DNA of 64,000 bases from an uncultured delta proteobacterium (GTDB lineage Bacteria; Desulfobacterota; Desulfobacteria; Desulfobacterales; UBA2156), in assembly GCA_963736855.1 (NCBI GenBank), contig CAVTQK010000020.1:32001-96000 (forward strand). The letters run 5' to 3'. This document shows positions 1 to 64,000 of the stretch, piece after piece (the stretch's first letter is position 1; each line of letters opens with the position of its first letter). The translations under genes were made by a program, and so were the position numbers. Below the pieces are notes generated by a model. The model saw nothing but the letters and a program-made list of their open reading frames with translations, searched no databases and had not been told where the DNA came from.

Positions 1-1
1 C

Positions 2-910
2 ATCCGGGATCACGAGACGGTGGTCGGGGCCATTCAGAAACTCTTTTCCGAAAACCATTTCAAGGTCAAGAACGTCGCCACTTCCATCGGCGGATATTCC
101 GTCATCGTCAAGAAAATCAACATCCAGAACATGCCTGAAGAACAACTCCAGGACACCATCGCCTTCGAGGCGGAACAATACATCCCCTTCGACATCAACG
201 ACGTGAACCTCGATTTTCAGATTTTAGGGGAAAATGAAACCAATCCGAACCAGATGAGCGTTCTTCTGGTGGCGGCCCGGAAGGACATGATCGACGAATA
301 CGTCAGCCTCATCGACCTGGCCGGTTTAAACCCCTGCGTGGTCGACGTGGATGCCTTCGCCCTCCAGAATTGTTACGAAGCCAATTATCCATCCGAGGAC
401 GGGTCCAATGTGGCCCTCATCGATATCGGGGCCAGCAAAACATCCCTTAATATCCTCAGGGGCACCACCTCCGAGTTCATCCGCGACATCTCCTCCGGAT
501 GCGATCAGATCAACACCCAGATCATGTCGGCTTTCAATTGCACCTTCGAGGAGTCCGAGAGGCTCAAGTTCGGAAAAGCACCCGACAACCGGTCAGCCGA
601 AGAGGTGGAAGATATTGTTCATTCGGTGGTGTCCGAATGGAGCCGGGAAGTCCGGAGAGCGCTCGATTTTTATTACTCCTCATTCCCGGAAAATCAGATT
701 CAACAAATCTTGCTCAGCGGGGGAGGGGCCAACGTCAAGTCGTTCCAGAAACTGATCGCCGAAGAGGCCCAAACGCAAGTGAACACCCTGAATCCTTTCG
801 CCAATGTGTCCGCCGAAACGATTCCGGGAGGTACGGAGAGCCTGAACCGGATCGGCCCCCAGGCCGCCATCTGCTTGGGACTGGCCCTCAGGAGAATGGA
901 CGACAAATGA
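2..910 (+). CDS. pilM: Type IV pilus assembly protein PilM (5' end outside window)
   Basis: Actin-like PilM motifs (EAEQYIPFD, LIDIGASKT, LSGGGA, C-terminal GLALR); first gene of a pilMNOPQ arrangement. Confidence 0.93.
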   Translation: MRDHETVVGAIQKLFSENHFKVKNVATSIGGYSVIVKKINIQNMPEEQLQDTIAFEAEQYIPFDINDVNLDFQILGENETNPNQMSVLLVAARKDMIDEYVSLIDLAGLNPCVVDVDAFALQNCYEANYPSEDGSNVALIDIGASKTSLNILRGTTSEFIRDISSGCDQINTQIMSAFNCTFEESERLKFGKAPDNRSAEEVEDIVHSVVSEWSREVRRALDFYYSSFPENQIQQILLSGGGANVKSFQKLIAEEAQTQVNTLNPFANVSAETIPGGTESLNRIGPQAAICLGLALRRMDDK

Positions 911-1510
911 TTCGGATCAACCTGCTTCCCTATCGAGAAAAGCGAAAGAAGGAAAACGTCCGGCGACAGGTTTCCATTTTCGCCCTGTCCTTCATCTTTT
1001 TTCTGTTTGCCCTGTTTTATCTTCAAAAGTTTTTAAACGATAAAATCCAAACAAAAAAAGTCGAGATCACCTCGACAAAAAATGAGCTGGTCAAATATGA
1101 CGCTATCAACAAGGAGATCGACGAAATCACCAAAAAGCTCGATGTCCTGCAGAAAAAAACGACGGTCATTCAAAACCTTCAACTTCAACGCCACAAAGCC
1201 GTTCAGCTTCTGGATATGATGACCCGAGCCATCATCGCCAAGCGGATGTGGTTCACTCGCCTCGAATCGGGAATCGATACGGTCACCATCGACGGCATCG
1301 CCCTCGACAACAAGACCGTGGCCGATTTCATGACCAATCTGGAGAACACGCGATTGTTTGCCGCCGTAAACCTGAAAAGCATCCGCCAGGAAACGATCCG
1401 GGAGAAAAACATCAACCTAAAAAAATTCGAGATTGTCTGTAATCAAGCCCCATCTGCCCTCTGCGGCGGGCACGACAGAAAAAGCGGGCACGACAGAGAA
1501 GAAGAAATGA
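907..1510 (+). CDS. pilN: Type IV pilus assembly protein PilN (apparent 1-bp frameshift near 1448-1451 makes it read through into pilO)
   Basis: Starts MIRINLLP (PilM-binding motif) at an ATGA overlap with the pilM stop, followed by a TM helix and coiled coil. The +1 frame from about 1457 reads PSAAGTTEKAGTTEKKK and stops at TGA 1508-1510, overlapping the pilO ATG. Confidence 0.85.
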
Positions 1511-2130
1511 AAAAATTCGATATTTCGGAAAAGATCGTCACCCCGATTATCGGCTCGGTTTCCCGGCTGACGAAGGTTCAAAAAATTCTGATCGCTGCAG
1601 GACTTTTCGTCCTTGTGGGCGGTGGAATCACGTACTTTTCCTACTTTCCGAAATACAAAGAGATCACCAACCTGACCAAGGAGCACATGAAACTGGAACA
1701 GGACCTGGCCCGATCCAAACGAAAGGCCGCGGAAATCGACTCCCACCGCAAGAAGATGGAAATTGCTGAAAAAGAGTTCCGGCAGGCCCTCCAGGCGCTT
1801 CCGGAAAAAACGGAAATCCCATCTTTGCTTACCAATGTATCCCGCTCGGGGCAAGCCAGCGGACTGGAGTTTCTGCTCTTTCAGCCCCAGACAGAGGTGG
1901 GAAAAGAATTTTATGCGGAAATTCCCGTATCGATGCAGGTGGATGGAAATTATCACAATGTGGGCATGTTTTTCGACAAAGTGTCCAGGCTTTCCCGAAT
2001 CGTCAATATCCAAGACATCAAGATGAACGCCCAGAACAGCCCGCTGCCTCTGCGAACCTCCTGTACGGCAGTCACCTATCGTTTCGTGGAAGCGCCGCCT
2101 CCGAAAAAAGAGGAGCCCAAGAAAAAATAG
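1507..2130 (+). CDS. pilO: Type IV pilus assembly protein PilO
   Basis: N-terminal TM and coiled coil; PilO motifs LPEKTEIPSLL, FYAEIPVSM, GNYHNVGMFF, LSRIVNI. Confidence 0.9.
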   Translation: MKKFDISEKIVTPIIGSVSRLTKVQKILIAAGLFVLVGGGITYFSYFPKYKEITNLTKEHMKLEQDLARSKRKAAEIDSHRKKMEIAEKEFRQALQALPEKTEIPSLLTNVSRSGQASGLEFLLFQPQTEVGKEFYAEIPVSMQVDGNYHNVGMFFDKVSRLSRIVNIQDIKMNAQNSPLPLRTSCTAVTYRFVEAPPPKKEEPKKK

Positions 2131-2891
2131 TGATGCGCAACCTAAAAGACCGATCAAGCCCAAGACGATACAACCCATTTCTATCACCAATGGTGATTGC
2201 CGTGGGTATCCTCTTTCTGGCAGGTTTATTCTCAGGGTGTGACTCGAAAACCAGCACCCCTCAGACGCCCCAGGTCGTCACCAAAAAGCTGGTTCAGGAA
2301 AAAGCACCGGATTCGACGGCAGTAATAGTAAAGCCAGTCAAAACCGAAACCAAAGAAACAGCGGAAGCGGCTAAAGCCATACCGACACCGACACCGGCCC
2401 CGACACCGGCTAAAGAAGAAACGGTGCAGCCTTCCCAAGAACCTCCCGGAACCCAACCTGCGCCGAAGCCCGCCGACGTCCTGGCCGCCCTTGGAACGGC
2501 CATCCAGGAATCCACCGTTTCTTCAGGCATCTCCTACAATCCGGAGGGGAAAATCGATCCCTTTGAACCCTTGTTCCGCCGGGAGCCCACAGAAAAGACC
2601 GCAAAAAAGAAAGCGCGCCAAGGGCCCCTCACACCCCTGGAGAGGGTGGACTTAAGCCAGCTCAAGCTCACCGGCGTGATCATGGCCCCCAGCGGGAGCA
2701 AGGCCCTCATCAGTGAGGCCTCCGGAAAAGCATACATCGCAAAAGAAGGAACCCTCATCGGGATGAACTCGGGCCGGATCATCCAGATCCTGAAAGATCG
2801 CATCATCGTGGAAGAAGAAGTCGAAGATATGATGGGAAACGTCACCTTACAAAAAAAAGAAATGACTCTTCAGAAACCCCCTGGAGAATAA
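2130..2891 (+). CDS. pilP: Type IV pilus assembly lipoprotein PilP
   Basis: Lipobox LFSGC, Pro/Ala-rich linker, DPFEP, TPLERVDLSQLKLTGVI; lies between pilO and pilQ; exact start uncertain. Confidence 0.9.
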   Translation: MMRNLKDRSSPRRYNPFLSPMVIAVGILFLAGLFSGCDSKTSTPQTPQVVTKKLVQEKAPDSTAVIVKPVKTETKETAEAAKAIPTPTPAPTPAKEETVQPSQEPPGTQPAPKPADVLAALGTAIQESTVSSGISYNPEGKIDPFEPLFRREPTEKTAKKKARQGPLTPLERVDLSQLKLTGVIMAPSGSKALISEASGKAYIAKEGTLIGMNSGRIIQILKDRIIVEEEVEDMMGNVTLQKKEMTLQKPPGE

Positions 2892-2894
2892 GAA

Positions 2895-5478
2895 ATGAAT
2901 CCCAAAAGCCCATCGTCGTTATTACCGGTCATCACCTGTGCCTGTCTGGTGTTGCTTTTTCTCGGATTGGTCGGGTGTGCCGGCACCCAGAAAACATCCG
3001 CAGCGCCGGATTCAGCCGTACCGGCACCGGAAAATTCGGCCGTCATCACGAAAATCTCCGTTTCCGAGGGCGTCGATACGCTGGAGGTCCAAATCGTCGG
3101 CGACTCACTGCTGACCTTTACCTCGGTGAAGCAACCGTCGCCCCTGGGTGTGGTGCTCTACTTCCCGAAGACCCAGCTCAAAGACGCGGATTCGGAATAT
3201 CCGGTTAAGAACGAACCGGTGGAAAGAGTCACGGTGTCGACTCCCCAGGAAGCCGACCTTCCGCTGCGCATCGAAATCGCCTTAACCCAAGATGTCCCTT
3301 ACGATATCCTCAGAGAAAACCAGACCCTGAAGGTCATCTTCCCGAAACCGGGTAAAAAACAAAGCCTGGCTTCCTCGAATCCATCCCCTAAAGCGGCGGA
3401 ACCGGTCAAAGCAAAAGATCCTTTTGCAGGAATGCCTGCGCCGACCCACGTGGAATCCGTGACGACCCAGCTCATCGAAAACGGCATCCAGATCAACGTG
3501 GCCGCCGACGGCCCCATTAAAGACTTCAAGGCCTTCACGGTGGAAGATCCGACCCGGATCGTATTTGATATCCCCGCCGTCAAAAGCCCGTTCAAGCGGG
3601 AAATGCTGATTCCCGTCGATGGAATCTGGATCAAACGCGTCCGCTACTACGGATATCCGGACAAGGTCCGGGTGGTTCTGGATGCGGAAAAGGCTTTCAT
3701 GAACGCCTACAAGGCAGAACCGGTTGAAAAAGGATTGCGCATCCAGGTGGGTGACACGGTCACAGTCGCCAAAAAGGCGGTCGCGGCCGCCGAGGTTTCC
3801 GCCGCCAAAGACCGGGAACCGGCCTGGGTAAACCGGATCGACTTTTTAAGCGAAGCCGCCGGAAAATCCGCGGTCGTCGTGGGGACCTCACGAGCAGTCC
3901 AGCATACCCTGAAAAAGGGACCCAAGAATACACTGGTTTTAACGCTTCTCAACACCCAGCTTCCCGATTTTCGTAAACAGCCCCTGATCACCACGCGCTT
4001 TGAAAGCGCCGTCAACCGGATCATCCCGGTCCAGACCCCGGAGATGAAGGACCGATGCATTGTGAATTTAGAGCTGCGGGAGGCCGTCCCCTACCGGGTG
4101 GAAGAAGCGGAAAATGAAATCCGGATCCATTTCGAAGCGTCCACGATCCCGCCCAAGCCGTTGATCGTGGCCGAACTCCCGGAGTGGAAAAAGGTCATGG
4201 AAGAAACGGCCGCGGCCGCGCAAAAAGAGACGGCAGGGGAGTCTGAAGCCAAGCGTTACACGGGTGAAAAGATCGCCCTGGACTTTTACGAAACCGACAT
4301 CAAGAACGTCTTCCGCATTCTCAAGGAGGTCTCCGGAAAAAACTTCGCCATCGACAACGATGTGACCGGGAAGGTGACCCTTTCCTTCGATAAGCCGGTT
4401 CCCTGGGACCAGATCATGGACCTGGTGCTGAAGATGAATAAACTCGGCAAGATCGAAGAAGGAGAGATTATCCGCATCGCCAAACTCGATACCATGATCG
4501 CGGAACAGAAAAAGTTCGAGGAAAAAGAGGACACCCGGCCCCTGACCACCGAATACATCCTGGTCAATTACGCCAGCGCCGAAACAGACGCCAAGCCCCT
4601 CATCGAACCCATCCTCACGAAACGGGGAAAGATCACCGTCAATTCCCGCACCAACCAGATCATTATCACCGACGTGGCGGACCGCATCGATCGGGCCAAG
4701 GAGATCGTCCGGAAGATCGACAGGGTTACACCCTCAGGTCATGATCGAGGCAAGGATCGTGGAAGCCGGGCTTGATTTCACCCGAAGCATCGGGATCAAC
4801 TGGACGTTATCGGGCGGCCCCATCTTCAAAAAGTTTCTCGGCGGGCAGTACGATTACGATTTCGGGTTCAATTATCCGGGCCCCGGCACCAACAATTTCG
4901 GCTTCTCATTCGACAAATTCCTGGGAAGCCCGCTGAACCTTGATCTTCAATTGAGCCTGGAAGAGGCGAATCGCAACGTCAAGATCGTTTCCGCACCAAA
5001 AGTCGCCACGGCCAACAATGTGGAGGCCCTCATTTCCCAGGGATTCGAATTCCCTTACCTGGAGCGGGACGAGACGGGTCTTGCAACCATCAAGTTCAAG
5101 AAGATCGACCTGGAACTCAAGGTCACGCCTCAGATCACCAACGACAATCGCATTTCGACGATCATCAAGCTCAAAAAAGAAGACATCTCCGAACTGGTGT
5201 CAACGCCGACCGGGGATGTCCCGGCACTTTCCACCCACAAGGCCGAAACCCAGCTCATGGTCAATGACGGCGATACCATCGTAATCGGCGGGATCATCCG
5301 GGATCGGGAAGACAAGGCCAAGCGCGGGTTCCCCTGGCTGTCCGACATCCCTTTCCTGGGTTGGCTCTTCAAGCAGCAGACGGATAGCAAGGAAATGACG
5401 GAGCTGATCGTCTTCATCACCCCCAAAATCGTCCGCCTGGAACCGGGCGTGCTCCAGACCCGGAGCACCCTTCAGTAG
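2895..5478 (+). CDS. pilQ: Type IV pilus secretin PilQ with AMIN domains (frameshift at about 4731-4733)
   Basis: ORFs 2895-4775 and 4741-5478 join into RVTPQVMIEARIVE if one C is removed; AMIN-like repeats, YTGEKIALDF N0 domain, secretin signature PWLSDIPFLGWLF...ELIVFITPKI. Confidence 0.92.
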
Positions 5479-5534
5479 GTAATATGGAACATCACATGGA
5501 TGCGAATCGCAATTTAAAAGGAAGGTTTGGCGCC

Positions 5535-6578
5535 ATGAAACAAATATCCCTTCGATTCGGGCTTTGTATCCTTTTGGCGGCCCTGGCGGTGCCGGCCCTG
5601 ACCGGCTGCAGTTCAGACTCCATGTCTTCACAGATCACGCTGACGACGAGTCGAAGCAGCATCCCCGCCGACGGCAACACCACGGCCGAAATCACGGCCA
5701 CGATTTTGGGATATGACGGCGAACCCGTCCCCATCGGGACTTCAATGCATTTCACCACCTCCAGGGGCCTGTTCACCACAGGCCTGTCCTACCTCACGGT
5801 GGGGACCACCGATACCACCGGAACCGTCAGGGTATATCTCATGGCCCCGCTCCGGACCACACCGGGAGCCGCCAACGTGACGTGCCAGTCCAACGACGTC
5901 ACCCGGTCCATAAACGTGGATATTACCCTCTCCGGCCCACCGGGGGAAACGGCCCGCATTGAACTAACAGCCGATCCCACCGAGATCCCGGCCGACGGCA
6001 CGCCTTCTACCATCACGGCCACGCTGACTGACGGAAACGAGGACCCGGTGAACATCGGGACTTCGGCCACCTTCAGAACCGACAGGGGGATCTTCCAGAA
6101 CGGGAGCACCGTTTTTACCGATGTCACCCGGGATGTAAGCGGAACCATCATCGCCTACCTCACCGCCCCGGATGGCACCGAGTCGGGCCCGGCCAACATC
6201 ACCTGTACCTCCAACGGAGTCACCGCCCAGGTCACGGTGTACGTCGGCGGAACTGGGGTGTCGCTCGTTTTGACAGCACCAGCCAGCGTCGCTGAAGGAG
6301 CAGATTTCAACCATCACCGCCACGGTCACCGACTACAACGGCGATCCGGTGATCCCCGGGACGCAAGTCCTATTCTCGGCCCGGTCGGGCGAATTCTCCA
6401 ACGGCGAATTGAGTATTTCTGCCCAGACCAGACGCGTCCGGTGAAGCCGACCGTGGATTGGACCGCCCAATGCGACCCCGGGGTTTACCGCATTCGGGCA
6501 TCTTCGGGGAACGCCTCGGCACAAATCTCAATTCAAGTACCCACCCTAATGTCGTCGGGAATGGCAGGGGGCTCATAA
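5535..6578 (+). CDS. Lipoprotein with three bacterial Ig-like (invasin/Big_1-like) repeats; third repeat disturbed by compensating indels
   Basis: Signal peptide with lipobox ALTGC; repeats IPADG...ITATI/L...G.PV.IGT...F.T.RG.F; third repeat reads TITATVTDYNGDPVIPGTQVLFSA in a shifted frame; true stop uncertain. Confidence 0.75.
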   Translation: MKQISLRFGLCILLAALAVPALTGCSSDSMSSQITLTTSRSSIPADGNTTAEITATILGYDGEPVPIGTSMHFTTSRGLFTTGLSYLTVGTTDTTGTVRVYLMAPLRTTPGAANVTCQSNDVTRSINVDITLSGPPGETARIELTADPTEIPADGTPSTITATLTDGNEDPVNIGTSATFRTDRGIFQNGSTVFTDVTRDVSGTIIAYLTAPDGTESGPANITCTSNGVTAQVTVYVGGTGVSLVLTAPASVAEGADFNHHRHGHRLQRRSGDPRDASPILGPVGRILQRRIEYFCPDQTRPVKPTVDWTAQCDPGVYRIRASSGNASAQISIQVPTLMSSGMAGGS

Positions 6579-6602
6579 AAAGGGGTCCGCCTAAAAAGAC
6601 AG

Positions 6603-6651
6603 AGCGCCGGCAGATCCTAAAAACATCGGGATCTGCCGGCGCTTTTGTTTT
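6603..6651 (+). terminator. Rho-independent terminator of the pil operon
   Basis: Perfect 15-bp stem AGCGCCGGCAGATCC / GGATCTGCCGGCGCT followed by TTTGTTTT. Confidence 0.85.
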
Positions 6652-6659
6652 AAAGATTC

Positions 6660-6804
6660 AATGCAGTTGTAAAAGTCTTTTGCGAGCGAGATTCGAGCCT
6701 TTTCGGATAAAGAGAGGCGGGGCGAGTTCTTGAGATTCAGCGAAGCCCTGAGCATCTCCCGAAAAGGGTCGCCGAGCAAGCAAAACGGCTTTTGACGCGC
6801 CCTC
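6660..6804. repeat. Long imperfect hairpin; possible degenerate MITE/REP-like element
   Basis: Nested inverted segments AAAAGTC/GGCTTTT, TTTTGC/GCAAAA, CCTTTTCGG/CCGAAAAGG; ends resemble the termini of the 153-bp MITE. Confidence 0.45.
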
Positions 6805-6832
6805 CACTTTTGTTCAAACAGGCTTCTTCCTT

Positions 6833-7585
6833 TTATTTCAGGCCCGAGGCCGCTTTTTTGGCTGCCTGGCCACTTTTACCTTGCGGGTCCAGTGCGATGA
6901 CCTTGGCATACCCTTCTTTCGCCTTTTTAACATCCCCCAGGGCCTTATAGGTGTCGGCAAGCTCCAGATGCAGCTCCGCAGCATCAGGAGCGAGTTTTAC
7001 CGCTCTTTCAAGAGCCTTAACCGCATTGCTATTTTGGCCGGCAGCACGGTAGGTCAAGCCCAACCCCCTCCAGGCAGTGACGTATTCCGGGTCCTTTTTC
7101 AGTGCTTCCAGGTAATACTTTCCGGCTTCGGTGAAGTCTTTTTTATTGTAATAGGCAAATCCCAGATTGGACAGAGGGATCTGGGGCGTGGCATACAGAT
7201 CGTCCTCGACGGTCTCCTTGAACACGACGATGGCGGCGTCCCACTCCTGGCGCATCAGGTGGATCACCCCGAGACTGTTTTTAGCCGCCGAATATCCGGT
7301 TTTAAGGGCGATGGCCTTCTTGAAGTGCGCTTCTGCAAGATCGAGCTTTTCCTTGGCCATGTAAACAAGCCCCATGTCATACTGGAGATAGGGGTCTTCG
7401 GGATTAAGCGCTTCGGCCTTGATGAACTCGTTAAGGGCGGATGTGTGCTTTCCCTGCATCATGTAGGATTCCCCGAGGTTGCGGGTGGCCGCGGACTGTC
7501 TATTACGGGCTTCCCGATTTCCCGCGCAGGAAACGACTCCAAGGCAAAAAACAAGAACCCAAGTGATTGCCGGCAGTTTTTTCAT
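6833..7585 (-). CDS. TPR lipoprotein, PilF/PilW/Tgl-like secretin pilotin
   Basis: Lipobox VVSC, tandem TPRs, DLYATPQIPLSNLG motif typical of PilF/Tgl; adjacent to the pilQ operon. Confidence 0.8.
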   Translation of the reverse strand: MKKLPAITWVLVFCLGVVSCAGNREARNRQSAATRNLGESYMMQGKHTSALNEFIKAEALNPEDPYLQYDMGLVYMAKEKLDLAEAHFKKAIALKTGYSAAKNSLGVIHLMRQEWDAAIVVFKETVEDDLYATPQIPLSNLGFAYYNKKDFTEAGKYYLEALKKDPEYVTAWRGLGLTYRAAGQNSNAVKALERAVKLAPDAAELHLELADTYKALGDVKKAKEGYAKVIALDPQGKSGQAAKKAASGLK

Positions 7586-7638
7586 CTTGGTTTCCCCATT
7601 ATCTGGTCTCTTGATGGTTATGGTCGTATGTGAAATCT

Positions 7639-7791
7639 GATGGCTTCATAAAAAGTCCATCTGCTGCGTTGCACTGCATCCTTCGTCATTGCGGCGTACC
7701 CATATGTACGCCTCTTTCCTCAGGATTTGAGCGCCTTGCATCTGAAGCTTTTTACTTTGCCATCCCAATTTTGAGTTTTTACGATTTCATC
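7639..7791 (+). mobile_element. 153-bp MITE, copy 1
   Basis: Near-identical to 27640-27792 (inverted) and 32526-32678; imperfect terminal inverted repeats; flanked on both sides by AAATCT. Confidence 0.9.
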
Positions 7792-7950
7792 AAATCTGAC
7801 CTTACCGCTTTGTGATTTGCGTTGACTTGAATCCTTGGACCCTTGACCGCTTGATTCGTTTTCTTCAAACCCATCCCCCTTTCAACGGCAGTGCGGCGAC
7901 CTGAATCGCGACTTTTTAACAACTGTCAGGACATCAGAAACAGGAAGCTC

Positions 7951-9459
7951 TCACGGTGTTGAGGTCTTTTTCAGGTTCAAACCCTTTGCAATGGCATTTG
8001 ACACAGTTTCTACAAATGTTTCGAGATCCTTGCCGTTCAGGGGTTTGCCGGCTTCCGGGACCTTGATCCCTTTGGGCCGAATCAACACCGGCGCGTTGAC
8101 CAGTTCGGGGTTGGTCTGCACATTGAATTCCGCCGCCAGCGTGCGGGAAAAATACTGATCCTGGAACCCCGAAAATTTGATGGCATGCGCCGTGGAGTCG
8201 AGGACGGCGATCTCGCCTTTTGAAACGATCCCGGCACCGACGGCCCGGATGAGGCCGGCCAGGGATTCCCCTCCATGGGTGCATGCGATGTGGCCGTTTC
8301 GGTTGGCCTCAAGCTGGCAGTCCATGATTTCCTGTTCGGTCACCTCGATGAAAAAGACCCGCTGCCTGCCGGCGGATTCGTTGAATCGGTCCACCAGGTG
8401 GATGACCCTGGGCATGGAAACCGGGTTCCCGATCATGGCGGCCTGAGCCACGCTGGGCCGAACGGCTACGGGGATAAACCGGCGCTTCTTAGGGTCCGGC
8501 TCCAGGTAGTACCGATAAACCGGATCGGCGTGTTCGGATTGGACCCCGATGACCTTGGGGAGCGCCTTGATGATCCCGGCTTCGTAGAATTTCAGGAAGC
8601 CGGAAAGGACGGCCGTGATGTTTCCCGCATTTCCGATGGGGACCACCACCACCCGGTCCGCCACGTCATAATCGAAGACCTGGGCGATTTCGAAAGAATA
8701 AGACTCCTGACCCAGGATCCGCCACGCGTTTTTGGAGTTGAGTAAAGCCACGGGATACCGGCTGGAGAGGTGCTCCACGATTTTCATGCAGTCGTCGAAG
8801 ACACCCGGGATCTCGAAGACCGCCGCCCCGCTCCCAAGGGGCTGGGAGAGCTGCTGGGGAGTGACTTTTTGATGCGGAAGAATCACCGCGGATCGGACAT
8901 GTGGCCTGAGATAGGCGGCATAGAGCGCGGCGGAGGCTGAGGTGTCGCCGGTGGATGCACACACGGCCAGGACGTTTTCGGCGTGCCCTTTTTGGATCAA
9001 GTAGTTGATGTAGCTCAGTGCGCTGGCCATCCCCCGGTCCTTGAAGGAGGCGCTGGGGTTCTGGCCGTCGTTTTTGAAATAAAAAGGGATTCCCACCCGT
9101 TGTTGAAGGATCTCGTTTGCAGCGATCACCGGCGTGTGCCCTTCTCCCAGATAGACCACCGCATCCAGGGGAAGCACCGGCCCGACAAATTCATGATATC
9201 GATAGATGCCGGCAAGGGCCGGGATTTTCAAGGCGCTCCGGAAGTCCAGGATACGCCGCCACAGGGGGGCAGGGGTCTTTTTGATCCGATCAAAATCCTG
9301 GTCTTCGATCATCAGGACCTGTCCGCAATCCGGGCAGGTATAAAGGAGCGTTTCGATGGGAAATTCCCCCCGGCATCCCAGGCATCGATAGGTCAACTTT
9401 CCCCCGGGTTCAGGAATCAGATAGGGCTGAACATCCTTAGGAAAGTCGGTCAGTTTCAT
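7951..9459 (-). CDS. thrC: Threonine synthase
   Basis: PLP lysine motif [26 protein letters not shown]-terminal CxxC..CxxC; ATGA overlap with the serS stop. Confidence 0.92.
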
Positions 9460-10730
9460 GGCCGAATCGCCTCCAAGCCGCCCATGTAGGGCCTGAGGGC
9501 CTCCGGGATGATGACGGATCCGTCGGCCTGCTGGTTGTTTTCCAAGATGGCGGCTACCGTCCTTCCGACCGCCAGCCCGGATCCGTTGAGGGTGTGGACG
9601 AGTTCGGTTCCCTTTTTCCCTTTTCTTTTGAATCGGATGTCGGCTCTCCGGGCCTGAAAATCCTCAAAGTTGCTGCAGGAGGAGATCTCCCGATAGACCC
9701 CCTGGGTCGGCATCCACACTTCGATATCGTAGGTCTTGGCCGCGGAAAACCCCAAGTCGCCGGTACACAGGGTGACCACCCGGTAGGGAAGTTCGAGCCG
9801 CTTAAGAATCTTCTCCGCATCCGCCAGGAGGGTCTCCAGCGCCTCATAAGAAGTCTCCGGGGCGGAAAACCAGACCAGTTCCACCTTATTGAACTGGTGC
9901 TGGCGGATCAGCCCCCGGGTATCCTTCCCGTAGGACCCGGCCTCACTCCGGAAGCAGGGCGTGTAGGCCGTGTAACGGATGGGTAAAGCCTCCTCCTCCA
10001 GGACCTCTCCCTGGTGGATATTGGTCACCGGCACTTCGGCGGTGGGAACCAGGAAATAATCCCATCCTTTGAGCGCGAAAAGATCTTCCTCGAACTTGGG
10101 GAGCTGACCGGTGTGAGTCATGGACCTGCGGTTGACAATGAAAGGAGGAAGGACCTCCCGATACCCGCTTTCTTGGGTGTGAATGTCCAGCATGAAGTTG
10201 ATGAGGGCCCGCTCCAGACGTGCGCCGGCGCCGAAATAAAGCGGAAAGCGGGACCCGGTGATCCGGGCCGCCCTTTCGAAATCGAGAATACCGAGGCTCT
10301 CTCCAAGATCCCAATGGGCCTTAGGCTGGAAAGGAAACCGGGGGACTTCTCCGACCTCTTTTCGGACCGGGTTGTCGTTGCTGTCTTTTCCTGCCGGAAC
10401 GGAAGGATGCGGTATGTTCGGGATACTCAGAAGGATCCCGAAAAGTGTCTCTTCATTCTCGGAAAGAGCTTTTTCCAGCTCCTTGATCTTTGCGGAAACC
10501 CCCCGCATCTCCTCCACCAGCTCCAATGGCTCCTGGCCGCTTTTTTTCATGGCGGCAATGGTTTCCGATACCTTGTTGCGACGGTGTCTCAACGTCTCGA
10601 TCTGCGTGAGAGTCAGCCGTCGCTCTTCTTCATGGGTCATGAAGGCATCCAGGCTTGCTTGCTGCCTTCTCAGCGACAGAGACTCTTGCACCATGGATAA
10701 ATTTTGCCTGACGAACTTGATTTCCAGCAT
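9456..10730 (-). CDS. serS: Seryl-tRNA synthetase
   Basis: MLEIKFVR start, [50 protein letters not shown]. Confidence 0.97.
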
Positions 10731-10907
10731 GGCAATGCCTATTTTGTCGCAATAAAGTAAAAATATCGACCGGTTAACCGATGGAATGCCCCCGGCGGCC
10801 CGGGTAAAACGTTCATACGATACCCTCGCCCGTGTCAGGAGATGATTTTTCAAAACAACGGTGATTCCGTACCACGAACATGCTATTTCGTCAATGATTA
10901 TTATACG

Positions 10908-10936
10908 TTGACATTATATCCAAAAATCGGTATAAA
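10908..10936 (+). promoter_or_regulatory. Sigma70 promoter for the 5-FTHF cyclo-ligase gene
   Basis: TTGACA-17 bp-TATAAA. Confidence 0.7.
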
Positions 10937-11009
10937 CAAATGTTTTTAGGGATATCGACTGGCGGGCGTATGAAAATTTACCTGACAGATCCTGATAGAC
11001 ACCGGGAGT

Positions 11010-11603
11010 ATGTCGATGGATGAGATCATCGAGAAAAAGCGATCGATCCGGGAAGACATCCTGAAACGAGTGGGTGCTCTCTCGGAAAAAGAACGACACC
11101 TCAAGACCCAGGAGATCCAAGACCGGCTCTTTTCTTTTGCCAACTTCCTGGAGTCCAAGGTCATACTCCTTTATATGGAAAAAGACCCGGAAGTCCCTAC
11201 GGCACAGATAATTAAAAAGTGCTACTCAATTCAAAAAGTTGTAGTGCTGCCGGCCTTCAAGCCGGAGAAAAAAGGGATGGACTTGCTGAAGGTCGATCAT
11301 TTGGAAAACGCCCTCAGACCCGGCCCGAGGGGGGTTTTGGAACCGGACCCAGCCGTGTGCAAGGTCGTTCCCATAGACTTCATCGATATCGCCATCATTC
11401 CCGGTATCGCCTTCGACGAAAAGGGCGGACGGATCGGGACCGGGGAAGGGTATTACGACCAGCTCATCCCCAAATTGCCCATCACCACGAGAAAGGTCGC
11501 GCTGACCCTGGAAACCCAGTTGGTCCCCCAGGTGCCTATGGAGCCCCACGACCGCTTTGTGGATATCCTCATCACGGAAAAACGGATCATCTACAAGATC
11601 TGA
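11010..11603 (+). CDS. 5-formyltetrahydrofolate cyclo-ligase
   Basis: IIPGIAFDEKGGRIGTGEGYYD and EPHDRFVD motifs. Confidence 0.92.
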   Translation: MSMDEIIEKKRSIREDILKRVGALSEKERHLKTQEIQDRLFSFANFLESKVILLYMEKDPEVPTAQIIKKCYSIQKVVVLPAFKPEKKGMDLLKVDHLENALRPGPRGVLEPDPAVCKVVPIDFIDIAIIPGIAFDEKGGRIGTGEGYYDQLIPKLPITTRKVALTLETQLVPQVPMEPHDRFVDILITEKRIIYKI

Positions 11604-11644
11604 TGCCCTTCTCGATTGCTAAACAGTACTGATGACTCCCTTCA

Positions 11645-12646
11645 TCACGAAGGGCTCAACGCCTTTTCCAGAAGCTTGAGATTCTTCTCCCCACCTATAG
11701 CGATGACCGTGTCTCCGGTCCGGAGAATCGTTTCAAAGGAGGGATTGAATCGCATGTCCCCGGAAGCGTCTTTCACGGCGATGATGATGAGATCGTATTT
11801 TTGCCGGATACCGGAATCCTTCAGCATGACATTGACGAGCTCGGAGTCGGGACTTACCGGGATCTCTTCCATCTGGATGTCCGTGCCCTTGTACGCCAGG
11901 GCCAGATCCAGGAAACCGCTCACGGTGGGACGAACGACACGATGGGCCATGGTGACGGCTCCGATGTCGTAAGGCGATTCGACGATATCGGCTCCGGCGG
12001 CTTTCAGCTTCGCCTTGGATGCATCCGCCGTCGCCCGGGCCAGGATGAAAAGACCCGGGTTCAGCTGTCGTGCCGTGAGGACTAAAAAGACGTTGTCCGC
12101 ATCGGAGCTTAACACCGCCACCAGCCCCTTTGCATTTCCGATTCCGGCCTTGATGAGGTTGGCCTCCTCGGAGGCGTCCCCGCTGATGTAAAGGATGCTG
12201 TCCTGCTCCAAAACCGGTAAGAGATTTTTGTCCTTTTCAATGACCACCACGTCCAGCGGCCTTCGACGGACATTCCTGACAAGGATCCGTCCGATCCTGC
12301 CGTACCCGCAGACGATGTAATGGTTTTTAAGCCGTTCGATCTTCTTTTCCAAGCGTCGCCTCCCTAAAATATTGCGGATCTGACCCTCCATCATGAACTG
12401 AATCACCGCGCCCGCCACATAGAAGAAGTATCCCACCCCAAAAAAGATCAGCACCATGCTGATGGCCCTGCCGGAATTCGTGAGCTTTCGGACCTCTCCG
12501 TAACCCACGGTGGAAAGCGTTGTCACGGTCATGAAGAGGGAATCCATAAAATCCCAGCCCTCCATGAACATGTAGGCGCACGTCCCCATGACGATGATAA
12601 AAGCACCGAATACCAATGACAATAAAAGGTGCCGGGTTCTTTTCAT
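11645..12646 (-). CDS. Potassium channel with RCK (TrkA-N/TrkA-C) domains, MthK-like
   Basis: Two TM helices around the TVGYG selectivity filter; IVCGYGRIG Rossmann motif; start taken at MKRTRHLL. Confidence 0.9.
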   Translation of the reverse strand: MKRTRHLLLSLVFGAFIIVMGTCAYMFMEGWDFMDSLFMTVTTLSTVGYGEVRKLTNSGRAISMVLIFFGVGYFFYVAGAVIQFMMEGQIRNILGRRRLEKKIERLKNHYIVCGYGRIGRILVRNVRRRPLDVVVIEKDKNLLPVLEQDSILYISGDASEEANLIKAGIGNAKGLVAVLSSDADNVFLVLTARQLNPGLFILARATADASKAKLKAAGADIVESPYDIGAVTMAHRVVRPTVSGFLDLALAYKGTDIQMEEIPVSPDSELVNVMLKDSGIRQKYDLIIIAVKDASGDMRFNPSFETILRTGDTVIAIGGEKNLKLLEKALSPS

Positions 12647-12831
12647 GTCCTCTCCACATGGTGGGCCGATTGTTTCATGGTGTCGACTATCTCTTTTCCG
12701 GTATAAAAAATCAAGCCCGGGGTCCGCGACCGGGCAGGCTCGGACAGACCTGAAGCGATATCTCTTTTCATAAATGCTCCGGAATCGAATCGTCTTGACC
12801 CGCAAAAGGGGTTCTGGTAGCAGATTCCTTA

Positions 12832-13491
12832 ATGAAAAGCGATCCCCTGAAATACGAGCGACTGCGCGAAGAGATGGTCAAAAAGCAGATCGAGGCCCGG
12901 GGCGTTTCCGATCCGGCCGTCCTTTCGGCCATGAGAAAGGTGCCCCGACACCTTTTCGTCAGCGAAGCGCTCAGGGATCAGGCTTATGGTGATTTTCCAC
13001 TTCCTATCGGTTTTGATCAAACCATCTCCCAGCCTTACATCGTAGCGGAGATGACCGAAGCCCTGCAATTGGATGAGGAAGACCGGGTCCTTGAAATCGG
13101 GACCGGATCCGGTTACCAGGCGGCTGTTTGCGCCGAGATCGCCTACCGGGTCTACACCATCGAAAGGATCCACGCCTTATATCTCCGGGCACGTCGTCTC
13201 TTCGACGATCTGCACTATCACAACATCGTCAGCCGTTACTCGGATGGGAGTTCAGGGTGGAAAGAAGAAAGCCCCTTTGATGCCATCATCGTCACCGCGG
13301 GGGCACCGGAGATTCCAAATACTCTGGTCAATCAGCTTGCAACGGGGGGCCGGCTGGTGATCCCGGTGGGGGACCGCTTTTCCCAGGAATTGGTCAAACT
13401 GGTCCGGGATGAAAACGGCATTCGAACGACCCGTCTGGGAGGGTGCCGCTTCGTCAAACTCCTGGGGGAATACGGTTGGAAGGACGCATGA
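12832..13491 (+). CDS. pcm: Protein-L-isoaspartate O-methyltransferase
   Basis: [34 protein letters not shown]. Confidence 0.95.
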
Positions 13492-14073
13492 ATGCTCCGG
13501 AAGCTCTATGACTGGGTCCTCCACTGGGCCGAAACACCGCAAGGATCATGGGCTCTTTTTCTCCTGGCTTTTGCCGAGTCCTCCTTTTTCCCCATCCCCC
13601 CCGACGTTCTCCTCATCGCGTTGGCCATCGGAGCACCCCCAAAAGCCTTTCGGTATGCCGTCATCTGTTCGGCAGGATCGGTGTTGGGAGGCTGTTTCGG
13701 ATATTTGATCGGCTGGCAATTCATGGCCGCCGTGGGCGAGCGGATCATTGCCGTTTACGGCTTTACCGAAAAATGGGAGTATATCCGGGATCTTTACATG
13801 CGCTACGATGCCTGGGCCGTGGGGATCGCCGGCTTTACACCGATTCCCTACAAGCTTTTCACCATCTCGGCCGGGGCTTTTCGGATCCACTTCGGCGTTT
13901 TCTTTCTGGCTTCCCTGGTTTCCCGGTCGGCGCGATTCTTTTTAGTCTCCGGTCTTATTTATCTCTTCGGCCCGAAAATCAAATCCTTCATCGACCGGTA
14001 CTTCAATACGCTGGCGGTGGTATTCACCATTCTGCTGGTGGGAGGGTTCGTGATCATCAAGATCGTTTTCTAG
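13492..14073 (+). CDS. YqaA/DedA-family membrane protein
   Basis: AESSFFPIPPD and GFTPIPYKLF motifs; usual position after pcm. Confidence 0.88.
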   Translation: MLRKLYDWVLHWAETPQGSWALFLLAFAESSFFPIPPDVLLIALAIGAPPKAFRYAVICSAGSVLGGCFGYLIGWQFMAAVGERIIAVYGFTEKWEYIRDLYMRYDAWAVGIAGFTPIPYKLFTISAGAFRIHFGVFFLASLVSRSARFFLVSGLIYLFGPKIKSFIDRYFNTLAVVFTILLVGGFVIIKIVF

Positions 14074-16265
14074 GAGCACTTGGAAAAGCCGCAGGAGTGG
14101 CAGACCATGCACCCTTCCTGGTGCGTCATCACGCCGCCGCAGTCCGGGCATACCCCGAGCATGTTCTCGGAGCTCTCAATGTCCGCGCGGGTGACGGCCT
14201 TGAGCACCTGGGCGATGGCGTCCGGACACGAGAGCACGATCCTGCCGTTTTGCCATGCCGGGGACGGGCAACGGATGCCGATGAGCTGTTTAGCGATGGC
14301 GTCCACCTTGACCCCGGACCGTAACGCCAGAGAGATGAGCCTTCCCGCCGCCTCGATCTGGGAAGAGGCGCATCCGCCGGTTTTCCCCATCTGGGCAAAG
14401 ACCTCGCACATCCCGCTATCATCGGAGTTGATGGTGACATAGAGTTTTCCACACCCGGTGGTGATCCGCTGGGTGATGCCGTGGGTCCGTTCGGGCCTGG
14501 GTCGCGGGGCGACTTGAACGGACTCCTTTTGCGAGGTTCCGATGCTGAGGACCTGTCGTTCCCGGCTTCCGTACCGGTAGAGGGTCACCCCCTTGCAACC
14601 GGATCGATAGGCCAGGCGGTAAACCGCGTCAACCTGCTCCCGCGTGGCGTCCTGGGCAAAATTAACGGTCTTGGATACGGCGTTGTCCGTATATTTTTGA
14701 AAGGCCGCCTGGATGCGGATGTGCCATTCCGGAGGGATGTCGTGGGAGGTTTTAAAGATTCTTTTCACCTCTTCCGGAACGTTATCCACTCGTTGCACGG
14801 AACCCGAAGCAACGATTTCCCGGACCAGCGCATCGGAATAAAAACCCTGCTTTCTGGCCATCCGGGTAAAAAAGGGATGAATCTCATAAAGAGTCTTTCC
14901 ATCCAGTACATGCCGTTCATGGGCTACGGCGAATAAGGGCTCGATGCCGCTGGATGTCCCCGCGATGATACTGAGGGTGCCGGTGGGGGCGATGGTGGTG
15001 GTGGTGGCGTTTCGCATATGCGGCGTCGCCGCATTATCGAAGATGCTGTCTGGATAATATGGAAAATTCCCCCGCTTTTTTGCAAGAGCGGCTGAGGCCT
15101 CCCGGGATTCCCTCTGGATGAACTCCATCACCGTTTCGGCCGCCGACTCCGCTTCTTCGGAATCATAAGGGATCCCCAAGAGGATCAGCATGTCGGCAAA
15201 CCCCATGACGCCCAGCCCGATCTTCCGGATCCCTTTGCTCAACTGCTCGATCTGGGGGAGGGGATACCGGTTCACCTCCACTACGTTATCGAGAAAATGA
15301 ACGGCCCGACCTACGGTCTCTTTGAGGCGCGTAAAATGGATCTTGCCCTTTGCCACCATCTTGGTCAGATTGATGGATCCCAGGGTGCAGGATTCATACG
15401 GCAATAACGGCTGCTCGCCGCACGGGTTGGTGGCCTCAATGACGCCGAGATGCGGTGTCGGCTGGTTCTCGTTGATGCGATCGATGAAAATCACCCCCGG
15501 CTCCCCGGTTCTCCAGGCCGAATCGACGATGGAATCGAAGATTTTCTTTGCCGGCACCGATGCGACTGCCTTTCCGGTTCTGGGATTCACTAGGTCAAAA
15601 GGGGCCTCCTTTTCCAAAGCCTCCATGAATTCCCGGGTCAGTGCCACTGAAATGTTGAAGTTGTTGAGTCTTTTGAGATCGTTTTTTGCCGTGATAAAGG
15701 CTTCCACGTCCGGATGATCGACCCTCAGAATCCCCATGTTGGCGCCGCGCCGGGTGCCTCCCTGTTTGACGGTCTCAGTCGCCACGTCAAAGACGGTCAT
15801 AAACGAAATGGGGCCGCTGGAAATCCCGGCAGTGGAAAGGACCATGTCCTGCTGTGGCCGGATCCTGGAAAAGGAAAACCCGGTTCCGCCTCCGGTCTTG
15901 TGGATAATGGCGGTGTGTTTCAAAGTTTCGAAAATGCTTTCCATGGAATCCTCGATGGGAAGAACGAAACACGCAGCAAGCTGTCCCAGACGCCTTCCGG
16001 CATTCATCATTGTGGGCGAGTTGGGTAAAAAATATAGGTGCATCAAGATTTCTTCGAAACCCCGGGCCGTTTTGGAGGCATCGGCTTTCGGATCAAACTT
16101 CAGATCCGCAACGGCAACAGCCTGAGCCACCCGTTTGAACATGTCTTCCGGTGTCTCGATGACATTTCCGTCAGGGTCTTTTTTCAGGTATCGCTTTTCG
16201 AGTACCAGGCGTGCGTTGGGTGTCAGGGCTGCGTATTCTCGGGCTTTTTTTTTGGATGGACTCAT
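14070..16265 (-). CDS. nrdJ: Class II (adenosylcobalamin-dependent) ribonucleotide reductase with fused C-terminal TSCPD/zinc-ribbon domain
   Basis: PNSPT, QGGTRRGANM, TNPCGEQPL, TIAPTGT, SCPDAIA, terminal CxxC-CxxC; no beta subunit nearby. Confidence 0.9.
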   Translation of the reverse strand: MSPSKKKAREYAALTPNARLVLEKRYLKKDPDGNVIETPEDMFKRVAQAVAVADLKFDPKADASKTARGFEEILMHLYFLPNSPTMMNAGRRLGQLAACFVLPIEDSMESIFETLKHTAIIHKTGGGTGFSFSRIRPQQDMVLSTAGISSGPISFMTVFDVATETVKQGGTRRGANMGILRVDHPDVEAFITAKNDLKRLNNFNISVALTREFMEALEKEAPFDLVNPRTGKAVASVPAKKIFDSIVDSAWRTGEPGVIFIDRINENQPTPHLGVIEATNPCGEQPLLPYESCTLGSINLTKMVAKGKIHFTRLKETVGRAVHFLDNVVEVNRYPLPQIEQLSKGIRKIGLGVMGFADMLILLGIPYDSEEAESAAETVMEFIQRESREASAALAKKRGNFPYYPDSIFDNAATPHMRNATTTTIAPTGTLSIIAGTSSGIEPLFAVAHERHVLDGKTLYEIHPFFTRMARKQGFYSDALVREIVASGSVQRVDNVPEEVKRIFKTSHDIPPEWHIRIQAAFQKYTDNAVSKTVNFAQDATREQVDAVYRLAYRSGCKGVTLYRYGSRERQVLSIGTSQKESVQVAPRPRPERTHGITQRITTGCGKLYVTINSDDSGMCEVFAQMGKTGGCASSQIEAAGRLISLALRSGVKVDAIAKQLIGIRCPSPAWQNGRIVLSCPDAIAQVLKAVTRADIESSENMLGVCPDCGGVMTHQEGCMVCHSCGFSKCS

Positions 16266-17170
16266 ACCGGCTTCGCCTCTTTTATGCTTTCTTTTAAGAA
16301 TCGTGAAAAGGCCTCAACCAGGGGAGAGGGGGTTCGATGGCGATGAAAAGTCAAATAGACCCCCCTTTTGAGGTTCAGCCTATCCACCGATAGACTTTTC
16401 AGAGTGTTGGTGCGCAAATCCTCTTCAACCGCGATTTTGGACAGAATGGAAATCCCCATACGGCCCTTGATCCCTTGCCGAATCGCCTCCGTACTTCCCA
16501 TCTCTGCAACCACTTTAAGGTCCTGGATGCGAATCCCGTTTTTCATCAGGCTTTCTTCGATGGAAGCCCGTGTCCCCGAACCTTCTTCCCTTATAATAAA
16601 CGGTCCCGAGCGCAATGTCGTCAGGCTGATCCGCGCTTTTTTGGCCCATGGATGTTCAGGAAAGACCACCAAAACCATTTCATCTTCCATAAGAATTTCC
16701 TGAAAAATCCGCCTGTCTTTGACTTTGGCCCCCACTACTCCCAAGGCGAGTATGCCTTCCTGGATATCGCCGACGATCTGCATTGTGTCTCCGATCTTCA
16801 GGGAAACCGTCACATGGGGATGTGCGGCGCAAAAGGCACCGATGACCCTGGGCAGGAGATATGTCCCGGGAATCGTGCTACCTCCGATCAGGAGGCGTCC
16901 TTTCACCTTACCATGGAACTGAGCCAGGGCCGTTTCCATCTCGTCTTTTAACCCCACAAGCCTCACAGCGTATCGGAAGAGGATCCGGCCGGCTTGGGTG
17001 GGAACGGCTTCCTTGGCCAATCGGTCAATGAGTCGGCAGTTGAAATGGGCTTCCAGGTCCCGGATATGGCTGCTGACAGTAGGCTGGGAGAGACGCAGGC
17101 TGTTTCCAGCCTTGGAAAAACTCTTCTGCTCCACCACCTTGGTAAAGACGATGAGATGCCATAAATCCAT
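16262..17170 (-). CDS. LysR-family transcriptional regulator (CysL-like substrate-binding domain)
   Basis: SFSKAG..L.LSQPTVS HTH; REEGSGTR motif; stop overlaps the nrdJ ATG. Confidence 0.9.
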   Translation of the reverse strand: MDLWHLIVFTKVVEQKSFSKAGNSLRLSQPTVSSHIRDLEAHFNCRLIDRLAKEAVPTQAGRILFRYAVRLVGLKDEMETALAQFHGKVKGRLLIGGSTIPGTYLLPRVIGAFCAAHPHVTVSLKIGDTMQIVGDIQEGILALGVVGAKVKDRRIFQEILMEDEMVLVVFPEHPWAKKARISLTTLRSGPFIIREEGSGTRASIEESLMKNGIRIQDLKVVAEMGSTEAIRQGIKGRMGISILSKIAVEEDLRTNTLKSLSVDRLNLKRGVYLTFHRHRTPSPLVEAFSRFLKESIKEAKPV

Positions 17171-17218
17171 TGTCCCCCCGCTTTTTACCCTGTTGTTGCA
17201 ACTGCAGGGTTTGCTGGG

Positions 17219-17707
17219 TCAGGGCGATTGATGGAATTTCTCTTTCAGTCTCCGGCTTACGATGGGAGGGACCATGTCATCGATTTCGCCGCCAAATCGA
17301 GCCGCCTCTTTGATGATGGACGAACTGGTGAAAATCCATCGCAGTTCCGTCATCATAAAGACAGTCTGAATCTTCCGGTTGAGCTTTCGGTTCATCAGGG
17401 CCATTTGAAATTCATACTCGAAATCGGAGACGGCGCGCATGCCACGAATAATGGCTTGCGCCTTCTTTTGGACCGCGTAGTCAATAAGCAGTCCTTTAAA
17501 GGTGTCGATTTCGACATTCGGAAATGCCTCCAGGCTGGCTTTCAGCATTTCGAGACGTTCATCCACTGTAAACAAGGCTTTTTTTTGCGGGTTGATCAGA
17601 ATGGCCACGATAACTTTGTCAAAAAGGGCGAGTCCACGCTCGAGGATGTCCAAGTGGCCATAAGTGACCGGATCGAAGGAACCGGGATAAATGGCTATGT
17701 GTTTCAT
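17219..17707 (-). CDS. coaD: Phosphopantetheine adenylyltransferase
   Basis: YPGSFDPVTYGH, RGMRAVSDFEYE. Confidence 0.96.
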   Translation of the reverse strand: MKHIAIYPGSFDPVTYGHLDILERGLALFDKVIVAILINPQKKALFTVDERLEMLKASLEAFPNVEIDTFKGLLIDYAVQKKAQAIIRGMRAVSDFEYEFQMALMNRKLNRKIQTVFMMTELRWIFTSSSIIKEAARFGGEIDDMVPPIVSRRLKEKFHQSP

Positions 17708-17782
17708 ACCAACGACCTTTATGTCAAGAGGTGAGGGTGTGCTGTTCGATCCCCATGGAAACGATTTAACAACGGCCGAATT

Positions 17783-18337
17783 TCATAACACACGTTCCAG
17801 AAATGAAACAAGGGTTTTCCCGTATTTTCGCTTTTCGGATATGGAAAATCCGGATATTTGCATGGGCTCCTTTATCCCGTGCTCGACAACTACGACGGCC
17901 CCTTTTTGAAGGACACCGCTTTCATTGAGGTTCTGGAGGGCGGGAATAACGATGCCATGATTATAGGGAGGATCCATAAAGACAAGATTGAAGGTGTCGG
18001 CGAATCCGGCCAGGCAGTGAAGGTTTCGATCGATGTCCCAGTGAAACACCCTTGATCGATCCTGCACCTTGCACCGCAGGATATTTTTCTGGAGAGTCGT
18101 TACGGCACTTGGATCTGCGTCTACAAAGACGGCGAACTGCGCACCCCGACTCAACGCTTCGATACCCAGGGCCCCGCTTCCGGCAAAAAGATCCAGAACC
18201 ATGGCAGACAACACTCTATGATACAGAATATTGAAGATGGCCTCCCGGACTCGGCCGGAAGTCGGTCGAACGGAATCCCCCTTCAGGGAAAGCAAAGAAG
18301 TCCCCTTCAGGGTGCCTGAAAAAATGCGCAGTCCCAT
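17783..18337 (-). CDS. rsmD: 16S rRNA m2G966 methyltransferase
   Basis: RPTSGRVREAIFN, LDLFAGSGALGIEALSRGA, DPPY; typical rsmD-coaD pair. Confidence 0.94.
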   Translation of the reverse strand: MGLRIFSGTLKGTSLLSLKGDSVRPTSGRVREAIFNILYHRVLSAMVLDLFAGSGALGIEALSRGAQFAVFVDADPSAVTTLQKNILRCKVQDRSRVFHWDIDRNLHCLAGFADTFNLVFMDPPYNHGIVIPALQNLNESGVLQKGAVVVVEHGIKEPMQISGFSISEKRKYGKTLVSFLERVL

Positions 18338-18458
18338 AGACGGATTTTGAGTATCAAACAGCGATACGCAGAACTACAATCGACCCTCAATGCATTCGTT
18401 GGAATCCTCTCTTTCTACCGAAGCCTCTGACCCTCCAACCTTTGGACCTTTTGATGAT

Positions 18459-19823
18459 TCATTGAATCCCCAAGATTTTGAGAGCGCTCTGGAGATGGCG
18501 GGAATCCATACCGATCCGTTTGGCAGCTTTAGCAACGTCCCGTCGGCTTTGGAGGTATTTTTCTCGGATATATTCCCTCTCGAAGGCCTGGGTCGCTTTT
18601 TTCAGGCCGTCGATTGAGAACAGATCGGCCTCCCTGACTGCTTCAGGATGCGGTAAAGGGCCAGGGTTGTATGGCCTGGGGATATCCGAAACCTCAATCT
18701 CCTCTTTTTCCACCATAATGGACAGTCGTTCGATAAGGTTTTTAAGCTCCCGAACGTTTCCCGGCCAGGAATAGGCAATCAGCAGATCCAAAGCCTCTTG
18801 ATGGATCCGTTTCCTGGTACTTCTGCTTTCCCGGCTAAATTCGTCTAAAAAGATGTCCATGAGCAGGGGAATGTCTTCCCGACGTTCCCTCAAAGGCGGA
18901 ACTTCGATCGGGATCACATTGATTCGATAATACAATTCCTCACGAAAGTTTCCTTTTGCAATTTCATTTTTTAGGTCCTTGTTGCTGGCGGCGATCACCC
19001 GGATGTTCAGGTGGAGCACTCTCCCGCTGCCGATTCTTTGAAACTGCTGCTCCTGAAGCACCCGCAGCATGGTGGCCTGGGTCTTCAAGGGCATATCTCC
19101 GATTTCGTCCAGGAAAACAGTGCCTTTATTCGCCAGCTCCAGCTTGCCGATTTTCTTCGCGGCAGAACCGTTGACGGCTCCCTTTTCGTGTCCGAAGAGT
19201 TCACTGTCGATGAGAACCTCGGGAATGGCTGCACAGTTGATGTCGATGAGGGGTTGATCCGATCGGGGACTGAAATGGTGAATGCTCCGGGCCGCCAACT
19301 CCTTTCCGGTGCCGTTCTCCCCGGTGATCAGGACCCATTTGTCCGTAGCGCCCGCGGCGGCGATCTGTTTTCTTAAGTTCACGATAGAGGGACTATTTCC
19401 GTTGATGGAATGCTTTTCGATGGTCTTTTTCCTTAAGTACTTGTTTTCCTCTTCCAGCCTCTGAAAATTGAGGGCGTTATTGATTGCAACGATGACCTTA
19501 TCAATGGAGAGTGGTTTTTCGATGAAATCAAAAGCCCCCAGCTTGGTCGCCTTGACCGCTGTTTCGATGGTACCATGGCCCGTGATGATAATGACCTGGA
19601 TGCTCGGATTGTCCTTCTTGATCTCTTTCAAGGTCTCGATGCCGTCGATGCCCGGCATCCAGACGTCCAGAAGGACCAGGTCCGGAAAATGCACGTCGAT
19701 GATTTTGAGGGCTTCATAACCATTGATGGCGGTGAGAACCTCGAATCCCTCGTCTTCCAGCAAACCGCCGAGGCTTTGGAGTATGGAGGGTTCGTCATCC
19801 ACGATTAAAATGGAAGGGAACAT
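18459..19823 (-). CDS. ntrX: NtrX-like response regulator (REC-AAA+-HTH)
   Basis: REC domain, GENGTGKE, FLDEIGDM; downstream of an NtrY-like kinase; GAFTGA loop reads GAVNGS. Confidence 0.8.
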   Translation of the reverse strand: MFPSILIVDDEPSILQSLGGLLEDEGFEVLTAINGYEALKIIDVHFPDLVLLDVWMPGIDGIETLKEIKKDNPSIQVIIITGHGTIETAVKATKLGAFDFIEKPLSIDKVIVAINNALNFQRLEEENKYLRKKTIEKHSINGNSPSIVNLRKQIAAAGATDKWVLITGENGTGKELAARSIHHFSPRSDQPLIDINCAAIPEVLIDSELFGHEKGAVNGSAAKKIGKLELANKGTVFLDEIGDMPLKTQATMLRVLQEQQFQRIGSGRVLHLNIRVIAASNKDLKNEIAKGNFREELYYRINVIPIEVPPLRERREDIPLLMDIFLDEFSRESRSTRKRIHQEALDLLIAYSWPGNVRELKNLIERLSIMVEKEEIEVSDIPRPYNPGPLPHPEAVREADLFSIDGLKKATQAFEREYIREKYLQSRRDVAKAAKRIGMDSRHLQSALKILGIQ

Positions 19824-19900
19824 GGGGTTGTCGTCTCCTGTTGTATGGTCGCTGATGATATCGCCGATTTCGTGTTTCTTTTTTTATGAGAATAATCGGG

Positions 19901-22135
19901 CTATGCCGGGAGTTCAATAATAAATTTTGCCCCTCCGACGGGATTGTCCTGCACCCGGATCAAACCATTGTGCTCATCGATGATGGCGCTCACAATGGCG
20001 AGCCCCAGGCCCATCCCGCTGGTTTTGGTGGAGAATTTCGGCTCGAAAAGCCTTGTTTTATCTGCATCCGGGATCCCCTCCCCACTGTCGGTAATTTCGA
20101 TGCGGACCCGCTTCAAGATAGGGTCGTAGGCTACGGCGATATGGATGTAACCGGTCTCCTTGATGGCATAGATGGCATTTTCGATCAGGTTGATGAGGGC
20201 TTGCTTAATCTGCTGGCGGTCAAGGTTCATCTGAGGGATGGCATCGCTTACCTGGATTTGAAAATCGATGTTCCGATATTCTTCTTTATAAAGGGAAACC
20301 GTTTCCTCGATGATGGGAATCAGTGCGTTGGGTTTGGGATTGGCAACGGGAAACCGCGCAAAAGTCGAAAACTCATCGACCAGATTCCGGATCACTTCCA
20401 CATGCTCGGTAATGGTACGGGTGCACTCCTCGAAAACCGGATCCTGAATCTGATCGTAAAACTTTCGTTTCAGTCGCTGGGCGGAAAGGGCGATGGGGGT
20501 AAGGGGATTTTTGACTTCGTGGGCGATGCGACGGGCAACTTCCCGCCAGGCTACCATGCGCTGCGCCTTTTCCAGTTCCGTGAGATCATCAAAAACCATC
20601 ACCAGCCCCATGTGTTGATTTCGGTCGTCCTTCAGTGCGTTGATATGGATTAAAAAGCTTCTCGGCCTGCCTGCCACTGTCATTCTTAAAGGCAATTCCA
20701 CCGCGCTCTTACTGGAAGCCGATAGGCTTTCCATGATATCATCGGCAATGTTTAAATGCTTCTTGTCGATCAAATCTATATAACTGTGGTTCACGATTTG
20801 GGCGGGAGTGAGGTTTAACATCTTTTCAGCGGATTTGTTGATGGTGGTGATATATCCCTCAGCATCCAGGGTGATTACGCCTGCGGAAACATTCCTGAGT
20901 ACGATCTCCATGTATTGCCGCTTTTCTTCGATTTCGACGTTCTGCTCCTTGAGCATCCGGGCGGATCGTTCCAGCTGCTCCCGGCTGACATTCAAGTCCT
21001 GAGTCATTTTATTGAATGAATCAACTAGGATGCCGATTTCATCGTCGGCCGGAAGGCCGATACGAACATTGAGGTCCCCTTCCGCCACCCGACGGGTTCC
21101 TTCGGCCAGCTCCATGATGGGAATCGTTATAGACCTTGCCTGATAAAATCCAAACCAGATGGCGCAAAACATCACCAGAAGCGCCACGATGGAAAGGGTG
21201 ATGTAATAGGTGATCTGGATCGGCCTTTTCAGCAGTGTCCTCTGACGATATTCCTCAAATCCCCTTGAAATGGAGGCCAGGTTTTCGGAAAGCTCCTCGG
21301 AAAGCAGAACCGACAGAACGATGAATCCTTCCGAGGATTCATTTTTTTCTCCATAAGGGATGCTTCCGATGGTCCTTACCAGTTCTCCCTGGGGGAGCGT
21401 CTCGATGAAGGAGTGAACACCTTCGAACCCCCTGTCTTTTTGCAGGTTGTCGGCAGATACAACCTTCAGGGGTATCATTTCCAAGGCCTGGGATAGGGCG
21501 TAGGTGAGCCGTTTCGAATTGGCGCTGTAGAGTTCTATAGCTGGGATGTTGAACTCCCGTTGAACTACTTGGGTATACTTGTCCAGGACCTCGGCCTTCT
21601 TTGGATCCAACAGTTTTTTTCTGGCAATCCGATAGGCGATCCGTTCAACAAAATAGCGATTGTTTTCTTCCACATGATTATAGATCTGACGGCCCACAAG
21701 CAGAGAATTTTCAAGGGCCTGTTCCACCGGAACGTTGAACCAGAACTCGATACTGGTGGTAATAAAATTGATGGAGAAGATAAACAGGACGATGGTGGGC
21801 ATGAGGGTCAGCATGATAAATGCGAGCACGAGGCGGGTGCGCAGTTTGGCGCCGATGACCTTTTTTTTTCGGTCATAAAGAAGCTTAACCAGGTTTCTCA
21901 ATACCAGAAAAATCAGCAATATCAGTAGGAGAAAATTAATATTAATCAGGATGAACATGAGGGTGGTGTTGGAGATGGGAAACGCCGAACCGAACTGGAT
22001 CACCTTGGTTTCTGCGTATGTGAGAAGGGAAACAACCGCAGGGATGACCAGGATGAGGACGATCTCTCTTTTGCGTTTCCGCCGCTCTTTTTCAGGCAGT
22101 GTCGCGAAGGATTTCGTAAATCGGTTCAAGCGCAT
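19901..22135 (-). CDS. ntrY: NtrY-like sensor histidine kinase (TM-HAMP-PAS-HisKA-HATPase)
   Basis: AWREVARRIAHEVKNPLTPI H-box characteristic of NtrY; N-terminal TMs; HAMP. Confidence 0.85.
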   Translation of the reverse strand: MRLNRFTKSFATLPEKERRKRKREIVLILVIPAVVSLLTYAETKVIQFGSAFPISNTTLMFILININFLLLILLIFLVLRNLVKLLYDRKKKVIGAKLRTRLVLAFIMLTLMPTIVLFIFSINFITTSIEFWFNVPVEQALENSLLVGRQIYNHVEENNRYFVERIAYRIARKKLLDPKKAEVLDKYTQVVQREFNIPAIELYSANSKRLTYALSQALEMIPLKVVSADNLQKDRGFEGVHSFIETLPQGELVRTIGSIPYGEKNESSEGFIVLSVLLSEELSENLASISRGFEEYRQRTLLKRPIQITYYITLSIVALLVMFCAIWFGFYQARSITIPIMELAEGTRRVAEGDLNVRIGLPADDEIGILVDSFNKMTQDLNVSREQLERSARMLKEQNVEIEEKRQYMEIVLRNVSAGVITLDAEGYITTINKSAEKMLNLTPAQIVNHSYIDLIDKKHLNIADDIMESLSASSKSAVELPLRMTVAGRPRSFLIHINALKDDRNQHMGLVMVFDDLTELEKAQRMVAWREVARRIAHEVKNPLTPIALSAQRLKRKFYDQIQDPVFEECTRTITEHVEVIRNLVDEFSTFARFPVANPKPNALIPIIEETVSLYKEEYRNIDFQIQVSDAIPQMNLDRQQIKQALINLIENAIYAIKETGYIHIAVAYDPILKRVRIEITDSGEGIPDADKTRLFEPKFSTKTSGMGLGLAIVSAIIDEHNGLIRVQDNPVGGAKFIIELPA

Positions 22136-22306
22136 GGTTTACATCCGGCGTTACGGGCATGGAAACCTGTGTGCGGTATCTTTGTTTTCCGCACCAGGGC
22201 CTGGAATCGATATTGAAACTCTCCCAGCGAGTGTATTCCCTGCTCCCGGTAACGGGATGATTTCAGATCGATGATCCTTGATTGAAAAAATTTTTCCGAT
22301 CGGCGG

Positions 22307-22975
22307 TCAATAGATAAAATCCGTTGTGTACCAGTCGGTCTCGAAGTCCCAGAAGGCCATGAAAAACAGCACATAATGAAGATAAAACGGAAGCGTACGC
22401 TTGCTAAATTCCGCTTTGGCCTGGATTTGATATTGCCGGCCTTTTGTGAGGCGATTCAACTCGACGATTTTCAAGCTGTCGATTTCCGTCATCAGTTTCT
22501 GGGCTTCCAGGAAGGACCGGGTCTTTACAGGCGAAGCGCTTTCCCAGGATCGATCCACGACAAATTCCTTCTTAAGGGGGTTGTATCGTAGGGTGTGCGT
22601 AACCTCCAACTCATCGATTTCCTTATCTAACCAGAAGGTACGATACTGATATAAATGGATGAAAAACGAAAAGGTCGCCGGCACGCCGCTGAGGATGGCG
22701 CTTTTCATGTCGTCAGGAAAGGCGCCTTCCACACGCAAATAAATGAGCAGATCGTCCCGGGTGTTGGTGACGATGATATGGGTGAGCTTCGCCTCCTGGG
22801 AAAAAACCGGACTTTGCGTCAACAGCAAAACGGATAGAAAACAAAATACCTTGAATAAATTCCGCAGCAAGCGCGCGGTAAAACTCGATCCCCTCAAAAG
22901 AACACCTCTCCGTGAAAACATCGGTCGGATCAAAAGTATCGTAAGGTTACAAGGACCTTCATTCGGATCCGGCAC
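22307..22975 (-). CDS. DUF4390-like periplasmic protein (start uncertain)
   Basis: AILSGVPATFSF and C-terminal WDFETDW; usual position upstream of ntrY. Confidence 0.7.
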   Translation of the reverse strand: MPDPNEGPCNLTILLIRPMFSRRGVLLRGSSFTARLLRNLFKVFCFLSVLLLTQSPVFSQEAKLTHIIVTNTRDDLLIYLRVEGAFPDDMKSAILSGVPATFSFFIHLYQYRTFWLDKEIDELEVTHTLRYNPLKKEFVVDRSWESASPVKTRSFLEAQKLMTEIDSLKIVELNRLTKGRQYQIQAKAEFSKRTLPFYLHYVLFFMAFWDFETDWYTTDFIY

Positions 22976-23057
22976 ACCGCATATAGTTTACCGAACTGAC
23001 CGATCCATACCGGATGTGCGTTGAAATCGCAAGAATTTTTGGGCCATGGAGAGGGAA

Positions 23058-23933
23058 TCAGGGTCTTTGAACGAAACAAGTTTCCCATGAATCCCGCCTC
23101 TTGAAGAACTCTTTGAGAAAGGCGTGGTTGAGTGCGTGACCTGATTTAGAGACCTTCAGATGCCCAAGGATGGGCATTCCCAAAAGGGAAAAATCTCCTA
23201 GGCAATCCAGGATCTTGTGTCGGACAAATTCGTTTTCCCAGCGAAGTCCGTCTTTGTTTAGGATCCGATCCGAGTCAATGACGATGGCGTTTTCCAAAGA
23301 AGCCCCCTTGGCAAAGCCATACAATTGAAGGTATTCGAACTCTTGGAGAAACCCATATGTTCTGGCTTTTGCAATCTCTTGCCCGAATCCCTTCTCGGTC
23401 AAAACCAGGGAAAAAGATTGGGATTGAATGACCGGATGGTCATAATGAATATGGCACGAGATTCGAAATTCCGGGGACGGATGCAGGGCCACAGTTTTTC
23501 CGTTTTCGGCAAGCTCAATGGGCTTTTTGATCATGAAAAAACATTTGGGGCTGTCTTGCTCTTGAATCCCCGCTTCCAGGATAGACACCGTGAAAGGGCC
23601 GGCGCTTCCATCCATGATCGGGATCTCGTAAGCATCAAGTTCCACCAGGGCATTGTCGATGGAGAGGCCGGCGAAACTGGCCATTAAATGCTCGATGGTA
23701 GAAACGATAAATCCGTCATGACCGATGACTGTGGCCATGCTGGTGTCCACCACGCTGTTCAAATGGGCTGAAATGCACGGGCTCTCCGGCAAGTCGATCC
23801 GCTTGAACCGGATCCCGTAATTGACCGGTGCCGGCTTGATGGTCAGACAAACCCTTTTGCCGGAATGGACCCCGATTCCGGAACAGTGAACAGGTTGTGC
23901 TACGGTTCTTTGTTTGTAAGGTATCATCAACAC
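23058..23933 (-). CDS. lpxC: UDP-3-O-acyl-N-acetylglucosamine deacetylase
   Basis: QRT...GIGVHSG, TIEHLMA, PIMDGSA, EFVRHKILD, SGHALN. Confidence 0.96.
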   Translation of the reverse strand: MLMIPYKQRTVAQPVHCSGIGVHSGKRVCLTIKPAPVNYGIRFKRIDLPESPCISAHLNSVVDTSMATVIGHDGFIVSTIEHLMASFAGLSIDNALVELDAYEIPIMDGSAGPFTVSILEAGIQEQDSPKCFFMIKKPIELAENGKTVALHPSPEFRISCHIHYDHPVIQSQSFSLVLTEKGFGQEIAKARTYGFLQEFEYLQLYGFAKGASLENAIVIDSDRILNKDGLRWENEFVRHKILDCLGDFSLLGMPILGHLKVSKSGHALNHAFLKEFFKRRDSWETCFVQRP

Positions 23934-24137
23934 CGTTTCTTCCCCAGCCGAGTGAAACCGGCATCGGAAAAATGGCTTTTTATTTATTTAGGTAAGCATC
24001 CATAGCAGTTACTAAAGGGTAGTTCAATACCGATCTTGAAAGTTCCCGCGTTTCGTTTGATTTCAAGATCCGTTTCATAAAAAATTTGTCTCTTAAAAGG
24101 TGATCTGTTATATCCATTGGCGGGAATTGGGACAAAT

Positions 24138-25673
24138 ATGGTTTCAAGGATTCAAAGCAGCGCATTGATGGGGATCGACGCTTACCGTGTGGAAGTGGAG
24201 GTGGACGTCTCCCCGGGGCTTCCGGCATTTACCATCGTAGGTTTACCCGAAACTTCCGTAAAAGAAAGTAAAGAGCGGGTTAAAAGCGCGATCACCAACA
24301 GCGGGTACGTCTTCCCTGATGACCGAATTACGGTCAACCTGGCCCCTGCTCATGTCAGGAAAAGCGGGACCGGTTTTGACCTGCCCATAGCCCTCGGAAT
24401 CCTTTTCGCAAGCCGACCGATTCCCAATCCGGAGCGATCTCAGCACTTGGTACTGGGGGAATTGTCCCTTGACGGCCGGATCAAACCCATCGCCGGTGTC
24501 CTGTCCATGGTCATCGCCGCCAAGAAAGCTGGCCTTAAGGGAATCGTGGCTCCATACGAGAATCGAAAGGAAGCTTCCGTGGTGGACGACCTATCGGTCT
24601 TTGCCATCAAAACGCTTTCCGAGGCTGTTGAATTTTTCATGGGAAGCCTGGATCTGATTCCTGAAACATCCGACCCGATAGATTCAGTGGAAACGATGAT
24701 CGAAGATGAGGTTGATTTTTCGGAGATCCTGGGGCAGGAACACGTCAAGCGGGGCCTGGAAGTGGCCGCAGCCGGTGGTCACAACCTCATCATGGTGGGT
24801 CCTCCAGGATCCGGAAAGACCATGCTGGCCCGGCGCCTTCCGACAATTTTGCCGCCGCTTTCCTTTGAAGAAGCCATAGAAACCACCCGGATTTACAGCG
24901 CAGTCGGAATGCTGGGAAAAGACCAGCGTCTATTGACCCGCAGGCCCTTTCGCGCACCTCACCATACCATTTCTGATGCTGGGATCATCGGCGGCGGTCA
25001 TGCTCCTCGACCCGGAGAGGTGAGTCTCGCCCATCACGGCGTTCTCTTTCTGGACGAATTTCCTGAATTTAAAAAACCCGTATTGGAGGCCCTGCGCCAG
25101 CCCATGGAAGACCAGGAAGTGACCATTTCAAGGGCAGCCTCTGCATTGACCTTCCCTGCGGCCTTCATGCTCGTGGCCGCTATGAATCCTTGCCCGTGCG
25201 GATATCACATGGATCCCAAGCATGAGTGCCGCTGCACGGACTCTCAGATCCTCAAGTACCGGTCGCGGATCTCCGGGCCCCTGATGGACCGCATCGATAT
25301 CCATATGGAGGTTCCGGCGGTGCCACATAAAGAAATTCGCCGCGGAACCGGAGGGGAGCCCTCTATGTCCATCCGGAAACGGGTTTCGGAGGCCCGAAGA
25401 CTCCAAAGGGAGCGCTTCGGGAAAACCCAAATCACCTGCAATGCCAAGATGAGCAGCCGGCATATTAAGCGGTATTGCCCCCTGGATTCGGATTCCATGC
25501 GTCTTTTAGAGGCGGCCATGGATCGTCTGGGGCTTTCGGCAAGAGGCTATAACCGGATCCTCAAAATCGCGAGGACTATCGCCGATCTCTCAGACATGGA
25601 AGCCATTGCACCAGACCACGTGGCAGAGGCGATTCAATACCGGAGTCTGGACCGGGGAAAAGGCGTGTCCTAA
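24138..25673 (+). CDS. comM: YifB/ComM Mg-chelatase-like AAA+ ATPase
   Basis: TVNLAPA, GPPGSGKT, RPFRAPHHT, PGEVSLAH, AMNPCPCG, EAIQYR. Confidence 0.92.
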   Translation: MVSRIQSSALMGIDAYRVEVEVDVSPGLPAFTIVGLPETSVKESKERVKSAITNSGYVFPDDRITVNLAPAHVRKSGTGFDLPIALGILFASRPIPNPERSQHLVLGELSLDGRIKPIAGVLSMVIAAKKAGLKGIVAPYENRKEASVVDDLSVFAIKTLSEAVEFFMGSLDLIPETSDPIDSVETMIEDEVDFSEILGQEHVKRGLEVAAAGGHNLIMVGPPGSGKTMLARRLPTILPPLSFEEAIETTRIYSAVGMLGKDQRLLTRRPFRAPHHTISDAGIIGGGHAPRPGEVSLAHHGVLFLDEFPEFKKPVLEALRQPMEDQEVTISRAASALTFPAAFMLVAAMNPCPCGYHMDPKHECRCTDSQILKYRSRISGPLMDRIDIHMEVPAVPHKEIRRGTGGEPSMSIRKRVSEARRLQRERFGKTQITCNAKMSSRHIKRYCPLDSDSMRLLEAAMDRLGLSARGYNRILKIARTIADLSDMEAIAPDHVAEAIQYRSLDRGKGVS

Positions 25674-25792
25674 GTCCATCGGCGCTTTACAGACCCTCTG
25701 CCATATGTCACATTTTATCTATTTTGCCGATTTTACGAAGACTTGATGACTCTTACAGACTCCTCAAGAATGGCACCTAAAGAGGATTTTAA

Positions 25793-27556
25793 ATGGAAGG
25801 ATTTTACGGCAGGATATTGGAAATCGATGTGACCCATCAACGGTTCCGAATCACTCCTATCGGCGACGATATTCTGGGACACTATTTAGGTGGCAAGGGG
25901 CTGGGATCTTATCTTCTCATGCAGTTCAATCCCGAAAAGGTTTCTCCATTTTCGCCGAAGAACCGCTTGATTTTCGCCACAGGACCCATTACCGGAAGCC
26001 CGATCTGGGGCTCAAGCCGTTATGGCGTTTTCACTAAGTCTCCACAAACAGGGTTTTATAGTGAGTCCTATGCTGGAGGAAAGGTACCGGAAGCCGTCGA
26101 TGCTGCCGGGTTTGATGCCGTCATGATTTCCGGGAAAAGCGACGAACCCATCATCCTCGGTGTTTGCCCGGACGGAGTGACATTCTATCCGGCCCAAGAT
26201 ATTTGGGGAATGGATACTTTTACCGCCGAAGACGCCGTCCATGAACGATTCGGCCGAACACTAAAAAAGGGAGAAAAAGCCGGAGCGGTGGTGATCGGAC
26301 CTGCGGGAGAAAACCGTGTAACCTTTGCGGTCATCGAAAACGACTACTGGCGCTCGGCAGGCCGCACCGGTGTCGGGGCCATCATGGGGAGCAAGCGTAT
26401 CAAGGCCATCCTCTTCAGGGGCTCGGAACACCGCAAGCTTCATGATTCAGAAGGTGTCCTCCAGTTTTCCAAGGAGCTGGCCAAAGCGGCAAAAGAACAT
26501 CCGGTTGTCAATGCATTCAAGTCATGGGGTACACCCAACATGGTGGAAAGGACCATCCGGGCTAACGCCTTTCCCACCCGTTACTGGTCCCAAGGTTATT
26601 TCGCCGGATGGGAAAAAATCAGCGCTCAAGCGCTTCATAGAGAGTGCCGGGTAACGCCCCGCGCTTGTGCCAGGTGTTTCATCGCCTGCGGCAGAATGAG
26701 CGAAATTCTCGCCGGCCGACACGCCGGCCTGAAAATCGAAGGGCCCGAGTATGAAACGATTTTTGCCTTCGGCGGCCTTTGCATGATCGATGACATTAAA
26801 GAGATCGCATACCTGAACAACCTCTGCGATCGTCTGGGGATGGATACCATCAGCGCCGGGAACTTGTGCGCATTGGCCATAGAAGCCTCCCGGAGAAAAC
26901 GCATCGACTTTTCAATCGATTACGGAGACGTGGACGGTATTGCCACCCTTCTAAACCAGATCGCCGCAAGGAAAGACATCGGGAATGACCTGGCCGACGG
27001 CACCGTGAAAGCGGCTAAAAAATGGCGTTTGGAGGAGATCGCCGTCCATGCCAAGGGATTAGAACCTCCTGGTTATGATCCCCGCGTACTGAAAGGTAGC
27101 GCCCTGGCTTTTGCCGTGTCTGACCGGGGAGCCTGCCATCTGAGGGCGATGTTTCATAACCCGGAACTGAGCGGACTCCTTGATCCAGATGAAATTGAAG
27201 GCAAGGCGACCCACCTCATCGAAGACGAAAATCGACTGACCCTGATGGACACCCTCATCCTGTGCCGCTTTTATAGGATTCTTTACCCATGGGAAAAGAT
27301 GCCCGATTTCCTCGGCCTCGTCTGCGGGATCCAAACCGATCTGGAAGGATTGCGAAGGCGAGCCAATGACATTACGACATTGATCCGTCGGTTCAATCTC
27401 CGGGAAGGGCTGAGATCCGATAATGATCAACTTTCAAAAGGGTTATTTCGAAAAAATCTGAATGGTATCCCCTCCTTGGACGAAGCTCAGGTGAAGAAGA
27501 TGGTTCAGGATTATTACCGCATTCGAGGATGGAATACCTCCGGCATCCCGATGTAA
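25793..27556 (+). CDS. Tungsten-dependent aldehyde:ferredoxin oxidoreductase family protein
   Basis: YLGGKGLG, AGRTGVGAIMGSK, CxxCxxxC, EGPEYET, DRLGMDTIS, RGACHL. Confidence 0.92.
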   Translation: MEGFYGRILEIDVTHQRFRITPIGDDILGHYLGGKGLGSYLLMQFNPEKVSPFSPKNRLIFATGPITGSPIWGSSRYGVFTKSPQTGFYSESYAGGKVPEAVDAAGFDAVMISGKSDEPIILGVCPDGVTFYPAQDIWGMDTFTAEDAVHERFGRTLKKGEKAGAVVIGPAGENRVTFAVIENDYWRSAGRTGVGAIMGSKRIKAILFRGSEHRKLHDSEGVLQFSKELAKAAKEHPVVNAFKSWGTPNMVERTIRANAFPTRYWSQGYFAGWEKISAQALHRECRVTPRACARCFIACGRMSEILAGRHAGLKIEGPEYETIFAFGGLCMIDDIKEIAYLNNLCDRLGMDTISAGNLCALAIEASRRKRIDFSIDYGDVDGIATLLNQIAARKDIGNDLADGTVKAAKKWRLEEIAVHAKGLEPPGYDPRVLKGSALAFAVSDRGACHLRAMFHNPELSGLLDPDEIEGKATHLIEDENRLTLMDTLILCRFYRILYPWEKMPDFLGLVCGIQTDLEGLRRRANDITTLIRRFNLREGLRSDNDQLSKGLFRKNLNGIPSLDEAQVKKMVQDYYRIRGWNTSGIPM

Positions 27557-27639
27557 ACCCTCTCACAAACAGCCGCAACGCATAGAGTCATTGCTTATTC
27601 CCTGCGGGTTGTCTCTTTTCTTCAACGACCTTTAGGTTT

Positions 27640-27792
27640 GATGAAATCGTAAAAACTCAAAATTAGGATGGCAAAGTAAAAAGCTTCAGATGCAAGGCGC
27701 GCAAATCCTGAGGAATGAGGCGTACATATGGGTACGCCGTAATGACGAAGGATGCAGTGCAACGCAGCAGATGGACTTTTTACGAAGCCATC
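27640..27792 (-). mobile_element. 153-bp MITE, copy 2 (inverted)
   Basis: Reverse complement of copies 1 and 3; flanked on both sides by AGGTTT. Confidence 0.9.
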
Positions 27793-27796
27793 AGGT

Positions 27797-27824
27797 TTGA
27801 CATCCGCAAAGGGGGCCTTACTAT
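27797..27824 (+). promoter_or_regulatory. Putative sigma70 promoter directly beside MITE copy 2
   Basis: TTGACA-16 bp-TACTAT upstream of ORF 27893. Confidence 0.5.
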
Positions 27825-27892
27825 GGTTCTAAACGCTGTTATTCACCCCTGAATGCCGATTTGGGGATACCTCGAAAAAAGGAGATCGTTAA

Positions 27893-28573
27893 ATGACATT
27901 TGAGACCAAGGAACAGGTCCTTGAAAAGATCCTTTCCGAAAAGAAGCCAAAGTGTCCGCACTGCGAAGAAGAAATGACTTTATGGGAGGTCCCTCCCATC
28001 ACTTTCAGCGATGGACTGGGATGGGGTGTGCCTTATTTATATGTATGTTTCAATGACAAATGTAGCCTCTACATGCAAGGCTGGGATAATTTAAAGGAAA
28101 ATTACTCCCAGAACGCATCTTATCGGTGCATGTGCTACCCCGGAACCGATCAGTTCGAATGCATGCCCGTTTTCAGCTCCCAAGGTGCCCGCGGCCAGAT
28201 CATCGATGATCAGATTCTGGCCGCTGAAGAAACACTGAAGTCTGCTATCAAGAAGGGATTTTCCCTCCTCGCGGATTGCTATGTTGCCAAGGATATGGTC
28301 CCTGTCTTACAGATGTTGATGGATGCTGCGGAACCGGTACGCGTCCGGCTCAAGGCAGCGGAAATGATCGGAGACTTCGGGGAACTGGAAGCTATCGAAC
28401 CGTTGAGAAACCTTAAAGTCGGAAACGAGATTTTGCAAAACAAAATCGATCGGGGTGTTCAAAAAATCCATGAACGCCATTTTACCCGTGAGTGTCCGTT
28501 CTGCGCAGAAGTCATCAAGCAAAGAGCTAAAATCTGCAAACACTGCGGGAAAGACCTGACCGCTGAATCTTAA
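27893..28573 (+). CDS. Hypothetical Cys-rich protein (N-terminal CxxC..CxxxxC, HEAT-like repeat, C-terminal zinc ribbon)
   Basis: AGGAG RBS; CPHC, CFNDKC, VRVRLKAAEMIG, CPFC-x10-CKHC. Confidence 0.75.
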   Translation: MTFETKEQVLEKILSEKKPKCPHCEEEMTLWEVPPITFSDGLGWGVPYLYVCFNDKCSLYMQGWDNLKENYSQNASYRCMCYPGTDQFECMPVFSSQGARGQIIDDQILAAEETLKSAIKKGFSLLADCYVAKDMVPVLQMLMDAAEPVRVRLKAAEMIGDFGELEAIEPLRNLKVGNEILQNKIDRGVQKIHERHFTRECPFCAEVIKQRAKICKHCGKDLTAES

Positions 28574-28636
28574 CGAGCCTGCCGGCCCAGCGGTATTACC
28601 GGGCCGATGTCTATGTCCTCAAATGCGACACTTTTC

Positions 28637-30187
28637 TCAAGGGGTGTCGATCAATACATTTCCCGTCATCTCTCCGGGTTTTTCGATCTCCATCAACCAG
28701 AGGATCGACGGAGAGATATCCGCCAGTACCCCCTCTCTCAACTTGACGTATCTGCGACCATCGTCCACCAGAATGAAAGGAACGGGGTTAGTGGTGTGGG
28801 CGGTGAAGACATGTCCCCGATCGTCGATCATGGTCTCCGCATTCCCATGATCCGCCGTGACCATTGCGATTCCTTTTCTGGATAAAACTTCCGGGACGAT
28901 TTCCCCCACACATCGGTCCACGGCCTCACAGGCTGCAACGGCAGCCTTCAGATTGCCGGTATGACCCACCATGTCCATGTTGGCAAAGTTGAGGATGATG
29001 AGATCATAAGCATCGGAACGTATTCGCGTAAGGACTTCCCGAGTCACATCGAAGGCGCTCATCTCGGGCTTGAGGTCATAGGTTGGGACCTCGCGGGGAG
29101 AAGGGATCAGGCATCGGTCTTCCAGGGGAAAGGGTTCTTCCTCACCCCCGTTGAAAAAATAGGTGACATGGGCATACTTTTCCGTCTCCGCGATTCTCAA
29201 TTGCCGCAAGCCCATACTACTGATGACTTTACCCAGGATATTTTTGAGGTGGATGGGCGGAAAGGCTACAGGGAGGGAAAACCGTTCGTCATAAAGGGTC
29301 ATGCACACATATCCGCATAGCTGTGGCCAGGGATTGCGTACAAAGGCATCAAACCTTTCCTCAGTCAGCGCCCGCGTGATTTCACGGGCCCGGTCTGCTC
29401 GGAAATTGAAGAACAAGACACCGTCGCCGTCTTCAATCGTCGCGACGGGCGAACCGTTTCCTTGGGTCATCACCATGGGTTGGATGAATTCATCCGTTTC
29501 TCCCCGCAAATAGGCATTTCGGATTCCTTTGAACAACTCTTGTTCAGCGATACCTTCCCCTTTTGTATAAAGCCGATACGCTCTTTCAACGCGGTCCCAC
29601 CGGTTGTCACGGTCCATGGCAAAATAACGGCCGCAGATCGTCGCGACGGCGCCGCATCCCAACTCCTTAATGGCATCAGAGAGTTGAGTCAGATAAGTTA
29701 TACCGCTGTCCGGAGGGGTATCCCGGCCGTCCGTAATCGCGTGGATGTACACCTGCTGAAGGCTCATTTTTTTGGCAAGCTTCAACAGGGCCTGTAAATG
29801 GGTCAACTGGCTGTGAACGCCACCATTTGAAACCAGGCCCATGAGGTGGAGTTTCGAGCCGTTTTCCTTGACCTTGGAAATAAACTGGTTGAAAATAGTG
29901 TTTTCAAAAAAGGTGCCTTCCTGGATGGCCGTATCGATCCGGAGCAGATCCTGATAAACAATACGACCGGCCCCGATGTTCAAATGCCCTACCTCGGAGT
30001 TGCCCATGATACCGTCCGGCAACCCGACAGCGCGACCCGAGCATTGGAGTCGGGTGTGAGGATAGGTTTCCATCAAGCGATCCAGGACAGGCGTTTTGGC
30101 CTGCGCCACGGCATTTCCTTCGGTCTTAGAATTCAACCCCCAACCGTCCAGAATCATCAGAAGGACCGGTTTTGCGCGATTATTCAT
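28637..30187 (-). CDS. gpmI: 2,3-bisphosphoglycerate-independent phosphoglycerate mutase
   Basis: LMILDGWG, MGNSEVGH, AETEKYAHVT, DMVGHTG, TADHGN. Confidence 0.97.
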   Translation of the reverse strand: MNNRAKPVLLMILDGWGLNSKTEGNAVAQAKTPVLDRLMETYPHTRLQCSGRAVGLPDGIMGNSEVGHLNIGAGRIVYQDLLRIDTAIQEGTFFENTIFNQFISKVKENGSKLHLMGLVSNGGVHSQLTHLQALLKLAKKMSLQQVYIHAITDGRDTPPDSGITYLTQLSDAIKELGCGAVATICGRYFAMDRDNRWDRVERAYRLYTKGEGIAEQELFKGIRNAYLRGETDEFIQPMVMTQGNGSPVATIEDGDGVLFFNFRADRAREITRALTEERFDAFVRNPWPQLCGYVCMTLYDERFSLPVAFPPIHLKNILGKVISSMGLRQLRIAETEKYAHVTYFFNGGEEEPFPLEDRCLIPSPREVPTYDLKPEMSAFDVTREVLTRIRSDAYDLIILNFANMDMVGHTGNLKAAVAACEAVDRCVGEIVPEVLSRKGIAMVTADHGNAETMIDDRGHVFTAHTTNPVPFILVDDGRRYVKLREGVLADISPSILWLMEIEKPGEMTGNVLIDTP

Positions 30188-30549
30188 GATGGGCTCCCGG
30201 TTTCGGAATATTCGATACGCCTGGCGCCTGTCCAAAGCCCTTCCAAGTCGTAGAAGCGGCGAACAGGCTCATAAAAAACATGAATGATGACATCTCCATA
30301 GTCCATAAGGATCCAGTGCCCTTCGGTCATCCCTTCGACACTGAGGGGCCGGATCTCTTGCTTCTTCAGCGTTATGCGAATATGCTCGGCGATGGCGATG
30401 ACCTGACGGCTGGAACGACCTGAGCAAAAAATAAAAACATCGGTGTACGAAATCAAATCCCGTACATCCAATACGATCAGGTCTTCAGCCTTTTTCCCCA
30501 AAACCGCTTGAACATATGCATCGATGGACGGCATCTCGGTGCGGGTCAT
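30184..30549 (-). CDS. rsfS: Ribosome silencing factor
   Basis: WILMDYGDVIIHVF...RRFYDLEGLW; follows nadD. Confidence 0.94.
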   Translation of the reverse strand: MTRTEMPSIDAYVQAVLGKKAEDLIVLDVRDLISYTDVFIFCSGRSSRQVIAIAEHIRITLKKQEIRPLSVEGMTEGHWILMDYGDVIIHVFYEPVRRFYDLEGLWTGARRIEYSETGSPS

Positions 30550-31217
30550 CGGTACAGTCCCTTTTCAATCAGGTACATCTCCACTGTTTCGGGAACCCAG
30601 GCACGAACGCTTTTTCCACTCTGAACGTCTTTTCGGATATCCGTTGAGGATATGTTCAACAGAACATTCTGGAAAAAATGGATCGGCTTCAATCTTGGAT
30701 GCTGATAGCAGGTTCCATCCTCGGAAAGGCGGTAGTCGGAAGATAGGTTTGTCGTGATGAAAACATCCAAGGCGCCCACAGAGATGGGACCAGAATGAGG
30801 AATGAACCCGGGTCGCCTTATTACGATCAGGGGGATCTGTCCCAGGATCTTTTTAAAGGATTTCCACGTATGCATTTCTAAAAAGGCATCGTGTCCCATG
30901 ATGAGATACATTTGTGTCTCCCCGGAGACGTTTTCCAGGAAGAATCGAACAGTATCAACGGTATAAGACGGACCTGGACGCCTGATCTCGCAATCGGAAA
31001 CTGAGAATCCATCCATCCCGGTGAGAGCCATGCGAAGCATGGTCAGGCGATCCGCCGCAGGAGTCACCCGGATCCCTGTTTTGTGAGGAGGCACAGCAGA
31101 AGGGATAAAAACAACCTCGTCGAGCATGAATGCCTGTTTGACCTTTTTTACGGCCGTAAGGTGCCCCCGGTGGACCGGATCAAAAGTACCGCCGAAGAGT
31201 CCCACCCGGTTCATCAT
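30546..31217 (-). CDS. nadD: Nicotinate-nucleotide adenylyltransferase
   Basis: GGTFDPVHRGH, SYTVDT, ISSTDIR. Confidence 0.95.
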   Translation of the reverse strand: MMNRVGLFGGTFDPVHRGHLTAVKKVKQAFMLDEVVFIPSAVPPHKTGIRVTPAADRLTMLRMALTGMDGFSVSDCEIRRPGPSYTVDTVRFFLENVSGETQMYLIMGHDAFLEMHTWKSFKKILGQIPLIVIRRPGFIPHSGPISVGALDVFITTNLSSDYRLSEDGTCYQHPRLKPIHFFQNVLLNISSTDIRKDVQSGKSVRAWVPETVEMYLIEKGLYR

Positions 31218-31247
31218 CTTTCGGCGAACCCTTCAATTGCTTTGATA

Positions 31248-32507
31248 TTATTCAGTCCGTACCTGTCCGTTGCCGAAGACCACAAACTTCGTTGTCGTCA
31301 ACTCTTCAAGACCCATGGGCCCGAAAGCGTGCAGTTTGGAGGTGCTGATGCCGATTTCAGCCCCCAATCCCAGTTGACCACCGTCATTGAATCGCGTGGA
31401 AGCATTCACCAATACCACCGATGAATCCACTTCCCGGACGAATCGCCTTGCCCTGCCGTAGTCGCATGTCACGATAGCCTCGGTGTGGTTGGATCCGTAT
31501 CGCGTAATGTGATCGATGGCGTCATCCATGTCGGAAACCACTTTAACGGCCAGTATCAGGTCCAGGTATTCCGCAGACCAGTCTTCCTCCTGGGCGGCTT
31601 TTGCCAAAGGAAGGATCCGGCATGTCTTAGGGCAGCCTCGGATTTCGACTCCGGCCTCTCGGAATTGCGCGGCCATTTCCGGCAAGAATGCATCGGCTAC
31701 GGCCTGATGCACCAGCAAGGTCTCCATGGCATTACATACGCCGGGTCTCTGAACCTTCGCATTGAGGCAGATTTCCTGTGCCATGGTCAGATCGGCGCCA
31801 TCATCCACATACACATGGCACACTCCCTTGTAATGTTTCAGGACCGGGATTCTTGAATTCTGAGCAACGAATCGGATGAGCCCTTCGCCGCCCCGGGGAA
31901 TGATGAGATCGATGAACTCTTCAGCCTGCAACATGGCCAAGACAGCTTTTCGATCGCTTACCGGAATAACCTGCACCGCATCGCCGGGTAATCCCGCCCA
32001 TTCAAGCGCCTTCCCGATGACAGCGGCCAAGGCCGCATTCGAGTGCTGGGATTCGGAGCCTCCCCTGAGGATGACCGCATTTCCGGCTTTAAGGCACAGC
32101 GCCGCCGCATCCACGGTGACATTGGGCCTAGATTCGTAGATAATCCCGATGACACCCAGCGGGATTCGGACTCGGGACACCTGAATTCCATTGGGCCGCA
32201 TCCAGGTTTTCACTACCGCACCTACCGGGTCCTCGAGGCCGGCCACCTCTCTCAATCCTTGCGCCATGCTTTTAAGGGTCGCCTCCTTAAGGGTCAATCG
32301 ATCCATCATGGCCTTACTCAGGCCGGCTTTTGCAGCCCCATCCAGGTCTCTTTGGTTTTCGGTCTTGAGAAAAGGAGCTTCCCCTTCGATACGATCGGCA
32401 AGACGAATCAAAGCCCTGTTCTTTGCTTCGGTATCACATCGAGACATCCGTATAGATGCCTTTTTAGCCGATTGAGCCATCTGTAAAACAAGAGTTTCAA
32501 TATTCAT
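31248..32507 (-). CDS. proA: Gamma-glutamyl phosphate reductase
   Basis: [39 protein letters not shown]. Confidence 0.97.
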
Positions 32508-32525
32508 GCGTCACCTTTATTGTTT

Positions 32526-32678
32526 GATGGCTTCGTAAAAAGTCCATCTGCTGCGTTGCACTGCATCCTTCGTCATTGCGGCGTACCCATATGTACGCCT
32601 CATTCCTCAGGATTTGCGCGCCTTGCATCTGAAGCTTTTTACTTTGCCATCCCAATTTTGAGTTTTTACGATTTCATC
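32526..32678 (+). mobile_element. 153-bp MITE, copy 3, inserted in the 3' end of proB
   Basis: Near-identical to copies 1 and 2; ATTGTT direct repeat at 32519-32524 and 32679-32684; the proB stop lies inside it. Confidence 0.9.
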
Positions 32679-33842
32679 ATTGTTCGATGCGATTTTTTCC
32701 GGCATCATTCCCACCGGATCTTCGACAGTTAAAACCAGATTATCCCGGTGAACGACCTCATCATACGGTTTATGTCCCAGGCGATCTTTGATCTGGTTGG
32801 TTTTTAACCCCATGATTTTGCGTATATCCGCCGAGCTGTAGTTGACCAACCCGGTCCCCAACATCCGATCATTCAATGAAAAAGCTACCGGCGCGCCGAC
32901 CTGGAAATCTCCCTCCACACCCACAATGCCGCTGGGCAAAAGGCTCTTTCCCCCCTTGATGATGGCGTTTGCCGCACCCTGATCCATGCAGATAATTCCC
33001 TTGGGTTTGAGGTTGAAGGCAATCCATGATTTCCTGCCGGAAAATTTATTGTTTTTCGGCACAAAAAAGGTCCCCAATTCTTCTCCGGACATTAAATTCA
33101 GGAGGACATCCGGGTGATTTCCGTTGGCGATCACCATGGGAATGCCGGCCGATGTGAGTTTTTTTGCCGCCTCAATTTTGCTGACCATGCCGCCGGTTCC
33201 CGACGACCCGGGAAGGTTTCCGGCCATTTTTTCAACCTCTTTGGTGATATGGGTCACCATGGGAATCAGCCTGGCATCCGCTTTTGAGGTGGGATTTTTC
33301 GTATAAAGCCCGTCGATATCGCTGAGAACGATTAGAATATCGGCGTCCATCATGAGGGTGATGAGGGCAGCCAGGTTGTCGTTGTCGCCAAACTGGATCT
33401 CCTTTATGGAAACCGTGTCATTCTCATTGATAATGGGGAGTACCCCCCACGACAGGAGTGTATACAGAGTGTTTCTGGCATTGAGATACCGTTTCCTATT
33501 GGAGAGGCCGTCATTGGTTAAAAGGATCTGGGCCACTTTCTTGTGGTACTTTGAAAAGGCTTTTTCATATTCCATGATCAGACCGGCCTGACCGACGGCG
33601 GCCACTGCTTGACGCATAGGAAGTTCGTCCGGCCGCCTGGGAAGACCGATCTTCCGGATCCCGGCCGCCTGAGCGCCGGATGAAACCAGCAGGACTTCCC
33701 GTTGTTGTCCGATGATGCGATGGACCTGTCGGCTAATGGATCGAATAGCCTTGAGGTTGAGACCGGCAGGACCGGTCAGGATGCTGCTTCCCACCTTGAC
33801 AACGATGCGTTTCGAGTTCGAAAAACACGTTGCTCGATCCAT
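32607..33842 (-). CDS. proB: Glutamate 5-kinase with PUA domain; last 23 aa derive from the MITE
   Basis: VVKVGSS, IINENDTV, FGDNDNL, GTGGMVSK, SLLPSGI; start taken at MDRATC. Confidence 0.95.
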   Translation of the reverse strand: MDRATCFSNSKRIVVKVGSSILTGPAGLNLKAIRSISRQVHRIIGQQREVLLVSSGAQAAGIRKIGLPRRPDELPMRQAVAAVGQAGLIMEYEKAFSKYHKKVAQILLTNDGLSNRKRYLNARNTLYTLLSWGVLPIINENDTVSIKEIQFGDNDNLAALITLMMDADILIVLSDIDGLYTKNPTSKADARLIPMVTHITKEVEKMAGNLPGSSGTGGMVSKIEAAKKLTSAGIPMVIANGNHPDVLLNLMSGEELGTFFVPKNNKFSGRKSWIAFNLKPKGIICMDQGAANAIIKGGKSLLPSGIVGVEGDFQVGAPVAFSLNDRMLGTGLVNYSSADIRKIMGLKTNQIKDRLGHKPYDEVVHRDNLVLTVEDPVGMMPEKIASNNDEIVKTQNWDGKVKSFRCKARKS

Positions 33843-33844
33843 CT

Positions 33845-34846
33845 TCAAGAGCAAGCTCCTTGCTGTAATTTATAAATGATATCCTTCAAGGCCTCAATTC
33901 CCCGTCCCGTCCGGGCGGAAATCCGGATCGGTCGAATCGGTCGGATAGCCTTTTCGAAGGCATCGGCATGAGGTTCGGCATCGGGAAGATCCATCTTGTT
34001 GAGAACCACCAGTTGTTTTTTCTGCGCCAGTGCCGGGTGATAGGAAATAAGTTCTCGATTGACCATTTCATACGCGGCAACCGTATTTAAAGGGTTGACG
34101 GCGGCCGCATCGATCAGATGCACCAGAACCCTGGTCCGTTCGATGTGTTTTAAAAACCGTATCCCCAACCCGGCGCCTTCATGGGCACCTTCGATGAGGC
34201 CGGGAATGTCAGCCACGATAAAGGGGTCTCCATGTTTCGGATACACCACACCCAGGATGGGGACTAAAGTCGTAAATGGATAATCCGCTACCTTTGGTTT
34301 GGCGGAGGAGATGGCACGGATGAGAGTGGATTTTCCGGAATTTGGCAGGCCCACGATCCCCACATCGGCAATGAGTTTTAATTCGAGCCGGAAGGCTCTG
34401 GTTTGGCCGGTCTCTCCAGGTTGAGAAAATTTGGGGCTCTGGTGTGTGGAGGTCTTGAAGTGAGCGTTTCCCTTTCCTCCTCGCCCCCCCTTGGCGACGA
34501 TGATTTTTTCTCCGGTTTTCACCAAATCCTCAAGGATCTGGTTTGAATCGAGGTCTCGGACCACGGTCCCCGGTGGGAGCATAATAATTAAATCCGAACC
34601 GCTCTTACCGGATCGGTTTTTCCCGGCGCCGTTACGGCCTGCCGGGGCCTTGAAGTGGGTTTTGTTGCGGAAATGATACAGAGTGTTCTTCTCGGATGAG
34701 GCCAACAGGATGACGTCGCCGCCCCTGCCTCCGTCTCCTCCGTCAGGACCTCCTTTGGGTATAAACTTTTCCCGGCGAAAACTTACACAACCGCTTCCGC
34801 CTTTTCCGGATTCAACGGATATGATCGCCTCATCGATGAATTTCAA
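33845..34846 (-). CDS. obgE: GTPase Obg/CgtA
   Basis: [38 protein letters not shown] start overlapping the rpmA stop. Confidence 0.96.
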
Positions 34847-35097
34847 GCCGGAATGACACTGACTTTCCTGCGCGTTTTTCCCAGTCGCTCGTATTCAACA
34901 ACCCCATCGATTGTAGCAAAAAGGGTGTAGTCTTTCCCCATTCCCACGTTGTTTCCCGGATGAATTTTTGTCCCGAGCTGTCGAATCAGGATATTGCCGG
35001 CTTTGACGCGGTTCCCGCCGTAACATTTGACTCCGCGCCTCTGCCCATGGCTGTCTCGCCCGTTTCGCGAACTTCCGCCTGCTTTTTTATGTGCCAT
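34843..35097 (-). CDS. rpmA: 50S ribosomal protein L27
   Basis: [16 protein letters not shown]. Confidence 0.98.
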
Positions 35098-35115
35098 CGT
35101 TTGACTCCCGAATAA

Positions 35116-35427
35116 CTATGCTTGAATCTGGTCGATTCGAATTGCCGTGAACTGCTGGCGATGACCCTGCTTCCATCGATAACGTTTACGTCGTTTATAC
35201 TTAAAGACAATGATTTTTTCGCCCTTGCCCTGCTCGGCAATATGTCCGTGGATCTTCACATGATCCAGATATGGCCTTCCGACGCTTAAGTTCTGTCCGT
35301 CCGAGTACAGGAGCACCTGATCGAAAAAGATCGGAGCGCCCACATCCCCAGGCAGCTTCTCCACCCTGAGTGTCTGCCCCTCCTGGACTTTATATTGCTT
35401 TCCTCCTGATGAAACCACTGCGTACAT
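35116..35427 (-). CDS. rplU: 50S ribosomal protein L21
   Basis: MYAVVSSGGKQYKV...GHRQ. Confidence 0.97.
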   Translation of the reverse strand: MYAVVSSGGKQYKVQEGQTLRVEKLPGDVGAPIFFDQVLLYSDGQNLSVGRPYLDHVKIHGHIAEQGKGEKIIVFKYKRRKRYRWKQGHRQQFTAIRIDQIQA

Positions 35428-35467
35428 GGATCTCCTCCGCAACCTTTGAAAACGATTTAAAAAACGA

Positions 35468-35496
35468 ATTATCAAATTTTGAGGAGATTTTGTCAA
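35468..35496 (-). promoter_or_regulatory. Sigma70 promoter of the rplU operon
   Basis: Minus strand TTGACA-17 bp-GATAAT. Confidence 0.65.
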
Positions 35497-35560
35497 GAAA
35501 AAATTGAATCGGCGTTTTTTTTGCGATATGATTCAAGAAAATAACTTGATAGAGGCGGTC

Positions 35561-36004
35561 ATGCGGATTGTATCCCTTGCTGTTAGCCGGAAAAAGGGGG
35601 TTCGAAAACAGATGGTAGATCGAGTCGTTATGATCCCGGATCATGGGATCGAGGGGGATGCGCATGCAGGCGCCTGGCACAGACAGGTCAGTTTCCTTGC
35701 TGCGGAAAGCATCGAGAAGGCCAGACAGACAGGCCTTAAAGTTTCTTTCGGCGATTTTGCAGAAAATATCGCCACGGAAGGAATCGATTGGAAGGCGGTT
35801 TCTGTCGGAACCCGTTTCAGACTGGGAGAAAGCGTCCTCGTGGAGATCACCCAGATCGGAAAGGAATGCCATAAACGGTGTGCCATTTACTATCAGGCCG
35901 GAGACTGTATTATGCCGAAGGAAGGCGTTTTCGGTCGTGTTGTTCAAGGAGGAACCCTTCATTGTGGAGACAGCATCCAAATCGTTCAAGGTAAAAAGAA
36001 TTAG
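35561..36004 (+). CDS. MOSC domain protein
   Basis: GIEGDAHAG, RQVS, GDFAENI, TQIGKECH, CIMPKEGVF. Confidence 0.9.
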   Translation: MRIVSLAVSRKKGVRKQMVDRVVMIPDHGIEGDAHAGAWHRQVSFLAAESIEKARQTGLKVSFGDFAENIATEGIDWKAVSVGTRFRLGESVLVEITQIGKECHKRCAIYYQAGDCIMPKEGVFGRVVQGGTLHCGDSIQIVQGKKN

Positions 36005-36055
36005 GATGCTTTTTATCCTATCACCTGTCCATCGACTGGAAACTATGGAATCACC

Positions 36056-36853
36056 ATGAAACCGGTTTCGAATTATGACCTTACCTGGCGTCTCGGCAAC
36101 CAGGTGGCCCGTATCCCAGGCGCCGTAATCAGCGAAGAGCCCCTGTCCATCCGGATCCAAGGGAATCCCTATTCGGTCATCATGCGAACTCCTGGGGATG
36201 AGATCTCCCACGCGGCCGGGTTTTGCCTCGGCGAAGGGATCGTGGACACCCCAGACGACTTTGCATCCATCGGGTTCTGCGACAACCAGGACACCAACGT
36301 GGTCACCGTTACCCTGAATCCGTCCCGGCGCTCCCTGATTGCCGACCTCCTTAATCGGCGAGGATTCATCAGCCAGACCAGCTGCGGCATATGCGGCAGG
36401 GAACTGGTGGGTGAGCTTTTCCAGATGATCCGACCGGTCCAAAGGGAGGTGCGCATCCCCATGGAGACGGCTCTGTCCCGTCTTTCCAGGCTTTCCGACC
36501 TGCAACCCTTGCGGAAGACCACCCGATCCTCCCACGCGGCGGCTATTTTCCAAACGGAGGAGGCTCCCTTGTCCATTGCGGAAGATGTGGGCCGCCACAA
36601 TGCGCTGGACAAGGCCATCGGCAAGCTTTTTTTGCAGCAAAAGCTACACCTGGCCGAAATGGTGATTCTGTCTTCGCGGATCAGCTACGAGTTGGTTCAG
36701 AAAACGGCCCGGGCCAAGATTCCGGTTCTCCTGGCGGTGTCGCGACCCACCTCACTGGCGGTGGAATTGGCCTCACGACTGAACATGACGCTCGGGTGCC
36801 TCTCAAAAGATGACGGGCTTTATCTATATACCGGGGAACATCGGATAATCTAG
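36056..36853 (+). CDS. fdhD: Formate dehydrogenase accessory sulfurtransferase
   Basis: EEPL, MRTPG, TSCGICG, EDVGRHNALDK. Confidence 0.94.
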   Translation: MKPVSNYDLTWRLGNQVARIPGAVISEEPLSIRIQGNPYSVIMRTPGDEISHAAGFCLGEGIVDTPDDFASIGFCDNQDTNVVTVTLNPSRRSLIADLLNRRGFISQTSCGICGRELVGELFQMIRPVQREVRIPMETALSRLSRLSDLQPLRKTTRSSHAAAIFQTEEAPLSIAEDVGRHNALDKAIGKLFLQQKLHLAEMVILSSRISYELVQKTARAKIPVLLAVSRPTSLAVELASRLNMTLGCLSKDDGLYLYTGEHRII

Positions 36854-36865
36854 AAAAAGCAGATG

Positions 36866-36900
36866 CAAAAAATGGGGCCCCTAGCCGTCTGCAGGGGCCC
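36866..36900 (-). terminator. Probable terminator of the dsr operon (between convergent fdhD and dsrP)
   Basis: Stem GGGCCCCT/AGGGGCCC followed by a T-run on the minus strand. Confidence 0.6.
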
Positions 36901-36927
36901 TCGTGTTTCTAAAAATTCGACTGATTA

Positions 36928-38094
36928 TTAAGAAGCGACGCCGGCCACTTCCTCCTTGACCGTAACGGCGATCTTGAAGAGTACGGTCAACACGAAAAAG
37001 CCGGTGGCCCATACTCCCAACGTAATCAGGATCTCCGGTATCGTCGGCACATACTCGTTGACATGATGAAGGGGGGAGGGCACGAATCCGCCGGAAATCA
37101 TGCCGAGTCCCTTGTCGATCCACGTGCCGGTAAAAACAGTGGCACAGGCAATGGCCAGGATACTTTCATTTTGTCGCGTGGACGGGATCACCAGCAGGAT
37201 GATGGAAATGATCATGAGAGCCAGCGAGGTCCACATCCATGGAACCAGGGCGCCTTTTCCGTGCAATCCCACAAAGAGGTATTTGAAATGATCCATGTGC
37301 TCCGGAATCTTGCTGTAAAAGACGACAAAAACCTCACAGAGGAGGAAAAAGACGTTGATGGAGATTGCATAAGCCACGATCTTAGCCAGGGATTGGATCT
37401 GTTCTTTTCCAGGATCGAATTTGGTCAGTTTACGCACGATAAGGCAGAGCAGGATCAATAAGGACGGCCCGGACGCAAAGGCGGAAGAAAGGAACCGGGG
37501 AGCCAGAATGGCGGTGAGCCAGAACCCTCTTCCGGGAAGGCCGCAGTACAAAAATGCGGTGACCGTGTGAATACTCACCGCCCAGGGAATGGAAAGGTAG
37601 ATCAGGGGTTTGATCCAGGAGGGCGGAGCTACGGCATTGCGTTCAGCCTCTAAAATCTTCCAGCCGATGACGATATTCAGTAAAAGATAGCCGTTCAGAA
37701 CGATCATGTCCCAAAACAGGACGGAGTTGGGTGTGGGATATAGGAGCACATTGAGTACCCGCATCGGTTGCCCGAGATCCACAAAAATAAACAGGATGCA
37801 CATGGTCACCGAAGCCACGGCAAGGAATTCCCCAAGGATCGTGATCTTTCCGAAGGCTTTATAATGATGAAGATAATAAGGAAGAACGAGCATCACCGCC
37901 GAAGCAGCCACTCCGACCAGGAAGGTGAACTGGGCGATATAAAACCCCCAGGTCACGTCCCGACTCATGCCCGTGATCCCCAAACCGAATCTCAGCTGCC
38001 ATATATAAAAGCCGAATCCGATTCCGATGACGGCAAGAAGCGCCATCATCCACCCATAATACCGCTTGCTTCCTTTAAAGGCTTTTTCAAGCAT
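36928..38094 (-). CDS. dsrP: DsrP, NrfD-family integral membrane subunit
   Basis: TGMSRDVTWGFYIAQFTFLVGVAA, SIPWAVSIHTVTAF; last gene of dsrMKJOP. Confidence 0.94.
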   Translation of the reverse strand: MLEKAFKGSKRYYGWMMALLAVIGIGFGFYIWQLRFGLGITGMSRDVTWGFYIAQFTFLVGVAASAVMLVLPYYLHHYKAFGKITILGEFLAVASVTMCILFIFVDLGQPMRVLNVLLYPTPNSVLFWDMIVLNGYLLLNIVIGWKILEAERNAVAPPSWIKPLIYLSIPWAVSIHTVTAFLYCGLPGRGFWLTAILAPRFLSSAFASGPSLLILLCLIVRKLTKFDPGKEQIQSLAKIVAYAISINVFFLLCEVFVVFYSKIPEHMDHFKYLFVGLHGKGALVPWMWTSLALMIISIILLVIPSTRQNESILAIACATVFTGTWIDKGLGMISGGFVPSPLHHVNEYVPTIPEILITLGVWATGFFVLTVLFKIAVTVKEEVAGVAS

Positions 38095-38101
38095 AACCAC
38101 C

Positions 38102-38893
38102 TCATACAATGTAGTAGATAGCCGGGCCGGTGCCCAGGGCCTGTTTTCGCCGAATAGTGAAGTTTTCGCGTAAAAGCTTTCTGACCTCGGACTCGGGGTT
38201 CTCCAGATCGCCGAAGACTAGCGCGCCGTTGGAGGCCTCCACGCACGCCGGCATCTGGCCTACCGCCAGCCGCTCCTCGCAGAAATTGCACTTCTCGACT
38301 ACCCCTTTCATCCGGGTGGGAAACTTCGGATTGGTCTCTTTGATGAAGGGGCGGGGATCCCTGAAATTGAAGCTTCGCGATCCATAGGGACAGGCGGCCA
38401 TGCAAAACCGGCAGCCGATGCACCGGTGAAAGTCCATTAAAACGATGCCGTCATCCCGTTTGAAAGTCGCCTTAGTGGGACATGCCCGTACACAGGGCGG
38501 GTCCTCGCATTGGTTACAAAGCACCAGAAAAGGCAAATGTTCGATGCGTTCGGGAAGAAACCGAAGCTCCTGGTCAGGAAAGGCGTGCTTGAATTCTTCT
38601 TCCCAGATCCATTTGATCTCGTGGCGCTTATTGTCGATTAAAGGGACGTTGTGGATTTTATGGCATGCCTCGATGATCGGCCGGAGATCTTCTTCAGACT
38701 CAAACTTACGGGTATCGATGACCATGGCCCACTGTTTGGCCTTCAGCGCCTTCTCGTTCCTATAGACCTTTTCGGCGGGCGCTTCACCGTGTCCCCCGGA
38801 AGCGGCTAAAAGGTCGGCAACCGGCTTGAGCAGTCCTGTCCCAAGCGCAGAAACTCCGGCGACTTTTAAAAAGCTTCTTCTGCTGCTTTTCAT
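38102..38893 (-). CDS. dsrO: DsrO, periplasmic iron-sulfur protein
   Basis: Tat signal SRRSFLK; CNQCEDPPCVRACP, CIGCRFCMAACPY, KCNFC. Confidence 0.93.
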   Translation of the reverse strand: MKSSRRSFLKVAGVSALGTGLLKPVADLLAASGGHGEAPAEKVYRNEKALKAKQWAMVIDTRKFESEEDLRPIIEACHKIHNVPLIDNKRHEIKWIWEEEFKHAFPDQELRFLPERIEHLPFLVLCNQCEDPPCVRACPTKATFKRDDGIVLMDFHRCIGCRFCMAACPYGSRSFNFRDPRPFIKETNPKFPTRMKGVVEKCNFCEERLAVGQMPACVEASNGALVFGDLENPESEVRKLLRENFTIRRKQALGTGPAIYYIV

Positions 38894-39300
38894 TCCTTTG
38901 TCTCCTTCGGTTTTTCAATATGGCAGTCCCAGCAATAGGGGGCCACCGCAACATAGTTGTGGCACCGATCGCAAAACTCCGCTTTGTTTGAATGGCAATC
39001 GAGGCAGGTGTTGGAGAGGCTCATATCGAATCGCTTCCCGTCGCCGGTTTCATAGATGCGGTTGGTGTTGCGGACCACGGTGTTCCGCCAATCATTGAGA
39101 ATCTGCATATGCTCGGATTTCATGACATCCTTGGGACGGATGCATACCTTTTCCGCCTTTGCTTTTTCGGTGAGTTGGGGCTCCGGCGTGGGTGCGGCCT
39201 TCCCGTGATTGTACCAAAACGGGAGGGTTACCAGGATGACAAAAATGATGAGCCCGATAAAAACCTTGCCTCCGTCATAAAACGTCTTGGCGTTATTCAT
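38890..39300 (-). CDS. dsrJ: DsrJ, triheme cytochrome c
   Basis: Three CxxCH motifs (CLDCH, CDRCH, CWDCH), N-terminal TM, MKSEHM. Confidence 0.94.
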   Translation of the reverse strand: MNNAKTFYDGGKVFIGLIIFVILVTLPFWYNHGKAAPTPEPQLTEKAKAEKVCIRPKDVMKSEHMQILNDWRNTVVRNTNRIYETGDGKRFDMSLSNTCLDCHSNKAEFCDRCHNYVAVAPYCWDCHIEKPKETKE

Positions 39301-40924
39301 CTTCCCCCTCCATTCCAGGCAGCGGTTCTTTGCGCAGGTTCGTGGTCCTCTCATGCTGGCCGGGAATATTCAGGGCATTGGCCACCAGCTCATGGACTCC
39401 GGTGACGTTGACTCCAGGAACCCAATACTCCATCGACGCCGTTAATACGGCCCGGTCGATAGCGCAGATGCAAGCCAGCATATTGACACCATGCTTCTCA
39501 TGAACGTACTTGACGGCATTGGCCCGAGGGAAACCCCCAATCATGCGAAGCTCCATGTTCTCTCCAGCGTTGAGGCCGGATCCGCTTCCACAGCAGAAGG
39601 TCTGCTCTCGGATGGTGTTGGACGGCATTTCAAAGAAATGGTTACAGACATTCTTGATGACGTATCGGGGTTCTTCCAAAATCCCCATGCCCCGGGAAGT
39701 GTTACAGGAATCATGGTAGGTGATGATAAGGTTGTCATTGCGGCTAGGATCCAGATCCAGCTTGCCGTGTTGGATCAGATCGGCGGTAAACTCGGCGATG
39801 TGGACCATTTTCGTCGATTTGGCGTTTTGAAATTTAGTTCCCGTGATGGGCGATACCGGCTCTTCCAGAAAATCGGCAGGCCCGTTCATGGTGTCCATGT
39901 ACTGATGAATCACCCTCCACATGTGGCCGCATTCCCCGCCCAGAATCCATTTCACTCCCAGGCGCTTGGCTTCGGCATACATCTTGGCATTGAGCCGCTT
40001 CATGGTTTCATGAGAGGTGAAAAATCCGAAATTCCCGCCTTCAGAAGCATAAGTGCTCCAGGTCACATCCAGCCCGTATTTTTCCTTTAAAAAATGGAAC
40101 AGCACGAGGTATCCCATGGCAGTGTACGTTCCGGGGTCGGCAAAGACATCGCCGGAGGGGGTGATGAAGAGAATTTCGGCGCCCTTCTTGTTGAGGTTGG
40201 GTTCTACGCGAACGCCGGTGACTTCTTCGATCTCATCTACGAAGAAATCGATCATATCCACAAATGCGTGGGGTTGAATCCCCAGGTGATTTCCGGTGCG
40301 GTAGCAATTGGAAACCGGGGTAGCGATCCAGTCGATGTTAAGCCCAAGAAGATTCATAAGCTCCCGGGCCATGATGGTGATCTCTGCGGTATCGATACCG
40401 TAAGGACAGAAGACGGAGCAACGCCGGCATTCGGTGCATTGAAAATAATAATACCACCATTCCTTTAATACATCGAGGGTCATTTCCCGGGCCCCGGCCA
40501 GCCGGCCGAAAAGCTTCCCGGCCATCGTGAAATCCCTCCGATAAACGGACCTTAAAAGTTCGGCCCGCAGCACTGGCATGTTCTTGGGATCCCCGCTGCC
40601 GATGAAAAAATGGCATTTATCGGCACAGGCCCCGCATCGGACACAGATGTCCATGAAGATTTTAAAGGTCCTGAATTTTTCAAGCCGTTCCCTCATCCCT
40701 TCGAAAAGGATCTCTTTCCAGTTGGGAGGAAGCTTCCAGTCCTGCTCCATCGGATTCCATGCCCGGGCGTAGGGAAACCCGAGGGTCTCCAGGCTCTTCG
40801 GGTTTGCCGCATAACAATACATCCCTTTGCGGATCTGGGCGGACGTGTCCATCCATCCGGTCTGGGGAGGCCGCGGTTTGATGTTGGCGATCAGTTCATG
40901 GGGTTTCAACAGGTCGTCTGCCAT
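39293..40924 (-). CDS. dsrK: DsrK, HdrD-like Fe-S catalytic subunit
   Basis: CVRCGACADKCH, CTECRRCSVFCP, GECGH, CCG domain FCCGSGSG. Confidence 0.95.
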   Translation of the reverse strand: MADDLLKPHELIANIKPRPPQTGWMDTSAQIRKGMYCYAANPKSLETLGFPYARAWNPMEQDWKLPPNWKEILFEGMRERLEKFRTFKIFMDICVRCGACADKCHFFIGSGDPKNMPVLRAELLRSVYRRDFTMAGKLFGRLAGAREMTLDVLKEWWYYYFQCTECRRCSVFCPYGIDTAEITIMARELMNLLGLNIDWIATPVSNCYRTGNHLGIQPHAFVDMIDFFVDEIEEVTGVRVEPNLNKKGAEILFITPSGDVFADPGTYTAMGYLVLFHFLKEKYGLDVTWSTYASEGGNFGFFTSHETMKRLNAKMYAEAKRLGVKWILGGECGHMWRVIHQYMDTMNGPADFLEEPVSPITGTKFQNAKSTKMVHIAEFTADLIQHGKLDLDPSRNDNLIITYHDSCNTSRGMGILEEPRYVIKNVCNHFFEMPSNTIREQTFCCGSGSGLNAGENMELRMIGGFPRANAVKYVHEKHGVNMLACICAIDRAVLTASMEYWVPGVNVTGVHELVANALNIPGQHERTTNLRKEPLPGMEGEDE

Positions 40925-40927
40925 TGC

Positions 40928-41956
40928 TTACTCCTTTTCCTCTGAAGACCCGGGCGCAGGTTTCTTTTCAACGGGAAGCCCGGCATTGATCATCTTTTCC
41001 CTGAATTCTTCTTCGTACTCGTCGTAGGTGTGTATCTTGACCGGATAATTCCACGGGTTCACGTGGTGGACTTCACGGTTGTTGTTGGCCAGATTTCGCG
41101 TGGGGCTCATGAAGATCCCACCCAGATGCATCAGTTTGCTGAAGGGGAAATAGGCCAGCAGCACACAAACAAAAAAGAGGTGGCCGTAAAAGATCCCGTC
41201 CACAGTCTTAGGGATGACGGGTTTGAAGGTGACCAGTCCCATCGTCAACTCTTTGACACCCACGATATCGGTTTTGGTGATATATCTCATGAAAATCCCG
41301 GAGATGGCGATTCCCATGATCAGGAACAGTGGGAAGTAATCGGCTGCCAGGGAGATATATCTGACCTGGGAAATGAAAAGGCGGCGCAGAAAAAGGTAGA
41401 TAACCCCTGCTAAAAGCGCGAAACCGGATAGCAGGACACCCGGAAGGCCCAGCTGGAGGAAGCCGTCCAGGGCTTCCAGCCACTTGAGGGGTAACGGCAC
41501 CGGCTCGAGAAAGAATCGAAAATGCCGGATGATCACGGTTAAAAAGGAATAGTGAAATACGATGGCCCCCAGCCAAAGCCATTTTTCCCACTCATAGGAG
41601 AGTCGTTCCCCTTCCAGCAGCCGGGTCTTGGTATTTCGGAAAAGGGATCGAAAGAAAAGGATTTCCAATGCCATTCGAATAATCACCCCGCTTGTGGTGG
41701 ACGGGTTCTCGATGCATGCGGGTTTAATCCACGGAAGGCTTTTCTGTTGTCCGCAGGTGGATGGAATACGGAACGGGACCGGAGATCGGGTCCAGTTCAG
41801 CATGCGGTAGATGAATCCCGCCAAAAAAATGAGAAGGGCCAGGTACGGGACCACCACTCCGAAAAACGCCTGAAGCCCCACTGCCTCCGTGCCGAAATAA
41901 GCGATTAGAAAAAGGACAACGACTGTGATGAGGGAAGCAATGTAATTTAAATTCAT
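40928..41956 (-). CDS. dsrM: DsrM, NarI-like cytochrome b
   Basis: PFRIPSTCGQQ, FFRSLFRNT, YFPFSKLMH, PTRN. Confidence 0.95.
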   Translation of the reverse strand: MNLNYIASLITVVVLFLIAYFGTEAVGLQAFFGVVVPYLALLIFLAGFIYRMLNWTRSPVPFRIPSTCGQQKSLPWIKPACIENPSTTSGVIIRMALEILFFRSLFRNTKTRLLEGERLSYEWEKWLWLGAIVFHYSFLTVIIRHFRFFLEPVPLPLKWLEALDGFLQLGLPGVLLSGFALLAGVIYLFLRRLFISQVRYISLAADYFPLFLIMGIAISGIFMRYITKTDIVGVKELTMGLVTFKPVIPKTVDGIFYGHLFFVCVLLAYFPFSKLMHLGGIFMSPTRNLANNNREVHHVNPWNYPVKIHTYDEYEEEFREKMINAGLPVEKKPAPGSSEEKE

Positions 41957-42013
41957 TTACCGTTACCTCGCTTTCAGCCCCTTCCCGGTTCCCGATAAGG
42001 GATACCTTTCGGT

Positions 42014-42559
42014 TTAATGATAATTTTCTGGCTCAGTCTTATCTTGGGTAATTTCATGAACCAATCCCGCTCGCTTAAACGCCCTGAATGTCCGCTCCCG
42101 TATGTCGTCGGTCTTGAGCTGGTAAATCTTTTCCCGGCATTGCATATAATTATTGAAAGCGATCAGGCCGAATACGTCAATCCTCTCCTCAAGCTTTGCA
42201 AACGCATCTTGTAAAGCCGGGCTCTGAAGGGTGTCTCCTAAATCCTGTCTTAGAATTTTTTTAAAATCAAACATGAAACCGATCGCCTGGGAGGGCACAA
42301 AATTCTGAACGGCACGGATGCGGATCATGGGGTCCAGGCATGTGCCGATCTGAAGGGGATCGTTTTCTCCCGCATCCATGAGCCGATCAAAAAGCTCGTC
42401 TAACCCCTTCCTGAAGGTGTTGCCGACCGGGTTCGTGAAGGGATCACTACTGCCTGCGAAAAATCTGGAGCCATCGGCCGAATAGGTCTCGATGACGGAA
42501 TGAAACCATTTTTGAACCAGGTCTTTTTTTCGTTTCCGGAGCAACCGATCCAATTCCAT
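42014..42559 (-). CDS. dsrT: DsrT (RsbRD N-terminal-like domain protein)
   Basis: DPFTNPVG, IRIRAVQNFVPSQA, YMQCREKIY; directly upstream of dsrM as in other sulfate reducers. Confidence 0.85.
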   Translation of the reverse strand: MELDRLLRKRKKDLVQKWFHSVIETYSADGSRFFAGSSDPFTNPVGNTFRKGLDELFDRLMDAGENDPLQIGTCLDPMIRIRAVQNFVPSQAIGFMFDFKKILRQDLGDTLQSPALQDAFAKLEERIDVFGLIAFNNYMQCREKIYQLKTDDIRERTFRAFKRAGLVHEITQDKTEPENYH

Positions 42560-42661
42560 GATCAGGTGTGACCTTCGAAATTTTGCGCGCTCATTTGGCC
42601 CAACTCAGGAAAGAGCATCTTTTTTCACTTCTTCTTTCCGATAAAAAGAGGTGTAAGGTGC

Positions 42662-42692
42662 TGTCTATAGACAACACGTCTTATCGTGTCAA
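42662..42692 (-). promoter_or_regulatory. Sigma70 promoter for dsrT-MKJOP with a palindrome over the -10
   Basis: Minus strand TTGACA-17 bp-TATAGA; perfect palindrome TGTCTATAGACA at 42662-42673. Confidence 0.6.
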
Positions 42693-42949
42693 GAAAAAAT
42701 GGAGATCGAAAGGGGTTTTCAAAGGTGGCTAAAAAAGATCCCAACATCAAGACATCTTATGATAATTGGCATTACAAGAAGGTAGTTGCAGCTAACTTCT
42801 GACAAGGCGGGTCACCTTTCGGACGGATCGATTCCAGGCGCAGACTCTTAAAGGATAAACGGCCCCTGGAAACCATGGCGTTATAGGGGAATGCCGACTC
42901 TACGATATCCCGCAATCGGCGTAGGATCCGTATCCGAAAAAAACATCAT

Positions 42950-45289
42950 TTAATCCGCGTATGCACCGTGGCGATTTTGATCCAGAACAGAGCGGATTTG
43001 CTGTAGTATGTCCTTGAGTTGGAACGGTTTGCCGATGAAGCCGGCTGCCCCGGCGTTGAGGATGGCTCTCAGCCGGTCATTTAAGGCAAATCCGCTGGCG
43101 ATGAGAACTCTTACACGGGGATTGATTTTGAGCAGTTCCCGAAGACACCGACCGCCGTCGATCCCGGGCATATTATAGTCCAGGATGACCAAATCGATTA
43201 GATTTTTATGGGTTTTATACAATTCAATGGCCTCTTCCCCGCCAACAGCCTTGAGAACTTTATATCCATACTGCCTTAGGACTTCGTTGCCGATATCCAG
43301 AATAATAGGTTCATCATCCACCAGAAGAATGGTTTCCGATCCGCGAAAAACCAGTTCGGATTCCCGGATCTCTTCAACAACGTCCGGTTGTGCAGGAGAT
43401 TCGGGAACCGGGAAATATATTTTAAATTGGGTGCCCTGGTTCACCCGGCTGTAACAGCTGATATGAGCCCCGTGGTTCTTCACAATGCCATAAACCATGG
43501 CAAGTCCCAAACCCGTTCCTTTGCCTTTTGCTTTGGTGGTAAAAAAGGGTTCGAAAATATGTTCCTGCACCTCTTTCGGCATGCCGCACCCTGTGTCCGA
43601 GACGGAGAGAAGCACATATCTGCCTGGCCTCATTTCCGGAAGGTGCCATGGGGTGCCTGTTTCCACCACGAAGTTCTGGGTGGAAAAAACCAGCTTCCCA
43701 CTATCCGGCATGGCATCTCCGGCGTTGATACTGAGGTTGATGAGGATCTGCTCTATCTGGATCGAATCGGCATGAATCCGGTGAATATTATCGTTTAGAT
43801 AGAGTTCAATTTTTATCGTTTTCGACAGGGTTCGCTCCAGAAGCCGGGCCGTGTTCCTGATTTCATGATTGAGGTCCACAGGGCCCAGCGTGCTCTCCAC
43901 TTTCCTGCTGAAAATCATGAGATGCCGGATGAGGCTACCGGCGCGACTGACTGAACGTTCGATACTTTCCAGGTATTTTCGGCTGGTGTCGTCTTGGTTG
44001 TTTTTCATTAAAAGCAGCTGGGTATATCCGGAGATCCCTTGAAGTGCATTGTTGAAATCGTGGGCGATCCCGCCCGCCAGTGTCCCGATAGCCTCCATTT
44101 TTTGAGAATGGCGGAGCTGTTCTTCCAGCTTCTTCCTCTCTTCCTCGGCCCTTACACGTTCGGTTATATTCCGAACCACACCGCGAAAGCCCACCGGCTT
44201 TCCCTCTTCGTTTTTCATCAATGATGCGGACAGTTCCAAGACAGCCTTTTCCCCGTTGATCCGGATGACCTCATAATTCTCCAAGCGGGCCGGCTGTTGG
44301 GTTTGGCAGATAGTATTGAAAAGCTGATTGATTTTCCGGCTTGTTTCAGGGGTTGTGTATTGCTTGCTGTTCATCCCAAGGAGGTCGTCTCGACCGTATC
44401 CGGTGATCCGACACAGGGATTCATTCGTAAAAGTCAGGTTCCCTGCAAGATCCACCTCAAAATAGCCTTCTTCGATGCTGTTCAAAATGGCTCGATATCT
44501 TTCCTCGCGTTTGCTCAGCGCCTGAAGCGTCATTTCGTTTTCGATGGTTTTTTTCTTAAGTTCGACACAGGTATCATCGAGAAGACGCCTCTCCTGTTGA
44601 ATATATGCCTGGTAATCCTTGACTATGGATTTGAGCTGAGCCGTTTCCATGGCCTGCCCGATTCGACTGGCCAGAATGGACACCATGTTCACGTCATGGC
44701 ACGTGAAAGGGTTGTCGTTTTCTTTTTTTGCTAAATTTAAAACTCCCACAACGGCTTTTTTGTCAAAAATGGGAATGATCGCAAAAGAAGGGGATCCGTA
44801 TCTTGGATTATTGGCTTTCTTAATACGAGGATCGGTTTCGATGTTCTTCACCACCAGCGGCTTTTTGTCGGATATTACACGCTGAATGATGGATTGTTCC
44901 AAATCGATATAAAAAGGGGTTTTGGATTCTGTTTGAAAACCATGATATGCCACTACCTGGAGGCGATTTTCCTTCTTTCCGGCAAGGCACAATGATCCGA
45001 TTTGTGCGCCGGTGAGTTTTATGGCTTTTTCTAAAACAAAATCAACCAGTTGCTGAATAGTCAAATTTTTGTTGAGGGTTTCGAGAAATGCGTTGATTTC
45101 GTTTATTTCGAAAACCTTCCGGTCCAGCTCGGCTGCTAATTTTTTGAGCTTTTCCTGAATTTGCTTTTCGGAAAGGGCCATGTCCCTGATTTTGGCATCT
45201 TTTTCTTCCTCCCCCATCCATTGCTTTTCCATGGACTCCCGGGTTCGGATTTGGGAGGCGGAGGAGACGAAATTATCTTTGTTTTCCAA
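42950..45289 (-). CDS. Soluble hybrid histidine kinase (coiled coil-GAF-PAS-HisKA-HATPase-REC)
   Basis: [12 protein letters not shown]-box, GTGLGL, C-terminal REC (LLVDDE, LDYNMP); no TM; TTG start after AGGAGGAG. Confidence 0.9.
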
Positions 45290-45381
45290 AAGGCCTATCT
45301 CCTCCTTTTACCAGAGGCGAAAGCGGTCCCGCAATTATGTCGCAGATGCGGGGAGACGCTTCAGGCAATATGTGATTAACG

Positions 45382-45396
45382 GCAAATCTCATGCCA
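45382..45396 (-). promoter_or_regulatory. Sigma54 -24/-12 promoter of the hybrid kinase
   Basis: Minus strand TGGCATG-AGAT-TTGC, about 90 bp upstream of the start. Confidence 0.75.
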
Positions 45397-45467
45397 TGCA
45401 TAATCCATTGAAATTCAATCCAATAATGCTAACTCCAGCCATCATGTGCCCCAATGTGGTAAAAAGA

Positions 45468-45485
45468 TGCCTGATTTTTTGTGCA
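45468..45485 (-). promoter_or_regulatory. Putative enhancer (bEBP binding site)
   Basis: Minus strand TGCACAAAAAATCAGGCA, nearly identical to the site at 47085-47102. Confidence 0.6.
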
Positions 45486-45533
45486 TGGAAAAAGGGCACT
45501 CAATAAGAATGAAGGCAATTTGGAAAGTAATGC

Positions 45534-46889
45534 TCATTGTGATTGCTCTTTGGCATGGGTCTTGGCCAGCAGCGTGTTGCGATGAATGCCGAGTTTTTCG
45601 GCTGCCTTGGTTTTATTTCCCCCCACGTCTTCCAGGACTTCGGCAATGTAATGCTTTTCAAAGGCATTGATGGCGTCTTTGAGCGGAAGATCCTTGATCC
45701 CTGTTTTTAGGGAACCTGTAAGGGGTGGCAAAGCCTTGGCATGAATTAACGGATCTTTGGTGATGGTCACCAGGCGCTCCACCAAGTTCTGAAGTTCTCT
45801 GACGTTCCCGGGCCAGTCATAATTCATCAGGGTTTTAACCGCTTCTCCGGAAAATCGTATTTTTGCTTTTCCGGTTTGTTTGGCATAAAGATCGACGAAA
45901 TGCTCCAGCAGCAGGGGAATGTCCGATTTCCGATCTCTCAAGGGGGGGATCTTAACAGGGAATACATTGATCCGATAAAACAGGTCGTCGCGAAACTCAC
46001 CGTTTTCGACCAACTCCGCAAGGTTTTTATTGGAGGCTGCGATGAACCGCACGTCCACCTTAATCACCTTGTTACTCCCCAGGCGTTCAAACTCCCGCTC
46101 CTGGATGATCCTGAGAAGTTTGGCCTGCATCTTCAGGTCAAGGGAGTCGATATCGTCTAAAAATGCGGTTCCTTTGTTGGCCATCTCGAGCTTTCCGATG
46201 CGTGTGGAGAGCGCGCCGGTAAATGCTCCTTTATTGTATCCGAAGACCTCGCTCTCCATGAGAGTAAGGGGAATGGCAGCACAATTGACGACTACAAAGG
46301 GATCTCCTTTCCGGTGGCTTCGATTGTGCAACGCCCTGGCAACCAGTTCCTTTCCGGTTCCGCTTTCCCCCTGAATCAAGACCGTGCCGTCGCTTTGGGA
46401 GATCGTAGAAATAAAGTCGAATACCTTTTTCATTTTTGGGTCTTCGCCCACCATCATCTCAAAGGGACGGACCCGTTCAAGTTCGGTTTTCAGGTAAGCG
46501 ATCTCCTGGGTCATGGAGCGTTTTTCCAGGGCTCTCTGAATGACGGCCAAGATATCGTCCACGGTGAACGGCTTCATGATGTATTCATAAGCACCCAGCT
46601 TGATGGCCTTGACGGCAATGGGAACTTCCTTCACCGCGGTGACCATGATCATCTCGACGGTCGGATCGATCTCTTTGAATTTCTCTAAAAGATCGAGTCC
46701 TCCCATATCCGGCAGCAGGATATCGAGAAGGACCAGGTCAACAGCGTGAGATTTGAAACAATCCAAGGCTTCGGATCCTGAAGAGGCAATGAGGATATGG
46801 TAATCCTCTTTTAAAATCATGTTGAAGGATTGGCGAATGCCGGCTTCGTCATCGACCACCAGGATCGTTGCTTTTTTCGTTAAATTCAT
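45534..46889 (-). CDS. Sigma54-dependent response regulator (NtrC family; REC-AAA+-Fis HTH)
   Basis: GESGTGKE, intact GAFTGA, WPGNVRELQN, NKTKAAEKLGIHRNTL. Confidence 0.93.
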   Translation of the reverse strand: MNLTKKATILVVDDEAGIRQSFNMILKEDYHILIASSGSEALDCFKSHAVDLVLLDILLPDMGGLDLLEKFKEIDPTVEMIMVTAVKEVPIAVKAIKLGAYEYIMKPFTVDDILAVIQRALEKRSMTQEIAYLKTELERVRPFEMMVGEDPKMKKVFDFISTISQSDGTVLIQGESGTGKELVARALHNRSHRKGDPFVVVNCAAIPLTLMESEVFGYNKGAFTGALSTRIGKLEMANKGTAFLDDIDSLDLKMQAKLLRIIQEREFERLGSNKVIKVDVRFIAASNKNLAELVENGEFRDDLFYRINVFPVKIPPLRDRKSDIPLLLEHFVDLYAKQTGKAKIRFSGEAVKTLMNYDWPGNVRELQNLVERLVTITKDPLIHAKALPPLTGSLKTGIKDLPLKDAINAFEKHYIAEVLEDVGGNKTKAAEKLGIHRNTLLAKTHAKEQSQ

Positions 46890-47062
46890 GAGACTCCTGA
46901 ACTTACAGGCGAACCGGCCTGGAAAAGAATCTGAGGTCCGTGGATGAATTTTTGTATATCATAATTTTCAGAAAATGTTATCCTTTTTTTATTATTTCCA
47001 TATCATGTCGTTACAGGCCAAGTGCTTTTTCAGAATCCTTTCAAACCAAATAAACCCACAAA

Positions 47063-47102
47063 TGCACAGATTTCTGGGCAACATTGCACAAAAATCAGGG
47101 CG
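47063..47102 (+). promoter_or_regulatory. Tandem putative enhancer sites
   Basis: TGCACAGATTTCTGGGCA (near-palindrome) and TGCACAAAAATCAGGGCG, 22 bp apart, about 160-200 bp upstream of a sigma54-like promoter. Confidence 0.6.
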
Positions 47103-47263
47103 GCTTTCTGTCTCTATAAAATCCTTTTGAACGCTTTTTCTTTATGCTATGTTATTAAAGTCTTTCCTCGCTTCTAACTGCTTGCTGGGCAGGGTTTTTT
47201 TAAATCACAGGGAAACGAAACTTTTTTTTTAAAGATAAAAAAAAGATCTGTTTTTTGAAAAGA

Positions 47264-47278
47264 TGGCACGAATATTGA
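47264..47278 (+). promoter_or_regulatory. Sigma54-like promoter of the acyltransferase operon
   Basis: TGGCACG-AATA-TTGA (perfect -24, -12 with C>A), preceded by A/T tracts. Confidence 0.6.
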
Positions 47279-47340
47279 GAAGCTATTTTTGATTATCAAA
47301 ATTTTTTAGTCAATATTGGACAGGCGATAACAAAAACGTC

Positions 47341-48312
47341 ATGCAGCTCAGTACATTCCTGCAATCCAAAACCAATCTTTTTATATGCCGAACACTGGGA
47401 TGGCGCTTCAGCTACGGTTATATTGCCTTTTTAGGTAAACTTTACTTTTTTTTCAGACGAAAAGAAAGAAAAACCATCAAACATGCGATTCGCGCAGTCT
47501 TTTTAGGTCAAAAGAGCAAAGCCGAGATCCGGAAAACCACCCGGGCAGTCTTTCGTGGCATCATCTCCCATTATTTTGAAAAGTTGTTTAATGCGTACTC
47601 ATCTGCGGAATTGTTAAGGGCCTTTTTAGAAAGCCACATCCAATGTGACAACATCAAAATCATGAAGGAATCGCTTTCTGAGGGAAAAGGCGCGCTTTTG
47701 ATCACCGGGCATTTCGGGGGCGTGGAATTTATCCCCGGCTACCTCGGTGTCAACCAGATCCCCGTTTCCATAATCGCCAAATTCAAGACCGACCACCTTC
47801 GGCAGACGCTGTTCGATAAGTGCTCCGCCTTTTCCACCCGCATCATCGATCCCAACCTGACTCCCAATGTGATCAAGGAAATCTGTTCGAACTTAAAGGA
47901 AAACCGAATCGTCGTCACTCAGTGTGACGAGATCGAAGAGTGGCGCCCCTCAAAGCAAGATAATATCTTTTTTCTTGGAAAGCTCGTTTGGCTGGATAAG
48001 ACCATGAATATATTGACAAAGCGGACTCAAGCCGCCATCTTGTTCGGACTGATGCACCGATCCAAGAACAGCGGATATGAATTCATCGTCACCTCCATAG
48101 ATGAGATGGCAAAACAGCTCAAACAGCACGCCGAAGCATCGTTAGGAGAAATTCTTTTAAAAGGCCTGGAAAGTTTTATTTATCAGTATCCGGAAGACTG
48201 GTACGAGTGGAAAAAATACTTCCGCTTGGAAACCATTCCTTCCGAACAGACTCCTCAAGAACCTCTCGTGCCGGAACCGCTGTATGGTGCCACCGTGCTG
48301 AAGCCGACATGA
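47341..48312 (+). CDS. LpxL/HtrB-like (lysophospholipid acyltransferase superfamily) acyltransferase
   Basis: GKGALLITGHFGGVE (H-x4-E), LKENRIVVTQCD, IYQYPEDWYEW. Confidence 0.8.
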   Translation: MQLSTFLQSKTNLFICRTLGWRFSYGYIAFLGKLYFFFRRKERKTIKHAIRAVFLGQKSKAEIRKTTRAVFRGIISHYFEKLFNAYSSAELLRAFLESHIQCDNIKIMKESLSEGKGALLITGHFGGVEFIPGYLGVNQIPVSIIAKFKTDHLRQTLFDKCSAFSTRIIDPNLTPNVIKEICSNLKENRIVVTQCDEIEEWRPSKQDNIFFLGKLVWLDKTMNILTKRTQAAILFGLMHRSKNSGYEFIVTSIDEMAKQLKQHAEASLGEILLKGLESFIYQYPEDWYEWKKYFRLETIPSEQTPQEPLVPEPLYGATVLKPT

Positions 48313-48366
48313 AAAACGATCCTTTCACCACACCCCTGATAATCACCTTCAGTCGAACCCGTTGAT

Positions 48367-50376
48367 ATGGAAAAAGAGGTCAATTGCACCAACTCGGGCG
48401 TTGTCGTCAGTTACATTAAAACACACGCCAAAAATCGTCTTCCGGAACTTCTTGAGGACCTGCACCCGGAAATTGACACCCTTCCCGATCCTGAAGCATT
48501 TCTCAGCGATCCCAACAATTGGATATCAAGCGACATTATTATAAAACTTTACGAGCGGCTAAAATAATACTTAATGATGACTTGGCGCCCTTCTATATCG
48601 CCAAATTTGCTATTGAAAAAACAAATCTCGGATTTAAAGGCATTATTGTTAAGATCTTCAGTTCGTTTGACATGGCTTTAAAAAATGCCCAGCGAATCAA
48701 TGCCAAATGGAATAGAACAAAAGTGGTGGATTTGGTTAAAAAAGATCAATTCTTCGGCGATTATTCGACTGCATTGGCATCCTGAAACTTCGGTTAATAA
48801 AGATGTTTGCCTGTATAATAAAGGGATTTACACTTTCATGCCTACCCTCTGGGGACAGGGACCTCTTCAACTGACAGAGGATGCATGCTACTTTGAAGGA
48901 GCTCCATATTGTGAATACAACCTGCAATGGGCGGAGCGGAAAAAGCTTCTTAGTTTCGTAGGAGATTTCTTTCGATCCAAGTCCGTCCTCTTGGAAACCA
49001 TTAAGGAAATCGAAAAAGACAAAGATATTATCGAACAGAAATACGAAGAAGTCAATCGTCTCAATATCGTATTGAACCGCAAGATCAAACAGCTCACCGC
49101 CATCCAGGAGACCGGGAAGGCCATCTTTCCATACTGGATTTGGAGCAACTGCTCACGGTGATCATGAATCTTTTAGCCACCGTTTGCCGGATTCGGCGGG
49201 CCACCATCATGCTGATCAACGAGGAAGAGAAGTGCCTCGAATATATCTATGGCACGGGATTCGGCGAAGAAGTTCCTGATGAAATAAAAAATTATCGAGT
49301 CCCCATGAACCGGCTCAGCAACATCCTGGCACGAGTGGCCAGTACCGGACAGTCCGAATATATCCCGGAAGTCAAGGGCTCCAGCCTCCGGAAGGGAAAC
49401 GTTCTTTTAGCGCGGGCGAACCCGACTTCGGTATATGTAGTGCCGCTGATTACCCGATCCAAGGTGATCGGGATCATCGCCACCGATGCTGTGGAAGATC
49501 ACGGGATCCCCGAAGAAACCCGTCAGACCCTGGATGTATTTACGCCGCAGATTGCCATCGCCATTCAAAACGCGCGGTTATATCAGAACCTTCAACAGCG
49601 GATGAAGGAGCTGAACCAATCCCGGGCCCTTTTGAGTCGGACGGAAAAACTCTCTTTTTTAGGAAACGTGGCGGCAAGACTTGCCCACGAAATCAAGAAT
49701 CCCCTCACCGCCATCGGTACTTTTATCCAGATGCTCCCGAAAAAGTTCGACGATTCCGAATTTCGAAACGAATTTTATCATATTGCCCTGGAGGAAACCA
49801 ACCGCGTAAACAACCTGATCACCGAATTGCTGGATCTCACAAAGACTAAGGAATCCCATTTCGAGTTGGAAAGCCTTCACTTGCTCATCGAAAAAATGGT
49901 GATGCTGGTCACTCCCCAGAGCAAAGGGAAAAGGCATCGACTTTTTCATATCTTTGGACCCGTCGATTGAAAAAATTTGGATGGATGCCGAAAAAATGAA
50001 GCAGGTCATCCTGAACCTGCTTTCCAATGCCATTGAATTTACTCCGGAAAAGGGGAAAATCAATATTGAGACCCGGCGACGTCAGTTAAAAGGGAAACCG
50101 GAGGCGATCCAGATTAAAATCCGGGATACCGGCATCGGTATCCCCAAATCGAACATGGACCTGATCTTCGACCCCTATTTTACCACCAAACATAAGAGCT
50201 CCATGCACAATGGTACCGGCCTGGGCCTTTTTATCGCGCACCAGAACATGCAGGACCACAGCGGCAACATCGAAGTGGAAAGCATCATCAACAAAGGGAC
50301 TACGTTCACGCTGACCCTTCCCGCGATAACCGAAGAACAATCCACTTTTTCCAAAACCTATGAAAAGGACATCTGA
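48367..50376 (+). pseudogene. Soluble sensor histidine kinase (V4R/H-NOX-like N-terminus, coiled coil, GAF, HisKA, HATPase) broken by four 1-bp indels (pseudogene or assembly error)
   Basis: Five overlapping ORF fragments join in order; E..CYFEGAPYCEY V4R-like motif, LAHEIKNPL, NLLSNA, GTGLGL; shifts near 48557, 48740, 49125 and 49930. Confidence 0.75.
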
Positions 50377-50385
50377 AAGTTCTCG

Positions 50386-51528
50386 ATGCACGTCGAAAAA
50401 GTAAATATTTATCAGATCGCACTTCCCTTTGCGAGTCATTTCCCACATGCATTGAACAAAGGCGGGCATGCTCAAAACGTCGTCTGTGAAATCATCGCGA
50501 AAGGTGGAACGATTCGAGGTTATGGGGAAGGCGCTCCGAGGACCTATGTTACCGGGGAAACACCAAATAGCACGATGCGGGACATCGCCCGGTTTGTCAA
50601 ACTCGAAAAATTTCCCAGGGAAATGAAACAAATTTCCCAAGTTTGGGATTTTATCGACAGTCTTCCCAAGGATAAAGGTCATAACGCTGCTGTATGCGCT
50701 TTAGAATGCGCTTTGTTGGATGCTTTCGGAAAAAAAGAAGGCCGATACCTAACAATATACTTTTCGGGTGCTTTCGCCACAGAGACGGTCCACTACGGTA
50801 CGACTATTCCCCTTTTGGATACAAAGGCTATCGAACTATTATGCCGTCAGATTAAAGAGTATAAAATCAAAAAAGTGAGGCTCAAAGTTGGGAATAATTT
50901 TTTTCAAAACCAAGCTAATTTCGAATCTATACAAAATATTTTTTGCGATAGCTACGATTTGAAAATCGACGCAAATGGTTCCTGGAGCAGATCAGATGCC
51001 TTCGATCACATCCCATTGATTGAGAAATACCACGTCAAGGTAGTCGAACAACCCATGAGCCCAAAAGATCCCGCGCTCATCGATTTTTCAAGACAAATGA
51101 ATCGTTCAAAAATCTTTGTAATGGCCGATGAATCAGTCTGTTCCTTCGAAGATATCCAGATAAGTATTGATCAGGGATTTACTATGGTCAATATTCGGTT
51201 GTCCAAGTGTGGAGGATTCAGAAGATCACTTCAGATGATTGAATTTGCCAGGAAGAAAAACCTTCGATTCCAAATCGGATGTCACCTCGGGGAGTCCGGA
51301 ATCCTTTCCGCCGCGGGACGAGTCTTGGCGTTATTATGCAAAGATGCCATCTATTATGACGGATCCTATGATGCCTATCTGCTTAAACAAAATATCACTA
51401 CCCATCCTGTTTCATTCGGATTGGGCGGAAAGGCGGAAGCGCTTCAAGGATCCGGGCTAGGGGTAGAAGTGGATCTTCAAAGTCTCAGAAGTCTCTGCGA
51501 TGCCTTTATTATTGTTAATGCCCTCTAA
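50386..51528 (+). CDS. Enolase-superfamily (MLE/dipeptide epimerase subgroup-like) enzyme
   Basis: GYGEGAPR..VTGET, metal ligands DAN/EQP/DES, RLKVG, NIRLSKCGG. Confidence 0.85.
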   Translation: MHVEKVNIYQIALPFASHFPHALNKGGHAQNVVCEIIAKGGTIRGYGEGAPRTYVTGETPNSTMRDIARFVKLEKFPREMKQISQVWDFIDSLPKDKGHNAAVCALECALLDAFGKKEGRYLTIYFSGAFATETVHYGTTIPLLDTKAIELLCRQIKEYKIKKVRLKVGNNFFQNQANFESIQNIFCDSYDLKIDANGSWSRSDAFDHIPLIEKYHVKVVEQPMSPKDPALIDFSRQMNRSKIFVMADESVCSFEDIQISIDQGFTMVNIRLSKCGGFRRSLQMIEFARKKNLRFQIGCHLGESGILSAAGRVLALLCKDAIYYDGSYDAYLLKQNITTHPVSFGLGGKAEALQGSGLGVEVDLQSLRSLCDAFIIVNAL

Positions 51529-51658
51529 ACCACTCGAACTAAGCTGTACGCTGGAATTCTAACTTCAATTTACTTCTCTTGAAACTCGACAGGGTTTCAT
51601 ATATGTGAACTTGAGCCTAAAGGCAGCAAAAATTTAATCGCTTTGGAGAAAACTGAGC

Positions 51659-52462
51659 ATGAGCGTAATTTATGAGGAATGGAGCAGAGAGTATCGGGAA
51701 ACGCTAAAGATTTTACCTGGGAAAAAAGTATACGTTTTATATTCTGGAGGAAAAGATTCCTCGTTGTGTTTGGATATGATGTTGGAAGCCTCGTCCGAAT
51801 TTGGATTTTCAATTGAAGCCCACGGAGGGGCTTTCCCGCTCCATCGCTATTTAGAAGACGAAAAGTCCCGCTTAGCAATCTATTGGAAAGATAGAGGGGT
51901 TAACGTGCAATGGCATGATGTGGATAGTATGGGCTCGGATTTGGAGTCTGCGCAAAATCCATGTTTAGTTTGCCAGAAATTGAGAAAGAAATTGATGCAT
52001 CATCTGCTCATGTCGTGGGAACATGACTGGACCCGGGTCGTTCTTGTCGCTAGCTATACGCTTTGGGATCTCGTTGGATATGCTGTGGAGCATCTTTTAT
52101 CCAATCTTTTTTCTTCGCCGAAGCCCCTTGATGAGGGTCAACAGCGATTCATCGAGACCGGACAGCGGTTTTACCCTCTTCTTTATATGAAGGAAGGATA
52201 TATGGTTTTCAGGCCTTTGCTCCAGTATAATACACCTGAAATAGTCGAATATCTTCAGGAACGATCTATCCCCATCCTTTCGGTGCCCTGTAAATATAAA
52301 GATTTCAGGCCCAAAAGAATTCTTGAAAATTATTATAATAAATTGGGTTTAATGTTTGAATATAATCTTGTCATGGATTTTGCGAGAAAGTCTCTTGGTC
52401 TTCCGGAACCACTTCGATACACGTCCGCCGATAAGGATGAATATCTGAAAAAGCTATTTTAA
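51659..52462 (+). CDS. Divergent TtcA-like PP-loop ATP pyrophosphatase
   Basis: LYSGGKDS PP-loop, NPCLVCQKLRKK, VFRPLL, PCKY. Confidence 0.7.
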   Translation: MSVIYEEWSREYRETLKILPGKKVYVLYSGGKDSSLCLDMMLEASSEFGFSIEAHGGAFPLHRYLEDEKSRLAIYWKDRGVNVQWHDVDSMGSDLESAQNPCLVCQKLRKKLMHHLLMSWEHDWTRVVLVASYTLWDLVGYAVEHLLSNLFSSPKPLDEGQQRFIETGQRFYPLLYMKEGYMVFRPLLQYNTPEIVEYLQERSIPILSVPCKYKDFRPKRILENYYNKLGLMFEYNLVMDFARKSLGLPEPLRYTSADKDEYLKKLF

Positions 52463-52488
52463 TTTTTTGAATATCTCGAATTTTAACC

Positions 52489-52806
52489 TCAAGATGCCAA
52501 AGCCCCGCAGAAGGGGCAGTATCTGAATCCGGGTTCAAGACCTTTACCGCACATTTTACAACGACGCAGCACCCGGTTTGTCTCCGACCGATAGTCGGAT
52601 TTCATTTCGGAAACGGTCTTTTCACATGGTTCACAAAGAAGGAAGGGTTCGCCGGTCTTGATTCGTAGAAGGGGAATGAAAAAAAGGCTCAGGTAGTGAT
52701 CCACCCGACGGTAGTATGCCCTGGCAAGCCCGCAAACCGGGCAAAGCTGGGCTTTTGGATCCAATACTTTGGTTTTCGGTGAAATCCCGGCTAATAAAAA
52801 CATCAT
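52489..52806 (-). CDS. Zinc-ribbon domain protein
   Basis: CPVC, LFFIPL, CEPC, CKMC, CPFC. Confidence 0.75.
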   Translation of the reverse strand: MMFLLAGISPKTKVLDPKAQLCPVCGLARAYYRRVDHYLSLFFIPLLRIKTGEPFLLCEPCEKTVSEMKSDYRSETNRVLRRCKMCGKGLEPGFRYCPFCGALAS

Positions 52807-52819
52807 CAGGCCTTAGGAC

Positions 52820-53374
52820 TTAAAAATCCCTGGGCTTGCAGACGATCTCCCGGATCCTCATGCTGAACAGATCCGATTGGTTGACCGGCTTAAGGATCAG
52901 GGCTGTGTCGGCCCCCCTCCCGGTCCCTCCGATGGAAACGATATCCGCGCCGGTGAGTTTACCTGCATCCGCCGCCATGATGGATACCTCCACAGCGACC
53001 TTGGTCCCTTGACCGAAGAGCCGCAGGGTGTCGGCAACAATCAGGATCGGGTAAATGCCGCTGTGTTTTTTAGCCAGAGACCGCTCCAGGCCGGACAGGG
53101 CATGGGTGGCCTGGACGACCTGGACACCCTGCTTTTCCAGATCTGACCGGACTCCCGGATCCATCACGCTCTTAAAAGGGGTCTTGAACCCGCAGTGATA
53201 GGTGACGGCTGTAACTCGGAACCCCTTGAAGACTTTTACGGCCTTGAGCGCCGTATCTCCTTTGCTTGAGGCCACGACCACCTCATTCAACCCCAGCGCT
53301 TTTCCCCGTTCAAAGGCACAGTGCAGAACCTTTTCCGTATTTTCCGGACCCGGTTTGTCGAAACAGATACACAT
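52820..53374 (-). CDS. Pyruvate kinase C-terminal (alpha/beta)-like domain protein
   Basis: FDKPGPENT, VVASSKGDTA, HALSGLER, GQGTKVAVE, MAADAG, GADTA, REIVCKP. Confidence 0.8.
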   Translation of the reverse strand: MCICFDKPGPENTEKVLHCAFERGKALGLNEVVVASSKGDTALKAVKVFKGFRVTAVTYHCGFKTPFKSVMDPGVRSDLEKQGVQVVQATHALSGLERSLAKKHSGIYPILIVADTLRLFGQGTKVAVEVSIMAADAGKLTGADIVSIGGTGRGADTALILKPVNQSDLFSMRIREIVCKPRDF

Positions 53375-53448
53375 GCGCTTTCCTTTTTTCTGCGGCAGGT
53401 TTCCCTTATAATATTTTTCGGATCGGAGCCTGTTCTCCGTGGATTTGG

Positions 53449-54123
53449 TTATATGACTCCGGATGATTTCTCCTGTACCCGATGTTTAAGCCAATCCAAC
53501 CATGCCTCCATCCCTTCACCGGTTTTAGCTGAAACGGTGAATATCGGCATTTCCGGATGCACATTAAGGATGTTGGTTTTAGCTTGCTGAAGATCATAAT
53601 CGAGATAGGGCAACAGGTCGGATTTGTTGATGACCGCTGCATGGCAGGTTCTGAACATCAGGGGATATTTCAAGGGTTTGTCTTCCCCTTCGGTTGTGCT
53701 CATGATCACGACCCGACGGTCTTCTCCGAGGTCAAATTCGGCCGGGCACACCAGGTTTCCCACGTTTTCAATGAAAAGAAGGCGGATACCGGAAAGATTC
53801 AGCTCATCGACTGCCTTTTCAATGACATGGGCCGCCAAATGACACTCGCCGCCGAATGCATCCGTGTTGATCTGCAAAACCGGAACGCCGGACCGGGCCA
53901 AACGATCGGCGTCGTTGGTGGTGCAAATGTCTCCCACGATGACCGCGGTAGGGATATCCGCGGCAATGCGTGAAAGGGTCTTTTCCAGTAAAGCGGTCTT
54001 TCCGGAGCCCGGAGAACTCATGATATTGATTACATACACCCCTTTTTCGGAAAAAAGGCGCCGATTCTGCTCGGCCATCCGTTCATTGACGCTCAATACC
54101 TTTCGAACCACCTTGATTTCCAT
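53449..54123 (-). CDS. hypB: Hydrogenase nickel incorporation GTPase
   Basis: SSPGSGKT, ECHL, ENVGNLVCPA, EGEDKPLKYP, NKSDL. Confidence 0.95.
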   Translation of the reverse strand: MEIKVVRKVLSVNERMAEQNRRLFSEKGVYVINIMSSPGSGKTALLEKTLSRIAADIPTAVIVGDICTTNDADRLARSGVPVLQINTDAFGGECHLAAHVIEKAVDELNLSGIRLLFIENVGNLVCPAEFDLGEDRRVVIMSTTEGEDKPLKYPLMFRTCHAAVINKSDLLPYLDYDLQQAKTNILNVHPEMPIFTVSAKTGEGMEAWLDWLKHRVQEKSSGVI

Positions 54124-54503
54124 CAAACCTTTCCTTCCATTCGGCTGCAATCATCCTCTTCTTCAATCTCGATGGACTCGATGTCGAGCTCCCTTCCAGA
54201 AAGGAGCGTCAGCCTGCCGCTTTCACAGGCCGGGCAGGAAAAAGAAGGGCCCTCAAGAGTCCATTCGTTATGGCACTGGTCACAGCGGATGACCAGCGGA
54301 ATCTCCTCAATAAGGAGTCGGGCACCGGCGAGGGGCGTATCCTGGGAGACGATATCGAAACAAAACCGAAGGCTTTCCGGAACGAGGGCGGTAAGTTTTC
54401 CTACCTTCAGTCGGATACTTTGGACCTTTGCCCCCTTAAGAGTTTCGGGAATGGATGCGGATGCGATCGAAAGGATCTCCATCGCGATCCCCATCTCATG
54501 CAT
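54123..54503 (-). CDS. hypA: Hydrogenase maturation nickel metallochaperone
   Basis: MHE N-terminus, [18 protein letters not shown]. Confidence 0.93.
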
Positions 54504-55374
54504 GGCCGAACACCTTGGCGCAGAACTCCCCAAACATCCCGAGGTCTTCACAAACATGGATGCCGCTTTTTTTCATGGCATCGATTTTGGCTCCTGCAGT
54601 GCCGCTTTTACCGCTGATAATGGCACCGGCATGCCCCATGCGGCGCCCGGGCGGCGCCGTGAGGCCGGCGATGAACCCAACCACCGGTTTGGAAAAATGC
54701 TTTTCGATAAAATTGGCGGTTTCTTCCTCAGCGGTTCCTCCGATCTCACCGACGATTACGACCCCCCGGGTTTCAGGGTCTTTTTCAAAGGCCTCCAGGC
54801 AATCAATGAATGTGGTGCCGGTGACGGGATCCCCTCCGATGCCGATGCACGTCGTTTGTCCGATCCCCTGCAGAGTCAATTGATACACCACCTCGTAAGT
54901 GAGGGTTCCCGAGCGGGAGATCACTCCGATAGGCCCTCCGGGTTTGTGAATGGGGCCGGGCATGATACCGACCTTGCATTCGCCGGGGGTGATGATTCCC
55001 GGGCAGTTGGGTCCGATCAGCCGGACGGCTTTGCCTGCAAGGTAATTTTTGACTTTCATCATGTCCAGAACAGGGATCCCTTCGGTGATGGCCACCACGA
55101 TCCGGATCCCGGCATCCGCGGCTTCCATGATGCCTTCGGCGGCAAAAGCCGGAGGAACAAAAATCAGACTGCAGTCGGCGCCGGTTCGATCCACGGCCTC
55201 CCGGACCGTATTGAAGACCGGAATCCCATCCATTTCCTGCCCCCCTTTTCCGGGGGTCACGCCGGCCATCACCTGAGTTCCGTATGTGACACAATGCCGG
55301 GTATGAAACTGGCCCTCTCTCCCGGTGATCCCCTGCACCAGCACCCGAGTCTTGGCGTTGATAAAAATGCTCAC
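54496..55374 (-). CDS. sucD: Succinyl-CoA synthetase alpha subunit
   Basis: [31 protein letters not shown] start. Confidence 0.96.
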
Positions 55375-55391
55375 GCTCCCCCCTTGGTCAA

Positions 55392-56552
55392 TCAGGCTAC
55401 GAGACCGGCCACCTTGGCGGCGGCATCCTTCAAATCCACAGCCGTGATGAGGTTCAGCCCGGATTCCGAAAGGATGCGGCGCCCCTTTTCCACATTCGTC
55501 CCTTCCATTCGAACCACCACCGGAACCGTGATCCCGGTCTTTTTTGCCGCATGGACCACTCCCTCGGCCAAGACGTCGCAGCGTAAAATGCCCCCGAAAA
55601 TATTAATCAGGATTCCCTTTACCTTTTTATCGCTGAGAATGATCCGAAACCCGTTTTCCACCATCTCAGAGCTGGCACCTCCTCCCACATCCAGGAAGTT
55701 GGCCGGTTCGCCCCCCGCCCGTTTGATGATATCCATGGTGGCCATAGCCAATCCCGCGCCATTGACCATGTTTCCGATATTGCCGTCCAGGTTGATATAA
55801 TTGAGATTGTACTTGGAAGCCTCAATCTCCAGGGGATCCTCTTCCGCCAGATCCCGGTATTCCAGGATATCCGGGTGCCGGAATAAGGCATTATCGTCGA
55901 AGCCGACCTTTGCATCCAATGCCACCAGTCTATCTTCCGCCGTGAGAACCAGGGGGTTGATTTCCAGCAGGGAGCAATCATACTCTACAAATAGCCGATA
56001 GAGACGGGGAATCATGTTTAAGAATTGCTTCATCGCCGCCCCAGGCAATTCAAGGGCATAGGCAATTTGGCGGCAGTGGTAGGATCGGATCCCATCAAGG
56101 GGATTGATGAAGACCTTGACGATCTTTTCCGGTGTCCGGGCGGCCACCGCCTCGATGTCCATTCCGCCGGCCTGGCTGGCAATGACCACAATCTTTGCCG
56201 TCGATCGATCCGGGACGATACCCAGATAAAGCTCCCGGACGATGGATAGACCCTGCTCCACCAGGACCTTGCCCACACGCCTGCCCTGAGGCCCGGTCTG
56301 ATGGGTGACGAGCATCATCCCGAGCATCTTCCCCGTGATCCGCTCCACTTCGTCCAGGGAGCCGGCAAGCTTAACCCCGCCTCCCTTTCCCCGACCGCCT
56401 GCATGAATCTGGGCCTTGACCACCACCGGAAATCCGCCAAGGGTGGCCGCCGTCTTCACCGCCGCCGACGGATCCCATGCAACCTCTCCGGCCGGAACAG
56501 GGATGTCGTATTTTTTGAACAGCTCCTTGGCCTGGTATTCATGTATCTTCAT
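55392..56552 (-). CDS. sucC: Succinyl-CoA synthetase beta subunit
   Basis: [40 protein letters not shown]. Confidence 0.96.
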
Positions 56553-56638
56553 GGATCGTTCCTTCCGGATGGCCACCTGAAAATCAGGAAGGGACCGGTT
56601 TTCTATCCACCCCGGCCCCCACAACAGTCGGGTTCAGA

Positions 56639-58678
56639 CTATCCGATCACGCAAAGGACATCATTTTTGGCCACCGAGTCGCCGGGTTTAAAACGAAGGA
56701 CCTTGACAGTACCCGAAACAGGTGCCGGGAGAGCGTTTTCCATTTTCATGGCCTCCAGGATTACCACTGTCTCCCCTTCCATCACGCTGTCTCCCACCTG
56801 TTTCTTGTAACTGACGATCATGCCCGGCATAGGGGCCTTCAAGGGGGTCCCTGCTTCAGGGGCGGCCTTTGCCGGCTCCATGGCCTTCGGTGCTTCGACA
56901 ACAGCCGGCTGAGCCGCAGGAGCCGGTGGTTCCGGCCTGGGAACGGCTTTGGGAACCGGCGCCGGCGCAACTGTCGGCATGGCCGGCATCATGGGCCTCT
57001 GGACCGGCATCTGCTGGATGTAGCTGATCAGCGGGGAGCCCCCGACCTCATCCACCCCGACTTCAAAGTACTCGCCATCCACGAAGACGTTGAAGGTGCG
57101 GGTATTTTCGCTCTTGGGCGGGGCGGCTTTGGTCGGTTTCTCAACGAGTTCACCCGCCAAAGCCTTTTTCACCAGGGCTTCCCGTGCTTTGACCTGTTCC
57201 ATGGTTACCGGGCGGACCTCGGCAGGCGGCTCATCTTTCCCGTATTTCCAACTTAAAAATTTCTTTCCCGTCAGCGGATACAGGGCGTACAGAATCAGGT
57301 CATCCATGTCCACGGCCAGATCGCCGATCTCGGTTTTGGCCTTCTCGAGCTCCGGTTTCAGTACTTCCGCCGGCCTGCAGGTGATCGGTTTTTCGCCCCT
57401 GGAATATCCCTTGAGCGCCTTCTTCTGGACTTCCGGATCGATGGGCACGGCGGTCTTGCCGTAAAGACCGTAGCACAGGTCTTTCACCTGATCTGTGATC
57501 ATCTTGTAACGCTCCTCCGGCGTGTCAAACAAAACATTGTTCACCGTCTGGATTCCCACGATCTGGCTGGTGGGGGTCACCAGCGGAATTTGTCCCAGGT
57601 CTTTCCGTACCCTCGGCAGTTCCCTGAAGACCTCATTGATCTTGTCTATGGCGTCCATCTGTTTAAGCTGATTGACCAGGTTCGACAGCATCCCTCCCGG
57701 AGTCTGATGCAGCAGGACATTGATATCGATGATGCTCATCTTGGAATCGTCCAAAAGGTGCTTGTATTTGGGCATTACTTCCTTTTCAAGGATCTCGTTG
57801 ATGGCGGCCAGGTGCTTAATATCGAATCCGGTATCGCGATTGGTGCCCAAAAGGGTCATGACCAACGGTTCGATGGCCGCATGGGAGGTTCGATAGGCAT
57901 ATGGGGACATACAGGTGTCCACGATGTCAACTCCGGCTTCGACGGCTTTCAGTTGGCTCATGGCCGACATACCGGAGGTGAAATGGCTGTGCAGGTGAAT
58001 GGGCGGCTTTACAGCTGCCTTCAGAGCCTTTACGATGGCGTAAGCATCATAGGGAGCGATAAGTCCCGCCATATCCTTCACGCAGATACTGTCCGCCCCC
58101 ATGGCCTCCAGGTCTTTGGCTTTTTTGACATAGTAGTCCAAATTATAGACGTCTCCTCCAAATCGGGGTTCGGTGAGGGAGTAACAGATACTCCCCTGGA
58201 AATGCTTTCCCGATGCTTTGATGACCGGAACAACCGTATCGAAATTCCGGTAATCGTTCAGCGCGTCAAAGGTCCTGAAGATATCTATCCCGTTTTCCAC
58301 GGCCCGTTCCACGAATGCCTTGGCCACGTCGTCTGCATAATTCCGGTATCCCACCAGATTCTGTCCCCTCAGAAGCATGGAAAACGGGGTCTTCTTGATG
58401 TAGCGTTTCAGGGTCCGGATGCGTTCCCATGGGTCTTCGTTTAAAAACCGGTGCATGGTATCGAAAGTGGCGCCTCCCCATACTTCCATGGCCCAGAATC
58501 CCACTTCATCCATCATCTCCGCCACCGGGATCATGTCCTCCGTCCGCCCCCGGGTGGCAAACATGGACTGGTGTCCATCCCGAAAGGTCAGGTCTTCCAC
58601 CTTCAGCGGATTTTTGGCCGCCGGTCTGCCTTTTTCATAGTTCATGGAGGTCATTTTAACTTGGTCATGATCGGTCAT
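56639..58678 (-). CDS. Pyruvate/oxaloacetate carboxyltransferase (5S/PycB/OadA-like) fused to a biotin carrier domain
   Basis: FRDGHQS, EVWGGATFD, KDMAG, HSH, Pro/Ala linker, EAMKM. Confidence 0.92.
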   Translation of the reverse strand: MTDHDQVKMTSMNYEKGRPAAKNPLKVEDLTFRDGHQSMFATRGRTEDMIPVAEMMDEVGFWAMEVWGGATFDTMHRFLNEDPWERIRTLKRYIKKTPFSMLLRGQNLVGYRNYADDVAKAFVERAVENGIDIFRTFDALNDYRNFDTVVPVIKASGKHFQGSICYSLTEPRFGGDVYNLDYYVKKAKDLEAMGADSICVKDMAGLIAPYDAYAIVKALKAAVKPPIHLHSHFTSGMSAMSQLKAVEAGVDIVDTCMSPYAYRTSHAAIEPLVMTLLGTNRDTGFDIKHLAAINEILEKEVMPKYKHLLDDSKMSIIDINVLLHQTPGGMLSNLVNQLKQMDAIDKINEVFRELPRVRKDLGQIPLVTPTSQIVGIQTVNNVLFDTPEERYKMITDQVKDLCYGLYGKTAVPIDPEVQKKALKGYSRGEKPITCRPAEVLKPELEKAKTEIGDLAVDMDDLILYALYPLTGKKFLSWKYGKDEPPAEVRPVTMEQVKAREALVKKALAGELVEKPTKAAPPKSENTRTFNVFVDGEYFEVGVDEVGGSPLISYIQQMPVQRPMMPAMPTVAPAPVPKAVPRPEPPAPAAQPAVVEAPKAMEPAKAAPEAGTPLKAPMPGMIVSYKKQVGDSVMEGETVVILEAMKMENALPAPVSGTVKVLRFKPGDSVAKNDVLCVIG

Positions 58679-58781
58679 TTTTCTTTCTCCCTTGATCGTG
58701 TAAAGCCCGAGGGGCCCGGGGGTCAAATCCAATCACCTTATTTTGGATCACTCGCCCCCTTGACCGCCTGAGCCCTTTTTA

Positions 58782-58985
58782 TTATCGATGATAGGCTTTC
58801 AGTTGCATCTGGGTCCGCATCTGCATTTGAGCTTGCCTTCCGCTCAACTGCCATGGGCTGAAACGTTCCGGCGGAGGTTTGTAAGCCGCCCCTGGCACCA
58901 ACTGCAATGCGATGGCTTCTTCTTCCATTCGGATGTATGCGGCCACTGCGGTAATGGCCGCAGCGACCGTCTTAGGGTTTTTCAT
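58782..58985 (-). CDS. Small protein resembling an acyl-CoA carboxylase epsilon/linker subunit
   Basis: AAAITAVAAY ... SPWQLSGR; lies between the two carboxyltransferase genes. Confidence 0.6.
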   Translation of the reverse strand: MKNPKTVAAAITAVAAYIRMEEEAIALQLVPGAAYKPPPERFSPWQLSGRQAQMQMRTQMQLKAYHR

Positions 58986-59034
58986 AATGGGCTTCCTATC
59001 GGTCCATTACTGTGTTTACCGGTTCGGTTACTGA

Positions 59035-60588
59035 TCATACCGGAATGTTGCCGTGTTTTTTGGGCGGCCTCATCTCGCGTTTGGTACACATGATCTCCAA
59101 TGCATCGATGAGACGCGGCCGCGTCTCACTGGGTTCAATGACCGCATCGATATATCCCCGGTTGGCCGCTCGGTACGGATTGGAAAACAGATTCTCATAT
59201 TCTTGAATTTTTTCTTTTCGCTTGGCAGCCGGATCCTTTGCCTCCTTGATTTCCTTACGATGGATGATGTTGCACGCTCCACTGGCCCCCATAACGGCAA
59301 TCTCGGCGGTGGGCCAGGCAAAACTCATATCCGCACCCAGATCCCGTGAGCACATGGCCAGATAAGAGCCTCCATAGTCCTTCCGGGTCACTAGGAGTAG
59401 CTTGGGAACGGTGGCCTCCGAATAACACCATAAAAGCTTGGCCCCATGTCGGATGATTCCTCCCCATTCCTGTTGGCTTCCGGGAAGATATCCCGGTACA
59501 TCCGCAATGGTGAGCATGGGGATGTTGAAGGCATCGCAGCACCGGATAAACCGTGTGGCCTTGTCCGACGCATCAATATCCAGGCAGCCGGCAAGAACCT
59601 TCGGTTGATTTGCGATGATACCCACTGTGCGTCCGTTCAGCCTGGCAAAGCAGACGATTATGTTGCGCGCATAATACTGGTGCGGCTCGAAAAACTCCCC
59701 ATTGTCCACGATGCTGCCGATTACCGTCCTCATATCGTAGGATTGGGTGGGGCTATCCGGAACGATGTGGTTCAATTCCGGAGAGGTCCGCCCGGGATTG
59801 TCTCCTGTCTCTACACGGGGAGGATCTTCCATATTGTTGGACGGTAAAAAAGAGAGCAATTTTTGGATTTGTGCGATGGTATCTTCATCGCTCTCGCAGG
59901 CAAAATGGGCCACGCCACTTTTTTCGTTGTGGGTCATGGCGCCACCCAGGGCTTCGAAGGTGATCTCCTCGCCTGTGACTGCTTTAATCACGTCCGGACC
60001 GGTGATGAACATGTAGCTGGTGTTTTTCACCATGAAAACCCAGTCCGTCATGGCGGGAGAATAGACTGCTCCACCTGCGGTAGGTCCCATGATGGCCGAG
60101 ATCTGGGGGATCACTCCGGACGCCAGGGAATTCCTGTAAAAGATCTGGCCGTAACCGGAAAGAGCGTCCACTCCTTCCTGGATCCGGGCGCCGCCCGAAT
60201 CGTTGATCCCCACAAACGGCGTTCCCGCTTTCAGGGCGAGATCCATGACCTTGCATATCTTTCTGGCGTGCATCTCTCCCAAGCTTCCGGCCCTGGAAGT
60301 GAAGTCCTGGGAGAAGGCAAAAACCGGTCGGCCTCCCACCAGCCCGTGACCGGTAATGACGCCGTCCGAAGGGATTTCGACCTGTTCCATGCCGAAATTG
60401 GTACACCGATGTTGTACAAACATATCGATCTCCCGGAACGTACCTCGATCAAACAGGTGGGTCAACCGTTCGCGGGCAGTCAGCTTTCCTTTCTCCTTAT
60501 GCTGGGCCACCGCCTTTTTTCCGCCCATCTCAAGGACCTTCGCCTGTCTTTCCCTCAACTCCCGGATTTTATCTTCTACGATACCCAT
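59035..60588 (-). CDS. Methylmalonyl-CoA/propionyl-CoA carboxyltransferase (12S/PccB family)
   Basis: GKLTARER, DSGGARIQEG, MFITGPDV, GIIRHGAK, KKHGNIP. Confidence 0.94.
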   Translation of the reverse strand: MGIVEDKIRELRERQAKVLEMGGKKAVAQHKEKGKLTARERLTHLFDRGTFREIDMFVQHRCTNFGMEQVEIPSDGVITGHGLVGGRPVFAFSQDFTSRAGSLGEMHARKICKVMDLALKAGTPFVGINDSGGARIQEGVDALSGYGQIFYRNSLASGVIPQISAIMGPTAGGAVYSPAMTDWVFMVKNTSYMFITGPDVIKAVTGEEITFEALGGAMTHNEKSGVAHFACESDEDTIAQIQKLLSFLPSNNMEDPPRVETGDNPGRTSPELNHIVPDSPTQSYDMRTVIGSIVDNGEFFEPHQYYARNIIVCFARLNGRTVGIIANQPKVLAGCLDIDASDKATRFIRCCDAFNIPMLTIADVPGYLPGSQQEWGGIIRHGAKLLWCYSEATVPKLLLVTRKDYGGSYLAMCSRDLGADMSFAWPTAEIAVMGASGACNIIHRKEIKEAKDPAAKRKEKIQEYENLFSNPYRAANRGYIDAVIEPSETRPRLIDALEIMCTKREMRPPKKHGNIPV

Positions 60589-60892
60589 CTTCGATTTCCT
60601 TTCCTGGCCTCCCCCGGTTCATATTTGAAATCCGGAAGAAAAGGATCCGGCTCCAATATCCCTACGACCGGATCCTGGGGCCGGTCCCCGTGCTTTATCG
60701 GTCTCCATCGACTTTGTTTTTCAAACAAATCCAGCCGTTACGATACGGCGCCGGATATCTCTCGGTCGAATCGAAAAGTAATAAAGATGATCAAAGAGCC
60801 GCCTGTTGTCAACAGAAAAAATATCAATATGCCTCTTGAGTTATGACGACCGGTTTGATTTTAAATTGTCCCTGGTGTTTAGATGTGAATTT

Positions 60893-63028
60893 CTACCGTC
60901 TCTTTTCCAGTGCGCCCAACACGTCGTGGGCGGATTCCACAATGGGGGTCCCTGGGCCGAAAATCCCCACCACCACATTCGACGTGCTATACAAAAAGTC
61001 GTAGTCATCGGGCGGAATCACCCCCCCCACAACCACCAGGATCTCATGGCCCCCTTCCTTTTCCAAGGCCTCCACCAGCTTGGGTACCAGGACCTTATGG
61101 GCAGCGGTCAGGGAAGAGACGCCTACCACGTGTACGTCGTTTTCCACCGCCATCTTGGCCGCCTCTTCCGGAGTCTGGAACATGGGGGCCAAGTCCACAT
61201 CAAAACCCAAGTCCGCAAAAGCGGTTGCAATCACCTTGATTCCCCGATCGTGTCCGTCCTGGCCAAGCTTGGTGAGTAGAATTCGGGGACGGCGTCCTTC
61301 CTTTTCTGAAAAGGCCTCTGTGCGTTTGCGCACCGATTCGATCTTTTCAACATCTCCGTACTCGGAAGCGTAAACGCCGGAAATGCAACGCGTCGTTGCT
61401 TTATAACGACCAAATACCTTCTCCATGGCATCCGATATCTCCCCCACCGTGGCCCGAAGCCGGACCGCGGAAATGCATGTCTCCAGGAGGTTCCCGTTTC
61501 CTGCCGCGCAATGGGTGATGGTCTCCAGCGCCTTTTTTATGGCGACATTGTCCCGGGATGCCCGGATTCTATTTAAACTCTCGATCTGCTCGTCCCTGAC
61601 CGTCGAAGAAACTTCCAGCACATCCACCTTCGCTTTGTCTTCGATCCGGTATTTGTTCACGCCCACGATGGCGTCTTTGCCTTGATCGATCCGAGCCTGC
61701 CGCCTGGCTGCCACTTCTTCGATTCGAAGCTTCGGCATCCCGGTTTCAATGGCCTTGGCCATCCCTCCGAGGGCTTCCACCTCTTCGATGACTTTACGCG
61801 CCTCCCGGATAACATCACCGGTTAAGGCTTCAACATAGTACGAACCGCCCAAAGGATCCACCACATGGCAGATATGGGACTCTTCCTGAATGACGAGCTG
61901 GGTGTTCCGCGCGATCCTGGCCGAAAAATCGGTCGGGAGACTCACCGCTTCATCAAAGGAATTGGTGTGCAGGGATTGGGTACCGCCGAGTACTGCCGCC
62001 AGGGCCTCGAGAGTGGTCCGGATGATATTATTATAAGGATCCTGCTCGGTAAGACTCCACCCCGAAGTCTGGACATGAGTCCTGAGCATCGTGGACCGAG
62101 GATCTTTGGGCTCGAACCGACTGACGACTTCGTGCCAAAGGAACCGGGCCGCCCGGAGCATGGCGATCTCCATGAAAAAGTTCATCCCGACTCCGAAGAA
62201 AAAGGAAAGGCGCGGGGCGAACGTGTCGATGTGCAGTCCCGCCCTCAGGGCCGCCCGAACGTATTCCAGGCCATCGGCGATGGTAAAGGCGCACTGAAGA
62301 ACCGAATCCGCCCCAGCCTCCATCATGTGATACCCGCTGATGCTCACCGTGTTGAACTTGGGCATGTTTTTGGAACAATAGGCGATGATGTCCGACACGA
62401 TCCGCATGGATGGTTCGGGAGGGTAGATATACGTGTTTCGGGTCAGGTATTCTTTCAGGATATCGTTTTGTATGGTCCCGGTCAGCTGCTCCGATCGGAC
62501 ACCCTGCTCTTCTGCAGCCACGATGTACCCTGCCATGATGGGAAGCACCGCACCGTTCATGGTCATGGAGACGCTCATCTGGTCCAGGGGAATCTGATCG
62601 AACAAAATTTTCATATCCTCCACCGAGTCGATGGCCACGCCGGCTTTCCCGACATCCCCGATGACGCGGGGATTATCGGAGTCATAACCCCGGTGTGTAG
62701 GCAGATCAAAAGCAACCGAAAGCCCTTTTTGACCCGCATCCAGATTGCGGCGGTAAAAAGCGTTGGACTCGCGCGCCGTGGAAAAGCCGGCATACTGCCG
62801 GATGGTCCATGGCCGACCGGCATACATGGTTGCCATGGGTCCCCGAACATAGGGGGGAAATCCAGGCAGGGTATTGACATGAGAAAGATCTTCAATAGCA
62901 TCATCCGTATATAGCGTCTTGATGGTGATCCCTTCCGGGGATTCCCGATACAATGTCTCGACAGGCTTTCCATTCATCTGCTTTTTGGCCAGTTCTTTCC
63001 ATTTTTCGAACTTCGGATCTTCGGGCAT
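60893..63028 (-). CDS. scpA: Methylmalonyl-CoA mutase (catalytic and B12-binding domains in one chain)
   Basis: [39 protein letters not shown]. Confidence 0.95.
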
Positions 63029-63216
63029 GGTGGACTCCTTTATTTTTGCATCGTTAACGTCCTATTCTCAGTCCTGATTTAATTCTTGAACCCTTCCCGG
63101 GGCTGCCTTGAGTGCCGGTTCCTGTTTCCGACAACAGGCCGCTGCCTTTTTATCACTCAATGAGACCCCTTTTACGGGATCCGTCGGGTAAAACCTTCGG
63201 TCATCTGGAAGGAGTT

Positions 63217-63501
63217 TCAGTGCTGATAGGCGCGATACTCGGTTTTTGATCCGATGAGCTTATCGATCTTGTTTTGTATCGAAAGCCTTTCCGAACTGTT
63301 GGCCCATCTTTCCCATTCTGCAAGAGACCGCCAGGTGCTGATGACCAAGTATTCATCCTGTTTATCCAGGCTTTTTAAAGTCTCACCATTGATATAGCCC
63401 GGCTGCCTGGAGGCAATGGAATGCAGCTTTTCGAGAAAGGGCATAATTTCTTGAACCTTGTCTTCCGGCACCATCCTATGGATCATGATTTTTACTGCCA
63501 T
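63217..63501 (-). CDS. Antibiotic biosynthesis monooxygenase (ABM)-like protein
   Basis: MAVKIMI, QPGYINGETL, YLVISTW...W..W..S.ER. Confidence 0.8.
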   Translation of the reverse strand: MAVKIMIHRMVPEDKVQEIMPFLEKLHSIASRQPGYINGETLKSLDKQDEYLVISTWRSLAEWERWANSSERLSIQNKIDKLIGSKTEYRAYQH

Positions 63502-63572
63502 TTTCCCCTCCTCCGGTATTGCGAAACGATTCGCCACTGACCCCGGTCCGGGCGAAACTTTTTTCGTTGCGG

Positions 63573-64000
63573 CTATTGCTCCTCCGAGACCAGGTAGGCC
63601 TTGAAAAACTCCCTATTGAGTCTTCCGATGTTGGAAATTGAGATTTCTTTGGGGCATTCAATCTGACATTCGGTAATATTGGAACAGTTTCCAAATCCGA
63701 GTTGATCCATTTTCTCAACCATCCGCATGGCGCGACGAGCCGCCTCGGGCTTGCCCTGGGGGAGCAGCGCCAGATGGGAAACTTTAGCGGCCGTAAAAAG
63801 CATGGCCGATCCATTGGGACAGGCGGCCACACAAGCCCCGCAACCGATGCATGCGGCCGCATCCATCGCCCTGTCGGCCGCATCCTGCGGAACCGGGACG
63901 CTGTTGGCTTCGGGTGCCGATCCGGTGTTGACGGAGATGTACCCCCCCGCGACGATGATTTGATCCAGCGATCCCCGATCCACCACCAGGTCTTTGATTA
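63573..64000 (-). CDS. sdhB: Succinate dehydrogenase/fumarate reductase iron-sulfur subunit (C-terminal part; start outside window)
   Basis: [36 protein letters not shown]. Confidence 0.92.

Follow-up and report, generated by a model that had tools for sequence, protein, structure and literature searches.

The window analysed here, 64,000 nucleotides of contig CAVTQK010000020.1 from an uncultured delta proteobacterium, contains a block of six genes in which the initial annotation saw a signal-synthesis and sensing circuit. All six genes were found where it had placed them, with domains assigned by Pfam and NCBIfam; no Rfam match was obtained within positions 42000-53000. The features are as follows:

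42950-45289, minus strand: soluble hybrid histidine kinase (GAF-PAS-HisKA-HATPase-REC by Pfam/NCBIfam)
45382-45396, minus strand: sigma-54 -24/-12 promoter of the hybrid kinase, conserved in 7/7 aligned sequences
45468-45485, no strand assigned: predicted activator site before the hybrid kinase, degenerate TGCACA-N6-TGTGCA (PWM score 15.4)
45534-46889, minus strand: NtrC-type sigma-54 activator (REC-sigma54 AAA+-HTH by Pfam/NCBIfam, GAFTGA intact)
47063-47080 and 47085-47102, no strand assigned: predicted tandem activator sites, 22 bp apart (PWM scores 23.4 and 16.3)
47264-47278, plus strand: sigma-54 promoter of the operon, conserved in alignments of 7 family-level relatives
47341-48312, plus strand: LpxL/LpxM-family acyltransferase, predicted signal synthase (PF03279 Lip_A_acyltrans, E 4.5e-15)
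48364 or 48367 to 50376, plus strand: sensor histidine kinase of the operon (H-NOX/V4R at residues 1 to ~195, coiled coil, GAF, HisKA, HATPase)
50386-51528, plus strand: enolase-superfamily enzyme, MLE subgroup (MR_MLE_C, E 4.7e-29)
51659-52462, plus strand: TtcA-like PP-loop ATPase (SGGKDS), optional, predicted tailoring enzyme (weak match, E 2.6e-4)

Conservation of the block was assessed in 57 loci whose sensor is a close homologue. In 43 of them the acyltransferase and enolase genes are both found no more than 4 kb from the sensor; three loci have only the acyltransferase, two only the enolase and nine neither, three of these nine being near contig ends. Since the loci were chosen from best hits and are mutually related, such counts are not independent. 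At least five gene orders occur. Among 401 genomes of the phylum, 42 of the 43 with an acyltransferase orthologue also have a close sensor (E<=1e-40), and 42 of the 50 with a close sensor also have the acyltransferase. The genes therefore co-locate and co-occur across Desulfobacterota, and the concern that homologues might not be neighbours elsewhere was not borne out. The block is real and conserved across many uncultured relatives of sulfate reducers, and its core consists of the acyltransferase, the enolase and the sensor domain. The activator is present in 26/57 loci, other lineages having hybrid kinases and LuxR-type regulators instead; a B12 radical SAM gene occurs in 13/57 and the PP-loop gene in 12/57. 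The PP-loop gene and the hybrid kinase are accessory. Full-length orthologues of the latter are confined to loci of the same family, with a decayed copy in locus L022, and this kinase is probably a lineage-specific target of the activator, not a core component. Of the earlier interpretation, the co-location, the V4R-like assignment, both sigma-54 promoters and the motif common to them stand, but the inclusion of the hybrid kinase and the PP-loop gene in the core does not. Among 30 loci with distant sensors this acyltransferase was found in only one, and many sensor-domain proteins are orphans.

The AT-richness noted for the right half of the block is real by GC content (0.43 for the enolase and 0.42 for the PP-loop gene, as compared with 0.51-0.58 for dsrK/M/O/P and the suc genes and 0.515 for the genome), but certain relatives (L015, L067) have little or no such contrast, so that it is a poor guide to origin. 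Recent horizontal acquisition was rejected in view of this weak contrast and of the same synteny across the genus, family and order. The adjacency to dsr genes, suspected earlier to be incidental, is inherited synteny: dsrT is in view in 16/57 loci, and none of the dsr genes is in view among 40 loci from other classes. The dsrT gene has its own sigma-70-type promoter, and a pair of motif and sigma-54 promoter was found before it in none of 17 loci. Control of dsr by the activator was also rejected; the perfect sites that 4 loci have upstream of dsrT, at a distance of 420-490 bp, are not accompanied by a good sigma-54 site.

In this assembly the operon kinase is not one ORF, with frame changes near 48557, 48750, 49124 and 49926-49953. 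These four frameshifts are private to the assembly, the relatives encoding one protein of 658-674 aa, and they are likely assembly errors. Long-standing pseudogene status is unsupported by the counts of nonsynonymous and synonymous changes (18/30 derived in the window versus 14/40 in a relative; 6/11 versus 7/12 against near-identical populations, from 38 of the differences listed).

The input domain of this kinase has the H-NOX/V4R fold. The highest structural similarity was found with H-NOX (Z 15.8 at an rmsd of 2.9 A for 174 residues; Foldseek E 5e-6); VirS (Z 12.8), DmpR (Z 8.2) and Bet3 (Z 8.1) are also similar. Searching PDB sequences with the sensor alignment yielded nothing above noise, ESM Atlas matches were all <0.9 and serve as leads only, and PF02830 is weak in the sensor family (8/21 members at E<=0.1). 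A zinc site of the form C-x23-E-x2-C-x7-C is conserved (C148 in 127/129, E171 in 118/121, C174 in 119/121 and C182 in 111/112 sequences), and its spacing is that of the MopR ligands C155/E178/C181/C189 given in the available part of the MopR report (10.1101/2023.07.11.548514). Fold and zinc site thus agree with the V4R-like kinase claimed previously. The V4R domains of MopR, DmpR, PoxR and XylR share with the sensor the fold and these zinc ligands, but the sensor domain has the full size of H-NOX, with an additional N-terminal helix bearing Cys7, and is carried by a histidine kinase and not by an activator. Cys7 is present in 121/124 aligned representatives, including all FeeM fusions described below. 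The heme sensors of the H-NOX type (Shewanella, Nostoc) and the ligand-binding domain of VirS have the closest folds at 6-13% identity. A YxSxR strand and a proximal His are the heme-binding signature of H-NOX; neither is conserved here, with no alignment column above 50% His and the strand at 131-137 having the consensus x-A-V-V-R-L-H. The sensor domain is, by these residues, probably heme-free.

The acyltransferase exceeds the gathering score of PF03279 (56 versus 22.3 bits) and keeps the HX4D/E dyad H124/E129 in 45/45 sequences, in agreement with the LpxL-like assignment; the nearest solved structure is 5kn7 (E 9e-12). It falls below the NCBIfam cut-offs of the LpxL/LpxP equivalog lipid A late acyltransferases (22.7 versus 297.8 for TIGR02207, 51.5 versus 248 for PRK08419). 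A second LpxL-family gene, 23% identical, is located on contig C15 among genes of LPS-core type, which suggests that the cassette enzyme is not the housekeeping late acyltransferase. Complex prediction of the acyltransferase with the sensor domain gave a score of 0.01, which counts neither for nor against contact between them.

The enolase was confirmed as a member of the MLE subgroup by its strand-2 Lys (K167, 43/45) and three acidic metal ligands (D195 in 44/45, E221 in 45/45, D248 in 40/45). Its best solved relative is 3jva (E 2e-24), which belongs with the dipeptide epimerases and NSAR/OSBS; these share the strand-2 Lys and the metal ligands, whereas the cassette enzyme has Arg271 in place of the strand-6 Lys in 40/45 sequences, and the three sequences with Lys there have lost D248. 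The strand-6 Lys is needed as the second base for racemisation, according to the available part of PMC12006748, so that its replacement argues against a dipeptide epimerase or N-acylamino acid racemase. Longer, fused enolase homologues were not found among 3953 candidates, which is weak evidence. The PP-loop enzyme has SGGKDS and conserves C102/C105/C211 in 12 sequences, comparable with C122/C125/C222 of TtcA (PMC4081106); the TtcA-like description is appropriate in these features, but the protein is below the NCBIfam cut-off for TtcA (20.6 versus 272 bits).

The activator has the architecture of the NtrC type, REC-AAA+(GAFTGA)-HTH, with palindromic sites upstream of a -24/-12 promoter. Its Walker B motif reads DD and not DE (D246 in 27/27 aligned); PspF carrying the substitution E108D has reduced ATPase but remains able to activate on duplex DNA, as the available text of PMC4132715 indicates. 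The sigma-54 promoters proposed for the operon and the hybrid kinase are both kept in alignments of 7 relatives; that of the operon has GA instead of GC at -12, a variant common to most relatives. The 18-bp motif is real and precedes both transcription units, although the copies in this window are degenerate forms of the palindrome TGCACA-N6-TGTGCA, in tandem before the operon. The tandem copies rank 2 and 6 in the genome by PWM, and the site before the hybrid kinase, a near-perfect palindrome in relatives, ranks tenth. When up to two mismatches are allowed, 25 of the 26 intergenic regions between activator and operon in relatives contain the motif, as compared with 14 of 520 shuffles; a 17-bp NtrC-type spacing was rejected, fitting 1/26 loci, and 18 bp fits.

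Perfect sites number one in this genome and up to 25 in others. At least four occur in 19 of 35 genomes of the class with a close sensor versus 5 of 266 others, and outside the cassette a sigma-54 promoter lies within 300 bp of 32 of 48 sites versus 34 of 2400 shuffles. The motif thus marks a predicted sigma-54 regulon. Recurrent targets are PilZ proteins (4 genomes), REC-cyclases (3), pilW-type pilins (2) and comEA-type proteins (2); a small RNA common to targets without an ORF was considered, but L149, L153, L210 and L280 resemble one another only in part. Five genomes without a close sensor are also rich in sites, and two of these encode a paralogue of the activator whose recognition helix is identical, so that some targets may belong to the paralogue.

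The sensor domain was additionally found with other enzymes. Five of the best 150 representatives have it fused behind a FeeM/LuxI-like domain, with Cys7 directly after the acyltransferase domain; at both metagenome loci of the fusion a B12 radical SAM gene is directly downstream, and one of them has a second FeeM-like gene. A sister sensor clade, placed by a quick tree, adjoins a methyltransferase and a PilZ protein whose C-terminal half was modelled as a tandem GNAT. This half has no match in Pfam, the GNAT assignment coming from fold search alone, and profile comparison detected no similarity to the FeeM fusion. Three unrelated predicted acyltransferases thus pair with one sensor family. 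The PilZ-GNAT enzyme, which is located outside this window, resembles in architecture PixB of Myxococcus xanthus (PilZ-PilZ-GNAT); the available part of the source (PMC8316039) makes no mention of V4R.

With a probability of roughly 0.5, we propose that the cassette makes and senses an acylated small molecule in a self-inducing acyl-signal circuit. The acyltransferase and the enolase-fold enzyme would build the molecule, presumably by moving an acyl group from acyl-ACP or acyl-CoA onto a small acceptor and by a one-base elimination or cyclisation; optional methylation by the B12 radical SAM enzyme, or sulfur insertion or adenylation by the PP-loop enzyme, would diversify it. The heme-free H-NOX/V4R domain of the soluble kinase would bind the signal near Cys7, and the kinase in turn would transfer phosphate to the adjacent activator, its probable partner. 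The predicted palindromic sites upstream of the operon would provide positive feedback, and those upstream of other sigma-54 promoters would extend a quorum-like output to c-di-GMP/cAMP effectors, pili and DNA uptake. The observations in favour are gene linkage, fold, catalytic motifs, promoter and motif conservation and the sigma-54 sites behind the motif genome-wide. As in autoinducer circuits, synthase-like and receptor-like genes are linked, with a predicted activator site before the synthase operon. Against the proposal speak the near-absence of this acyltransferase from loci with distant sensors, the many orphan sensors, the limited occurrence of the activator, the site-rich genomes that have no close sensor, and the single perfect site and frameshifted kinase of this genome.

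The sensor might instead detect an outside or metabolic hydrophobic compound, such as a fatty acid taken up through FadL, the enzymes modifying a membrane lipid as an output and not as a ligand. LpxL-family enzymes normally acylate membrane lipids, PF03279 enzymes acting on lipid A-type acceptors, and B12 radical SAM enzymes methylate lipids. FadL adjoins the cassette in L113 and L114, the latter also having a FabF-type ketoacyl synthase and a 3-hydroxyacyl-CoA dehydrogenase (3HCDH), neighbours that suit lipid remodelling equally well; in the available part of PMC2253512, the V4R domains of XylR, DmpR and MopR sense substrates and not self-made signals. However, acyltransferases of three unrelated folds accompany the sensor, one of them fused to it directly, the sensor gene is inside the operon that it would induce, and the regulon abounds in genes for signalling, pili and DNA uptake, not in lipid genes. 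We consider such regulated remodelling rather unlikely.

Direct protein acylation, in which the acyltransferase or an acyl-thioester acylates Cys7 and the kinase reads the acyl-ACP/acyl-CoA state with no diffusible signal, appears improbable. The near-invariance of Cys7 suits it, and Bet3 carries a cysteine-linked fatty acid; but the PilZ-GNAT sister clade has no Cys7, and the enolase, radical SAM and PP-loop partners suggest small-molecule chemistry. It is very improbable that the domain senses heme, gas or thiol redox state in connection with sulfite respiration (dsrT-MKJOP) and that the enzymes are outputs unrelated to it: the best structural matches are H-NOX proteins and dsrT is a neighbour in some loci, but the heme-binding residues and the dsr data given above oppose it.

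The acyl-signal circuit has counterparts among autoinducer systems read by kinases, namely, LuxM/LuxN and CqsA/CqsS of Vibrio, which feed LuxO-sigma54, RpfF/RpfC of Xanthomonas and PhcB/PhcS of Ralstonia. In these, too, the gene of an acyl-handling synthase adjoins a sensor kinase; output through a sigma-54 activator is shared with LuxO, and the regulon is of lifestyle type. The candidate synthase here differs in combining an LpxL fold with an enolase. The putative receptor is a soluble H-NOX/V4R domain and not a membrane or PAS/Cache sensor, and the predicted activator site is directly before the enzyme operon. More tentatively, the heme-free H-NOX/V4R domain may represent an unrecognised class of cytoplasmic autoinducer receptor, paired, depending on the lineage, with LpxL-type, FeeM/LuxI-type or tandem-GNAT synthases and governing a sigma-54 quorum-sensing regulon of Desulfobacterota (pili, DNA uptake, c-di-GMP/cAMP effectors). 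The signal chemistry, from an acyltransferase of the lipid A type together with a one-base enolase, would be new, possibly with capture by Cys7, and the tailoring enzymes would be interchangeable.

To our knowledge, very little has been learned of how the sulfate reducers and syntrophs of sediments signal between cells. Even if the enzymes remodel lipids, the motif would define a new sigma-54 regulon, in which a genome can have as many as 25 perfect sites. If the circuit exists, its synthase set, receptor, activator, DNA site and regulon would all be defined and open to tests in E. coli; the LpxL-fold/enolase pair would acquire its first small-molecule role and the unassigned Arg-type MLE-subgroup family a function, and acyl signals would prove to be read by the H-NOX fold in the absence of heme.

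The six genes of the cassette lie where the initial annotation had placed them, and their domains were borne out by the Pfam and NCBIfam analyses. The closest named relative is a Desulfobacterales MAG, with 90% identity over part of the kinase.

42014–42559, minus strand: DsrT (RsbRD_N protein, by domain match), head of dsrMKJOP
42950–45289, minus strand: hybrid kinase
45534–46889, minus strand: NtrC-type sigma-54 activator
47341–48312, plus strand: LpxL-family acyltransferase
48364–50376, plus strand: sensor kinase with H-NOX/V4R domain
50386–51528, plus strand: enolase
51659–52462, plus strand: PP-loop protein

The block is more AT-rich than its flanks (GC 0.43 in the enolase gene and 0.42 in the PP-loop gene, genome 0.515). 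This gap stands as a feature of the window but not as a mark of recent arrival, because the relatives show a small or absent contrast between block and flanks and the same synteny with dsrT-MKJOP, which is kept at the genus, family and order levels. Genes for a zinc-ribbon protein and a pyruvate-kinase-C-domain protein (52489–53374, minus strand) are transcribed towards the operon, to which they have no relation; this flank is conserved in the source's family.

The 87 loci in which conservation was assessed (close sensor in 57, distant sensor in 30) were drawn from the best sensor matches and so do not form a random or independent sample. The acyltransferase and enolase genes both lie within 4 kb of the close sensor in 43 of the 57 loci; the rest contain the acyltransferase only (3), the enolase only (2) or neither (9). 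This acyltransferase was found at one of the 30 distant-sensor loci. Among 401 phylum genomes, the acyltransferase orthologue is present in 43, the close sensor (E ≤ 1e-40) in 50 and both in 42, so that the co-occurrence of acyltransferase and sensor, part of the check proposed earlier, was found at both levels. Gene order varies: acyltransferase–sensor–enolase, acyltransferase–B12 radical SAM–sensor–enolase–PP-loop, acyltransferase–enolase–sensor, sensor–acyltransferase–enolase, and the sensor divergent from acyltransferase–enolase. Other genes are optional at the 57 loci: the activator is present in 26, dsrT is in view in 16, a B12 radical SAM gene is present in 13 and the PP-loop gene in 12. 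Full-length hybrid kinase orthologues occur only within the source genome's family; in other lineages the sensor domain is carried by hybrid kinases, and LuxR-type regulators are nearby in two loci. One locus (L068, G308:C6) has an orphan close sensor among ketoacyl-synthase-like, glycosyltransferase, B12 radical SAM and second LpxL-like genes.

In addition, the sensor domain is paired with other acyltransferases.

Proteins P0254, P0231, P0236, P0243 and P0256; loci L164:4578–13201 and L165: FeeM/LuxI-like domain, sensor and kinase fusions
L015:16410–19001, L066:10638–13504 and L128–L132: cassettes of PilZ-PilZ-tandem-GNAT protein, methyltransferase and sister sensor

A FeeM-like domain lies directly N-terminal to the sensor domain in 5 of the best 150 representatives (FeeM profile above cut-off in 3 of the 5; LuxI/OlsB matches weak). 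Both metagenome loci found for this fusion have a B12 radical SAM gene directly downstream, followed by a short-chain dehydrogenase gene; a further FeeM-like gene is present in one of them. A sister sensor clade without Cys7 adjoins a PilZ protein (9 loci), mostly together with a SAM methyltransferase. According to the structure model, the C-terminal half of this PilZ protein is a tandem GNAT, an architecture resembling that of PixB (PMC8316039). In L015 and L066 the sister cassette and the acyltransferase–enolase cassette adjoin. Judging by profiles and models, three acyltransferase folds (LpxL-type, FeeM-like and tandem GNAT) appear to share one sensor family. That the sensor recurs together with both an acyltransferase and a methylating enzyme is the main argument that it reads an acylated product.

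The acyltransferase keeps H124/E129 in 45/45 aligned sequences and scores far under the lipid A equivalog cut-offs; a second family member is located among LPS-type genes in the source genome. K167 and the metal-binding residues are conserved in the enolase, and Arg271 occupies the strand-6 lysine position in 40/45. This lysine is the second base in racemases/epimerases but no more than a cation-pi partner in the one-base OSBS reaction (PMC12006748; 10.1101/2022.03.03.481873). Since the arginine replaces the second base, elimination or cyclisation is more likely than epimerisation. The third metal ligand is lost in five homologues, two of them from loci also without the acyltransferase. Three cysteines are kept in the PP-loop protein, resembling the cluster ligands of TtcA (PMC4081106).

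The cassette is best read as a self-inducing acyl-signal circuit (probability about 0.5), with product and feedback putative: the acyltransferase/enolase product would be sensed by the kinase, which would re-induce the operon via the activator. This logic is like that of LuxM/N- or CqsA/S-LuxO. A regulated remodelling of lipids, triggered by an external ligand, is less likely but is the strongest alternative.

The sensor domain model (pLDDT 87) best matches H-NOX (Z 15.8), followed by VirS (12.8), DmpR/PoxR (8.2) and Bet3 (8.1). C148, E171, C174 and C182 are near-invariant in the family, with the zinc-ligand spacing of the MopR V4R domain (10.1101/2023.07.11.548514). Cys7 is present in 121/124 aligned sequences; its direct acylation, by which the sensor itself would be the substrate, is improbable, and the sister clade lacks this residue. 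A heme/redox sensor for sulfite respiration, suggested by the H-NOX fold and dsr synteny, is very improbable: no sensor-alignment column is more than half His, making canonical heme binding unlikely, the promoter of dsrT itself, near 42692, is conserved and of sigma-70 type, and no dsr genes are in view in 40 loci from other classes. Peak 19-residue hydropathy of the kinase (1.71, at the GAF domain start) is consistent with a soluble protein. The domain family (702 representatives at E ≤ 0.001) is carried by kinases, HD, GGDEF and cyclase proteins. P0174 is an ABC transporter (membrane and ATPase parts) with two sensor-domain copies at its C-terminus.

The activator's Walker B is DD in 27/27 aligned sequences; the equivalent PspF variant, E108D, still activates (PMC4132715). 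The predicted activator site, TGCACA-N6-TGTGCA, usually in duplicate 21–23 bp apart, precedes the operon in 25/26 activator loci (14/520 shuffles) and in 1/22 acyltransferase loci without an activator in view. A conserved -24/-12 site follows it in most activator loci, and the activator gene's own promoter is sigma-54-type in three. In a survey of 301 class genomes, at least 4 perfect sites (maximum 25) occur in 19/35 with a close sensor and 5/266 others. Of these five, two have an activator orthologue, and another two encode a paralogue whose recognition helix is identical; the fifth gave no activator match at the threshold used. The paralogous activators of L242 and L243, from palindrome-rich genomes, are 46–47% identical to the activator and share its IHRNTL helix but have a canonical Walker B; they may share the regulon. 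A sigma-54 promoter lies within 300 bp of 32/48 examined non-cassette sites (34/2400 shuffles; 64/2000 random positions). Genes that recur downstream of the sites encode PilZ proteins (G232, G124, G227, G220 and G308, with Pfam scores reaching the cut-off in four of these genomes), REC-cyclases (3 genomes), pilW-type pilins (2), comEA-type proteins (2), and single receivers, further kinases or HD-GYP proteins; many targets are one-offs. In the source genome the operon sites rank 2 and 6 and the hybrid-kinase site 10. The top-ranked tandem site (G000:C21:766418–766455) precedes a sigma-54 promoter whose sole downstream ORF encodes a hydrophobic product of ~45 aa; the target is possibly a small protein or sRNA. 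In L156, L149, L153, L210, L279 and L280, the motif and a sigma-54 promoter precede an integrase and several mobile-/defence-type genes, some of these promoter regions being mutually similar, as if a portable promoter module.

Four single-base changes of frame interrupt the sensor kinase gene (near 48557, 48750, 49124 and 49926–49953); the four adjoining genes have none relative to the closest relative. Public-run contigs (~96–99% identity) have an intact frame at all four places. Frame changes in 5/86 other tested orthologues indicate that the assembly is error-prone, although four in 2 kb greatly exceed that rate. No excess of amino-acid changes was found on the window's branch of the kinase. 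Cassettes decay in relatives: in L022 the activator is lost and the hybrid kinase fragmented, and the L091 kinase is split. Assembly error is the probable explanation; recent inactivation is less probable. In the hybrid kinase gene, the relatives' ATG start is apparently altered (45289–45301, minus strand), and the first in-frame start is a nearby TTG.

Full-text searches of a literature with few subscription journals turned up no account of this cassette, its motif or its receptor; the motif could already be tabulated in a regulon survey (e.g., RegPrecise-type). This analysis adds as new the palindrome with its regulon, the fusion to a FeeM-like domain, the Lys-to-Arg change in the enolase, the variant Walker B and the sequencing-read evidence that bears on the frameshifts. 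The cassette is real and appears to be an undescribed variant of synthase–kinase–activator signalling.
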